Below are positions 1-64,000 of a stretch of DNA of 64,000 nt, in pieces. Made by a program: the position numbers and the translations under genes. The notes under the pieces were generated by a model, which saw nothing but the letters and a program-made list of their open reading frames with translations, searched no databases and was not told where the DNA came from. The stretch is from Blastocladiella emersonii ATCC 22665 (Eukaryota > Fungi > Blastocladiomycota), in NCBI GenBank assembly GCA_025594325.1, contig JANHCV010000002.1, positions 620,001 to 684,000 on the forward strand, given 5' to 3'. Position 1 is the stretch's first letter, and every line of letters starts with the position of its first letter.

Positions 1-708
1 ATTCCTTTTATCGCGAGGTGGGCGAGTTCTACTTCGAGACCATTCTCCGGACTGCCGATCGGGTCATCGTTACCTTTCTAGGCGAGCTTATCGAGGACCT
101 GGCGGAGGACTACGTCGTGAATCTCGATTTCGACCCGTGGGAGGACGCCATGCGGCGACTTCGTCCTGGTGCTACACGGCGCGAGCGACGCAAGGCCGAG
201 GAGGACGCAGAGCGGGAGCTCGTTGATCACGTCAGGCGCCAGCTCACCCGCGACATCGAGTTCTGCCTTGAGCAAGCTTCAGACAAGGATCGCCCACTCC
301 AAATCGTTAGCGCCGGCGGCCATCGGCGCCATCAAGTCGCTCGACGTGCAGCGGGTTGAGGCGTGGCTCCGCGCTGGCATCGCTCTTGGACTCGAAAAGT
401 GGGACACGGTGCTCCGCGTCAAGGACCACTTTCTTAAGCCCGAGCACGTGTGGACGCTGGAACCGGCGGACGAATCGGGGGCGAACACCACTCGCCGCCG
501 TCGCTGGTTTGTCGGCCCAATTTTCGCGATCGAGGGCAAGTTTTGCATCTTTGGCTACGAGGGCGGGGTCCGGCCGACCGACGACACATTCATTCTTCCA
601 CCCGAGGACCTCCAAGCGATCGTTGCCCGCATTGACGAGTGGCGCGCGCACGAGGACCAGCTCTCGCAGCAGCTCAAGTCCCTGTCGATTCGGTCGCGGC
701 GCCGCTAG
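1..708 (+). pseudogene. Copy 1 of an unnamed paralog family, 5'-incomplete at the window edge, with an internal deletion and frameshift near 300-320
   Basis: Frame +3 from base 3 reads SFYREVGEFYFETILRTADRVIVTFLGELIEDL, matching copy 3 (TLYRELAEHYFGIDTANAARVSKGFLPYLAEDL). After about 310, frame +1 reads APAAIGAIKSLDVQRVEAWLRAGIALGLEKWDTVL...FLKPEHVW, matching copy 2 (PPAPIERIRAQDVDQAEAWLRASVEHGLATWDDML...FVRPKWLW). Confidence 0.7.
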
Positions 709-846
709 CGCTGTTGTTTCCTCGGCGTTCGTACCCTTGAATCGTGGTCGCCGTTAGCGATAAACGGCTTTTGTGTTGTATGCTATCAATAAATACCCAG
801 CGGAGGGAACGGGGTTGACGTCTGCTGTGAGACATGAGACGCGTCG

Positions 847-2583
847 ATGAATCATGTGAGGGATACTCCAAAATTGAAACTCCGTGAGTGGCCTCAATCG
901 AGCCACCACGATCCCATCTCTCCCCTCCGCAATCACACACCACCACGTAAACCAATGAATGACTCCGTGAAACGTGTTGGCAAGAAGCGCAGGGCGACGC
1001 TTCCGCCGTTGGATCCGCCCGCGGCGCTCGCCGGCGACGAGGTCCTTCCCACGGCGGAGGACTACCGCCGCGTCGGGACCGGCGAGCTCGTATCCGTGGT
1101 CCGATCCGCTTCGGCTTACTTCCGCAACACGATGAAGCCCGGCATCGCTGCTCGCTACACGAACAGCGCCGAGTACGGGCCGCTCTTTGACAAGCTCAAC
1201 GAGGCGGCCAAGCAGCTCCGCCACGAGGTCTCCAACGTCTTCCACCACTATCAGCGCATATTCAGCACCAAGGAGCTTGCCCTTCTCCTCGAGTCTTGGG
1301 AGCGCGTCGAGCTGACTTTCCGCGCGCTCACCGACGACTACTTTCTCACCAACTTCAATCGGGTCCAAGACCACCGCATCCGCGCCGCCATCGTTGCTCA
1401 CCTCCGTTTCGGCAACCAAGGTTCGATGTTTCGCCCACCCGGATCCGCGACCTACTTTCGCGACGTTGCCCACAACTATTTTAAAATGACGGGCGTGGCC
1501 GCTGCAAAAAATCGAGACGCGTACATTGACGAGCTTGCCGCGGCCATGACGAATCGCGAGCTTGGGCTTCCGGGTTCGGACTCTAAGGTCAGCCAGCACG
1601 AACGGAACAAGGTTTTCGATGCCAAGATTGAAGAGGTCAAGCGCATGCTCGCGCACAATTATGTCCCGAACCGGCCGCTGCTTGCCCTTGCTGCCTTCCC
1701 CACGATTCGAAAGCGCTTGATTCGCGAGGGTGTGCTTACCGAAGCCAACAAGTACCCGACGATTTTCCTCCGCAATCACGAGTTTGGCCCCTTCATCATC
1801 CTCACGTTCGATGCGTTTTGCGACCTCTTCATCATTGGCCAGCGCCCGCACCGCGAGCTTCCGCCCGTCATGCCGCTGCAGACTGACGCCGTGGCTGCGC
1901 TTATCGGGCTCAACGGCGCGCCGCCCGCGCCCATTGAACGCATCCGCGCGCAGGACGTCGATCAGGCCGAGGCGTGGCTCCGTGCCAGCGTCGAGCACGG
2001 TCTTGCAACGTGGGACGACATGCTCAGCGTGTACTACTACTTTGTCCGCCCGAAATGGCTCTGGCAGCAGCCGCTGAAAGCGCAGTCGAAGAAGGAACCG
2101 CGTCCGCTGCGTTTCGGCGCCAACTTCTTCAAGGTCTTCTACGAGAATCACCGCGTGTGCCTGTACTCTTACCAAAAGGGCGTCCCGGCCAGCGACGCGT
2201 ACCTCTCGATGCTCTCCCAAAACGACATGAAGGCTCTCACCATCCGCATCCACGAGTACTACCAGCACCAGATCCAGCTCGTGCGGCAGTTCGAGGCCAT
2301 GACCCTGCAGCAGCGAAGTCTTGGTCCTGCTTACGGACACGGTACTGGGTACTACAACGGAGTGTACTACGGACCCGACCATGGCGGTCTCGGGGCCGCC
2401 GGGACCTTTGCCTATCCGGGATACGATGCAGCCTACTACGGCGGTGATTACGATGCCCATGCGGACCAGCAGGACGCTTACTACGCACGCGAGTTCGCTC
2501 CGTCAGCAGCGCATGCGCAGCACCCGCCGTCACACGTCCCCGCGGGCGCTTCGCCTGTTCCCTGGCACTACGCGAACGAGTGA
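847..2583 (+). CDS. Intact copy 2 of the unnamed family (578 aa ORF; alternative ATG at 955), with a Gly/Tyr-rich C-terminal tail
   Basis: Long intronless ORF with globular-looking composition and clear local similarity to both neighbouring ORFs. No recognisable domain. Confidence 0.8.
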   Translation: MNHVRDTPKLKLREWPQSSHHDPISPLRNHTPPRKPMNDSVKRVGKKRRATLPPLDPPAALAGDEVLPTAEDYRRVGTGELVSVVRSASAYFRNTMKPGIAARYTNSAEYGPLFDKLNEAAKQLRHEVSNVFHHYQRIFSTKELALLLESWERVELTFRALTDDYFLTNFNRVQDHRIRAAIVAHLRFGNQGSMFRPPGSATYFRDVAHNYFKMTGVAAAKNRDAYIDELAAAMTNRELGLPGSDSKVSQHERNKVFDAKIEEVKRMLAHNYVPNRPLLALAAFPTIRKRLIREGVLTEANKYPTIFLRNHEFGPFIILTFDAFCDLFIIGQRPHRELPPVMPLQTDAVAALIGLNGAPPAPIERIRAQDVDQAEAWLRASVEHGLATWDDMLSVYYYFVRPKWLWQQPLKAQSKKEPRPLRFGANFFKVFYENHRVCLYSYQKGVPASDAYLSMLSQNDMKALTIRIHEYYQHQIQLVRQFEAMTLQQRSLGPAYGHGTGYYNGVYYGPDHGGLGAAGTFAYPGYDAAYYGGDYDAHADQQDAYYAREFAPSAAHAQHPPSHVPAGASPVPWHYANE

Positions 2584-2940
2584 TATAGTTTGGTCGCGCC
2601 GCGATCTCATGCTGAATTCTTGCAATCAATATAGCCCAGTAGTTTGAAGTGGCATCCCAAATCACGCACTCGTCCGTATCCGTGACGAAGTATTCGCATT
2701 TGCCTGTCAAGAGAGGGAGTTATTGGTGGTTAGTAAACTCAAAGTGATTGCACGAGCTGACGGCGGACGCGTCGGGAGATCATGTGAGTGTCAGCTGATC
2801 GCATCAGGCCACGATCATGATGCGTGCGGGCGCACGTTGCCTGCTAGTGCAGGATTCAGGAATGCGCGGCCTCGATGTAAGCATTTTTTCAGCTCCTTTG
2901 ACTTCTCCCTTGGCTAGTATCCGCGGCAAAATCGAATCCA

Positions 2941-4332
2941 ATGTCCGCGCCCGCCTCCGCCAAACGGCCGCGCGGCGAAGCGCGCGCCAAGGCCAGGAGA
3001 AACGAGCAGTCTATTCCAGTCGAACACCTCGTAGAGGCGGCGCAGACATGCCGGGTTGAATCTACGCGTGTCCCTCACGAATACGGTGAGTGCAACGGTC
3101 TTTATCAGCTCGCCACGTTTATCGAGTCGCAGAAGAACGTGGTCACCGTCTTTTATGCCGTCGCAAACCCCGCAATGGCAGCTGACCCTGAAAACAGCAA
3201 GGTTCGCAAACTTCGTGCAGCAGTCATTGCCTGCTGGCTCACGCACGCACCTGAACCAATTTTCTATCCTGTCGGGTCGGGCACGCTATATCGCGAGCTG
3301 GCCGAGCACTACTTCGGCATCGACACGGCAAACGCTGCCCGCGTGTCCAAAGGGTTTCTTCCGTATCTGGCCGAAGACTTGACCATCGGTGCGATCAAGC
3401 TCAAGGACAGGGTCTACCAGGACTACACACAGTAGCATGCTACGCCCGACATGACCGAGGACGAGCGTGCTATGCTCGAGCACGAGGCTGGCCAACAGCT
3501 GTACGAACAGATCAATGAGCAACTCGCTCTTGACATCAAGCGGCGCCTCGGACGCGACACCAACCGCCCGCACCAGGTTCTCGCGAGCTTGCCGGAAATC
3601 ATTGAGTCGGCCGAGTGGCAGAGGCTTCTTCCAACGGGTTATCGCAGCCCTGCGCTTCTTCCAACTGCGGACGAAATCGGCCCGCACGTTCTATTCACGC
3701 AGCAGGCACTGCTCAAGATTTTTCGTGCTAGTTTCCGCCAGACGCCGTTAGCACTGCCTCCTGCGCCGACCTCGGCCAAACCTTGTGTCACTTCTATTGC
3801 AGCTGCAGCGACAAAGTACACGGACCCAACGGTGAGTCGCGTCGGGTCAACAATCAAGCGCACAGTGATCAAAGAAATGGGGCCATCGACTCAACGTACC
3901 GGCCCAGCGACTCGACCGGGACCGCCTTCGGTCGTCACTGTCAAGGTCATCGCGCCACCGACCTTGACAAAGGCCGAACCGTGGCCTGTCCTCGCTGTCG
4001 CGCGCAAACCTGCGCCGAATCTGGTCGGAGGGCACAGTGCTCAACACGTTTCTCTTCAGCATGAATCAACGGCAATGTGCGGCCCATCAAGTGGTGAGCG
4101 CGTCGGCCCAAGCTACCCTCGTGCCGTTGCTGTCCCCGTTGGCGGCAAAATTGGGCACAACAGTACCGTGCTTGACGAGATCCCTCACTTCGGACGTATT
4201 CAGCTCAAGGACTCGGGTCCACTGGAACGGTCCAAGGAGGAGCCTGAGCCACACGATCCCAACGCTAGCTACTCGACCCCATGGCTCGACGTTGCGACGA
4301 ACACGTCCGGTCCAGGGACGGTCTCGTGCTGA
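2941..4332 (+). pseudogene. Copy 3 of the unnamed family, one reading frame interrupted by a single TAG at 3433-3435
   Basis: ORFs 2941-3435 and 3451-4332 share a frame. Similarity to the other copies is visible on both sides of the stop: KLRAAVIA...FYPVGSGTLYRELAEHYF before it, and IKRRLGRDTNRP...LASLPEII...PTADEIGPHVLFTQQALLKIF after it. Confidence 0.7.
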
Positions 4333-4562
4333 TCCTGATTTTGAATATAATGCCCGCGTTCTACTTCACTTGATGGTTGGCGATAGTCTCTCATCGTGTG
4401 CGAGACGCGTCGCGGTATCAGGTGAGTGGCGCAACGCGTGTTTTCGCCCTCTCCATCCCGCGATCGCAGCCTGCTTCGAGTTTCGTGGCACTCGTTGAGC
4501 TCTCGGATGCATCGGATAAGCTCCCCTCTCTCTCGCTGATCGCCATCTCCGCGGACTCCCCA

Positions 4563-4644
4563 TGCTGTAGGTAGCAGGACCAGAAGCCTGATGGACCAGT
4601 GAGCTGTGATGCTCGAGTGCGGGGGAGTGCTGTAGGTAGCAGGA
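4563..4644 (+). repeat. Perfect 17-bp direct repeat TGCTGTAGGTAGCAGGA (4563-4579 and 4628-4644)
   Basis: Read directly from the sequence; the two copies are separated by 48 bp. Confidence 0.9.
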
Positions 4645-5025
4645 ACGTCATGGCGGATCCGTTTTGTCCACTCTCACATCATAGCACCCCAGCGATCTTT
4701 TAGGCCAGCTCACGCGACAAGCGTGGCAAGCACGGCACTCGTTGCATTTTGACCCTCACGATCCGGCCCGGTGAGTTCATGACCGCGATGGCGAGCTGGG
4801 TGAGCGTAAGCAGCGCGGTTGGGCGAGCATTACGCCACAGCCGAGTGCCGACGGATTCTCGGCCGGCTCGCGTCATCCCGCGTGCGCACGTGCGCGCGAC
4901 CCGACGGTTTCTCGCGTCGCGTTTCGTCAGCCGGCGTGTCTCCCACTTTTCGCAGGCGGCGTTCGCCTCGCTTCGCGCGCGCGTCCCCTGACGAACGGAC
5001 GGATCGGGTGCTGCTCGCGCGAGAG

Positions 5026-5031
5026 TATAAA
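5026..5031 (+). promoter_or_regulatory. TATA box upstream of the flavodoxin-like gene
   Basis: TATAAA 90 nt upstream of the ATG at 5116, followed by a pyrimidine-rich leader. Confidence 0.55.
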
Positions 5032-5115
5032 GCGAGCCGCTCCCCGCGCTCTGCCCTCGGCCGTCCCTCACCCCAGTCTCGACTCACCTCTTGCACACCC
5101 TACGCAATCAACACC

Positions 5116-5797
5116 ATGGTTACCAAGGCCAAGATCGCCATCATCACGTACTCGACGTACGGGCACATCTTCACCCTCGCCGAGGCGGTCAAGGCGGGCG
5201 TCGAGTCGTCGGGCCACGCCGAGGCGACCATCTTCCGGGTCGCCGAGACGCTGTCCAAGGAGATCCTGGACAAGATGCACGCGCCCGAGCCCAAGGACTA
5301 CCCGGTGGCGACGGCCGAGACGCTCAAGGAGCACGACGGGTTCCTGTTCGGCTTCCCGACGCGCTTCGGGATCCTTCCCGCGCAGTTCAAGGCCTTCATG
5401 GACTCGACGGGCGGCCTGTGGAGCAGCGGCGCCCTCGCCGGCAAGCCCGTCGGCACCTTCTTCTCCACGGCCTCGCAGCACGGCGGCCAGGAGACGACGG
5501 CGCTCACGGCGCTCCCCTTTTTCGCGCACCACGGCCTGGTACCTCATCTTCTTTGCTAGCAAGCCGTGAGCGGTCGCCTAACATCCCGCGAACGCCCAGA
5601 TCTACGTCCCGCTCGGGTTCGCCAACACGCACCTGTTCGACGTGTCGGAGGTGGTCGGCGGGTCGGCGTGGGGCGCCGGCACGGTCGCGGGCGGCGACGG
5701 GTCGCGCCAGCCCTCGGACAAGGAGAAGGAGATTGCCGGCACCCAGGGCAAGGACTTTGCCACCATCGCCGCCAAGCTCAAGAACGCCGTCCTGTAA
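5116..5797 (+). CDS. Flavodoxin-like NAD(P)H:quinone oxidoreductase (WrbA/Pst2/Ycp4 family), 2 exons
   Basis: Motifs [49 protein letters not shown] and [24 protein letters not shown] intron at 5539-5599 restores the frame; TAA at 5795-5797. Confidence 0.93.
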
Positions 5798-6103
5798 GGC
5801 GTCGTGGCGCGGCGCGAGGACGTGCGCGTGGGTCTCGATCGCCTTCTCTCTCCCTCTCCCTATAGCTGCTCGTGAACACATTTACCCCCCTTTGCTCCCA
5901 ATGTCTCTCACTGGGTCGTCTGTAACGATGTTGTCGAGTCTAATCTACAATCCGCACCGCACGCGGCGCCGATGAGGTGCTCGGAGGAGCCCTTCGCGAC
6001 GAGCAGCAGCGGGGACTTGCGCGAACGCGTCGCGCCACCTCGCTCGTCTCTTCCCCTCCTCTCTGAAGCGTCCCTCACCCTGGCAACTACTCCTCTCACC
6101 ACC

Positions 6104-6669
6104 ATGTCACTCGACGCAATCTACAAGCAGCGCCAGCGCGAGCGCGCCGCCGAGTCGCAGGAAGCGGGTGCGGCAGTCGCACTCAACGCACTGCAACCCG
6201 TCCTGACCAGCTCCTCCCATAGACGCCGTGTGGGCCACCGCGCAGTCCGAGTTCACCGGCGCCGCTCGTGCCGTACACGACCATGTCCGCGAGAGGTCCG
6301 TCTCTCCACCCTCACGCGCCCTCATCTCCAACCTGACACCCGCCCTCCTCGCTGTGTAGCTGCGTCGCTCTGCAGGAGAACCAGCAGTCCGTAGCCGACG
6401 CGACGGCCGACCTCGGCACGCAGGTCCAGGCGCTGCACTCGCAGGTCGCGGCGTGGGGGTCGATGCTGCAGGACCTCAACTCGGCGTTCATGGTACGCTT
6501 GCGCGCCTTCCGCGCAGTCCGGCGCACTGATGCTGACGACGCCGCTCGGCTGTAGGAGCTCGGCGACCTCGAGCACTACACGCGCGTGATCGCCAACAAG
6601 GCCGAGGTCGTGGCGATGGCGCTCGCGCGGGTCGCTGCTCCCGCGAAGCCGAAGGGCGAAGCGGAGTAG
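6104..6669 (+). CDS. BLOC1S1: BLOC-1 subunit 1 (BLOS1/GCN5L1-like), 4 exons
   Basis: Spliced product ends ...NQQSVADATADLGTQVQALHSQVAAWGSMLQDLNSAFMELGDLEHYTRVIANKAEVVAMAL, resembling the BLOS1 C-terminal pattern (QW..M...FN.ALKEIGDVENW.R.I). Three short GT-AG introns. Confidence 0.8.
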
Positions 6670-6782
6670 ACCAGCACGCGCTCGCCTGATGCGGCAGGTC
6701 GCCGCCGACCAGCGAGCGCCATCTCGCGCCACCCTTCCTGTCCCCTCTCCCCTCTCGCTCAACCCGCAACGAAATCAACATC

Positions 6783-7286
6783 ATGTCCACCGCGCACCCC
6801 GACCCCACCACCACGGCGACGGCGACCCTCACCGTGAGCGTGATCAAAGCGACGCACCTCCCCTCCCCCCTCCTCGCGTCGACCACCGCCGAGTTCGCCC
6901 TGCGCGTGGCGGGCACCGACGGGACCGCGCACACAACGCTCTTCACCGCTCCGACGACAACCGAGACGGGCGCCGAGCTGATCTGGCACGCGCCGCTGTC
7001 GTTCCCCTCCGCTTCGGCGTTCGGCAAGTGCGGGACCGTCGAGCTGGTGACCAAGTCCGGCGGCGAGGTGGCGGACCAGGCGACGTTCGCGGTGCCCACG
7101 ACGTCTGCGGGCGAGGCCGAGGGCGTTTGGATCGAGATGGCGAGCGGGATGCGGGTGCTCGTTGTCGTGCACCACGAGACGGAGGGCGAGCACGTCGGTG
7201 CGGGCGACCGCGCGATTGCCGAGACGGTGCTGGGGACGCTGGCCAAGCCGGTCGTGTACGTGCTGGCCAAGATTCTCGGGTTCTGA
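6783..7286 (+). CDS. Small protein with a degenerate C2-like fold and a hydrophobic C-terminal helix
   Basis: ATLTVSVIKATHLP resembles C2 strand 1 and ELIWHAPLSF resembles the NPxWNExF segment. The Ca-binding aspartates are absent. Confidence 0.55.
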   Translation: MSTAHPDPTTTATATLTVSVIKATHLPSPLLASTTAEFALRVAGTDGTAHTTLFTAPTTTETGAELIWHAPLSFPSASAFGKCGTVELVTKSGGEVADQATFAVPTTSAGEAEGVWIEMASGMRVLVVVHHETEGEHVGAGDRAIAETVLGTLAKPVVYVLAKILGF

Positions 7287-7401
7287 GACGCGCGGGCGAG
7301 CGAGTGGGGTGGGCCAAAGTGTATAATATATCTCGGATTTGGTGGCGACAAGGAAGAACGACAGCAGACGGGGAGGGAGGGAGGGATCGATCACGAGCTT
7401 C

Positions 7402-8370
7402 TTACTGGGGCTTTGGGGAGACGTTGGAGTCGCGGTTCTCCTTGAGAGCGAGGAGCTGGCGGGTGCGGAAGGCCTCGTAGTGGAGCGCGGTGGTCTCGAT
7501 GAGGTCCTGGAGGTGGGTGCGGGTGAGGAAGTTGCGGAGCTGGACAAACTCGCAGTGCTGGTCGTTTTCGACCTGGATGATCCCACCCCACTTGGTGCGG
7601 CGCCCACGGATCGTCTTACCGTCGACGACCACGTTGCGCTCGGACCCGACGACGGCGAAGGGGATGAGGCTGCGGATCAGGGCGTTGAAGGCGCGCTCCT
7701 GGTGGTCCTCGTCGTCGATGGGCTCGCCGGGCAGGTCGTGCGGGTACAGCTTGATGCCGTGGTACTCGATCTCCTCCTTGATGCGGTTCTTGAAGGCGGC
7801 GCGCTCGTCGAGCGTCAGCGAGTCGGACTTGGCGATGACGGGCACCACGTTGCAGATCTCGGACAGCTGGCGCAGCGCCACAATGTCGAGCGGCTTGAGC
7901 GACTGGCCCGACGGGTTGATGAAGAAGAGCACGCAGTGCACACGCGTGTCGGAGATGTGGCGGTCGCGCGCGGCGGTCAGCTCCTTGCGCAGGTAGTGCG
8001 CGTACTGGTCCTTGATGTACTTGAGGATCGGGTCGAGGCAGTGCTCGTTGTTCATGAGGTCGCCGTAGCCGGGCGTGTCGACGACGGTCAGCTTGAGGCG
8101 CACGCCGTTCTCCTCGATGTTGTGGGTGACGGGCGCGATCTCGGTGGTCTGGCGCGGCGGCTCGTTGGCGCGCGTGCGGCCCTTGGAGTCGATGAGGTGC
8201 GCGGCAAACAGCGTGTTGAGCAGCGTCGACTTGCCGAGCCCCGTCGCGCCCACCAGCATCACGTTGAAGGCGAACCCGCGCCGCAGCAGCTTGCGCTCAA
8301 TCTGCTGCGTGATCGTGTCGAACCCGACGTAGCCGCTGAGCGCCGTCTTGGGCAGGTTCATGGTCGCCAT
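7402..8370 (-). CDS. CDC10: Septin, Cdc10/AspD/Spn2 type (no C-terminal coiled coil), intronless
   Basis: GYVGFDTITQQIERKLLRRGF, P-loop GATGLGKS, DTPGYGD, AKSD, PFAVVGS and the septin unique element. Start placed at ATG 8370 (CACC ATG context). Confidence 0.92.
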   Translation of the reverse strand: MATMNLPKTALSGYVGFDTITQQIERKLLRRGFAFNVMLVGATGLGKSTLLNTLFAAHLIDSKGRTRANEPPRQTTEIAPVTHNIEENGVRLKLTVVDTPGYGDLMNNEHCLDPILKYIKDQYAHYLRKELTAARDRHISDTRVHCVLFFINPSGQSLKPLDIVALRQLSEICNVVPVIAKSDSLTLDERAAFKNRIKEEIEYHGIKLYPHDLPGEPIDDEDHQERAFNALIRSLIPFAVVGSERNVVVDGKTIRGRRTKWGGIIQVENDQHCEFVQLRNFLTRTHLQDLIETTALHYEAFRTRQLLALKENRDSNVSPKPQ

Positions 8371-8693
8371 GGTGATTTCGAGGAGGTGTGGCGCGAATTC
8401 GGGTGGTGGTGGCGCAGGCGCGTTCGTTCGGTCACTCGGCGCGCGCACGTGTATAGAGCAGGTGTTGATGCGTTGCAGCGAGTGCGTGTGGCCGTTCCGT
8501 GCGCTGGTGCAGGACAGCTTTAGAGGCAAGGTCGCGAGGCAGAGGGACCGACGCGACTCTCTCCCCCGGCGTGTGGCGGCGACAAGAACGATGGGTGGCG
8601 CGCGCGACCCGGGTGGCGTCGCCCTCGCCGGCCTACGCACGTGGCCCCACGCCTCAAAATGGTCTCCCAAAAATTACACTATTCTATCAAGTA

Positions 8694-11600
8694 TCATCGC
8701 CGCTCCTCGGCCCGCGCGTGCGCGTCGAGCGACGCCTCGTACAGGTACTTGAGCGCGGCGACCGCGGCCGCGTACCCGTGCGGGTCGACGCTGGGCCACC
8801 CGCCGAACCGGGCGCGCGCCGCGAAGCCCTCGCGCACGCGCTGCCACGCCGTCGCGAGCGTGTCGGCGGTCGCCACGGGCGCGTCGGCGACGCGTCGACC
8901 ACCGCGCCCGGGCCACCGCTGCCGCGCGTGGACCTCGAGCGCGCCGACGCGGTCCGCGTCAAGCCTATTGTCCCCGTCGCTACCGCCAACGATCCGCCGC
9001 TGCGCGACCGCCAGCATGGCCGTGACCTCGGCGAGCGGCATGGGCCCGTTACCGGGCGCGGGGCGGTAGTAGTGGAGGTAGTCGGCGAGCAGCGACGGCG
9101 CGAGTGCCGGGTGCGCGGTCTCCATGATCCGCACCGCGGCCGCGTACTTTGTCTCGGCGCCGACGAGCCCCGCGTCGGTCTCGGCCACGAACCGCGTGAG
9201 CCGGTGCACCGGGTTGCGCCGCCGCGCGAGCCCGAGGTCGCTCCGGCTGCCGTCCGGTTCGGCATCGGCGGCGACGGGCGACCGCGCGAGAATGTACTCG
9301 ACGAGCGCCCGCGTCCCGACGCGCCCGTACTCGCGCGTCTCGGCACTCCGACTCTCTCGCGCGCGCACGAGCGCCCGCGTCAGGTACCCGGCGAGGTACA
9401 CGGGGACCTCGGGCGGGGCGCGTTCGAGGATCGCGACGGCGGTGCGCACGAGCCCGGCGATCCGGTCGCCCGCAACATCCCCACTCCCTCCCGCGCGGGC
9501 GCCCGGGGCGCGGTACACCCACTTATCGAGCCGGTGATCCGCCGCGGTATGCACGGCCATGGCGAGCGACGTAGCGAACACGGGGTCGGCGATGAGCTCG
9601 GGCCGCGCGGCGAGGACCGCGTCGGCCTCGCGCGCCCGACCCGTGTACAGGAGGCCCTGGACGCCGAACAGGTGCGACCACGAGTTGAGCGGCATATTGG
9701 CCGCGGCGGCCGCCGCGTACGCGTCCGCGACGCGCGCCCACCGCCCGTGGCGGATATCCGCGAGCATCGCCGTGTTGAGGGTCACCGTGTCCATGTCGCC
9801 GAGCCGGCCGGGCGCTGCGAGGTCTGCGAAGTACGCCGTGTCGCGCTCGTCGCCGCGGTTTCCCAGCCCGCCAATCCGCGACCGCCGGTCGCGCGCGTTC
9901 CGGCCCGCGCCCGGGTCGAGGTGCAGCTCGCCGCGGTACATGCGGCCCAACAGCTCCTCGGCCTGCGCGTCGAGCCCGAGCCGCAGGTACCCGTGGATCA
10001 GCGCGTTGTAGACGTCGGCGTCGACGGGGATCGCGTGCGCGTCGATCGCCTGCATCACGCGCGCCATGCGGTCGACGCGCCCGCGGACGCCCAGCGAGCC
10101 GAGGTTCCCCAACGAGTCGCGCGAGTAGGCGCGCAGGAGGACCGTGCACGGGCTCGGCGCGCGCGGCGCGGGGGACGCGAGGTACTCGTCGAACGCGGCC
10201 TCAGCACCCGCGAGATCGCCGTCGCGCGCGAGCACGCCCATGAGGATCGAGTACGACGCGGCGTCGCGCATCGCCGCGGGGAGCGAGTGGAACAGGTCGC
10301 GGACGGCGTCGCCGTTCCCGTCGGCGGCCCACGCGCGCATCGCCGCGTTGAGGAACGGGGTGTCGTACGCGAGCGCGTGGCGCTGCGCGAAATCGAGGAC
10401 GGTCGGGACCAGCCGCGTGTGGCCGTGCGCGACGAGCGCGTTGAGCACGCGCGTCAGCGTCCGTGCGCTCGGCTTGTACTTGTGCTTGCGCCCGAGGGAC
10501 GACGGCATCTCGTCCAGCAGCGCGACCGCCGCGTCCGGGCGTGAGGCGAGCGTGCCCTCGACCGCCGTCATGTACACGGCCAGGTTCAGGTCCGGGAACC
10601 GGTCGCCGTACGCGGCCAGGATCGCGCCGACCGCGTCGTGGTCGTTGCTTGGGGGAGTCGGGTACGTCTCGATGTCGGGACGGCGCCGCTCGAGCTCCGG
10701 CACCGCGCCGAGCTCGCGCATGCGGGCCCACCACGCGGCGAAGTCGGCCATCCCGCCGGCGCCCGTCTTCTCGCCGCCGCACCGGTGCATGCCCGGGTCG
10801 CGGCGCTTGTGGAGCAGGAGCCCGCGCCAGAACAGCGCGCTGCGTGCGTTCCACCAGAACGTCTGGCTGACCTCGACCTGCGCGCGCATGCGCTGGAGGA
10901 GCCAGGTCGCGTCGTCGGCGCGGCCCGTCGTCAGGAGCGCCGCGATCAGCTGCCCCGCGAACCGGTCGGTGCGGTGGTGCTCAGTCGCGACGACGTGGGT
11001 GCGGAACACGTGGAAGAACTGGTCGAACCGCTTGTCCTCGAGGAGCGCGGCCGTGACGCCGAACAGGGAGCGGGGCGGGAGCGGCGAGTGCCGAGTGAGC
11101 GGCACCTGCTCGACGAAGTGGTACGCGCGCAGCGGTTGCCGGACCGCGACCAGGTGGTCCAGGATCGACGCGTACACGACCTTCGGGACGGGCAGCGACC
11201 GGTCGTGGCACTGCTCGACCAGGTACTGCAGCCGCGACAGGTAGATGGGCGCGTCGGCGCCTGGGCCCTGGCCCGTGATCGGGCTCCACCCGATCGATGA
11301 GCAGGTGCTCGGCGCGCGGCCCACGAGCGACGCGCTCGCGGCAGCGGCGAGCGTGAGCTGGATCGACGACGAGGGCGGCGGTGGTGGTGGTTGCGCGGGC
11401 ACGGGCCTTGGCGGCGAAGGCGGCGGCACCGCAGACTCCGACACCGGCGTGCGGTCCATGAGCCCGACGTCGGACCGGACGCGCGAGCACGACAGAAACA
11501 AAATGTCAAGTGTCTCGGTGAGCATGGTGAGGGTCTGCGACGACACGGCCGACCACGCGTTGCCGCGGGCGTTGAGCTGCAGGTAGTGGTCCCACACCTG

Positions 11601-12314
11601 CTCGGCAAGCGCGACCAGGTGCTCGGGCAGGTGCTCGTACGCCGGGATCCGCAGCGTCGACAGACGCCGCATCTCCCAGTACAGCGACGTCACGGACTGC
11701 ATGAAGGCGTCGGCCTCGGGCGAGGCGCCGGGTGGTTGTTGGGCGAGGTGCTGGTGCTGCTGCCACACGGCCGCGTCCGAGTCGTCGCGCTGGTCAACGT
11801 CAAGGTCCGCGTTCGACCCGCCGTTCTCGAGCGCGGCCGTCGTCTGGTACCCGTTGGGTGCCGAGTGCGAGGACGACGAGGATGATGAGGACGAGCTGCC
11901 GCCACTACTTCCACCACCACCACTACCGCTACCCCCACCTTCAGATGGCGGGGGCGACGCGGTGGTCGAGTACTGGTGGTACGGGTGACCGAGTGCGGCA
12001 GGCCACACGGGCTTGGCCGTAGCCGAGCTCCCACCACTGCCCGGCGGCTGCGTCCCGGCTGACGAGGACGACAGCGTCGTGTACACGTGGTGGAGCATGG
12101 TCGGCGACAGCCGGTGCAGGCCGCGGCGCTGCACGGATGCCGTGGCCTCGATCCGCGCGTGGAGCGAGCACGACGACGTCGCCGAAGGTGGTGGCGAAGA
12201 GCGCGCTGCGGTGGTTGACGCGGCTCGCCGTGGAGGAGCGGTTCGTGGTGGCGCAGCAGGCACGGAGGCAGGAGGGCACGCGCTGCTTCGACTACCGGCG
12301 CGCGAGAGCATCAT
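8694..12314 (-). CDS. Pentatricopeptide-repeat (PPR)-like protein, intronless; the true start may be the ATG at 12098
   Basis: PPR-like units: DTPFLNAAMRAWAADGNGDAVRDLFHSL, DAASYSILMGVLARDGDLAGAEAAFDE, DADVYNALIHGYLRLGLDAQAEELLGRM, DTVTLNTAMLADIRHGRWARVADAY. Confidence 0.8.
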   Translation of the reverse strand: MMLSRAGSRSSACPPASVPAAPPRTAPPRRAASTTAARSSPPPSATSSCSLHARIEATASVQRRGLHRLSPTMLHHVYTTLSSSSAGTQPPGSGGSSATAKPVWPAALGHPYHQYSTTASPPPSEGGGSGSGGGGSSGGSSSSSSSSSSHSAPNGYQTTAALENGGSNADLDVDQRDDSDAAVWQQHQHLAQQPPGASPEADAFMQSVTSLYWEMRRLSTLRIPAYEHLPEHLVALAEQVWDHYLQLNARGNAWSAVSSQTLTMLTETLDILFLSCSRVRSDVGLMDRTPVSESAVPPPSPPRPVPAQPPPPPPSSSIQLTLAAAASASLVGRAPSTCSSIGWSPITGQGPGADAPIYLSRLQYLVEQCHDRSLPVPKVVYASILDHLVAVRQPLRAYHFVEQVPLTRHSPLPPRSLFGVTAALLEDKRFDQFFHVFRTHVVATEHHRTDRFAGQLIAALLTTGRADDATWLLQRMRAQVEVSQTFWWNARSALFWRGLLLHKRRDPGMHRCGGEKTGAGGMADFAAWWARMRELGAVPELERRRPDIETYPTPPSNDHDAVGAILAAYGDRFPDLNLAVYMTAVEGTLASRPDAAVALLDEMPSSLGRKHKYKPSARTLTRVLNALVAHGHTRLVPTVLDFAQRHALAYDTPFLNAAMRAWAADGNGDAVRDLFHSLPAAMRDAASYSILMGVLARDGDLAGAEAAFDEYLASPAPRAPSPCTVLLRAYSRDSLGNLGSLGVRGRVDRMARVMQAIDAHAIPVDADVYNALIHGYLRLGLDAQAEELLGRMYRGELHLDPGAGRNARDRRSRIGGLGNRGDERDTAYFADLAAPGRLGDMDTVTLNTAMLADIRHGRWARVADAYAAAAAANMPLNSWSHLFGVQGLLYTGRAREADAVLAARPELIADPVFATSLAMAVHTAADHRLDKWVYRAPGARAGGSGDVAGDRIAGLVRTAVAILERAPPEVPVYLAGYLTRALVRARESRSAETREYGRVGTRALVEYILARSPVAADAEPDGSRSDLGLARRRNPVHRLTRFVAETDAGLVGAETKYAAAVRIMETAHPALAPSLLADYLHYYRPAPGNGPMPLAEVTAMLAVAQRRIVGGSDGDNRLDADRVGALEVHARQRWPGRGGRRVADAPVATADTLATAWQRVREGFAARARFGGWPSVDPHGYAAAVAALKYLYEASLDAHARAEERR

Positions 12315-12889
12315 TGTCTACACGGTTGGCCTAGCGGGTCAGGACAGCTCATGGTCCCAAGTGGGGCGGGGTGACGGACCCTTGCAGCGGCAGCCGCGGC
12401 GGGTGCGGGTACTGCTGCTCGCAGTTTCATGGTGTTGTTGTCGGCTCACAGACGCGGGTATCGAGAGGTTGGCCGTGATGGTATTCTCGACGTCGAGCAC
12501 GCAAGCCGTCGTGCGTGCGGGAGCGCAGGAGCGCAGGAGCGCGGGATGGTGGCGGAGCGCGATCGGCGGGCCTCGATCACGGCGGCGCGCGGGCGATCCT
12601 TCTCGCTCTCTAAAGCTAAGTCGCGGAGCAGGGTGCGCCGGGTAGGTCGGTCGTCGGTGACGTCGTGGTTTCGTTGCTTGATGCGTCGGATCAGCAGTGG
12701 TGCATGAGTGCCGCGGCGGCGGCGGCAGAGAGTCGAGAGACAGAGACAACACGCGGCACGAGGCTCGGCCAACTCTACTTCGACGTCACACACCCGACCT
12801 GCCACACGCATCGAGGCCGCTGCTCCCCTCCCATCACCCCAAGAATCATCAAAATCGTGATTGCATTCACTCTCTCAGCGTATCCTGAT

Positions 12890-15800
12890 CTACGCGCGCA
12901 CCCGCCGCTTGACCTTGGGGCTCGGCGGAAAGTCGTCCTCGCCCTCGCTGTCCGAGAGGTCCGACGCGTTCTTCTCGCCGCCGGCCGTGGCCGTGCGTGC
13001 TGGCGGCGCCTCCTCGACCGGCGTGAGCACGGCCGCCGCGCGGTCCGTGTCCATGCCCATGGCCGTGTCCGAGTCGACAATCTCGTCCTCGGGCTCCTGC
13101 TCGTCGGCCGCCGCGGGCGCGCGGTCCTCGTCGCTGTCACTCGGCGCCGTCTCGAACAGCGACGCGCGCGGCCGGCCCGCGGTGCGCGCGCTGCGGCGGG
13201 TACCCTCGATGGGCGCCTTCTTGGGCTTGGGCGGCGCCTTGGCCTTCTTGGGCTTGGCTGCCGCCGCTGCGGGCGTGATGCGCGCACGCTTGCGCGACGC
13301 CGCGGCGCCCGAGACCGAGTCGGCGTCCGTATCCCCGTCGCCGTCGCTGTCGACGATCTCGTCCTCGATCTCCGAGTCCGCGTCCTCGTCGTCCGACGAC
13401 CCGCCGCCCGGGATTCCGACCGCGTCCCACGCCTCCTTGGCCTTGGCCTTCTTGGTCCCGGCGCGCTTACGCTTCTTACCGCCCGCCGCCGTGCCCGCCG
13501 CAGCGCGCGGCTTCCGCGCAGCCGCGGGCTTGCGCGTGAGCACGACCTCGCCCGTCGCTGCGTTGCCGGTCCCCGTCCCCGGCTCGTGCTTGAGGTTGGC
13601 CTTGCGGGCGAGCGTGCCGAGCAGCGGCTCGAGGACGTGCGCGCCCTGCAGCGACCGGTACAGGCGGCCGGCCTCGGTGATGGTGCTGAGCGCCACAAAC
13701 TCGCGCAGCACGCGCACCATGGGCTGCGCCTGCGCCGACGCCGCCGCGAGCTGCTCGGCGCGGGCGCGCATCGGCTCGTCCGTCGGCTGCTGCGACACGG
13801 ACACGGGCGCGGGTTCCTCGCCTTCGCCGGGCGCGGGCGTGTCCTCCTCCATGGCGTCGGGGTCGCGCTTGGTCACCGCCGCTACCGCGGCTGCCGCGGT
13901 CGCATCGGGCACCGGCGCGGGCTCGAACCGGCTGACGACCCACTGGGCGCCCTGCTCGAGGACGCGGTGCGCGCGCTGCGACTTGGTCTTCTTGCACGCG
14001 GCGCAGAGCTTGCGGGCGAGGGCAATGAACTTGTCGAGGGCGTTCTCGACGCCGGGCAGCTGGAACGCGCGCTGGAGCGACGTCAGGACAATGTCGTTGA
14101 CCACGTCGTCCGAGAGCACGGGCAGCAGCTCCTTGATCACCTGGATGCACATGGTCGTGACGCGGTCGCCGAGCCGCGCGTGCGCCGGGTCGCCCGACTG
14201 CGGGTGCACGCGCCCGTAGAACTGCAGCAGCGACGGCGCGTACACGGGGTCCATCTGCCGCGTGCACAGCAGCTTGGCCGTCTCGGTCACCAGGTGCGCC
14301 ACCATGTTCTCGGACGCGATTTGGGCGTCGGTCGGCAGCGCGGCGACCGAGGGCGCGGCCGCGTCCACGTCCATGGCGTCGTCGGCGCCGGTGCCGGTGG
14401 GCGCTGGTGGCGGGACCTCGGGCTCGATGCGCGCCTCGAGCGTGCGCACGAGGAGGCCCTCGAGCAGCGTGAGCGCGTCGTCCGACAGCGCCGGCGGCGG
14501 AAGCGAGACCGCATGCTCGGCGAGGAGGCTGGCGGCCTCGATCTTGAATGCGTCGCTGACCTCGTCGCTGGACGCGCTGAGGACGTCGACGCACCGCGCC
14601 TCGAGCAACGCGTCGTACTGCTCGCGGCGGAGTGCGAGCATCAGCTGGACCCGGAGCAGCACCGGCGTCACCTCGAGCGTCGGGTCCGAGAAGTCGGGCG
14701 GGGCCACGCCGAGCGTCGCGTCGTCGAGCTCGGCCGCGCCGGCCTCAACAGCGGCGGCAGGGACGGTGGGAACATCAGCGCTTTCACCCTCGCTGCCGTC
14801 GGCGGGGGTAGGTTGCACGGCGACAGGAGCGGGGACGGGGGTCGGCGGCTTGCCGATCGGGAACCGCTTGAGGACCGCGTGCCAGGTCTCGGGCGCGTCC
14901 ACGGAGCACTCGTCGATCAGAAGGCGGGCCTTGGGCGCGACCTCGGTGCGCAGCTCGGCGACGTCGTAGAGGACGTAGTGGAGTTCGACGACGGTGTCGC
15001 GAAGCCGCACGAGCGAGGTGCGGGTGAAGGCGTCGCGGGCCTCGTCGAGAATGCGCTTGAGCGCGTCGAGCGTGGCGGCCGACTGCGCCCACGCGGCGCC
15101 GGCGGCCGTGGCGATGCGGAGGAGCGGGATGAGGGCGTCGTCCTCGGCCTTGTACTTGGCGACCATTTTGGGCAGGTGCGCCACGAGGCCGGCGGCGACG
15201 GGCTCGCGCGCGGCGGCGAGCTCGGCGAAGATGAGCAGGATCAGGTGGTCGTGCTCGACGGCCGAGTCGGGCGCCTCGAACCGCGTCGCGACCGCGTGGT
15301 ACGTGTCAAAGTGCTCGAGCGGGTAGTGGCGGACGAGGTAGGTGATGGCGTGCTCGACGGCGATCGGGAAGCTCGTCGCGGCCGCGTCATGGTGGTAGAC
15401 CTTTTCGAGGAGGCCGGCGAGCCAGGTGACGAGATCGGGCCAGCTCATGAGGCGCACCTCCTCGAGGAGCACCTGCTGCAGGTACGGCGTGTGGGTGTCG
15501 AAGATGAGCGTGAGCAGGGGCATCACGTCCTCGTCCGTGTCGAGCAGCTGCGCCGTGTACGCCTGGGCGAGCGCGTGGGTGGCCTCGTGGCGCGCATCCA
15601 TGTCCTTGTCGGCGAGGGCAATGTCGACCATGCGCGACTTGAAGCGCTCAGTGAAGAGGCCGAGCTTGGACGTGAGCGACGGGTTGGCGTAGATGCGGGC
15701 GAGGCACGCGAGGTCCGTGGTGCGGACGGTGGCGTCGCCGTCGTTGAGCAGCCAGCCAAAGTAGCGCAGGTACGCGTTGTCGGCGTAGCGGTCGGGCACG

Positions 15801-16910
15801 CGCTCGATCCACGTCACGAGGGTCTCGAGGCACTCGCGGCGCACCGCCGGGTCAATGTCGTGGTACCGGTGCCCGAACACGCCGTCGTGGATGTCCTTCA
15901 TGGCCTCCTCGACCTTGTCCTCGTGCGGGTGGCCCTCGTTGGCAATGTGGTTGCACAGGCACACACTGAGGTGCAGGGCGAGCGACGTGGCCGTGTGGCG
16001 CAGCGGGCGCGCCGTCGACGTCGACATGGGCACGATCCAGCCGAGCAGGACCGAGAAGAGCGTGCCGTCCCACAGCGCGTCGGCGTTGGTGTGCAGCAGC
16101 TGCGTGAAAAAGTTGTAGAAGGCCGACAGCGCGTCCTTGGTCGTGCGGGTCTTGGCGATCAGCGGGTACGTGGTCATGGTGCCGGCCTCCTGCTGCAGCT
16201 CCTCGATGTAGTCGGGGAAGGCGTCCTGGTCCTCGAGCTGCGCTGCGTTGATGGAGCCCTCGCAGCCTGCCGCCTGGACGATGGGCGTGCGCGTCAGCAT
16301 CACGATGAGCGACAGGGTCATGGGAAACAAGTGAGCGCACCTTAATGATCATGTTGATGACGGCGAGCAGCGCGTCGGCGGGCTGGACGTGGTACGCCGT
16401 GAGCCACTGGCGGACGACAGCGGTCATGGCGATGCGCGGCGTCTTGACGGTGCCCCACAGGTCGGTGAGGTCGAGGTCGACGACGGGCTGCTTGACGCCG
16501 CGCGCCTTGCCAGCGGCACCCGCGGCGCGGCCGCCCTTGGGCTTGGCCTTGGCCTTGGGCGCGGGCGCCTTGAACAGCGAGGCGCCGGTGCGCGCAGCGG
16601 CGGGTTTCGCGGCGGCGGGGGCCTTCTTCTTGGCGGCAGCCGCCTTCGCCTTGCCACCGCGCTTGCCCTTCTTGGGCCCGGCGGCGGCGGCGTCGTCGTC
16701 GCTCTCGCTCAGGTCGGACAGGCTGTCGTCGGCGGCCTTGCCCTCCTCCTCCTCCTCCTCGGCGTCGCTCTGGCCCTCGCCCTCGTTCTCGGACGCGGAC
16801 GAGTCGCCGGCAGCAGCGGCCGCTGCAGCGCGCGCCTCCTGGGTCTGGCGGATGCGCGTGGACCGCCTCGTGGACGGGGCGGCCGCGGCCTCGGTATCGC
16901 TTGTTGACAT
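12890..16910 (-). CDS. SCC3: Cohesin subunit Scc3/STAG (Psc3/Irr1-like), 2 exons
   Basis: STAG-domain segment WIVPMSTSTARPLRHTAT and SCD segment GVFGHRYHDIDPAVRRECLETLVTWI...YLRYFGWLLND. A GT-AG intron at 16340-16274 joins ...MIIK to AAGCEG. Confidence 0.9.
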
Positions 16911-17481
16911 GGTAGTGGCGTGTCAGGCTGCAGTATGCGTTGCGTAGTTCTAGGTGCAGCAGGGCAGAGCGGGGGTCGGGTGGAGAGCGGGGATCGGCGG
17001 CCGCTCAAACGCGGACGGCCGGCCGCCAAACGCGCGTCGACTCACGGCCCCGAAATCCGCCGTCAGCTGATCTCACGCGCCCATGCGAGACGCGAGACAC
17101 GGACGCGTCGCGGCGCGTCCCCGGCAACCGCTGCGAACTCGCCCCTGCCCATCGCGTCCCTTCGTCACGGTGACCGATGGCGCGAAACCGCGCCTCCCAC
17201 TCGCCGCACGCGGCCGGCGCGGTCCAAATCCAGACTCGCCGCGGGAGACGTCGCCTCCGCCCCCACCCGCCGCGTCTCGTCTCGCGCCGACCCCAATCTG
17301 TGCTCGCCGCGTGTCTAAAGGGAGGCTGCCCACGTCTGAGGGACTCGTACCCCGAACTGATCACATCCCGCGCCACAGTACCCGCGGGCCGCGACCCCAT
17401 GCATTCCCCCCGCTGCGACAGACGCGCGCACATTCCTTCCTTGACTTCGAGAGCGCACCACTCCGGTGCTATGCTTGAGCC

Positions 17482-20400
17482 ATGAACGACGTTCCCGGAA
17501 TCCCGCCCGCGCCCGGCGGTGGCGGCGCCGCCACGCCCGGGCCGCGCAGCACCGTGCAGGGCCGCCGCGCCGACATCTCGACGGTCGTGCCCGTCAACGC
17601 GTTCGAGCAGACGCTCTTTTCGGTCGCCTACATCGTCACGCACGACAACGAGCACACGCCGATGCTGTCGTGGGTCCTGACGGTGCCTCGCGATCTGGAA
17701 CGCCGATTCAGGCTCCCCTGTCTCACACTGCACCCCGAATCCTATCGCACCTTGGTAGATCATCGAAGATATCCAGTTCCTAAGCTTCTCGTGGAATCTC
17801 CATTTGCATACCAATGGCATGCCGCCGGTCCTCGCCGCTGTCGTAGAGCCGACGCGCTTTCTCACCAGCTACTTTGGGTTCTCGGTCGTCAACATCATCG
17901 GTACGCTCCCTCCACTCACTCTCCTTCCCCCGGAAGCCCCCCTCACCCCCCCCCCTCCTCGTAGCTCTCGTCGGCGTCTTCACCGCCGTCGTCCTGATGG
18001 GCATCGTCTCCGTGCTGACGCATTACCAGCGCAAGATCGGGACTCCCGCGCTCCGGTTGCTCCGCATCCTGTGCACCCTGCTCTTCACCGCGCTCAGCAT
18101 CCCCATCCTGAACATGCTCCTGATCGGACTGCATTGCACGGGCGGAAACGTGCACGACTACGACATGCCGTGCGCGGGCCGCCACATGCCGCTGCTCGTC
18201 TTCGACGCCATCGGGCTATGCGTGTTCGTGCCGCTGATTCTCGTCGCGTCGCTCATTGTACGCGACTAGCGGTCCGCCGACCCTCGGCCCTCATCATCCC
18301 GCCCCACTCACTTTCCTCCTCGCGCGTGTAGTTCATCGAGAGTAGCCCCAAGGCATCGACCCCGCTCGCGCGCGCCCACGGGCGCACCGACTTCCTCGCC
18401 GTGATCCTGCGGATCGTGTTCGTCGCGCTCGACATCTTCAGCGCCGACCTCGGCTCCGGCGGCAAGTGGCTGCTCATGATCGCCGTCGTGCTCGGCCTCG
18501 CGTACCTCGGCCTCCAGCTGGTCCGCTCGCAGCCCTACTACGACGAGCGCATGACGTACATGCGGTTCGGGTTCACCATGGCCGCGTGGTCGTCCATGGT
18601 CGCGACCATCGTCGTGGTCGCGGTGGGGTCGCCCGACTACGGGTGGATCGCCGTGATCCCATCGGCGGCGCTCGGGTTCGGTCTCTCCGTGTTTGGCGCG
18701 CGCTACTACTCGGAGCGGTTCCTCGCGCGCACGATCCGCACCTGGCACCGCAACGTGCGCGCTGAGATCAAGGCCAACACCGCGTCCAACACGAGCGGAC
18801 TCGACGGGATCCCGTCCATGCTCATCAACCCGGTCGGGTTCGGCACCCTCTCCAAGCAGGCGGCCGGCATGCCCGGCGGCCCGCCCATCATCCGCGTGCC
18901 CGACGTCGTCTCCACGGCCCTCATGCCCGACTCGCCTTCCGAGACGCGCGAGGACGGTGGCGCGAGTGGTCTCCTCGGCCACATTCGCCTCCCGCCGCCA
19001 TCGCCGCGCGCGCCGCACTCGGGTTTGCTGCGCGGCATCCAGAGCGAGCCGCAGACGCCCCCGCGCAAGCTGCCGCCGACCATGTCGACGGCTTCGGTCA
19101 TGCTCGACCCCGAGGACACGGTGCTCAACAACCTGTTGCGCGGCACCTCGCTCGAGGCGCTGAACGCGGCCAGGGAGCGGCCGCCCAAGCGCCGGATCCG
19201 CGTGTTTGACTCGCCGCTGCAGGTCGAGTGCTGTACGTCGTCCCATGTCTCGGTCCCCTCGTCGACCAGTTCCGCTGACTCGAGAGTCTACTCCAGGCAT
19301 CCGCTTCATCCGCCGGAACCCGTCGGCCAAGCAGGTCTCGCTCGGTCTCCAGCTGCTCGAGCGCGGGCTCATCGAGTTCCCCAAGGACCCGCTCCTGACG
19401 CTGCTTGCGGCGACGTACCTCTCGGCATTCTACGGTACCGAGGGGGAGCGTGCGGCCTCCGTGCTCATGGGCGAGCTGCGCCAGTCGCGGAACGCGCCCA
19501 TGGACGTCAAGTTCCTCGTCTACGTGAGAGAAAAGTCTGCGCGCAGTCGCGGAATCAACCTGCTCGACAAGGTTCGGTTGGACTCGCTCGCGATTGAAGT
19601 TCGCAAGGTGCGCACCCATGTGGTTTGGTTTCCGGGGCGAGACACTTGACGCTGATGCTGACGCTGACCCGGCCCTGCTACAGTACCATCTTCGCGCCAT
19701 GTACGCGGTGCGCGACCTGTGGGAGGGGATCCGGACCTCGACCTCGCTCGAGTCGCTCTCGCAGATCATCGTGCGGCTCGCCAACGAGCAGTCGGGCTGT
19801 CGCAGCAACTACTTGCTGATGCTCGAGAAGAACCCAAGGGACAAGACGACGCTGCGCAGCTACGCCCAGTATCTGAGCTGCATCGAGGCCGACACGCTGC
19901 GCGCGACGCAGATCCTCGAGCTCGCCGACGATGGTACGTTTCCTCGCTGATGGCCGGATGCGGGCTGCCTTGCTGACACTCGTACGTGTAGTCGAGATGA
20001 GCGAGACGCGTGCGCGGACCAACATGGACACGGGCGTCAACAACAACTCGATCCCCGAGCTGCGCGGTACGGCCAACCTCGCCGGCCATAGGACGCCGCC
20101 ATCCGGCCTCATCTCGCCGCCGCCCGTCGACACCGTGACGATGCGGTTCATGCCCGGGTCGCCGTACACGATCCAGCCGTCCACGTCGCAGCCGGCGTCA
20201 TCCCCGTCCTCGCCGCCGCCCGTGCGATCGCCGGCCCGGCCCTCGGTCACGGAGCCCACCCCGCCGCTCCCGCTCAGTTCCGACAGTCTCGCGGTCAGCA
20301 GCCTCGACAGCTCGCCCGCGTCGGACGCGATGCCGGACCCGGCGCCGCGCCGGCCGTCCAAGAACCCGCCCGTCATCTTCAGCCGGCGCGCGAGCCGCGT

Positions 20401-22604
20401 GTTCGAGGAGAACTCGCTCGCGCGCTTCTCCATCTCGGCGCAGGGCCAGCGCGCGGGCATGACGCACAGCCCGTCGGGGCAGCTCCTGCCACCGCCGACG
20501 CAGCAGCCGGCCACCTTTGAGAAACCACCTCCGCCCGCGCCGCCGGCCCAGAACCGCGTCAGCGACTCGATGGGCTTTGGCCCCGTGAACCCGGACTTCG
20601 AGTTCGCCATGTCGCATAACCGGTCACACGCGCCGTCGCAGACTTCCGGCACGTCCATCAGCCGCGCTGAGCGGCAGCGGATCCAGGGCCGCCGCATCCT
20701 GTTCGGCCGCGTCACGCAGCCGCTGCGGCAGCCGTGGACGGTGCTGGTGCCGAGCATTCTGTTCATGGCGGCACTCATCTGCGGGTTCATCCTGTGCCTG
20801 GCGTTCACGGACGCGACGGCGCTGGTCCTGAACAAGCTCAGCACGGCGAGTCTCGGGCAGCGGCACGCGCTTGAGGTGCTCGAGTCGCTGCGCGAAATGG
20901 TCTTCGACAACATCTCGCGCGACTGGACCGACCTCGCGACGCATGTCGGTCACCTCAAGGGCGCGCTGGAGAGCGGGATCAGCCTGCTCACCGATCTCTC
21001 GCAGTGGGAGTCGGGCGCGTCGGTCGCGGCGCCGCGCCTGCGCATGCACCTCGCGCGGTTCACGAGCAACATGATCAACTTGGAGCCGCTCGACATGACG
21101 CCCGTCCAGATCTACCGGTCCGTGCTGCAGGCGGGCGCGCTCGGCATCAGCTTCTCGGCGCCGGGCAACATGACGGCGCAGGCGTTCCTGCAGGCCATCG
21201 AGCTCCGTTTCCTGACCGACAACCTCGACACGATGGTCGTCGGGCTGCGGTCCATGGCCGAGCTCAGCGTCAACGAGTACCTCCAGCTCATCAACAACTC
21301 GATCACGTACATGGTCCTCGCGGCCGCGGCCTCGGTGCTGTTCCTGTTCCTGGTCGCCGTAAGTCTCTTCTACGGGGTACGTGTCGCTAGCCGTGGGTCC
21401 CTCATCCCGACCCATGCCCCTTCGACGCGACCAGTCTCACTCACGCTGGCCTCCCATCCAAACGTGAAGGTCTTCCGCAAGTACTTCTCGAACCAGAACC
21501 ACATCCTGCGCATGCTGCAGGGCATCCCGAAGCGTGCCGCGGCCAACATGCTGACGGCCATCGAGGAGGAGATCGAGAATTTCCGCGAGGTCACGGACAT
21601 GCAGGACGACGACCTGATCGGCGCGCAGCCGAGCTCGGTCGGGATCAACGGGGCGCAGAACACGTCGACGTCGTGGACTCGCACGTCAAAGTACATGATC
21701 TGCCTGTTGTACATGATCCTGGTCGTTGGCAGCATGACGGCCGGCATGTTCCTGACGGCGCTCGCGTCGACGGAGATGACCAACGACGTGCACCGCGTCA
21801 TCCAAAGCAACTCGCGCGCGCTCAAGGTGCAGGCCATGCGCGTGTACTCGACCGAGTTCTTTGCGGCGGACGCGACCGTGGACGACTGTACGTTCTCCGC
21901 TGATCCGAACGTGAACGTGCGCAGTTCTCGACCACTCACCGCCTCGATTCACAGGGACGTGTATCCGCCAGAGCAGATCCCTGCTGTACGACCTGCAGCA
22001 GACGCACCGCGAGCTGGAGCTCGACAGCCAAGGCCTCGCCGAGATGCTGCCGGGCGAGACCATCACGCCGCGCAACTGCTCGGCCATCTCGCCCTGCGAG
22101 GGCGTGCAGCCGGACGTCCGTGTCGGGTTCACGTACGAGCTGGCCTCACTGCCGCTCAACGACGAGATCAACCGGATCATCGACACGCAGCGGCGCCTCA
22201 TCGACTTCATGGGCACCGTGGGCGCCAACCGGTCGGACTCAAACAGCGACATGTACCGGACGTGGCAGCTCGCGCTGTCACTGGCCGACGACATCCTCGC
22301 CCGCCTCGTACGCGTCAACGCCGGGCTCCGCGAGCACATGGACGAGCAGCTGTCGACGACCATCACGTTCGTCGGGATTATGTTCGGGCTGACCATGGTC
22401 GCGAGCGTCGCGAGTCTCGCCATCTACTACGCGTTCGGCGTGCTGCGGCTGCGGCGCGAGGCGCGGGTTATCGTCATGATCCTGTTCATGCTCCCGCCGC
22501 AGGTGACCAAGGACGTGGGCGAGATCGGCAAGTTCATCGAGACCAACGGGCTCGCGCTCGAGGCCATGTCCGAAGGGCGCATCGGGAGCGTGGCAGCGGA
22601 CTGA
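17482..22604 (+). CDS. Multi-exon polytopic membrane protein similar to the TmcB/TmcC (tiny macrocysts) family
   Basis: N-terminal TM block (FEQTLFSVAYIV, IIEDIQFLSF, C-x9-C loop, ARAHGRTDF), helical-repeat region (GLQLLERGLIEFPKDPLLTLLAATYL, LRSYAQYLSCIEAD) and further C-terminal TM pairs. About ten short GT-AG introns; exon borders only partly resolved. Confidence 0.6.
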
Positions 22605-22900
22605 TTCGCTGTGTACCATTAGAAGATGTACCACACTTTTCTAGATCCTTGGCTTGATGGTCTTCATCGCGCTACGCTGCTCCTCGCCATCGTCACACTT
22701 GGGCGGTGGCCCCCGCCACGTGGATCCCGGCCACAGTGACACGCGGCTTGAGCAGGGAACCCCTGGCTTGAGCGTCGCGTATTCACGCGGGTGGCGCAGC
22801 GCGCTATAAGCTTGCCCATGGACACGCAAACTGCAATTGAAAGACAATCTATCACATCACTCAAGGATTACACGAACAGTAAACAAAGTTGGGCGCGAGG

Positions 22901-25267
22901 TCACAACGTTGTGTCTGCATCGTGCGTCGCTGGCCCTAGACGCGGCCTGTGGCCACGACGACCAAGTCGCCCTTGCGGCCCGACTGGTGGACTTTGACGG
23001 ACGATGCACTCGAGACCGCCATCTGCTTCGATTCGACACTGAGCACATCCAACGACGAGTCGCCGGGGACCACGCCGTGCTTGACACCGCGCGACCGAAG
23101 CCCGAGCAGGTTGAGCACGCCCTTGAGCGCACGGACGGGCGCCGAGGATGGTTTCTACACGCCGCCGAGCGGTGATCGGGTCAGTATCCCGAGACGGCCA
23201 TGAGGAAGGAGATCGTACCTTGCTGCGAGAACCAGTCGAGTAGCGAACGCTGCTCGTGTCCGCGACCGATGGCGAAGCGCCGTCGTCCGAGGCCCGCGCC
23301 TGCGCGGGAAGGTCGGAAGGGCGATTAGTCGATGTGGTGTTCACTGAACGCGCGGATGAGCTGGCCGTGGGCCCGACCTCGGCTGTCGACGGAAGAACGG
23401 GGTGCGCCGGAACAAGAGCAGGTGCGGGAGCCGAGTCGAGCGTGGCGGAGGCGACGGCCGCGGTCTCGGAATGCCCAGCGGCACCCGTGGTGATGCTCGA
23501 CTCGACGCCCGCGTTCGTGGCGCGAGCGTCCGTGGCCGTTGGCGAAGGCTCGGCGAGCGCGTTGCGCGCCAGAGCGGAGACGTGCTCCGTACCAGTGACC
23601 GAGCGAGGAGCGTCAAAGGCGTCGATGAGCGCCGAGAGGTCGAGCTCGCCCGTGGACCCGATCCGGAGCGGCGCAAACGGCGCGGTGGGGACGGTGGGCG
23701 GCTCGAGCGGCGCGTCGACCTGAACCGTGTCGTGGTCGCCCGAAACGCAGTCCTTGGGCGTCTCGAGGAGCGACATGTCGAGACCTGGAAGTACCGGTGG
23801 GGCGACGCCGAGGTCGCACGCGTCGGCGGCGTCGACGACCGTGCCCGAGTCGACGGGCTTGATGATGCTGGCCGCGTCCGAGGCAGCGAGAGTAAAAGTG
23901 GTAGATGCCGAGTCGACCGAGTTGCTCGCGACGGCGGCGGGCTCGATGATGGGCGCGACCCAGTCGAGCGTCGCGAGGTCGACCTCGTTCGTGGTCGCGG
24001 CGCGAGTCGGGCACACGGCGGCCGAGATATCGTCGGCGGCGGCCGTCCAGCCGATGGCCGAGAAGTCTGCGCCGAGGTCTGCGCCGTCCATGGCGAGCTC
24101 CTCGTCGTCGTCGGCCGCCGACTCCGTGTCCGTGCACGAGTCGGACTCGCACTCGTCCTGCAGCAGCTCGAAACGCGCGAGCGTCGGCGAAAAGGCCGAG
24201 CAGAACACCGACTCATAGTCGGGCTTGGGCTTGCCGAGGAATCGCGGCATGATGTGGGGCTCGACCTCAGCGACTGGGCCGGGGATAGGCATCGTGCCGT
24301 GGTGGTCGCGGCCGAGCCCGGGCGTGAAGAACGCGTTGGTCGTCTCGGCGCCGTCGGGGTGGTCGAGGTCGGCGCACGGGTGGTACGTCATGGGAAGCGT
24401 CGGATGGCCCTTGAACTCGGGGAAGAGGAGGGCCCACGTCATGTTGAAGGCCGTGAGAGTAGGCGAGTAGCCGCGAGTGGTCGACGACGAATGGACCGAG
24501 ACGGAAAAGTAGATGCACGTCGAGACCGCGTAGATGTGCTCGGGCTGGACGAAGGCCTCGACGATCATGCTGAGCGTCGCGTCGCGGAGGCTGACCGAGA
24601 AGTAGCAGCGCACGGTGATGCACTCGGGCGAGCCGACCGAGTCCATCAGGGCGAAGAAGTTGGTGCCCGCGGCAAAGTGCGCATCGACAAAGTACGAAAC
24701 GTCACCGGTACACTTGTCGAGCATGGCTTGGTACGCGTGCGTGAGGACCGGCGAGCCGAGACGCGACTCGCGGACGAGGAAGCGCGTGAGGCTGGCCGGG
24801 CACCAGAGCGCCGAGGCCACGAGGTCGGCGAGATCGATACCGCCAGCGCGGGCCGCGCGGAAGCAGGCCAGATCGATGGCCGAGGAAGCGCCCGAGAAGA
24901 GAGCGAGCCCGGCCGATGCCGACGACGACAAGAACTGCTGCCCGTGGTGAAGCCCGTGAATGCGAGAAGTAAAGCCCGCGAGCATGGCCGAGCAAAGGTC
25001 AGACACCGGGGCGGCGGCAGCCAGGCCGCGAAGCGTGCCGACGAGAGGATCAAACGAGGCCAGCTTGAGGCACACGCGGGGGAGCGCGAAGACGAGATGC
25101 GCGACGACGGTCGCGAGCAGCTCAACCGGGTGTACATAGTAGCAGATCGCGTCGACGGTCAGGGGCGCGATGGCCGAGTGGACAACGGCGACGGCCTCCA
25201 TGAGGAAAAAGAAGACGTGCACGAGCAGGTACTCGAACACGACTTTGTCCTCCATGGTGGCGAACAT
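22901..25267 (-). CDS. Orphan protein: hydrophobic N-terminal region, then an acidic Ala/Ser/Thr/Pro-rich tail
   Basis: Long intronless ORF (open to 25492); ATG at 25267 (MFATMEDKVV) follows a CTACCACC leader. No domain recognised. Confidence 0.5.
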   Translation of the reverse strand: MFATMEDKVVFEYLLVHVFFFLMEAVAVVHSAIAPLTVDAICYYVHPVELLATVVAHLVFALPRVCLKLASFDPLVGTLRGLAAAAPVSDLCSAMLAGFTSRIHGLHHGQQFLSSSASAGLALFSGASSAIDLACFRAARAGGIDLADLVASALWCPASLTRFLVRESRLGSPVLTHAYQAMLDKCTGDVSYFVDAHFAAGTNFFALMDSVGSPECITVRCYFSVSLRDATLSMIVEAFVQPEHIYAVSTCIYFSVSVHSSSTTRGYSPTLTAFNMTWALLFPEFKGHPTLPMTYHPCADLDHPDGAETTNAFFTPGLGRDHHGTMPIPGPVAEVEPHIMPRFLGKPKPDYESVFCSAFSPTLARFELLQDECESDSCTDTESAADDDEELAMDGADLGADFSAIGWTAAADDISAAVCPTRAATTNEVDLATLDWVAPIIEPAAVASNSVDSASTTFTLAASDAASIIKPVDSGTVVDAADACDLGVAPPVLPGLDMSLLETPKDCVSGDHDTVQVDAPLEPPTVPTAPFAPLRIGSTGELDLSALIDAFDAPRSVTGTEHVSALARNALAEPSPTATDARATNAGVESSITTGAAGHSETAAVASATLDSAPAPALVPAHPVLPSTAEVGPTASSSARSVNTTSTNRPSDLPAQARASDDGASPSVADTSSVRYSTGSRSKVRSPSSWPSRDTDPITARRRVETILGARPCAQGRAQPARASVARCQARRGPRRLVVGCAQCRIEADGGLECIVRQSPPVGPQGRLGRRGHRPRLGPATHDADTTL

Positions 25268-26844
25268 GGTGGTAGCAGCCGATGAGGCGCACGAGGCCGG
25301 GGGCGAGGCGGTCCGGGAACGGAACACGGAACGGCGGCGATGGCGCGGCGGCGGCGGCGGTAGTGATCCGAGCGGGATCTGGCTGTACTGACAGGTACAG
25401 CTACGTTGATATGTAGCGAAGGTCTTGGGGGTGAACAGTCGTAGTCCACGGATCTCGATACATTCAACGAGGGGCAGGAGAGAGGGGGCCACGGGGGACC
25501 GGTTCGACTATAGCTGACTTGGCCCGAGCGCTAGCCCGCGATCACACAGCACTGCCGGCAGTGCAAGGTGGGATACATGGCGAACGACTGACTGGAACGC
25601 ACCGGCGCCGCCAGCCACCGAGCGGTTCCCGTTGAGAGTGGGCGACGGACTGGCGCGCGCCGCAGCAGCGATGGGGTGTCATGATGATTCATCGCCCCAG
25701 TAGCCGTTGCGCTAGGTTGGCGCTGGTCCGTGTGCGTCTCGCACGGTTGAGTTCGCGAGCGACAAGTGCGCGAGGTGCGAGTGTGTGCGGAGCGCTCGAG
25801 CGTTCGCTGCATGTCCCCCACTTTGATTTTCACGCCCGCCGGGTCGCGAGGCATCCACGCTCCCTGAACGCTAGCACGACTGATCGGGTAGGCGGCGTAC
25901 TGAGGTCGATCGTGGATGCCACGACGAAAGCCGGGCAGCGGGTCGCCGGGCGGTGCCCGAGATGAGCGACGCGGGCGTGCGACGTTAGAGGTGGCTTAGC
26001 CCGCCGCCGACTTGTCAGCGGCCGCTCACCTTGGCCCTCCGCTGATGCGATCACACACCCCTCCCATGAAGACGACATGAAATCGCATGAAGAGACATGC
26101 TGCAATCGCACCCGCGGACCATGGACAGTGCACCGCGGGTCCGTGTAAGGTCGCTGAGCCGCGCGAGCCGATGGCTCCAACGAGTGTCCTCGACCGGTCC
26201 ATGAAGCTCGACGCACGGCGGCGACCACGTCGCTCGGATGATGATGAAACTCGGCCGATGGTTGGTCTCGACTGAGAGAGTCGATGTGCACGGTGCCGCG
26301 AGGCCGTTGCGCCAAGTGCACTCCATCCGCTTCATGACACCGACCTGATCCAACCTCGATGCCTCTTCGACTTCTTCACGCGCGCTCGAACATCTTGCTC
26401 GTTATCCAAACCCACGCGTGCGGTGTGAGACGGGTGAATCATGAGGGACAGACGCGTCGGCCCGCCGCGTCCTCCCGCTCACGCGTCAAGATATGAGGGA
26501 TCGTCGACCGGTGCGCGCACAACGCTCATTGTTCTGTCCTCTCGGATCCGCGTTGCTGCGCTGTCCGTGCGAGCGATCTTCGCGTGGAGCCACGAAACGT
26601 GCCCAAGGGTCCGCCAACGTGCTTGTCTTTGAGCAACTACTGTCGGCCGCCTCACGATTCGATCAGTACCAGGTGATTCTCTCGAGGCTTCCTCACCCCT
26701 TGCTCTTCGCAGTCGGAGGAATGCGCAGCCGTTGCGCTCGACGCTGTGGTCGACGCGTTGCGCCACACGGAGCGCCACGTTCATCTCGACCCGGTCCGCT
26801 CAACCCTCCGCCTTGACTGCCTTCACACCGTTACCTTGACCGCC

Positions 26845-27390
26845 ATGTCACTCGATGCAATCTACATGCAGCGCCAGCGCAACCGTGTCGCCGACTCGCA
26901 GGAAGCGGATGTGCCACCCGCGTCCGACGCTCTGCGGGCTGCCCCGACTCGGTCCGCGCGAAGCCGCCGTGTTGGCATCCACGCAGTCCGACTTCACCGG
27001 TGCGGGTCGCGCCGTACACGGTCACGCCCGTGAGGGGCCCGTCGGACTGCTTGACGCACCGTGAGACCGAGGCTGAGGCAATCTCTTCGCCGCTGCGTGG
27101 TGTTGCAGCAGAACCAGCAATCCGTTGCAGAAGCGACGACTGAGCTCGGCGTGCAGGCCCAGGGGCTGGACTCGCAGGTTGCGGCGTGGGGTTCGTGCTG
27201 CAGGGTCACAACTAGTCTTTCATGGTACTCGCGCGCCGTCCTCGCGTCATCCGGCGCACCGATGTTCACGACGTCGCACGCTTGTAGGAGCTCGGCAACC
27301 TTGAGCACCGCGCGCGTAATCACGCACAAGGTCGCCGTCGTGCGACGGCGCTCGCTCGGGTCACCGTTCCCGCGAAGCTTGAGTTGACGA
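26845..27390 (+). pseudogene. Decayed duplicate of the BLOC1S1 gene, with intron-derived sequence retained
   Basis: ATGTCACTCGATGCAATCTACATGCAGCGCCAGCGC matches 6104 onward. All four exons are recognisable in order. The first donor is altered (GCGG-GTGCGG to GCGG-ATGTG) and exons 3 and 4 carry indels. Confidence 0.85.
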
Positions 27391-27440
27391 AGTAGCAGAG
27401 AGTACACGTACTCGTTCATGCCGCCCCGATCTGCTGATTC

Positions 27441-27650
27441 ATGGTGTACCTTGAGTTCGCGGACGTGACGGTGTCAGTCCTGACCAAGCTCGGCACTGCG
27501 AGTCTCGTGCAGTCGTACGCGCTCGAGGTGCACGAGTCGCTCGGGGTGCTCAAGCTGCAGCGCGAGGCGAGACCGTGGGTGCGACAAGTTCATCGAGCTC
27601 AAGGCCATGCCCGGAGAGCGCGTCGGAAGTGTGGCGGCGGACTGATTCAG
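27441..27650 (+). pseudogene. Fused fragments of the TmcB-like gene
   Basis: About 27445-27541 matches about 20793-20893; about 27541-27568 matches about 22435-22464; about 27574-27648 matches about 22515-22608, including the stop and the start of the 3' UTR (GCGGACTGATTC). Confidence 0.8.
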
Positions 27651-27685
27651 CGTGTGTCATCAAAACGGACGATATCTATACTCTG

Positions 27686-28532
27686 CTAGAGCTTGATAGC
27701 CTTGATCGACCCGACCTTCCGCCACATGGCAACGACCTCCGTCGACGGCCGCTGTCCCGGCGCGCGTGCCTCGTAGTCAGGCTCGCACCCGAGCGCAATG
27801 CTCGCGAGGTGGATGCAGAACCCGGCCGTGAGTCCCCACACGCGGAACAGCTCATCTTCATCACCCCCACTGGCCGCCGGCCACGGCACCATGAACTCGT
27901 GGAACCGCCACGTCTGGCCAAGCCAGTGCATCTCGAAGCTCGAGTGGTGCGGCCCGTCGACGACAAAGGCGGCGAGCGGGACGCAGAAGATGGCGGCGAC
28001 CTCGTCGTCGCTCGCGCGCAGGCGCGACGCGATCAACGACTCGGCGGTGCTCCGCCCCGCGTCGTCGGCGAACAGGTGCGCGACGACGGGCACGACGAGC
28101 GAGTTGATCCGCGACACGTTGGCGTGCAGCGTCGTCAGGTACGTCGCGTCGTGCGGCGACAGGCCGATCTCCTCCTCGGCCTCACGCAGCGCTGTCGCGA
28201 GGATGGAGCGGTCGCTCGGGTCCCACTTGCCGCCCGGGAAGCACACTTCGCCGGCTGGTGGTATGCGAGAAAACAACGGCGCGCGTAAGTTACGCTCGAA
28301 GCGGCGGACATTGGCGAAGCGCACCGTGTGACCGCAGCTTGGCCGAGCGCAGCGTCAGCAGGGCACACAGGCCGCGGGTGCGGCAGTGGATGAGGCCCGC
28401 GAGCACGCCGGCCTTGTTGGGTTTCTCGTAGTCGTCCGGGTACGCCGGGTGCCGCTTGAGCCGGTCGAGGGCGGCGCGCACGTCGGCGGCGGAGGTCGGG
28501 TTGGCCGTCACGGGCGATTCATTGGCGTTCAT
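27686..28532 (-). CDS. Nudix hydrolase, CoA diphosphatase type (NUDT7/Pcd1-like), 2 exons
   Basis: LLTLRSAKLRSH-AGEVCFPGGK (UPF0035/CoA motif), Nudix box GGKWDPSDRSILATALREAEEEIGL, EVAAIFCVPL and RVWGLTA. One GT-AG intron at about 28324-28255. Confidence 0.9.
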
Positions 28533-28757
28533 TTGCGATGTGTTGCATTCGGATTCGGAGTCAGGGATGGGTGGAGGAGAGCGAGGGTTGAGGAGAGTGG
28601 CAAGTGGCAGCTCGAGCGCCACGGCGCGACGCGTTCCCGCTCACGCGCCGCCACCGCGACGGTGCAGAGCCTCCTCACACGCCACCGGTGAGACTTGAGC
28701 GAAAAGCCCGACGGGCAACCTCTTACAGCATTGATATAGATATACAGTCACACACAT

Positions 28758-29447
28758 TCACCGCATGCCCCACGCGAGCGGCACACTCGACGGCGCCGCC
28801 GACGACGAGCTGGCGGACGGCGCGAGCCACGAGAAGAGCGACCCGGACCGGCGGAGCTCCTGGAACGACGACGACGCAGGCGGTGCCAGTTGAGGTGTTG
28901 GTGGCGGGCGTGGTGGAGGGTACGTCGCAGCCGAGACCGGGATGGGGATGGGGATGGGCGAGACCGAGGCGGAGGCGATGTCGCTCGGCGCGACCCAGCC
29001 CGAGGCCGCCGGGTCTGGCTTCGAGTCGGGGGTGCCGTTGGCCACGGACCCGCTGGTCCAACACGAGACGTGGCGCGACCGGCCCGAGCTGGACGGTGCG
29101 CGGCGTGGCGAGGCGAGCGGGCTCGATGCGGCCGCCACCGTTCGTGGGTCGTGGCCGGGCGCGACGACAGATTCGGCGAGGTCTGCATCGAGTTGTTGCG
29201 GTTCTCCTCCTTCATCGTCTCCGTCACCCTCGTCGCCGTCGTCGGGTAGCCGGACGCGGTGAAAGTGCTCGGGGGTGGCGGCTCGCGCGGACCCCGGAAT
29301 CGGGATGGGCGCGGTGGCGGCGGCACCGGGGCCTGCAGCGACGGGTGCCGCTTCGCCGGCGACGGGCGACGGGGCCTGGTCGTGCGCGGCGCTGCTCTTG
29401 CGGCGGCGAAGGCCGCGCGCCGAGACGTGGTATCCGGAGCCGAGCAT
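28758..29447 (-). CDS. Low-complexity Pro/Ser/Ala-rich hypothetical protein
   Basis: ATG at 29447 in an ACC ATG context; frame open to 28758. No domain recognised. Confidence 0.35.
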   Translation of the reverse strand: MLGSGYHVSARGLRRRKSSAAHDQAPSPVAGEAAPVAAGPGAAATAPIPIPGSARAATPEHFHRVRLPDDGDEGDGDDEGGEPQQLDADLAESVVAPGHDPRTVAAASSPLASPRRAPSSSGRSRHVSCWTSGSVANGTPDSKPDPAASGWVAPSDIASASVSPIPIPIPVSAATYPPPRPPPTPQLAPPASSSFQELRRSGSLFSWLAPSASSSSAAPSSVPLAWGMR

Positions 29448-29835
29448 GGTAGTTACAGGCGGCGGCGATGGACGGCTCGCGGGAGAGATTGCATGGGGTG
29501 GCGGACGCCGATGTGGTGTGGGTACATGGACAGCGTTGGAAAGCGGGAGAGCGAGGACTCGAGAGCGCAGGACCGTGGGCCGCGGGCCGCCGGGGTCCTC
29601 GTGCTCGGCGGCGAAGGCGAGCGAGCGGCTTGATGAGGGCCGTGATGCTGGGTGGCCCCACGCGCGCGCAGTGCCAAAATTAGCACGCGTTTTCTTCCGA
29701 GTAGGACGCGTCGGCACCGCGCGCGTGAGTCGTGTGGGACTCTTGCCCTCTCCCGAGGACCGCGATCAACCAATGTCATAAACGAATGTATTTATGTATC
29801 CCGCTAGGCTGGCTCGGCTGCCTTTCCTCGACGCT

Positions 29836-31236
29836 CTAGTGCAACTCGCGCAGCGGCGGGAGAGCAAGTCCAGCGGCAGCACGGGGGCCTCCGAAGCTGG
29901 AGGCGGACGAGCGCGCTGGATCCCGCTCCCGACGCAAGCCTGGCCCGAGGAGAGGCGCTGCTGCTTGGTGGTCTGAGAAGCGGCCAGCGACATGGCCGAG
30001 GCCGCCCTGCTGCACAGCGCGGGGCTGTTCCGATGGCCGCGGCGCAGCGGACGCTGGCCCTGAGCTCCACCGTGGGGCACTGCGCAATGGGAGCGAGGAC
30101 GCGTTCTCGCCGTCAACGAGCGTCGTATGCGGGACTTCGGCGGCAGACGGCAGATCGACGTCGGAGCGCGTGAGGGTGTACAGCCAGCGCTGCGATGCGA
30201 TACCGCTGCCTGCGCCAATCTCGTTCAACGGGGTGAGACAGGGCGACTTGATGTGCTGAGCACTGCCACCGAGATCCGCGACGACGTTGACGCGCGGCGT
30301 TCGCAGCGCCGGCTCGACAAGGGCAGGAACCGCTGGCGAATGGCAACGGACTGCTTCTGACTCGCTACCGCCGCCGAGCTCGAGTGCCGCCTCGGGTCCG
30401 TCCAGCCGCGCCTTGTGCGCGAGCGCTTCCGAGAGCTGCGAGGTAAGCTTGGACGATGCAAGGACCATGATCGTCGCGTGGACCATCCACAGAATCCGCG
30501 CTTCCGAGGTCCACGTCCCGTCCTCGATGTCAGCAACCGCACACGCAATGAGGGAGCCGCACACGGCGGCCGACGCGAGGAACGACAAGAGCACGAGCCA
30601 CGGGCCGGGCTGGCCGGCGGGGTTGGGCAGGCCAAACACGTGCGCGTAGCGCCGCCACGAGTAGACGTACATGGCGGCGAGCACGAGGTCGACGGCAATG
30701 AAGAGCACTTCGGCGGAGATCATGTAGCTCGCGTTGCACGAGTCCGGGTCGGCCGCGGTCCCGCCACGCGGAGCAACGCACAGCAGCTGCGGCAGGTAGT
30801 ACCCTGCGATGCCGAGCCACGGGAGCAGATACACGGCGACCATGGCCGCCGCGGCGATCCGGCGGTTGGCCTTGCGCGCCCACGCCGGCGGCAGCGCGGC
30901 GAGGATGCGCCACAGCGCGAGGTACATGTGCAGGTTGACCAGGGTCGAGTACGTGGTGAAGTCGAGCACGCTGAGAGCGCACCACGACCAGTAGAAGACG
31001 CCGTTCTCCTCGCGATCCGCGAACAGGTATGCCACGATCTGGATCGTGGCCGAGACGACTCCGATGCCGACAAGCAGGCGCTGGGCAAGGAGGACGCGGG
31101 CCAGGCTCGGTGGCAAGCGAAGGCGGGGCAGGGTCCGGAGCGCGACGAAAGCGGCGGTGGCGACCGCGACTGCGTACACGCAGAGCGCGGCGATGACGTT
31201 GCTGCTCGACCACTGGGGAACGACAAACTCGGGCAT
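29836..31236 (-). CDS. Putative 7-TM receptor-like membrane protein with a long cytoplasmic tail
   Basis: About seven hydrophobic segments in the first 270 aa, Cys residues in a loop, and a polar Ser/Pro-rich C-terminus. Confidence 0.65.
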   Translation of the reverse strand: MPEFVVPQWSSSNVIAALCVYAVAVATAAFVALRTLPRLRLPPSLARVLLAQRLLVGIGVVSATIQIVAYLFADREENGVFYWSWCALSVLDFTTYSTLVNLHMYLALWRILAALPPAWARKANRRIAAAAMVAVYLLPWLGIAGYYLPQLLCVAPRGGTAADPDSCNASYMISAEVLFIAVDLVLAAMYVYSWRRYAHVFGLPNPAGQPGPWLVLLSFLASAAVCGSLIACAVADIEDGTWTSEARILWMVHATIMVLASSKLTSQLSEALAHKARLDGPEAALELGGGSESEAVRCHSPAVPALVEPALRTPRVNVVADLGGSAQHIKSPCLTPLNEIGAGSGIASQRWLYTLTRSDVDLPSAAEVPHTTLVDGENASSLPLRSAPRWSSGPASAAPRPSEQPRAVQQGGLGHVAGRFSDHQAAAPLLGPGLRRERDPARSSASSFGGPRAAAGLALPPLRELH

Positions 31237-32278
31237 CGGGATGATGGAAGCGCGTGCTGGGTCAAATGATGTATCGTTGTTGCATGGGTCAGAGGTGCCG
31301 ACGAGAGCGTGGATCGGCGGGCGCAGGACCGAAAGTCAAGCGAGCGCCCGCCCTCGTTTGCACGGAGCAAGCGCGCCGGCCGAGCCGCAGCCCAGGTCGG
31401 CCGATGTGCTTCAACGTGACCTGCGGCCCTCTCAACTCAATCGCAGGACCCCACGGAGCACCTCCCAGGTGGATTCAACGCGTCCGGGGAGAGGACCGTC
31501 GCGCAAAGGTCGTGCTCACTTACTATCAGCGTCACTTCACGGGCGTAGGCGCATCCACTCAACGCAGACCAACCCAGGGCGGATCAGAGAACCCAACTGC
31601 CCAGGATCTGCGCTCGCCGAGGCGCCCAAGTTCGCACACTCCCGCCGTACCGTATGCGCTCAGTCACGACGGAAGCGTGAGCTTGCGTGCGCTACCTGTG
31701 CCCAATGAGAGTCTCCTCGCGCTGGCCGTGTGGTGCTCCTCTTCCAGCGGATTGAGGCGAGAGTCGGCGGCGTCGAAGGTCGGATGTCCAAGACGCGCCC
31801 CGGCAATGTCGACGAGCTCCTCTTGTAAACCGGATCCGCAGCATGTGATTGCATGGAGCGCCAAGGATGCATGGGCAGGGAGGTTTCGCGACGTAGGGGA
31901 AGGAGGGAGCTGGACGCGACCGAGAGCGGAACAGCGCGTCGCGCGACACGCGGCGCGACGCGGGCGCGAGACAAACGCGTCTCGCAGGCACCGGTTTCGC
32001 GGATCGACCTCGCCGGTTGCACCTCTCTGCCAGGCTCTCGTTCTCGAGCGAATGCTACACTGATGGAAAGGCCTTGCGGCTGCTCGAACAACGACCTGGG
32101 GGTGATGCGCAGGGCGTGGAAGCCGGCGGACGGAGCTTGCCGTCGACGTGGCCTCGCTGCTTCGGCGCGGGCGGCAAGGAAGTGTCGCTCGCGGGGCAAA
32201 CAAACTGTCAGAAACAGGTTGGCGGGAGCAGCAGCACGCGTTGCTATATTCCTCCGCGGATCCCGACACAAAAACCGT

Positions 32279-33199
32279 CTACGAGAAGCTGGCCTTGATC
32301 GACGACGCGGTCATGTCTGCGAGCCAGCCGGTGACCTTCCCCGTGAGCTTGGTCTTGGCCTCGGACACCTTGCCCGAGATCTTGCCCGAGATGCGCTCCT
32401 TGGCGCGCTGCACGCGCGTGCGCGGCACGTAGTGGACGAGCAGGAGCACCTTGCCCGCGGGCTTGATGGCGAGGGCGCCCGCGTTCGTGGCCGCGTCGGG
32501 CGCCGCCGAGTGCAGCGGCACCCACACGGTGCGCGTCGCCTGGCGCGGCGTGAGCCCGGCCTCGGCGGTCGACACGTACTGGCCGCCCTCGGTCGGGTCG
32601 TCGTCGTCAGAGGTCTCGCCGCCGGTGCGCGCGGGCGTCGTCGGGGCCGGCGGGAGCGCCGTGGCGACGAGCGGCTCGTCGTGCTCGGTCGCGGCGAACA
32701 GGTCGACGAGGTTGACGGCGCCGTAGCCGATGATGTCGTTGCCCGAGATCGAGTCCTCGTCGTACACCTCGAGCCGGAGCACGCGCGGCCCGCCGAGCGT
32801 GTGGATCGGGAACACGAAGCCCTGGTGGTACACGGGCGAGCCGGTGTTGTCCTCGGTCGTCGTCTTGGCGTAGTGGATCGGGTACTGCTTCGGCGCCTTG
32901 TGCTTCTCGCCGTCCTTGTCCTTGTCCTTGTCGGCAGCCGCGAGCTTGGCGTCGTCGACCTTGCGCTGCGCCACGGCCGCCTTGGCGAGCGCGACCGGCA
33001 TGTCGACGGCGAGCTCGACGAACGGGTCCGAGTGGCCCGTGTAGTCCATGTTCGGCAGGTCAACCGCCTTGACCACCGTCACGCGCAGGATCCCGACGGG
33101 CACCTCAGCCATGGGCCGCTCGGGCGTCGCGGCAGCGTCGCCGGCGCCGCGCGAGGGGCTGATGTGCATCGCGTCGAAGGCGCCGGGCAGAGTCGACAT
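32279..33199 (-). CDS. C2-domain protein, paralog A
   Basis: LRVTVVKAVDLPNMDYTGHSDPFVEL and LRLEVYDEDSISGNDIIG retain the Ca-binding Asp pattern. Confidence 0.88.
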   Translation of the reverse strand: MSTLPGAFDAMHISPSRGAGDAAATPERPMAEVPVGILRVTVVKAVDLPNMDYTGHSDPFVELAVDMPVALAKAAVAQRKVDDAKLAAADKDKDKDGEKHKAPKQYPIHYAKTTTEDNTGSPVYHQGFVFPIHTLGGPRVLRLEVYDEDSISGNDIIGYGAVNLVDLFAATEHDEPLVATALPPAPTTPARTGGETSDDDDPTEGGQYVSTAEAGLTPRQATRTVWVPLHSAAPDAATNAGALAIKPAGKVLLLVHYVPRTRVQRAKERISGKISGKVSEAKTKLTGKVTGWLADMTASSIKASFS

Positions 33200-33558
33200 G
33201 GTCGTTGCGTGTGGTGTGTTTGATTCGTTTGCTTCGTCGCTGGAGAGAGCGAGGGCGGGAGGAGGGTCTCGACGAGGAGCTCGTGGAAGGTTTCGGTCAG
33301 AAGGCGGTGGCGCTCTCCAGCCACTCTACGCGACGTTCACTTGGTCGCCGCGGCCGGCCCAACAAGTCCCCAAAACGAGGTCCTCACGCCGCGAGTCGGA
33401 CGGTGTGTACGGAACAAGGACCGTTATATTACACGATGGCGATGACGACAAGGAAGGAGGAGAGGGGGGTGGTGATACAGGCGGGCGCACACGCGCGCGG
33501 TCGAGCATGCTCGCCGCCGTCGTGCGCCTGCTCCTCGACGACGACAACTCAAAAACGC

Positions 33559-34272
33559 CTACTTGAAGTACGACTTGACCTGACCGCAGGCGATGTCGGT
33601 GGCGATGTGGACAACTTTGGCCATGAGGGCATTTTTCAGAGCGTCGACCGAGTTGTTGACCTTCTCGGACATGCGCTGAATCGCGGACTTGGGCAGCATG
33701 TGAATCATGAGCTGAAGCTCGCCCGCAGGGCCGCCCTGGGCGTTGGACAGCTTGACCCAGTGGACAGCGGCGCGCTGCTTCTCGGCGAGACGGGTCTCGG
33801 GCGCCTTGTTCGGGTTGTCCTTATCCTCGGCCTCGTCGGCGAGCAGGAACCGCGGGATGTCGACGACAGCGGTCCCGATCAGGTCGTCCTTGTTCCCCGT
33901 GTCCTCGTCGTACACCTCGACGTACAGGACGCGCGGGCCGGTCGCCGAGTAGATGGGCATCGGGAACGCCTCGTTCCACACGGGGTCGTGGTCGTCCGAC
34001 ACCTGGGTGCGCGCGTACAGGACGGGCGGCGCGTCGGTCGCGGCCTTGGCCACGGCCTCGTCGTCGCTCTTCATCTCCTTGGCCTGCTTGGCCGCGAGCT
34101 CCTCGCACTCGGCGGGCGACTTGTCGATCGACACCTTGACGAAGCTGTCGTTGCCGCCCATGAAGTCCATGCGCGGCATGCCGCGGCCCTGGATCACCGT
34201 GACGGACAGGATGGCGGTCGGGACGGCGGCGGTCATGGTCGTGGGGGTGTTGATGCGTTGGATACGTTGCAC
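33559..34272 (-). CDS. C2-domain protein, paralog B (probable start at MTAAVP, about 34236)
   Basis: LSVTVIQGRGMPRMDFMGGNDSFVKV, DHDPVWNEAF and LYVEVYDEDTGNKDDLIG. Confidence 0.88.
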   Translation of the reverse strand: MQRIQRINTPTTMTAAVPTAILSVTVIQGRGMPRMDFMGGNDSFVKVSIDKSPAECEELAAKQAKEMKSDDEAVAKAATDAPPVLYARTQVSDDHDPVWNEAFPMPIYSATGPRVLYVEVYDEDTGNKDDLIGTAVVDIPRFLLADEAEDKDNPNKAPETRLAEKQRAAVHWVKLSNAQGGPAGELQLMIHMLPKSAIQRMSEKVNNSVDALKNALMAKVVHIATDIACGQVKSYFK

Positions 34273-34680
34273 TCAGCGGTACAAGTGATACGAGCTGCGA
34301 GGGAGGAGGGGAGAGAGGGAAAGGTCGGCCAGGCGGGCCGAGGGTGGAACGCGTCGGTGGCGCTCGCACCTTCGCTCGAAGAAGCGCCGGAACGGGCGCC
34401 GCCGCTTCCGACTCCCCGCTCACGTTGGCCGCTGATCTGTCTGATCCTCGGCCGCCGGTCGCTGGCTGCACCATGCAAAGTGCTTCGCTGCGTCGATCGT
34501 GGCGGACCCGATACGCTGCCGTGCCGTTGGCCAGCGCGGGAGGGCTTCGGGGCTGGCCGGTGAGCGACGCGCGCGCTGTGTGGCTTGGCCGCTGCCGCTG
34601 CACCTGATGTTGGTCGCGGCTCTTGGCGAGACGATCCTCTCTCTCTCAGGCACAAAACGTGTTCCATGAAGCGATAGGCC

Positions 34681-35667
34681 ATGACCGCCCTCGACACTCT
34701 GCCGGGCTCGTTCGACTCGTTCCAGGTCAGCCCGCGCGGTGCCGCTGCTCACACCTCGGCGGCGACGGCGACGGCGACGGCGCCGACGCCCGAGCGGCCC
34801 ATGGCCGAGGTGCCCGTCGGTATCCTGCGCGTGACCGTGATCAAGGCCGCCGACCTGCTCAACATGGACTACACGGGCCACTCGGACCCGTACGTCGAGC
34901 TCGCCGTCGACGCGTCCGTGGAGAAAGCGCGCGCCGCGGCCGTGCAGCGCAAGATCGACGACGCCAAGGCGGACGAGCTCGATGCTGCTGCTGCTGCGGC
35001 CACCCCGAAGCAGGACGGCGACGAGCCCAAGGTCAAGCCTAACAAGAAGCCGCTGCAGTACCCGGTCCTGTACGCCAAGACGGCGACGGAGACCGACACC
35101 GGGTCGCCCGTGTTCCACGAGGCCTTCACGTTCCCGATCCACGCGCTGGGTGGGCCGCAGGAGCTCAACCTCGAAGTCTACGATGAGGACTCGTGGAGCA
35201 GCGACGACCTGATCGGCCGCGGGCGCGTCGACCTCAAGGCGCTATTCGCCGTCCCCGAGCAGTCCGAGCCGCTCGTCTCGGACGCGCTCCCGCTGCCCGC
35301 ACCGGCTCCGGTGCCCGTCCAGCGCGACCACCGCTTTCCGCTCCACCGCAGCGACAGCGACGAGGAGTCCGACGGCGGCCGCTTCTGCTCGACCGCCGAC
35401 GCCGGCCTCACGCCGCGCCCCGCCGCATGCACCGTGTGGGTCCCCTTGCTCGGTGGTCCCGACAAGAACGGCAATACGCCCGCCGCGGGTAAGGTGCTCC
35501 TGCTCGTCCATTACGTGCCACGCACGCGCGTGCAGCGCGCCAAGGAGCGCATCTCGGGCAAGGTCCACACCAAGGTGTCCGAGGCCAAGACGAAGCTCAC
35601 GGGTAAAGTGACTAGCTGGCTCGCGGACAAGACGGCGTCGCAGATCAAGGCCAGTTTTCGCTCGTAG
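34681..35667 (+). CDS. C2-domain protein, paralog C (close inverted duplicate of A)
   Basis: Nucleotide sequence is near-identical to paralog A across PERPMAEVPVGILRVTV...DPYVELAVD and across the C-terminal tail. Confidence 0.88.
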   Translation: MTALDTLPGSFDSFQVSPRGAAAHTSAATATATAPTPERPMAEVPVGILRVTVIKAADLLNMDYTGHSDPYVELAVDASVEKARAAAVQRKIDDAKADELDAAAAAATPKQDGDEPKVKPNKKPLQYPVLYAKTATETDTGSPVFHEAFTFPIHALGGPQELNLEVYDEDSWSSDDLIGRGRVDLKALFAVPEQSEPLVSDALPLPAPAPVPVQRDHRFPLHRSDSDEESDGGRFCSTADAGLTPRPAACTVWVPLLGGPDKNGNTPAAGKVLLLVHYVPRTRVQRAKERISGKVHTKVSEAKTKLTGKVTSWLADKTASQIKASFRS

Positions 35668-36080
35668 GTGAGCGCGTCCGCTTGCGTGTCTTGCGACGAA
35701 TCTATCCTCTGTTCACGTTCAATCGCACAAAAACGTCGAAAATACTGATGAGAGCAGGCTTGGAGAGGAAACAGCTTCTCAGCGATGCGGTGCCCGTGGC
35801 GACGCCTTCGCGTCGCTCATAACACGTGACGGCACCGCCGATCGCGTTGGTCCGCGAAGCCCCCGTTGACCTCGCGCACCGCAACGCGGATCAAATAATC
35901 ACACCGCGCTCATCATTTCATCGATCCACCCGGCCAAGATCAGGCACACCGGGTGCGCACTCGCGGCAACGCGAAAATCGTAGCCAAGGCGAGTAAGTGG
36001 CCTAGGGTTCCTCCCCGCGGCCACGTGCGCTCTGCCGTGCTGAGCTCTCCGTCGGATCCGTGCGCGCTGGGAGCCTAGCG

Positions 36081-36087
36081 TATAAAA
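36081..36087 (+). promoter_or_regulatory. TATA box upstream of the P450 gene
   Basis: TATAAAA 70 nt upstream of the ATG at 36151. Confidence 0.55.
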
Positions 36088-36150
36088 TGGCCGTCGCCTC
36101 CCCCGCCCTCCCCCCGCGCTCTCAAGGGTTACAGCGTAGCAGAAGCCGCA

Positions 36151-38052
36151 ATGTCATCGACCACCCGCACCGCCATCGACGCCGTCATCAAGGCCATCGC
36201 GCCGCTGCACCTCGACGAGCGCCTCGCGCCGCTTCTGCGGCTCGTCAAGTCGCTCGGCCCGCGCAAGTCGGCGCTCCTCGCCGCGCTCGTGACGTCGGCC
36301 GTCCTCGCCGCACGCGTGTGGTGGAAGGTGGTCCGCGTCCCGCCGCACCTCCGCCACCTGCCGCGCGTGCCCTTCTTCCGCACCATCCGGTTCCTCACGT
36401 CGGGCGAGGGCTTCCTCACGTGGCGACCCAAGTTCCACAAGGTGCTCCGCGAGGACGCGGTGCGCCGCGGGGTCATCGCGTCGGTCGAGGAGACGCCGCG
36501 TATGTGGCTCGCGTGGATGTACGTGCTGCTGCGGTCGCGCATCGCTTGGGCATCGCTGACCCGATCCCGTGTCGACTGCAGGTTCGGCTACTGGACCGTG
36601 GTCGTCGCCAACCCCGAGGACTCGAAGCTCATGTTCAACGCGCACGAGCAGTTCGAGAAGATGGACCCGTCCAAGCGGCCTAACGCCATCAGCCGCGCCC
36701 TGCTCGGCGAGAACATTGTCTCAAGCCAGGTCCGTTTCCCTCATTGTCGTAGCCGTCCGATTACCCACACTGACTCTCGATCGCCCCCCGCTAGACGCCC
36801 GCCTGGAAGCGCCAGCGCAAGGTCGTCAACCCGGCGTTCCGCCGCGGCTGGGCCACGTCGCTGTTCGGCACGCCCGCGCGCGCGCTGCTCGCCGAGCTCG
36901 ACAAGCTTGAGGCTGCGGGCACGCCCGCCGACGTGTCCGACTGGATGCGCCGCATGACGCTCGACGCGCTGTCGCAGGCGGCTTTCGGCACCAACCTCAA
37001 CTCGCTGCAGCACCCCGATGCGCCCATGGTCACCACGTACCACGCCATGATGAAGGGACTGATGGACCCCAAGTTCTTTCTCCTCGGCCCCTTCTGCAAG
37101 CTGCTGCCCAGCTTCCACGACTTTGTCCGCTCGGCCGACACGTTCAACAAGTACATTTACGCGCTGATTGACGCCAAGGCTGCCGAAATGGCCACGCGCC
37201 GTGCGGGCGGGACCGCGGCGGACGGCGGCGACGACGACTCCAAGGACCTGCTCGAGCTCATGGTCGCGGCCAGCGAGTCGGGCGGGATCTCGCACGAGGA
37301 GCTGCGCGCTAACACTATCGTCTTCTTCATCGCCGTACGTCTACTTCGCTCTTGACAACCTACTCTCGACACGATACCCAACGTCATCGCCTCGCCTTGC
37401 GTAGGGCCACGACACGACCGCCAACGCGCTCACGTTCGCGCTGTACTCGCTCGGAATGCACCCCGAGATCCAGCGCAAGGCGCGCGCCGAGGTCCTCGCC
37501 GTCATGGGCGACGTCGAGCGCGGTACCGCCGCGGGCGACTTCCCGTTCCCGACCAACGACGCGCAGAACGGCATGAAGTACCTGACGGCCATCATCAAGG
37601 AGACCATGCGCCTGTACCCGAGCGTGCCCGCCATTGGCATGCGCGAGCTGACCTCCCCCTCTACTCTCTCCTCCGGCCTGCGCCTGCCCAAGGGCACCGT
37701 GGTCGCGTCGGACGTGTTCGCGATGCAGGTCGCGCGCGAGTACTGGGGCGCCGACGCGGCGCAGTTCAAGCCCGAGCGTTGGCTCGCGCCCGCGGCCAAC
37801 GAGGACAAGGTCATGGCCATGAACCCGAGCGCCCACGACTTCAAGTGGGTCCCGTTTGGCGGCGGTCAGCGGATCTGCCTCGGCCAGTCGTTCTCGATCA
37901 TCGAGCAGCGCGTGATTCTCGCGATGCTCCTCCTGCGCTACGAGTGGACCGTCACGGGCAACAAGGCCGCGCTTGCGGGCGTGCCCGACACGACGACGAC
38001 GGGGCTGCTTCACGGGAAGGGCATCGAGATCAAGCTCAAGCGCCGCAACTAG
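36151..38052 (+). CDS. Cytochrome P450, 4 exons
   Basis: I-helix FFIA-GHDTTA, ExxR motif (KETMRLYP), FKPERW and heme motif PFGGGQRICLG. Introns at about 36519-36581, 36730-36794 and 37336-37404. Confidence 0.95.
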
Positions 38053-38267
38053 GCGTCGTGCGTGGGTTGTGATGGAGTGGGTGGCGCGTGTTCGTATAGT
38101 ATACCCCCCTTTTATTCTGACCAATCGCGCATACGGGAAGATGTTCTCAGGCGTGCTGGCGTCCCACCCGCCATTTATCGAAGGTGAAAGCTGCGAGAAC
38201 GCTGACATGTCACGAATGCCATTCGGCACGTGTGTGGCGCAACGCGTCCCGATCCGAGAGACAGTGC

Positions 38268-38283
38268 GAGACAATATTGTCTC
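38268..38283. repeat. Perfect 16-bp palindrome GAGACAATATTGTCTC, extendable with one bulge to about 38264-38288
   Basis: Read directly from the sequence. Confidence 0.85.
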
Positions 38284-38767
38284 CGCACATGTATCGGGGG
38301 ATGTACCGATCAAACGGAGCCCTCTAATGTCTGGGCAGTGTGCGACCTGCTACAGGTCCGCTGGAACGTTCCACCCGTGCTATGGGATTTGAACTCAATA
38401 AAGCATGACGCGAACATGATCCTCGAATCCAACTTTGTGAACGTCTCATGTTCATGCGGAAGAGCTAATTTCGCGCCATGGCCGCCTCGCTCCCGCACTC
38501 CGCAGCCCGCGGCGGTCGCGGTGAACATTCCTCTTTGAGAGTCGATGGCAGGCAGTCTCAAACTAGCAAGACGCGGCTGGAGGACGGAGCGGAGAGCGGT
38601 GCGCTGCACCGGACACTTTGAAACGTGCCGCGGATCGCGGTCCGCGACGGTCATCCGAGAATAGCGACGCGTCGTTCACGCGCGCACGCGTTGCGTTTCT
38701 CACGTTTGCGACCTGAAATAGTTCCCCGCGTGCGGGACTTGAACGCTCGCAGTAGGTTGCCGAAGAG

Positions 38768-38773
38768 TATAAA
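38768..38773 (+). promoter_or_regulatory. TATA box upstream of the Gln/Ser repeat gene
   Basis: GAGTATAAAG, 90 nt upstream of the ATG at 38858; same 10-mer and same spacing as at 5026. Confidence 0.55.
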
Positions 38774-38857
38774 GTGGACGGCCTCCCCCGCTTCCTTCGA
38801 CTTGAGCTCATCATCAAGCGTCCCTTGCACACTCGCTCAACCTCGCCCACCACCAAG

Positions 38858-39451
38858 ATGACTCTCTGCACCCCGGTCCACATCCCCGCCGTCCAGGCCC
38901 AGTCGCAGTCGCAGTCGCAGTCGCAGATGCAGTTCGGCGGCCACGGCGCCCAGCTGCAGTCGCAGTCGCAGTCCCAGTCGCAGTTCCAGGGCCACCACTC
39001 GGTCGACCAGGCCCAGTCGCAGATGCAGTCGCAGTTCGGCCACGGCTTGGGCGCGCAGCAGCAGTCGCAGGCCCAGACCCAGTGGGGCAACCACCACGGC
39101 GACGTCGCGCAGCACCAGTCGCAGTCGCAGGGCCAGTGGTCTAACGGCCACGGCGATGCTTTCCAGTCGCAGTCGCAGTTCCAGCAGGGCCACAACTCGT
39201 TCGACGGCTTCGTCGGTGGTAACCCGAACACGTGGGGTCCCGCGGGCGACCATGGCCCGATTGGCGGCAACCCGAACACGTGGGGTCCCTCGAGCGACCA
39301 CGGTCCGATCGGCGGCAACCAGAACACGTGGGGTCCCTCTGGCGAGCATGGCCCTATTGGCGGCGACCCGGCCACCTGGGGCCCCTTCGACCCTATTGGC
39401 GGCAACCCCAACACTTGGTCGCACGACACTCACTTCACGACCTTCTTCTAA
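38858..39451 (+). CDS. 197-aa low-complexity protein: (QS)n/Gly/His region, then five GGNPNTWGP-type repeats
   Basis: ATG in a CAAG ATG context with an upstream TATA box, strong codon bias, repeat units starting at 39215, 39263, 39311, 39359 and 39398. Confidence 0.8.
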   Translation: MTLCTPVHIPAVQAQSQSQSQSQMQFGGHGAQLQSQSQSQSQFQGHHSVDQAQSQMQSQFGHGLGAQQQSQAQTQWGNHHGDVAQHQSQSQGQWSNGHGDAFQSQSQFQQGHNSFDGFVGGNPNTWGPAGDHGPIGGNPNTWGPSSDHGPIGGNQNTWGPSGEHGPIGGDPATWGPFDPIGGNPNTWSHDTHFTTFF

Positions 39452-39565
39452 AACCGCTAAGACGTCGCGCGGGGTTGGTCCAACAAACTCGGACGGATTC
39501 GGCCGTTTGTTGTATCGCAATCTAGCTCTAATTCACATCTCTTCATTTCTCTAATTCATTTGTGT

Positions 39566-40402
39566 TTGAAAGCGGTGACGAATGTTGGCGACCGCGTTGT
39601 TCATAACACGTGATCGGTCGAGTCGCCCAACGTCGAGATCATGCCCGAGGTCGCCAAGATTGCCCGCGAGGTCGTGTCGTCGGTCGTCCTCGAGAGGTCG
39701 CTGTCCTACTCGGTCTCGTCCAAGACGTACCACCACCAGACGCTGCACAACAAGATGATTGAGCGTCGCGCCATGTGGCGCGAGGAGGCGGGCATGCCCG
39801 AGGAGGACCTCAAGCATTCGCTCGCCGCTCGTGGCGACCCCAAGAAGTCGACTGGTCGTGACTACGTCGCCCAGGCCAAGGCGCTTGTTGAGAGCCTCGA
39901 CAAGCGTTTCGCTGAGGAGTTCCACGACCGCCTGCCGCGCATGCGGTTCATGGTCGAGGTCCGCGAGCGCAGGTGGTGGTCCGAGCTCGCGTACTCGCTG
40001 CGCGACGCGGTCGTCATGGTCGGGTGCAACCTACACGGTTTCGGCATGGTCTCGTCCAAGCTGAAAGCGCCTGTCAAGACCATGATCCGCGAGCTGCGCG
40101 CCGCCGGCATCCCCGTGTACCTGGTCGAGGAGAACTACTCGTCCAAGTGGTGCGCGGCGTGCTTCTTCGCCGACCCTACGGCCGACAACGAGACCTTCAA
40201 CCTCACGGGCAAGTCGTACAAGACGCGGACGTGCCGCACGTGCGGCGTTCGGGTCCAGCGGGACCGCAACGCCGCGGTCAACATCTTCGGGTTCGCGCTC
40301 GGCCACTACCACTTTGTCCGCGTCGCGCCTCAGCCCAAGTCCACGTCGTCGTCGTCGTCGTCGCCGCAGGTCTTGCCCTCCTCACCGTCGACTTCGTCCT
40401 GA
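39566..40402 (+). mobile_element. Fanzor/TnpB-family nuclease remnant (RuvC plus zinc finger), 5'-truncated; open part 39641-40402
   Basis: VYLVEENYSSKWCAAC (RuvC-II Glu plus first CxxC), CRTC and QRDRNAAVNI (second CxxC plus RuvC-III Asp), and upstream VVMVG...APVKTMIRELR. The spacing matches the C-terminal half of TnpB/Fanzor1. Confidence 0.88.
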
Positions 40403-40720
40403 TCTGCCGCCGCCACCACCATCACCACCGTCTCTACGGTTTCTTCACGCGCACGTATCCAAAAGCGATGCAGCGCGTACGGTCCCGGGTGCGCCAAGTC
40501 CGCCATGTGTGGAAAGCGCCCTACTGTGCCGCAACGCAAGGGCCTTTTGAGGCCGCGCGTCCTGACCACCGCGTGTGGTCGCCTCGCACCCAACGCGGTG
40601 TCTGGCGTCCACTCGTCTGTTCATTCCTTTGAGGAGTTGAGTATTGTGTTCTGTGTGTTGTTCATACTTGGGATACAACTAACCCAAGCGTTTATCCGTA
40701 TCCGTATCCGTATCCGCGCG
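40403..40720 (+). ncRNA. Candidate omegaRNA scaffold region 3' of the Fanzor-like ORF
   Basis: Position is as expected for an omegaRNA. Short stems: GGCCT-TTTG-AGGCC (40541-40554), GACCAC-CGCGT-GTGGTC (40564-40580), CTTGGG-N10-CCCAAG (40667-40688). RNA boundaries are not determined. Confidence 0.35.
40693..40716 (+). repeat. (TATCCG)4 tandem repeat
   Basis: Read directly from the sequence. Confidence 0.9.
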
Positions 40721-41545
40721 GCTGCTGAGCGTTGACTTTTGAAAAGCGCGTATTTAAGTTATAGGCTGTCTTGCACCATGGACGCCTACAGGCTCACGTA
40801 CATGTCATGCTTCGCGTCGTCGGCGTTCACGCTACGCCGACTGCTCTGCGATACGACGATGTATTTCTTCGTCGCCATTGGCTTGCATCTCGTCGCATCG
40901 GTCCTCGGTCTCACGAACACCGTCAAAGCCCTGCACTCTGCATGTCCTGTTCTCGGCGAAGAACGATGCGGCTATGTGGGCCGCGTGCGCCGCGGCCGCG
41001 GCAACGTCCCGCAGCGCGTCGCAGGGCGGGCTCACGGGCGGGTCGACGTCGTCGAGCACGAGCCGTAGCGTGACTATGAGCGGGCCGTCGTTTGGTGCGC
41101 CGTCGACGGGAAACCTCGCCCGAAACAGCTGCAGAGGCATCATTCACGGATTGAACGCACAGCTCGGCGCACCGGCGTCGTCTGGAACGCGCGCGTCGAG
41201 TTCAATGCTCCTCGAGTCGCCGCTCAAGGGATCCGGCGCCATGGGATCGAGCTCGGGCCGGCTCGCGGCGCCGTCGGGGCTGCCCGTGTCAACGATCGAG
41301 TTGCGCGATTAGTGTCGCGGAAGAAGTGAGTGTTCTATAGATGCGAATTGTGACAGATCACGGTGGGTGGTGATCAAGGACATGGTCAAAACGGCCATGA
41401 CCACGACCAGGAGCAGCTGGCTTATGATAGAGTAAAAAACCATCGCGTAGAGCTCACTCACACTGGAGTCAGACGACAAGGTCATATAGCACGGAAATGG
41501 TTTGTATTCACACCGGATATAGGCATCTCCGCCGCACGCTCGAGC

Positions 41546-42700
41546 TTACGAACGCTTGTTGCCGCGCGTCGGCGAATGAGGACGGCGCAGGTCCTGCTGC
41601 TGCTTCTGCTGCTGGGCGGCCGGGGCCTGCTTCTGCTGAGCGGGAGCAGCCTGCTTGGTCTGGGCCGCGGCAGGCGCCTGATTGGCCTGGGGCGACTGAG
41701 CGCGCTGTTGTTGCTGAGCGGGAGCGGCCTGCTTGAGCTGCGGCGACTGAGCGCGCTGCTGCTGAGTGGGCGCCTGCTTGGCGGCGGGAGCAGCCTGCTT
41801 CGACTGCGGCGAGAGCGGACGCGCCGCGGCCGCCCGCTGCTGCTGCTTGAGTTGGGGCTGCGCCGACTGAGCGCGAGCCTGCTGCTGCTGAGGCGCGGCC
41901 TGCTTGAGCTGCGGCGACTGAGCACGAGCCTGAGCGGGGGCGGCCTTCTGCTGCTGCGGGGCGGCGGCCTTGAGCTGCTGCTGCTGAGGCGCGGCGGCCT
42001 GCTTGGGCTGAGCCGACTGCGCGCGCAAAGCAGCCGACTGCTGCTGCTGCTTCTGCTGATCGGGAGCCTGCTTGAGCTGCTGGGCGGGCGCAGCCTGCTT
42101 GATCTGGGCCGGAGCGGCCTGCTTGACCTGCGCCGACTGGGCGCGCTGCTGCTGCTGAGCGGGCGCCGCGGCCTGCTGCGAGCGGACCTGCTGCGCCTGC
42201 TGCTTCGGGAGCTGCGGCGCCATCCACTGCGGGACGCGGGCCTCGTCGAACATCCACGCGCCCGAGAGGAACGCGTCGTCGGGGTGCTCGCGAACGGGCG
42301 ATGCGCGGTACACCTGCGCGGCCGCGGCAGCCTGCTGCTGCTTGGGCTGCGCCGACTGGGCGCGGGCGGTGGCCTGCTGAGGAGTGGCCTGCGCCTGCTT
42401 AAGCTGAGGCGACTGGGCACGCGCCTGGACGGGTGCGGCCGCGGCCTTCTGCTGCTGCGGGGCGGCGGCGGCCTGCTTGGGCTGCGCCGACTGCGCGCGA
42501 GCCTGCTGCTGAGGAGCGACCTGCTGCTTGGCCTGGGGCGGCTGAGCATGGGCCGGAGCGGCCTGCTGCTGCTTGGCCGGCTGCTGCTGCTGCTGCAACT
42601 TGGCGGCGGCGGGCGCCTGCATGGTCTTGGCGTTGGCGGCCTGGGCCTGCTGCTGGTGAACAGCCTGGCGTTGGGCGGAGTTGATCTGAGTGCGACCCAT
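41546..42700 (-). CDS. 384-aa Gln/Ala-rich repeat protein with nine RAQS(A/P)Q motifs
   Basis: ATG in a CCAAC ATG context; TATAAA on the minus strand at 42784-42789; strong codon bias; one unique central segment (EHPDDAFLSGAWMFDEARVPQWM). Confidence 0.8.
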   Translation of the reverse strand: MGRTQINSAQRQAVHQQQAQAANAKTMQAPAAAKLQQQQQPAKQQQAAPAHAQPPQAKQQVAPQQQARAQSAQPKQAAAAPQQQKAAAAPVQARAQSPQLKQAQATPQQATARAQSAQPKQQQAAAAAQVYRASPVREHPDDAFLSGAWMFDEARVPQWMAPQLPKQQAQQVRSQQAAAPAQQQQRAQSAQVKQAAPAQIKQAAPAQQLKQAPDQQKQQQQSAALRAQSAQPKQAAAPQQQQLKAAAPQQQKAAPAQARAQSPQLKQAAPQQQQARAQSAQPQLKQQQRAAAARPLSPQSKQAAPAAKQAPTQQQRAQSPQLKQAAPAQQQQRAQSPQANQAPAAAQTKQAAPAQQKQAPAAQQQKQQQDLRRPHSPTRGNKRS

Positions 42701-44840
42701 GTTGGAAAGGATAAGGTGAGACTTGATGCTTCTTGAGATGCAAGAGTGAGGAACAGGTCGAGGAGGGCGAGGCGGACCCGATCTTTATAGGGTCGGTCCC
42801 GCTCGCTGCTGCGCTGCAGCGATGCACGCCTCACTCGCGAGCCAGCGCAGCATGCATTAGCGGAGTGCGACTGACTGCCGACTGACTGGTACTGCGGAGC
42901 GGCGTGCGAGACATGATGCGAGACAGCCGGACCGCGACCACTCAGCGCGCGCCGCGGTCACGCTGTGGCTGATCTCACGCGTTCCGCCACACCAGCCCGC
43001 CCTCCACGCATCGAACTTTAAGCAGTGCTGACCGATTATTCAAGGGTCCGATAAACCCGTGCCAGAGAAAGGACAACATACCCGGCTTGCGGGGTCCCTT
43101 TGACTCGCTTCGCTGACCGCGGCCACGTTGGCTGAAGCCGGCGAGCGCTCAAGACTCAGACCGAGTCTAACGCGTTGCGGCGATTTGGGAACTCGGCGCT
43201 GCTTTTCAGCCACTCGCGTCGTCACGCACGCGAGTGGGAGCGGGACTCGGATGCGCGACTGTGACGTCCTCCTTGACCAGCGTCCCGACGACCACGTCTC
43301 GCTGCTGTTCGACTTACTCAAAGTAGTGACTGTAATATGTTTTGCGGCGCGGCGTTGTGCCGAACACATGGAGCAGGAAGGGCAGAGGTGCATGCCGCCG
43401 GACCACGGCCGTGGAAAAGTGATGAGAACCGATTCTATGAATACAACCTGAACAGAAACCCGTCCCACGCGTTGTACCCGCCACGGGCGTGGACCAGATC
43501 GGGTGAAAGACGGCACCCGCGCCTTCGCTGCCCGTGGTCGGAACGACTGGCACTGCACCCGTCGATGCGGTCGAGCTGCCGAACGCGAACGAGGCCCTCG
43601 CCGCGCTGCCGTTACCCATGGACGTACCCATGGACAACCCAAGCCGTCGCCCAGCACGCGCAGCTGGCCCCGCAACCCCGCGACCCGCCGCCGCGCGGCG
43701 GACCTGACCGGTGCCGTGGTCGGTAGCTTTGCTGCGATCTGCGCGTTTCGCACGTCAAACTCAGCGATCGCACACCTTGTGTCGCACGTTGTGACGGCCA
43801 CGAGCGTGTCGCATGGCGAGACCGATACGCGGGAACCCATGGACCGCGCCTTGTCGCGCGTGCGAGGGTGGGACCGCCGTGGCTGCCGTCGCGAGCGACG
43901 GGAGGAACCGCGCCGCGGGATCGTCGAGTGCCACGTCGGATCCACCGACGCCGGATGCAAGTTTGGTCCCTGTAGTACCCGTGTTCGCGTCGGCGGTGCA
44001 CAACGTCTTGCCGGACGTGGCGTGGACGGTGAGCGGGCTTGGCGTCGCGTTGTACTCGGCCATGGCCGTGATCCCGTGCGACCCGTCGGGCGCGGCCGCG
44101 AACCACACGCGCTTGTTCATGGACGCGGCTAGCCAGCGCGGCGCAATGTCGACAAGTGACACAGAGCCGGTGAGCGTCGTGCGCTTCTTGATCCCACCGC
44201 CGACCGTGTCCGTTGCGGACGTGCGGTACTTGAGCAGCTCGACGCGGTCACGCGCGGCGACGAGAAGGAACTTCGACTGGTGATGGGTTTCTCGTGGAGA
44301 AAGGCAGCGGCGAGTTCGGTGGCAGCCGGAAGCTCACAGTCGGCCAGAACAAAGAGGAGGACCTACGCGCCGTTGCTCGAGCAACGGCAATCCGCTCGCC
44401 CGAGACGAGGCGGCCTGCCGCGATCACAGCGCGCGACCGTGAGGGCGCTACTGAGCGCGGAGAGAGCGCCGGTCCGCACGATACGTCCGTTTCCCTTCCC
44501 TATTGGGTTATGGCCTGAGACAAACACGGTGATGGCCGCAACGGGGCCGCGGGACTTTTTGCTCGACGCGTGGGGTCCGTGGACGCGTTGCGATATCAGC
44601 CGGTCTCACGTTTTTAAGTCCGTGGCGAGTGAGTCCCGCACTTTCGGGGGCCTCCCGCTCGCCGCCACCATCCCATCGGCCGCATCGGCACCCCTACCGA
44701 CCTGCACCCCCCACTGTTCGACTCTGATGAAGCTGTAAGCGCCCGCAACGCGAACCCCACGCACTCCACTCGCTGCTGCCCTCGGTGACGCGCCTTCGCC
44801 CCGTACCCGCTCGTCTCCCCGTCTCGCCCGTGCCGCCAAA

Positions 44841-47506
44841 ATGGAGCGTGGCGGAACCGCCCGCAAACGCGCTGCGCCGGGCAAGTCGGCTCAGCCGGCC
44901 AAGCGCGCCAACACGGGCTCGTCATCCACCGTCGCCTCGTCGCGGACGCGGCGCGCCGGCACCATGCTCCCGCAGGCGGCCCCGCCTCCTCTGCTCCCGC
45001 AAGCGGCCATTGCCAGCCAATTAGCGCGTACCCAAAGTGACCCGCGCGCTGCGCTCCTGGACTTGCCGTTCTGCTCTACCGCGCAGACGAGAGTGGTCAG
45101 TCACGCGGTTCCTTCGCCCGAAGGTGCTTGCTTCGTGTGCCCGTACACCGACTGCGGCAAGGTACTCGACTAGCGCTGCTTGACTTGCAGCGATGGAAGT
45201 GTCTGATTCACGTCTCGCTTAGACTTTCCGCAAGCACGTCGATGATCACGGCGCAGTGGCGATGTGGGTGGCCGTCCAGGAGCACTTGGAGATTGAGCTT
45301 GAGCGCCGAAACGTCGCCGGTGCCGGTAGGGCCGAGGGCAAGCTGGGCAGTCGCGGCGCGAAGCGACCTCCTAAAAAGTACGATCATTCCATCATCCGCC
45401 GTGATCGCCCGCGCTCACACTCTGCTGGCCCATGTAGGCGAATTTGCGATCTTGTGCGCACTCTCGAGCGTCCCGCTCAACATTCCACGCCGGACGCGAG
45501 CGTTTTGCATGGTTTTGGCTTGGTAAGTCCCCTCGCTGCTGATCTATGCTCAAAGCTGACAGCATGCTCAACTCAACATCACTGCGTCGCCTTGTAGCCC
45601 TCGTCATCCGAACATGAAGGCCATGTCAATCCATTGACGGCGTCGCAATCCAAGCGGCCTGCAGCGAAGCCGCTCGCCGAGACGTCGCGCCTGAAGCGGC
45701 GACGCATCACGCTCAGCCTCGCCGATTTTCCTCGGTGCACCGCCCACCCGCAGCAGCAGGCCGCGTCCACGCCCGAAAGGTCGCGCTCGCCGCGCACCAG
45801 TCTCGCCAACTCGACGCCGCCATCACCATCGGCTTCGGCGCCTCCACCGCCGCCGGAGGAAGGGGAAGATGACGGGTGGGACCTCAGCGAGGACTCTGAG
45901 CTCGACGACCAGCTCCCCGCCAACTACCGCTCCACGTTCGAGCAGTGGAGCCCGGTTCGCGGCACTGCTTCGTCGCCCACACCGCCCGCGCCATCATCCT
46001 CATCGCCTCCGCCGCCTTCGCCCCGCATGGTGATTCGGCCGCGCGCCGTGACGCCGCCTCGCGCTTCCCCACCACCTCGCTCTTCGCCACCACCGCGCAG
46101 CTCTTCGCCGCCTCGTGCCCCATCGCCCATCGACGTACCCTCCTCACCCTCAGTCGTTGACGTTTCCTCAGCCTCACCGACTCCACCTCGTGCACCGACT
46201 CCACCTCGCGCACCTCGCGCACCGACCCCACCGCGCGCGCCGCCGCTGCCACGTGCGTCGCAGCATGTCGAGGTCATCGAGATCGACGACAGCGACGAGG
46301 AGGACGCCGCGGACGCCACGGCGCCGACTGCGCCTGGCGCGATCCCGCGGACCAGCACGCGGCCGGTCGAGGAGGTGATCGTGGAGGATAGCGACGAGGA
46401 GGAGGAGCGTGTCGACCCCCGTCGCGGACCCACGCCATCACCTCCCGCCAGCGGTTCAAGCGGGTCGTCGTCCGCATCCGTCTCGCGCGACGTTTCGCGC
46501 AACGCCGGCGGGTTTGGCGTGCGAGCTGGGTCGCCGTCGGTCCCACCTCGCGCGTCGGCCCACGCTGGTGGGTTTGGTGGGCGACGCGCGTCCGTTTCTG
46601 ACTCGCGCGACGCGTCAAGTCAGACGGGCGGATCAAGCAGGCGACGCGGGTCGACGTCATCCGGGTCGCAGGGCACGCCGTGGCACGGGCTCGGATCGAG
46701 CGGGCGACGTGGTTCAGCGTCATTCAGCTCGCACGACACGCAGCACGGCAGCGGATCGAGCGGGCGACGCGGGTCGGCGTCATTCGCCGCGAGCAGCGCG
46801 CCAAGCGGCTCGCCGCCACCTGCCTTGCGCGGCGAGTTGCTGCGCTCCCGTGAGTCAGGCGGGCGCAACGGGCCACCACCCGCCGCGAGCAGCAGCACAT
46901 CGAGCAGTCGCGGTAGCCCGCCGTCGGCTTCGCACGGCGCGTCGCGGCACGCCAGTGGCTCGAGTGGGCGGGACCTACCGCCATCCGCCGCTGCGAGCAG
47001 CAGCAGCAGCAGCGCGTCGCGGCCCGTCAGCGAGCTCGTCGTCGTCAGTGACAGCGACGAGGAGCGGGACCCGGGTCGGCGTCGAACGAGCAGCAGTCAC
47101 CCCAACGTCGTCGCGGTATCCAGCGACGAGGAGCAGGGCGCGGGTTGGCGTCCACCGAGCAGAAGCCAAGCCGAAGTCGTTGCGGTGTCCAGCGACTCGG
47201 ACAGCGGCGACGACGACATCGTGGTGGGTAACTGGGTCTCTCAGCGAGGTACGTGCTTCTGCTTCTAATCCGCGCGACGGTCCACACGATCGAGTGAGTG
47301 GAGTGTATATTGACAGTTGCGCTTGAATGTGCAATGTAGCAGCCGCGCCGCCAGCTCGCCTCCCGCCGTACATGCACGCGCCGGCCGTGATCCCCGGTAC
47401 GCGGCGCAACAGCGCCAGCACGAGAAACAGCGGCGTGTCGAGCAGCAGCAGCAGCAGGCCGCGGCCGTCAGCGACTGAGACCATCGAGATAAGTGACTCG
47501 GACTGA
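44841..47506 (+). CDS. Predicted 4-exon gene: C2H2-like finger plus a disordered region with at least 6 SIM-like motifs
   Basis: Introns 45162-45222, 45523-45597 (GTAAGT donor, GCTGAC branch, TAG acceptor) and 47249-47339 each join the frames correctly. The product contains CPYTDCGKTFRKHVDDH and ends TIEISDSD. Confidence 0.65.
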
Positions 47507-47575
47507 GCACGGCCTCGAAGAGCGCCGCGAGCTGGATATCACTACACAACCGTTTTTCTCTTTGTTAGCTCATCG

Positions 47576-49614
47576 TCATCGTCTCCCTCCGTGTCGTGCG
47601 AGACAGCCGCGGGCACAAGCACCCCATGACGACCGACTCGAGCAGCACGGTGTAGTGCTCGCCGGCGAGGTCGGTCGACTCGCTCGCTGTAGTGCAGCCA
47701 GGCGGACGCTGTTAGAGTTGAGCAGGTCGACGCACGCGCGGTCTGCGGCAGCGACGGAACACGCGGTCCACGACGGCGCCCTCGGCGCGCCACTCGAGCT
47801 TGAGCTTGGCGTGCAGCGCCTGCGCCAAGTAGTCCTCTGGCCCTGGTCGTCCTCGAGCATCGCCTTCTCGAGCAATCGGTCGTTTCCGCCGCGGACGCGA
47901 CCCGACCCGACAGGTGCAGGGGCTGGTGCCCGTCCTGGACTACACGCGCGTGCGAGGCGAGGTGTGGCGGTGAGTTTGGGAGGTCGGTGAGAGCGTGAGG
48001 AAGCGGGTGGGCGGCGTACCGCTATGGACGAAAAGCTTGAGCGCCTCAATGGGCGCCAAGTCGTGGAGCTGCTGGCCGTGGGGGCGCGGGTGGCAACGAC
48101 GCGCGCGTAAGTGCCGGCTTGGGCGCGGGGCGCTGCGGGGTCGGCGGCCGAGGTGGGGTTGCGGGCGTGCGCCTGGCCGAGGGCAGCGACGTCGCTGCTG
48201 CCATGTGCGGCGTGGGGGGCGACGACGACGACGGGGTTGACAGGGGCGACCGTCGATGCGGTGCCACGCGGAACGCGCGACCGTTGCTGCAGCACAAACA
48301 CCTTGTTGAACAGCTGCGTGAGGTAGCGGGCACGCTTGGGGCCGGCCGGCATGCGCGCGAGCGCGTTGAGCGCGACCTGGGCCGGCCGGTACTCGGGATG
48401 GGCAGCGCACAGCTGGTCCATGTTCTCGGCGAGGTCTCGGGCACTCTTGACGAGCGAGGGCTCGGTGATCCCGGCGCCGGTCCCGCGCTTGACGAGCGGC
48501 AGCTCCGGAAGCTTTTGCAGCCCTTCCTCGAGCAGCGTGCCGAGATGGCCGAGTTCTCGCGGGCACCGAAGCAGCTTGCAGTCGTCGGCGAGGTGTTGCT
48601 CGATACGCGGTTGTTTCGGGTTGACGTTGACCTTGGACCTGGCCTTGGACCGGCAGTAGACGCACTTGAGCTTGCTGCTGGTCGTTGGAGCAGCGGAGAG
48701 GGCGAGAGCGGCGGCAGGACCTTGGTTGTGACACGGTCGAGTCGAGGGCGAAGACGACGAGCGACAGTAGCAGGGAGTTGAAGGTGGAGGTGGAGTAAAA
48801 GAGAAGGAAACCGACGCCAGTTGGCCGACGCGACCCGATGATGGCGCACCCGACGACGTCGCGGCGGCGATCGCGCTCTTGCGCACGCCGGCCGAGGTGA
48901 TCTTCGACGACACGGACACGGGCGCGGGCCCCTTGCGCTTGATCAGCGACGGATCCTTGGTCAGCGTCACCGACTTGGGCGACGACGGCGCGTCGTGCGA
49001 CGCAGCGGCGCGTGGCGCAGCGGCCGCCGAGTAGCTAGAGTCGGTGCTCTCTAGCACGTCGGCGGGGCGCTCTTGGACGTGTTGAAGGCCACCGAACCGC
49101 TGTTGTTGCCGCTGCTGCTGGTGGTACTGGCCGCGGGCGGGCTGCTCGACAACGGCGCGATCTTGGAGACGGACACAGTCGCGCTCGCGCTCGCGCTCGC
49201 GGTGGCGGGCACCGACCCGGGCGACGGCGGCGGCGAGGCGAGGTTGGACGAGGGCACCGGCGGGCTCTGAGGCCGGGGAACTTGCGGCTCAGGAGCAGCG
49301 GCGGTTGGCGAAGATGATGGTGCGGGGGCAGTCGGCAGCTCGTGCACCGCGATCCGCGCCGCAATGGCCTGCTCCACGGCGCCGAGCTGGGCCACTTCGT
49401 TGCGGGTATGTTCCAGCAGCACGCGCGCCGTGCCGAGTCGCAGGCGGGTCATGGCTTGTGCCGCACGCGCTCGGTCGAGCGACATGGACGCCAGGCCGGG
49501 CGGCTCGAGCGCCGACAGCGCGCCAGACGTCGACGTCGACGACGTCTCGCCGAGCAGCGGCTGAGGCTGTGGCGGCGGCGGTGCGGCGGTCCCGTGTTCT
49601 TGGATCGGATGCAT
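47576..49614 (-). CDS. Hypothetical protein with a BED-like zinc finger; two ORFs joined by an unresolved intron or frameshift near 49050
   Basis: KLKCVYC-x19-H-x4-C (…PRIEQHLADDC). The upstream ORF begins MHPIQEHG at 49614. An intron-like segment lies at about 48020-47943. Confidence 0.45.
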
Positions 49615-50057
49615 GGTGTTGAACGAGTGCCTCCGTGCGGCTTCAGGAGCGAGAGCGAGGAGTCGTGGATCGGATCGCACATTATCAGGGGCGCGAGCAT
49701 GAGGGCCAAGTGGGAGACACTCTCTCAACGCGCGCGCATGTGTGTCCCGCATTCGGGCGTGGGCTGTGGCGCAGCGCGTCTCCCGCGTTTCACGCGGGTG
49801 GCTCAGCTCGCATGTGTGCGTGTGCGGGCTCGATCGAGCTTCAGGGAGAAACGTGGGATGATTCGTCGTGCACCGCATCAGCAGTTGCCGCTCAAACTCC
49901 TTTACTCAGAGGTTTCATGAGAGCGGTGCGATGCGAAGACGAAGCAACAAACGAACGAGTGAGGAATTGGTGTATATCTAACGTGTCCAAAAGCTGCAAA
50001 AAATTTGAGAGAGAGCTATGTGTACAAGGAGGAGAGAGGTAGGGGAAGAAGGGCTGA

Positions 50058-53000
50058 CTAGTTGGCCGCCGTAGCCGCCATGGCGTCGAGCACCTGGTCG
50101 ATGGTCGTGTTGATCCAGCCGCGCATCGGCGAGAGGTCGACGCCGAACCGGCCCTCGAGCTGCGCGCGCACGCCCTTCTTGGTCACCTGCATCAGGTCGC
50201 TCGACTGCAGGATGCGGCAGATCTCGGCCGTCAGCATGTCCTCGGTCGGCATCGCCGCGGCCGCGGACCCCGCCGAGACGGGCGCCATCGACGGACCACT
50301 ACCGCCGCCGCCGTACAGCGTCATGGAAGAGCCAGTCGCCGGCGGACCGTACCCGACAGGCTGCAGGAGCGGCGACGGCGCGCCGCCGAAGCTGCCGGTC
50401 GGCGTAACGGGCCGCGGCGGGCCGGGCGACACGGGCGCCATGCCGGGCGTCGCGTACATGCGGAGCGACTGGAGCGACGCGCTGTGCGAGAGCATCATCA
50501 TTTCCGAGGGCGCGCGGGGCGAGGGTGCGGCGCCGAAATGCGGCGACGTGGCCGCGTAGCCGCCCGAGGAGAAGGTCATGGGCGGGACGGGGAGGCCCGA
50601 CGAGCGGACCGAGACAGCGACTGAGTGCAGCGAGGCCGTGTCGTCGTCGAGGTCGACGCCGCCGCTGTGCGCGGACGCGTTCTCCCAGTCGGCACCGATC
50701 TGCGACCCGGCGATGCTCGCCGTCAGCGCGCGCTCGACGTTGGCGTCGTGCTCGGCGCGGCGCACCAGGTACTCGTTGTACGTCCACTGCGGGAGGCGCG
50801 CCGGATCCTCGTCGAAGGCGGACACGGGCGACTCCATGGTCTGCGCGCGGTTCGCGGACGGATCCTGGTCGTTCACCCGAGCTGTGTGGCCCCAGCTGAA
50901 TTCGTCCTGCCTCCAGAACTACAGCGGGAAGTTTGGTGAGTGGGAGTCGCGAAAACGGTGACAAGAGAAGCGAGGCGTACCGAGTAGAGCGGGATCAGGA
51001 AACCGTAGAGCGGGATGGCCAGGATGTAGATGAACATCCACACGATGTGCGCAAACTCGCGCTTGAGGATGAACACGACGGCCTGCGCGCCGTAGATGGC
51101 CGCGAGCATGATGAACGAGATCATGACCACGTTGAGCGACTTGTTGTTGATGACGGCGTCGACAGTGAGGTAGATGAGGTCTAAGGAATCGAGTGTCAGC
51201 GTTGTCCGAGTACGATAAGCGAACGAACGAACGTACAGCCGAGGTAGACGACCATGGCGGGCTGGACCAGGGTGGCGAGGAGCTCGATTCCGACGATCCA
51301 GCGCATCGAGAAGCAGCAGAAGCCGCACATGTTCTTCACGTTGAGCAGCTCGAGCAGGTTGTGGATGGTCGAGTTGATCCATCGGCGACGCTGCGAGAGC
51401 AGGACCGAAAACTTCTCGGGCGCCGTCGTGTACGCGAGCGCCGACGGCGTGAACTTCTACACGCATCGAGATCATCCGAGATCGAGGTGGATTGAGGGTC
51501 AGCAAAGTCCCCAGCGAGGAGTCATGACGCAAGTGAGCGAGCGAGCGAGACGCACCGTCTTGAGCCGGCTGTGCACGCTGAGGACCAGCGTCGTCAGGTA
51601 CCGGTCCTCGCCGAGCGCGAGCAGGTTCTTCTTGTGCAGCGTGTTGACGTTGGTGTCGGCGTAGGCGTCGACGACCTTGTCGTGGACGAGCAGCGGCTTG
51701 GTCTTGCCGGCCGAGAAGATGCGGTACATGCAGAAGCACCCGGGGAGGCAGGTCACGGTGCCAAAGACCGACTCGAAGGCCTACGTATGCGCGCGCGATC
51801 GTGGTGTCAGTTACCGCTGCTGCTTCTCGCCCTCGGTCAGAACCACCACGAAACGAGCGGCGTGCGTACCTTGGAGAGATGGTGCGAGATGAAATACTCG
51901 TACGGCTGGATCATGGTGGTGAACGAGTCCTTTTCGTTGGCGAGCTTGGTCTCGCCGCACACGCCGACAATCTCCGTGTCGGTCATGCAGTACGCGACGA
52001 GCTGGTTGAGCGAGTCCTTGTCGACCGTGGTGTCGGCGTCGACCATGAGCATGTACTCGTACCACTTGGGGTCGACGCCGATGATGCGCTCAATGTGGTT
52101 GCGCAGCTCGTGCTCGAGCGGCGTCATGGCCTTGTTCATGTGCAGCCGGTTGAGGAACCGCATCAGGATCATCTGCGAGTCGCGCTTGCCGCGGTTGCCC
52201 GGGCGGCTGACCTCGGTCGGCTTGCCGCACTTGACGACGACGACGAAGGGCACGAGCCGGCCCTCGATCTCGTACAGGCCCGAGTACACGCGCGCCATGT
52301 TGGTCTGCATGCCGGGGCCCTCGCCGACCGACTCGTAGGCGAGCGCGGGCGCGAGGTCGTAGGTCGCGGGGTCGATGCCGAGCACGTCAAGGACAATGTG
52401 CGGCGTGGGGCGGTCGTTGCCGCGGCCGACGATCATGCCGTCGCACAGCACGACGATCAGCTTGCGCTTGTCGTCGTAGTTGAGGGTGGCGAGCGAGTGT
52501 AGCGTCTTGCGCATCGAGTCCTCGTCCTCGGTGTAGCACGGCACCTGCATCATGACAAACTTGTCCATGTTCTCGGGCGTGAAGTGCGACCGCGGGAGCA
52601 GCAGCGACGCGAGGAACTTGATGGCGATGATGGTGACCATGAACGCGGACATGGCGAGCAGGATCCAGTCGGCGTACAGGCACTTGGGCGTGAGCCGCTC
52701 GTCGAGGACGGCCTCGGCAAAGACCGCGTCCATGCACCGCTTGAGGGCGGCGCCGCGGAAGTTGCCGTCGTTGGCGTTCCACGCGCGCGCCATGAACGCC
52801 GTGTCGCCCGACAGGTCGTAGTTGCCGAGCGCCGCCTGCTGCATGACGTGGTCGTCGACGCGGCGCACGTCGCCGTCGGCGGTCAGGAACCGGAGCGACC
52901 CGAGGAACTGCTGGTCGCGCGGCAGCGCCATGTACGATGTCAGGTCGTACACGACGCCCTGCACGATGAACCGGCGCCGCTGCATGTCGATCTGCGGGTT

Positions 53001-56000
53001 CTTTGGGTTCCACCCGTTCTTGACCTCCTCGGCCGACACGGCGTACAGCCCGCGCGACTGCTTCTGCAGGTAGTTCTCGACGCGGTTCTGCAGGTCCGGG
53101 TTGGTGCGCGCCGCGATCGTGTGGGCCGAGACCACGTCGAGCCCGAACATGCGGTCGGGCACGCGCTCGGCGATCGACGCGAGCGACGCGTTGGGCGCGA
53201 ACGGCTTGCAGTAGACGGTCGGGCTGAGCGCGAACCCGGCCGAGAGGTCCCAGCCGCGGAGCCCGCGCATGCGGTCGAGCGAGTGCGCAACGCCGTTGGC
53301 GGCCGCGAGCTCGGCGAGATTGTAGACGCGCCCGCGGATCGCCGCATACATCTTACGCCCGCCGAACGCGGGCGTCGGCGCGTTGTCGGCGGTGCTCATG
53401 CCGTCCATTTCGCCAAACGAGAACAGGTTGCGCGGCGGGCACACGAGCATGCCCGCGAACAGGATCGCGAACAGCATGGCCGCCGACATGAGGAAGATGA
53501 CCCAGCAGATGGCCACCTTCTCGCGCCACGCCATCTGCGTCTCGCGGTCGCGCATCCCGCACACGCGCAGCGCGAACGGCGGCACCAGGAACGTGAACAG
53601 CCACACGAAGACGAGCCACCGGCGGCGGGCGGCCGTCGGCGTGTTTGGGTCGACGGCCGGCTTGGTGGTGGTGGCCGAGGGCTTGGCGTCGAGACCCGCG
53701 CCGACACCGACGCGCGCGGTGCCGTCGAGCACGGACATGCGCTCGAACAGCGACGGGGTACCGCTGCCGCGGCGCGACCCGCCGGCGTACGACTTGGCGT
53801 CACCGCCCGCGACGGACCGCGCGGCGGCCATGCCGCAGACGCTGGCGGCGAAATCGGGCGGCGGGCTGAGCGGCGACCGGCCGGCGGAGCTGCCGCCCGA
53901 GGAGCTAGCGGCACCCGAACTCTTGGCGCGGTTGAGCGGGCCACTGCCGCCACCGCGGCTGCTGTTGCTCCCGCGGCGCGAGCCGGGACCGCCGCCGGCG
54001 TTACTGCGAGCGTAGAACCGGGACGAGGCGGCGGCGGACCCGCCGGTGCGCGGGGACAGGCCGTCGTACATGCTGTGGGTGTCGGAAACACTGGCGCCGT
54101 CCTCGGTGGCGCCGTCATCCTCGGAGTAGACGCTGCCGGCGTCGTTGAAGGCGGCGCCGATCGTCGGCGTCTGCGCGTTGACCCACGCGCGCCAGTCGTT
54201 GGCGGCGGCCGGGTCCATGAGCGGCGGGAGCTGCATCCCCGGCGAGGGCGCGCCCTGCATGTACATGGGGGCGACGCCGCCGTACGGGCTGGTGGGCGCG
54301 GCGTAGGGGCTGGTCGGCATGACCATGGGCATCATGGCGCCGTTCGCCATAGCGGCCTTGACAGCGCGCTTCCACTCGCGGTGCACGGCGAGCGCGGCCT
54401 CGAGCACGCGCAGGCCGCGCGGGCTGATCCACGCCGCGTCGCGCGCGAGGAGCCGGTCCGCGTCGCCGACGGCCGCGAGCAGCAGTTCGACGCGGTCCGC
54501 GAGCGGGCGGTCGTCGGGGATCCGCAGGTGCAGCGCCATCACGGCCGCGTACCGGGCGGCGAGCTTGGACAGGGGCAGGCGCACCGCGTGCGCGCCGTGC
54601 CGCGGGAACGCGGCCGCCTGCGTGACGAGCGCGTGCGACGACGGCGTCCACCCGCACACCACGTGGCACACGCGCGTCTCCGTCAGCGAGTTGAGCAGGT
54701 CGTCGACCGACGCGTCCAGGTCCTTGACGACGGACCCCGTCGCGGCGCCCGCGCGGAGGCCCGCGGTGCGCCCGTTGGCGGTCGACGCGTTGCGCTTGAC
54801 GCTCGGCGTGCGCAGGGGCTTGTTGGGCAGGTGCCCGCCGGCGGCCGAGTTCTTGCGGCCGAGCTTGCCGTTTCCGCCGCGGGCGGACTTACCGCCGGCG
54901 GCGTCGTCGGGCGACGCGACCTCCTCGTCGAGCGCCGAGAGCCCGAAGAGCTCGCGGAGAAACTCGTTAGCGGTAGCGGTGCGGAACTGGGAGACGACGT
55001 CGACGCCGAGGGCGCGGGTATCGTCGTCGGGGAACGCGCGGCGGAGGCTGCGCGAGCTGCTGAGCGGGGCCGGGGTCCAGTCGAACGGGCCGGTGCACCG
55101 GCCCGAGAGCTCGTCGGCGACGAGGTCGCCGTACACGCGGCGCAGGGCGTCGGCCTGGAAGTGGTCGAGCTTGGCGTTGACGCGGTGCACGAGCGCGTCC
55201 CAGAACGATGTGATCTGGACACCGCCCGCGGCGCCCGCCGATTCGTCGCTCCCAGGAGTGCGCGATTCGTCGAGCCGCATGTCCGGCATCGCGACGACCG
55301 TGATGAGCCCCGCGGGCGGGGTCCCGTCGCGCGCCATGGCGGCGCCGAGCCGCGTGTTGATGAACTCGAGAATCCATGTGAACAGCAGGGAGTACACGGC
55401 CTGCGCGACCTGCATCGCGTGCGCGACGGCCTGCTCGGGCGTCAGGTCGCGCGCGCACCGCGTGCCGCCGACGTCGACGACCGTCGACACGAGGAGCCCG
55501 CGCAGCGTGTCGGTCGGCAGGCCCAAAAGATCGGCGGCGGCCACGAGATGCGTCTCGTCCGCGACGACGGTGATGGGCGCGCGCGTCTCGGGGTCGCGGC
55601 CGTCGGCAAACTCGATACTGGCGAGATGCAGGATCGCGGCGAGCACGCCGGCGACGCGGTCCTGCGCGGCGCGCGAGAACCCGAGCGTCTTGAGCGCCGC
55701 GAGCGTGGCGGTCCACCCGGCGGTCTCGGACCGCGCGCTGCGGCCCGAGGCGGCCGACGTGGTCAGGAGCGCCGGCACCTCGCGCGCGGTCTTGGGCAGG
55801 TGCCAGGCGCGGCGCTGGTCGGCGGTCGCGCCCGCGAGCAGCTGGTGGAAGATCGGGAAGCTGGCGAGCGCGGTCGCGTCGAGCGCGTAGTCGAGGACCT
55901 GCGCGCCGGCGACGCGGTGCTTGTCGTCGAGGTGCAGCTCGAGCGCGACACCGACCACCTGGTCGGGCACGGGTACGTCGCGGCGTGGGTACGCGGTCGT

Positions 56001-56779
56001 CGGGACCGTGGCCAGGGCGCCGATCACGGAGAGGGCCGCGGCGACGCGGTCGGGGACCTTGCCGCGCTTGGCGGCGGTCGGCTTGGCCAGCGACGCCAGC
56101 AGCAGGTCGACGAGCGACGTGGTCACGGACCATTTGCCCTGGCCGCGTGTGCCGCTACATCAGGTGGGACGGAGTGGCGAGGGGTCAGCGACGTGCATGG
56201 GACGCAGGATGTGGCGATGGCGGCGGCGCAGCGGCGACACCCCGGGGTCGGCCGGCAGAAACGGATCACGGCTGATCCATCATCACCTGGCGCTTGAGCG
56301 CTGGAGGGGCACGGCGGCAGGGCAGGGACGTCGCCGCGAAAAGACGAAGGCCGGCGAAATGTCGGAGGAAGACGACGAGAAACGCACCGAACCACTATCG
56401 ACTGGTCGATATCCGTAGCGCGGGCCGCCTGCGCGACCTGGAGTGCGAGGGCAGCGAGGCTCTGCGCGTTGGGCTCGTTGACCTCGAGCGCGGGCGGCGG
56501 GCGCGGGTCGCCGCCGGCGGGCCAGTGCGGCATGCCGCCCGTGGCGGGCGACGAGGTGGCGGCGATGGCCGTGGGCGCCGCCATGGCGCCGGCGAGCCAC
56601 GATAGGCCGGCGCGCAGCGAGCGCGACGCGGCCGAGGTCCCCGCCGACGGGTTGGTGAGCAACACGGTGCCCGCGGCGGGCAGGAAGCCGTGCACCTCGT
56701 TGTCGTAGGCGGTCGCGCCGCTCGCCATGGCGTGCACGGCGGCGGCCGACGGGGTCGACGACGGCGACGAGGCCGTCAT
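50058..56779 (-). CDS. Chitin synthase with myosin-motor-like domain, cytochrome b5-like region and DEK-C domain (division 2, class V/VII type), multi-exon
   Basis: Motifs [46 protein letters not shown] and DEK-C ([20 protein letters not shown]). The N-terminal region aligns with the myosin head ([27 protein letters not shown]). First intron 56387-56155. Confidence 0.95.
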
Positions 56780-57221
56780 GGTATCGGTGGGGGTGGGAGG
56801 GCGGCGAGGGCCCTGCGTGGTTGGCGTGGTTGGCGTGTGTGTTCTCTGTGGAAGGTAATGTGCGATGCGAAGCGATGCGGTTCGAGCGCGCGGCGGCGGC
56901 GTGAGCGGGGAAGGACGGCGAGGCGGCGCGCGGAAGAGAGGACGACGCACATGCGGGCGCGGGAAGTCGTGGCCTTGTGCGTCTATCGACTGGCGCCGCG
57001 GTCTCTATGTCTATGTTCCGTTCACGGCGTGGCCGGGGGCGAGGCTTCGAAAGTGGCGGTGGCGGGGGGAGGAAGAGCGAGCGAGGTGAAATGAACGGCC
57101 GTAAGCCACCGCTGGTCGCTGCGGGCGCCCGCGCCACTCACGCGGGCCGATCGGCCGGCGCGTCTCTTTCCTCTCGCATCACGTCTCTCTCTTCTCAAAA
57201 ATGTGTATGCCCGCTATCAAC

Positions 57222-57913
57222 TCAGGCCTTGCCGGCAGCCTCGGCAAAGTACCCCTCCATGGCCTCGACAATGAGGCGCTTGCGGACGACCGAAAGCTCC
57301 TCGTCCTTGGCGACGCGGGCCATGAGGAGCCCCGTACCCTTGCGGTTGTGGACGCCGAGCTCCTTGCACAGCTCGTGGACGCGCACGCGGGCCTCGTCGT
57401 CGGACAGGATGCGCGGCAGGTACGCGTCGAGCAGGGCGGCCTCGGCGCGCTCCTTGGCGGCGAGGTCGGCGCGGCCCGCCTCGTCAAACATCTTGGCCGC
57501 CTCGAGGCGCCGCTTGTGCGCGGCCATGACCAGCGACAGGTACTCCTTGGGCGGGTTGGCCGACTTCTCGGCGTACGTGATGTCCGACAGGATCCCGCGG
57601 ATCACCGTCGACCGCGCGCTGTCCTTGGCACGCATCGCCGTCTTGAGGTCGGTCTTGAGCTTGGCCACGAGCGCTGTGGGCGTGGGCGTGTTAGCGGTGC
57701 ACCTGTGCGCGTCGCGGTAGCGAACGTACCCTCCGAGGGCTTGGCCGGGGCAGCAGCGGCGGGCGCAGCGGGGGCGGCCGCAGCAGTCGACTCGAAGCGA
57801 GCCTGCACAGCCCAGCGGGCAACCGGCTCAGCGACAGCGGGGCGAGCAACCGCCACAGCGCGGGCCGACACCGCCGCAGTGGGCGCGCCGCGGAGAATGG
57901 AGCGGGCGAGCAT
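57222..57913 (-). CDS. AIM41: Mitochondrial GatB/YqeY-family protein (Aim41-like), 2 exons
   Basis: Arg/Ala-rich presequence-like N-terminus, then KLKTDLKTAMRAKD, KRRLEAAKMFDEAGRADLAAKERAEAALLDAYLP and GLLMARV. Confidence 0.85.
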
Positions 57914-58460
57914 GGTGCAGCAAGTTGGATCGGCGGGCGACGCGTGCTGAGGGTGCGAGACGCGTTCGTGGAGACACTTTTCATCGCGCGCGAAGACTCG
58001 ACGTTTACGCTCACCGATCATCCCGTGATACATGAAGGCCATCTCGAAACATGATGCAGGCCATCCGCATTGCTGGTGACCCGCGAATAGCCACGCGGGA
58101 ACAACCTGCGGCGCCTGCGAGCGATTCGGCGCCGTCCCCGTGCTTGGTTCGCACCGGATCCCGCTCGTCCGCTGGCCGTGGACGACAATGGCGACGGCGA
58201 CGACGACGACGACGGGGCCGGCTGGGACGTGATCAGCAGCGCAACGTGCCGGTGCCCACGGTCGACGCGGACCGCTTCGTCGCAGCGCAGCGGCCGGGCA
58301 TCTTCCCCGAATTCACGGCCGGCGCCGTGCCCTGCCGTTCCCGGCGAGGCTCCCTCGCGCGGCCGCCCCTCTCAAAACTCTCTCTCTCCCCAACTCTACG
58401 CCCCCACAGCCACAACGAATTCGCTCCTCTTGCTCTTGCACATCTGCCCGACGCTAGACC

Positions 58461-59753
58461 ATGAAGTCGGCCCTCCTGACGCTGCTGCTCGCGACGGCCC
58501 TGCTGTCGGCCGCGGCGCCCGCGCACGCCGGCGGTCCGCTCGCCTACGCGGCCGGCGACGCCTTCGTGCCCCTCAACTTTGGCGGCGACACGTCCTTCAC
58601 GAACCTGCGTCTCGCCGAGGGTGGGTCGGACGCGCCGACGTTCCTCACGCTGCGCACGCCGTGCCGGTTCGCCGCCTCGGTGCAGCTCCGCACCACGCCG
58701 CTCGCCGGCGTCACCGTTGTGCCGTGCCCCGCGACGGGCGCTGACGAGGCGTGGCGCGACGAGCTGTTCGCGATTCCCGCTGGCTCCCCGTCTGTCCGCA
58801 TCGCCGTCGAGGCGTCGCAGGCCGTCCGCGTCGAGTACCGCGCCGTCCGCGGCATCGTACGTTCGGGAGAAGGGAAACCTTGTTCCCGGTGCAGGAACCT
58901 TATGCAGCCGCAACCCCGTGTGTGTAGTGCAACGAGCCCATCTCGACGTCGCCGTGGGGCACCGGCCGCGTGGCGCTGACGGCCACGGGCGCGGGCGCCG
59001 AGCTCGCCCTCGTCGTGGCTGGTACCGCCGACTCGGGCGCCGCGGCCAACGCCGTGTGCCGCGCCCAGGGCATGGCCGTCGCCCGGCTCGCTGCCGAGGA
59101 CCTGGATGCTGTTGGCAAGCGTACGTGATCATGGTCGACCATGAGTACCGCGCTCGGTTGGTTGACCACCGCACCTTGTAGTCGTCATGACGTGCGGCGA
59201 GGCGCTGCGGTTCAGCGAGCAGGACGCGACGCCGGCGCACCTGCTGGCCCTGTCCGCGGCCACAGGCGACGCGGCCCTCGTCGACTTCTTCACGGTACGC
59301 CCTCGCCTGCCCACCCCCTCACAATCGGACCCAACCCTCACTCTCCGCCCACATCCATCCGCATAGCACGAGCTCTCGGCCCTCCCCGCCACCGCGACCC
59401 CGGTCCCCGTCCTGTGCCAGTCGACCAAGCAGCGCCCGCGCCTGTCGCTGAGCTCGTCGTCCGGCCCACACGCGTCGTGCGACGCCGGGTCGGTGCCCGC
59501 CGTCTTCTCGCCAGCGCGCCCCGCCGAGTACGCGACCGCCGCCGCGCTCGTCTTCGACACGCTCGGCCCCAATGCGCGCGCGTGGGCCGGCGGGTGGAAC
59601 GGCGCCGTGTACGGCCGCGCCGTGTTCCTCGGCGGCACCGACGCGCCTGTGCCCGAGGCTAGCTGGCCCGCCGAGGCGTCGGTTGTCGAGGTCGCGGCCG
59701 AGGTCGCTGCCCAGCTCAACCTGCGCACCGTGTGCCGCGCGCTCGACGAGTAG
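58461..59753 (+). CDS. Secreted protein of unknown function, 4 exons
   Basis: Signal peptide MKSALLTLLLATALLSAAAPAHA; three GT-AG introns; Cys-containing segments; C-terminal AWAGGWNG...VC motif. Confidence 0.7.
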
Positions 59754-59900
59754 TAGGTCGCTCAGAGTGACACCTTTTTGTACAATGGATGTGTGTGATT
59801 ACAAATGCTCGTGTGGATCATCATCATCACCGTCATCATCACCAAACTCTCGCACGCGCGCGCACCGACCGATCACGACCGCGATCACACGCGTGCTCGC

Positions 59901-60353
59901 TCAGGCCATGTCGGCAGGCCGGCCGGTGCGCACCTGGTACGCCTTGGGGAGGTTGAGCAGGGCCGAGACGCCGCCGACGCCCGCCATGGACGTGGCCCAC
60001 GCCTCGGACGTGGTCCACGCGTGCTTGCCCGTGGCCGCCAGCAGGCCGACCGACGCCAGCGTGCCCACGTCGTAGCCCATCTTGGTCTCGCCCTGCCCGA
60101 TCTTGTACCCGGCGTACGCGTACATGGCAGCCGCCGCGCCCGCGATCACCGCGTTGCGCGGGTTGCCCATGCGCGCGTACGCGACCCACGCGCCCAGACC
60201 GCTCGCGCCCGACATGGTGTAGTGCGGCAGCGGGTCCACGTGCGTCGAAAACGTCGTCATTGGCGACACCACGGCCTCGGCCGGCGTCGCGGGACCGCCG
60301 CCCGGCGCCGTCTTGGTCTTGTCGGGGTGCGACGGGTAGAGGGGTCCGGACAT
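59901..60353 (-). CDS. TMEM14/UPF0136-family small membrane protein
   Basis: HYTMSGASGLGAWVAYARMGNPRNAVIAGAAAAMYAYAGYKI plus further short hydrophobic helices, matching the TMEM14 layout. Confidence 0.7.
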   Translation of the reverse strand: MSGPLYPSHPDKTKTAPGGGPATPAEAVVSPMTTFSTHVDPLPHYTMSGASGLGAWVAYARMGNPRNAVIAGAAAAMYAYAGYKIGQGETKMGYDVGTLASVGLLAATGKHAWTTSEAWATSMAGVGGVSALLNLPKAYQVRTGRPADMA

Positions 60354-60634
60354 CTTGGTGGTGGTGGTGCGGGTGGTGGTTGTTGATGCGTAGCAGGTGG
60401 CCGTCGTGTGGGCGGATGCTTGGGGGGAGGAGAGGGGAGAGCGAGCGCGCGGGCGCGCCTTTGAGCGGGTCGGTGCGGGCGGGCCGATGGCCGGCGGCGA
60501 CGCGTGTGAGCGAGGCAGCCGGGTGTGCACGCGTTGATCATCCTGAGACACGCGTTGCCCTTGGCCCGCCCACGGCGGTTCGATCCACGCTCTCCCCGCA
60601 TCGGCGTGAGACCACCGCCGCCATCGCCTCCACC

Positions 60635-63600
60635 ATGGATTCGAACGATACACCGTCCGAGATCACGGCGGCCACGTCGGCGTCCACGGTGACGCCCGCC
60701 GCGGCGCCCGCCATCCTGACGCTGCCGCTGCTCGGCGGCGCCGCGACCATCACCATCCGCGCCCCGCCCGCCGTCGAGCCGCCGCCCACCTCGAGCCCCG
60801 CGGCTGCCGCGTCGCTCCCGCGCCGGCCCATCCTGCTGTCGCCCGCCGAGGCCGCCGCCGTGCGCGGGTCGAGTGGAGCCAACGGCGGCAGCGGCGGCGG
60901 CGGGTCGTCGGTCGCGTTCACCGAGGACCAAGCGCTCCGCGCGCGCCGCGTCACCGAGTGGATGGAGCACCGGCTGCCCGCGTCACACGACGACCTGCTG
61001 CTTCCCGCCATGGCGGCCGCCGCCGAAGAGTCGACCGAGGCGTCCGAGGCCGACGAGCTCGTCCCGCTCCTCGACGACGACCCGGGCTTCGAGGGCATCG
61101 ACATCGAGCACGACCGCCCGCCGACACCGCCCGCGCCGCCGCCGCCGCCGCCCAAACCCATCCGGCTCGGCTGGGTCCGCGGTGTGACCATCCCGACGTG
61201 CGAGTTCATGTGGAGCGTGCTCATCTTTGTCCGGTTCGCGTGGATCGTCGGCAACACGGGCCTGCTTCTCGGGCTCACGCTCATCGCCGTGTGCGCGGGG
61301 ACCGTCGCCATCTCGGCCACGTCGGTCGCGGCCGTCGCCACCAACGGGCTCCCGCGCGACGGCGTCGTCCCCGTCCTCACGCGCACGCTCGGGTCGGGCA
61401 TCGGCGGCGCCATCGCGCTCATCTTCGGGCTCGGCGTCGCCATCTTCGCGAGCGTTGAGGTCGTTGGGAGCGTCGAGGGTCTGCTCCTCGCGTCCGATTT
61501 CCCGTGGACTACGGGCGCCCCCGAGTGGGACCAGCGCATCGTCGCTATCGTGTGCCTCACCACGCTCGTCTCGGTCGCGCTGCTCGGGCACAAGGCCGTG
61601 TTTCGGTACGCGTCGCTCATGGATGAGGCCGACGGCGTGATGTGATCACTGATCTCGCCGCCGACCTCGTGAGTGTAGCTTGTCGCTGCTCTTCATGGTC
61701 GCCCTCATCGTCGCCTTCTCGAGTCTGTTCCTCGGCTTCGCCTTCGCGCCGCACGGCAACACGTTCGGCGGGCGCATCACGGGCTGGTCGTGGGACACGC
61801 TCAACGCCAACCTGCTGCCGCACCCGGACCTCGACACGACGGCCGTCCTGACGCTGCTGTTCCCGTGCTTCCTCGGCATCTTCACCGGCGTCAACAACGC
61901 GTCGACGCTGCGCAACCCGTACATTGCGATCCCGCGCGGCTCGCTCGCCGCCATCGCCACCTCGGCCACGCTCTACGCCGCGCTCTTCACGTGCCTCGCG
62001 GCCGTCATCCCGCGCGACCTGCTCCTCACCGAGCTCACGGTCGCCCCGCAGCTCGGGTGGCCGCTCCCGCACCTCGCGATCGGCGGCCTGTTCCTCGTCG
62101 GCAACGGGTCCGCGCTCCACTGCATCATGCTCTCGTCGCAGGTCCTCTGCACGCTGTTCGCCGACCGCATCCTGCCGCGCCCCTGGTGGTTCCCGCCGCT
62201 CGAGGCCCGCGGCAGCCTCGTCGCGCTCGTCAAGCGCACGCGGCGGTCGGGCGCGTGGGAGGGCGACGAAGCGCCTGCGCCCGATACCGGTGGGAGCGGC
62301 GAGCCGCGCGTCGCGGTCCTGTTCTGCGGGCTCATCACGCTGCCGTTCGTGTTCCTCGACGACCTCGAGACGCTCGCCGTCATGGTCGCCATGTGCTTCC
62401 TGCTGTCGTACGCCTTCACCAACCTGTCGTGCACCGCGCTCGAGTGGCTCAAGATCCCCGAGTGGCGGCCCGTCTACCGCGGGTACCACTGGGCGCTGTC
62501 CCTCACGGGCGCCGCCGCCTGCATCACCCTCATGTTCCGCGTCAACGCGCTCGCCGCCGCTACCCTGCTCCTCCTCGCCGCCGCGGGCACCGTCGCGATC
62601 CAGCTCTCGGCGTCCGCGTCCGCCGCCGCCCGGTCCAAGCAGACCCGCCACCGCGCCGGGTGGGGCGCTACCGACAAGGCCGCGGGCAGCCGCCCGTTCC
62701 GCGGCCGCGCGCAGCAGTGGGGACACACGGTCCACGGGCTCCTGTACCAGATCGCGCTCAACCACCTGCTCGCCGTCGAGTCCGAGGCGCTCACCGAGGT
62801 CGAGCACGCCCTGCGCGCCGAGGCTGCGGGTGCCGCTGCCGGGCGCGCGGTCGCCGTGATTCCGCCGTCGACACGCGTGCTCGAGGAGGCCGAGCAGCCG
62901 CAGCCGCAGCAGCTTCGCCGCCGCCGACCCCGCCCGCACGGCCCCGACTCGTCGGACGGCGACGACAGCGACGAGGACGGGTCCCTCTCGGGGTCGAGCG
63001 AGGACCACGAGTCGTGGTCGGCGTCGTCGCGCGACGAGGACTCGCTCGCGCACTTTCTCGAGTCGCAGACCACCACCTCAACCGCCGATGACGACGCGGT
63101 CCCCGCGGCCGCCCTCGAACCGCCCGCGCTCCGCCCCGTCAACGCGCTGTGGAAGCCGCAGCTCGTCGCCTTCTTCTCCATGCCGCGCGGCCGCATCCTG
63201 TACCCGCGCCTCCTCTCGCTCGTCTCGCAGCTCTCGTCGCGCGGCGGGCTCTGCGTCCTCAGCCATATCGTCGTCCCGCCCAACTCGACGGCGACGCCCG
63301 CCACGCGCAGCGACGAGTACCGCGGCGAGCGGCCCGAGGCGCCGGCGGTGTCCCGGCCCCCGCCGCCGCCCGAGATCGTCATCTCGCCCGCCGAGCCCGA
63401 GAACGGCGGCTCGTCGACGACGACCGAGGACGACGAGACGCCGACGCCCGGCAGCCACGGGCCGTGCGGCAGCGCGCGGTCCGACGACAACAACGCGGGG
63501 ACCGCCGAGGACGATGAGGGCAACGACGAGGACGACCCGGACGCGGACGGGACCAACCGCAGCACCGCGCCCGTCGCCGTACGCCGTTCCAACGCTGGTG

Positions 63601-64000
63601 GCGGGTCGTCGTCGTACCAACGCAGCCGGCGCGGTGACGACGTGCAGATGGACGTGCAGATGGCGGCGTGCGACACGCGGGTGCGTCGGCGGCGCGTGCT
63701 CCTGCACCGTGCCATGGAACGCGAGGGGCTCGCCGGGTTCGTCAAGGTATTTGTGTGCCCGAGCGTGCGCATGGGCCAGTCGGTGCTCCTGCAGACGGTC
63801 GGGCTCGGCGAGCTCACGGCCAACACGGTGCTCGCGGCGTGGCCCGACCAGGCCGGCGGCGCGCAGCCCGCGTGGGCGGCCAAGCTCGACCGCGTCCGCG
63901 GTCTCGCACAGCTGTGGCGGCTTGCCAGCGTGTCCGGGCTCAACGTGCTCGTCGCCAAGGGCATCCTCTCGTTCCCCGACAGCAACGACGGCGCGCTCGT
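60635..64000 (+). CDS. SLC12 cation-chloride cotransporter family (SLC12A9/Vhc1-like), 3'-incomplete
   Basis: LGWVRGVTIPT...SVLIFVRFAWIVGNTG, LLFPCFLGIFTGVNNASTLRNPYIAIPRG and WKPQLV. One intron at about 61608-61678; the frame runs off the window. Confidence 0.85.

Follow-up and report, generated by a model that had tools for sequence, protein, structure and literature searches.

A tandem orphan gene family with a conserved upstream box in Blastocladiella emersonii

What kind of family is carried by a tandem array of diverged genes that resembles no known protein family? This question is raised by the left end of a window of 64,000 nucleotides from Blastocladiella emersonii ATCC 22665 (contig JANHCV010000002.1), a water mould-like, early-diverging fungus used as a phototaxis model. 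A preliminary description of the window had recognised three old, same-strand, intronless paralogues, two of them damaged, and had proposed a conflict system or captured viral or element cargo. In our study, the family has been followed through public protein collections and along its contig, and two features beyond that description have been revealed: a conserved upstream box and a 99.8 % identical locus about 135 kb away.

The three copies and their array

All three units lie on the plus strand. Copy 2 (H9P43_002129, positions 952 to 2583) is intact and encodes 543 amino acids counted from the annotated ATG, its frame being open from position 847. It comprises a KR-rich N-terminus, a helical body, a conserved C-terminal domain and a Q/G/Y-rich tail. 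Copy 1 is a broken chimera of which the right-hand part lies in the window (1 to 708), its gene start being at L001 8497 to the left; it carries one frame change and has lost about 70 positions of the family profile. Copy 3 (2941 to 4332) is broken by one in-frame stop and has lost the N-terminal 80 or so profile positions together with the entire conserved C-terminal domain; its tail is of low complexity and ends with a PW motif that is also present in some intact copies. Only copy 2 is thus a functioning gene, the other two being pseudogenes, in line with the damage described earlier. The intronless nature of the units also fits the sequence, copy 2 being one open frame, and the single intron annotated in it is doubtful because its removal deletes a family-wide motif.

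The homology of the three units is far above chance. In BLASTP, copy 2 (window 847 to 2583) matched the C-terminal piece of copy 1 with E = 8e-21 (32 % over 133 amino acids) and the two pieces of copy 3 with E = 1e-12 and E = 2e-5. An HMM of the family, constructed from eight intact members outside the window, matched the pieces of copy 1 (4e-13 and 5e-44), copy 2 (3e-207) and the pieces of copy 3 (3e-23 and 9e-9). The motif pairs quoted in the preliminary description are present, but the spacer between two quoted blocks has 10 residues and not 9. The proposed alignment of copy 1 with copy 3 is borne out in that both match the same HMM region, while their direct likeness is weak (tblastn E = 0.009) and BLASTP between their other pieces gave no match.

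The first 4.4 kb of the window form the right end of an array that counts five or more copies, all on one strand (L001 and window together). As had been suspected, the array continues leftwards: it runs about 5 kb beyond the window, where L001 5210-9046 holds two further copies and the start of copy 1. The array is also compositionally distinct as described, with a GC content of 0.58-0.62 versus 0.63-0.75 across the remaining window. The family HMM found no match in the remaining window or on the minus strands, and scans of the window for tRNAs, Rfam families and tandem repeats gave nothing related. Moreover, housekeeping genes of ordinary kind flank the arrays of the family.

Extent, descent and protein properties of the family

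An exhaustive HMMER scan of 1.84 billion representative proteins returned six proteins only, all from this strain and all within one 500-kb stretch of contig JANHCV010000002.1. A word-indexed protein search returned the window's own gene alone and was swamped by low-complexity candidates. Scans of all members against Pfam, NCBIfam and PHROGs gave no match in the family part, and no Pfam family was found there at E ≤ 0.01 in any of the six proteins; the sole match was an RRM in P0004, where it lies in a fused N-terminal part that belongs to a neighbouring gene. PDB sequence searches with a single protein and with the profile gave no match, and in IMG/VR none of 34 pattern matches was confirmed. 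The family, judged by the sequences searched, is found only in B. emersonii, and its earlier description as unrecognised is upheld. In the literature, no paper on this family was found.

Within 10 kb on either side of each representative, at least 16 copies were counted in five loci, of which 9 are intact and 7 damaged. Five belong to L001 and the window and two to four to each of L002-L005, the copies within each cluster being on the same strand. The head-to-tail units form five or more clusters within about 500 kb of the single contig. Since the representatives were clustered at 50 % and the count covers only these ±10 kb, close paralogues on other contigs are possible. The nine intact copies, eight of them distinct, are uninterrupted intronless ORFs of 493-623 amino acids, and each unit is self-contained: after its upstream box of 24-34 nt come a leader (about 115-170 nt), an ORF without introns (about 490-620 amino acids) and a short 3' flank. 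Fusion or over-splicing makes several deposited models of family members clearly incorrect.

Copy-to-copy identities are 28-51 %, with further values of 70 % and 98 %, and for most pairs of copies the coding DNA can scarcely be aligned although the protein is conserved. The middle region is hypervariable, whereas the C-terminal domain has invariant tryptophan, arginine and aspartate columns, and HMM E-values go down to 1e-236. The old age assigned to the duplications holds for the 28-51 % identities. It does not hold for the block from 311 to 5814, which contains copies 2 and 3 and aligns without gaps, at 99.8 % identity (10 mismatches over 5504 nt), to L005 11084-16587, a locus of this contig about 135 kb distant. 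Besides copies 2 and 3, this 5.5-kb block includes the C-terminal portion of copy 1, one box that lacks an ORF and a flavodoxin-like gene outside the family (WrbA/FMN_red type, 206 amino acids, 5116 to 5797, plus strand). Both of its edges are sharp; one lies inside a copy and the other just past the flavodoxin-like gene. Across the block edge the family HMM is matched without a break in L005, whereas in L001 about 70 of its positions are skipped, and for this reason we infer that the right 5.5 kb of the window array most likely arrived recently from the L005 side, cutting copy 1. A second recent block is shared by L002 and L003 (1.7 kb, 96.7 % identity). It extends from the first base of the box to a point about 78 nt beyond the stop codon, roughly the length of a transcript, and has neither an A-tail nor a target-site duplication. 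Old divergence beside recent duplicates, with intact and damaged copies side by side, confirms the birth-and-death pattern of the preliminary description.

The surviving copies are under purifying selection. The less saturated intact pairs gave dN/dS values of 0.22, 0.31, 0.40, 0.32 and 0.47, and in 60-codon windows all values were at or below 0.75. The GC3 of the family (0.66-0.84) shows a host-like bias that is weaker than that of the neighbours (0.86-0.96); one neighbour had a GC3 of 0.78, a value for the metacaspase range with introns still included. By hydropathy no membrane segment was found in the eight intact copies, where the 19-residue maximum was 0.96-1.78 and no 19-mer exceeded 1.8. 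The N-termini of the intact copies are RG/RGG/KR-rich. AlphaFold2 models were mostly helical and weak, both for copy 2 residues 36-501 (pLDDT 46.6) and for the C-terminal domain (pLDDT 60.2). Foldseek searches with these low-confidence models against PDB (twice) and BFVD gave no credible match, the best E-value being 0.07 (BFVD); the fold search which had been suggested for copy 2 is uninformative because the models are poor. Taken together, the RG/KR-rich N-termini, the helical body and the low-complexity tails suggest nuclear or nucleic-acid-binding proteins.

The upstream box

A box of 24-34 nt, in which an invariant ACGCG forms part of an MluI-like palindrome and is accompanied by a CANNTG motif, precedes every copy in the five loci and is absent elsewhere in the approximately 150 kb examined. 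It lies 114-170 nt before the ATG in all eight distinct intact ORFs. ACGCG is present in 18/18 distinct instances, ACGCGT in 13/18 and CANNTG in 15/18. The window has three box matches against 0.02 expected, all on the plus strand: before copy 2 (838 to 871), with ACGCG in the GACGCGTC palindrome followed by CATGTG, 114 nt before the annotated ATG; before copy 3 (2766 to 2799), with one mismatch to the reference instance across the first 24 nt; and at 4404 to 4437, with no family ORF behind it. The box of copy 1 is at L001 8363. Each array has one box more than it has ORFs. The ORF-less box in the window is probably the remnant of a lost copy; no decayed copy was picked up by tblastx or by the HMM at permissive settings, either downstream of the boxes that lack an ORF or within the first unit (L001 4123-5209).

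Similarity between paralogous units begins exactly at the box, which may act as a shared promoter or leader element co-regulating the family. The three losses of CANNTG are all before units without an intact ORF, and such decay of the box where the ORF is dead is as expected of an expression element. The stretch adjoining ACGCG is CG(C/G)GAAA-like. Relative to the published consensus sites (MCB ACGCGT, SBF CGCGAA and E2F GCGSSAAA; PMC4862756), it is one base off E2F in most instances and matches SBF exactly only before copy 1. The likeness of ACGCGT and CG(C/G)GAAA to fungal G1/S boxes, and of CANNTG to an E-box, suggests that the genes are probably expressed in step with the cell cycle or with a life-cycle stage. 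A GTGAG in the box was also considered as a 5' splice donor. This reading was rejected, as three instances have GTGAC (one of them before an intact ORF), the substitutions preserve CANNTG and no acceptor is conserved.

Nature of the family

We consider it fairly probable that these genes form a family of restricted taxonomic range whose members are regulated together, encode soluble and probably nuclear or nucleic-acid-binding proteins, and evolve by birth and death. Tandem and segmental duplication enlarges the family, and the decay of some copies then shrinks it. The box, as a shared promoter or leader element, would co-regulate the members, their expression would probably follow the cell cycle or a life-cycle stage, and the soluble products would act in the nucleus or on nucleic acids.

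The conflict reading, in which the genes serve meiotic or spore-killing drive, a toxin/antidote pair or allorecognition and the turnover of copies reflects an arms race, is considered unlikely. A species-restricted, multi-copy family with its six representatives in one 500-kb stretch, with pseudogenes beside intact copies, recent duplications, a hypervariable middle and a GC content below its surroundings, would be compatible with it. However, dN/dS is well under 1 along the full length in every window tested, the proteins have no membrane segments and no HET, NACHT, kinase or nuclease domain, and the units do not pair two different genes. B. emersonii is not known to have a sexual cycle in which drive could act, and this also counts against it. 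The dN/dS estimate of 0.22-0.47 that had been called for, like the missing membrane segments and HET, kinase or nuclease domains, gives the conflict proposal no positive support.

It is also possible that the 1.7-kb block, by starting at the box, marks the box as the boundary of a copying unit rather than, or besides, a promoter. The units would then be copy-and-paste cassettes, the palindromic box being a boundary for recombination or for a transcript-length intermediate and its role in expression secondary. The exact extent of the L002/L003 block, the sharp gain of similarity at the box in older paralogous units as well and the surplus of one box per array point in this direction. On the other hand, both edges of the 5.5-kb block lie away from any box, an A-tail and a target-site duplication are missing from the 1.7-kb block, the surplus boxes are accounted for by copies that were lost, and the decayed boxes at dead ORFs fit an expression element; we therefore hold the cassette reading improbable. 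Its stronger version is likewise given a low probability: selfish, self-copying cassettes, confined to one chromosome and about as long as a transcript, would begin at the palindromic box, carry their promoter along whenever they are copied and move from array to array. Their product would be a rapidly evolving nuclear protein with a part in intragenomic conflict, for example during sporulation or between nuclei that share the coenocytic thallus.

Capture from a virus or transposon, for example of an Arg-rich capsid or Gag-like gene later domesticated and amplified, is quite improbable. Intronless ORFs, the lack of cellular homologues, a GC content lower than that of host genes and Arg/Gly-rich N-termini like those of many nucleic-acid-packaging proteins would suit such an origin, but no viral or mobile-element protein appeared among the 1.84 billion representatives, PHROGs gave no match and IMG/VR no locus, and the best BFVD fold (E-value 0.07) came from a low-confidence model. 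No reverse transcriptase, integrase or transposase domain and no LTR or TIR was found at the units, the sole long inverted repeat lying outside the array (L001 2649-3931); GC3 tracks the host bias and the flanks are ordinary housekeeping genes. The proposal of viral or element cargo has no positive support, no LTR or TIR framing the units and no viral relative being found by sequence, pattern or fold. That the units are merely chance ORFs or annotation artefacts is highly improbable, for although long spurious ORFs are common at the 60-70 % GC of this region and several family models are clearly wrong, nine uninterrupted ORFs keep their protein conserved over barely alignable DNA, with dN/dS of 0.2-0.5, HMM E-values to 1e-236 and invariant C-terminal tryptophan, arginine and aspartate columns.

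The outcome is a well-described orphan family and not a demonstrated new mechanism. The family has no relative among about 15 billion public proteins, its clear gene structure corrects several deposited gene models, and the sharply conserved box renders co-regulation directly testable. Should the box turn out to act at G1/S or at a particular stage, it would join the small number of cis-elements defined for Blastocladiomycota. Polymorphism between strains, if shown, would make the family a candidate for a conflict role.

Among known systems, birth-and-death multigene families share with it the head-to-tail arrays, old and near-identical paralogues, pseudogenes and purifying selection on the survivors. 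The B. emersonii family differs from them in having no recognisable domain or fold, in having its six representatives on one contig, and in a box unusually well kept (core in 18/18) despite barely alignable coding DNA. The wtf drive genes of Schizosaccharomyces pombe encode multi-pass membrane proteins, are commonly LTR-flanked and are expressed in meiosis as two overlapping transcripts from alternative starts. Like the present family, they are confined to one species and have many copies gathered on one chromosome, pseudogenes among them, exchange between copies and a common regulatory motif. The B. emersonii family differs in having no membrane segments and no LTRs, and no relative of its sequence was found outside B. 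emersonii. Unlike Spok spore killers and HET allorecognition genes, it has no kinase, nuclease-like, HET or NLR domain (Pfam, E ≤ 0.01). Endogenous viral capsid-like genes of fungal genomes likewise lack introns, encode a basic N-terminus and have no known cellular homologues; the B. emersonii genes have instead host-like codon bias, their own conserved promoter-like box and no viral relative. Autonomous transposable elements differ from the units, which have no transposase, reverse transcriptase or integrase and no terminal repeats. Finally, the box partly resembles the fungal G1/S boxes (MCB, SCB/SBF, E2F; PMC4862756) in its ACGCGT (13/18) and the adjoining CG(C/G)GAAA-like stretch, but its SBF/E2F part is mostly one base off, and its CANNTG half is without counterpart among them.

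A tandem multigene family of Blastocladiella

The three tandem paralogs at the left end of the window belong to a multigene family which is restricted to Blastocladiella and is composed of self-contained units (an upstream box of 24-34 nt, a leader, an intronless ORF and a short 3' flank), and which has evolved by tandem and segmental duplication followed by decay; this reading is well supported. ORF reading placed copy 1 at window 1-708 (+), with its start left of the window, copy 2 in an open frame at 847-2583 (+, annotated ATG at 952) and copy 3 at 2941-4332 (+). In pairwise BLASTP, with the broken copies compared as separate pieces as they stand, copy 2 matched the C-terminal part of copy 1 at 8e-21 and two parts of copy 3 at 1e-12 and 2e-5. 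A family HMM derived from eight intact copies from elsewhere recovered copy 1 (4e-13 and 5e-44), copy 2 (3e-207) and copy 3 (3e-23 and 9e-9), and the two comparisons together bear out the three homologous forward-strand units proposed in the preliminary description. The motif pairs quoted there are present as written, except that the spacer is of 10 residues and not 9, and the (F/Y)YR(E/D)(V/L) motif of copies 2 and 3 is also found at the window start in the copy 1 frame.

Two of the three copies are indeed damaged. Copy 1 carries one change of frame, and about 70 positions of the profile are missing from it. In copy 3, one in-frame stop is accompanied by the loss of about 80 N-terminal profile positions and of all of the conserved C-terminal domain, but a PW motif common to some intact copies is retained at the end of its tail. 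The block is also compositionally distinct as described, with a GC of 0.58-0.62 in the first 5 kb of the window versus 0.63-0.75 elsewhere. The suspected leftward continuation of the array was confirmed, as the 9 kb left of the window hold the 5' part of copy 1 and two more copies, one near full length with two changes of frame and the other truncated with one in-frame stop. An ordinary DnaJ/zuotin-like zinc-finger gene flanks the array on the left and a 206-aa flavodoxin-like gene on the right. An inverted repeat lies between the DnaJ/zuotin-like gene and the first array box, in a stretch of lower GC about 5-6 kb left of the window (2649-3931 of L001, the window locus extended leftwards, in which window position 1 is 9047). 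Its 120-nt arms show 94 % complementarity and are separated by 1043 nt, and it may be a foldback or MITE-like element. On the opposite strand, an annotated 224-aa gene at L001 4548-5839 (-) overlaps both the domain-less first unit and the beginning of a broken family copy; Pfam gave no match for it, and it may be a spurious model. Elsewhere in the window, tandem repeats in GC-rich sequence at 38897-39386 and 46184-47196, with periods of 27-69 nt in multiples of three, probably belong to unrelated genes whose coding regions contain repeats, and no tRNA genes or Rfam families at gathering score were detected in window 1-64000.

A word-indexed protein search with copy 2 returned a sole match, 'hypothetical protein H9P43_002129' of Blastocladiella emersonii ATCC 22665. 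When 1.84 billion representatives clustered at 50 % were scanned exhaustively with HMMER, using neither a word index nor a length filter, six proteins were found at E ≤ 0.001 (H9P43_002031, 2032, 2045, 2104, 2129 and 2174), all of them below 1e-30, from ATCC 22665 and on JANHCV010000002.1, a contig of 2.84 Mb in assembly GCA_025594325.1. The genome paper describes a contig, c_be_22_2, that has telomere repeats at both ends (PMC9730499) and may be the same one. With this result, and with no match in Pfam, NCBIfam, PHROGs or PDB sequence searches, the family is unrecognised, as had been stated. Viewing ±10 kb around each representative revealed at least 16 copies over five clusters, spanning about 270 to 760 kb of the contig and occupying a single strand within any one cluster. 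Nine of them are intronless ORFs of 493-623 aa without interruption (eight distinct and one duplicate of copy 2), and seven are damaged. Intact copies are 28-51 % identical in amino-acid sequence, except for two pairs with 70 % and 98 %.

Recent duplications

A 5.5-kb block of the window locus, L001 9357-14860 (window 311-5814), is 99.8 % identical to positions 11084-16587 of another family locus, L005, with 10 mismatches, no gaps and sharp edges on both sides. It comprises the C-terminal part of copy 1 (1 mismatch), copy 2 (0), copy 3 (3), a box with no family ORF behind it and the flavodoxin-like gene (3), and the last 17 nt hold the other 3 mismatches. At the left edge, the match to the family HMM is unbroken in L005, whereas the window locus joins non-corresponding parts of the profile; from this we infer that the sequence more likely moved from an L005-type locus into the window locus than the reverse. 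Being carried in the block, the flavodoxin-like gene (206 aa, FMN_red/WrbA type) occurs twice in the genome, at window 5116-5797 and L005 15889-16570, and the two ranges differ at 3 positions.

A second block of 1.7 kb (L002 13443-15157 versus L003 12232-13951, 96.7 % identity) consists of a single unit that begins with the first base of the box, ends about 78 nt downstream of the stop codon and has no A-tail. This one case is suggestive of a role for the box in the copying of cassettes; the 5.5-kb block, with edges that ignore the box, speaks against such a role. A 2-kb segment, 87 % identical between L002 17985-19967 and L003 3374-5384, adjoins two arrays, and its ORFs have no Pfam match.

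Gene models, proteins and selection

Several deposited models of family members are wrong. The intron of H9P43_002129 (P0001; window 1421-1516, 96 nt, GT..AG, weak donor) is probably a wrong call, because every other family member conserves a motif that lies in the 32 residues spliced out. P0002 (L002 10001-15083, 995 aa) fuses two adjacent family copies, P0004 (L003 10001-13873, 834 aa) fuses an upstream RRM/Q-rich gene to a family copy, and P0003 (L005 10001-11481, 372 aa) bridges a broken copy by an intron.

The N-termini of the proteins are rich in RG, RGG or KR, and no hydrophobic stretch of membrane strength was found in any of them. Low-confidence structure models, built on a shallow alignment of the window sequences and returned proteins, predict a mostly helical body and a conserved C-terminal domain where a long terminal helix accompanies a small beta-sheet. 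In that domain, W, R, D, E and G columns are invariant across six aligned members. The tails are of low complexity and variable length, several ending in (I/V)PW. Foldseek searches of PDB and BFVD with these models gave nothing credible. For the functional part of the family reading, we infer from composition that the proteins would be soluble and probably nuclear or nucleic-acid-binding.

By the Nei-Gojobori method, dN/dS was 0.22 in the pair at 98 % identity and 0.31 in that at 70 %; three other pairs gave 0.40, 0.32 and 0.47, and the pairs of greatest divergence were saturated. In 60-codon sliding windows over two pairs the ratio ranged from 0.11 to 0.75 and was never above 1; one of these pairs has a hypervariable middle region in which dS is saturated. 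GC3 was 0.66-0.84 in the family against 0.78-0.96 in five neighbouring gene ranges (0.86-0.96 in four single-open-frame ranges and 0.78 in the metacaspase range, which still includes introns). Taken together, these values indicate that the intact copies are real, constrained and fast-evolving genes, with a codon bias weaker than that of their neighbours. The weaker bias would fit genes that are younger, or expressed at a low level or only in certain stages, and is not in itself a sign of foreign origin. For an origin as captured viral or element cargo, which had also been suggested, there is no positive evidence, with no PHROGs match and no locus in an IMG/VR scan. The conflict system proposed earlier is unlikely, as it fails every test applied: selection is purifying, the proteins carry neither membrane nor allorecognition domains, no unit combines two genes, and no mobile element frames the units.

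The upstream box

The box was recognized as a 34-nt direct repeat with seven copies in L001, 1.1-2.1 kb apart, including window 838, 2766 and 4404; a pattern of its invariant columns had three matches in the window, where 0.02 would be expected. With a tolerance of up to six mismatches in 24, a scan of about 150 kb over the five loci located it before 15 of the 16 copies, once more after the last copy in several arrays, and nowhere else; flank alignment placed a more degenerate box (L002 22387) before the remaining copy. DNA similarity of paralogous units begins exactly at the box, with none upstream. The box starts 114-170 nt before the ATG in each of the eight distinct intact genes. ACGCG is kept in all 18 distinct instances and forms part of the 8-bp palindrome GACGCGTC, which includes the MluI site ACGCGT (present in 13 of the 18). 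At columns 16-21, 15 instances retain CANNTG (as CATGTG, CAGGTG or CAGCTG), and the three instances lacking it each precede a unit without an intact ORF. Lost copies appear to have left the ORF-less boxes behind as remnants; the terminal box of L004 with its flank is homologous to that preceding a damaged L002 copy.

A reading of GTGAG in the box as a splice donor was rejected because three instances have GTGAC, one of them before an intact ORF, the substitutions preserve CANNTG instead, and no conserved acceptor is present. Since it stands at a fixed distance from the ATG, in a fixed orientation, and decays once the ORF dies, the box is better regarded as a candidate promoter or leader element of the family. 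Among known factors, MBF has ACGCGT as its site, SBF has CGCGAA and E2F has GCGSSAAA (PMC4862756). The stretch following ACGCGT in the box resembles the SBF and E2F sites and is mostly one base off, so this likeness is a lead rather than a result.
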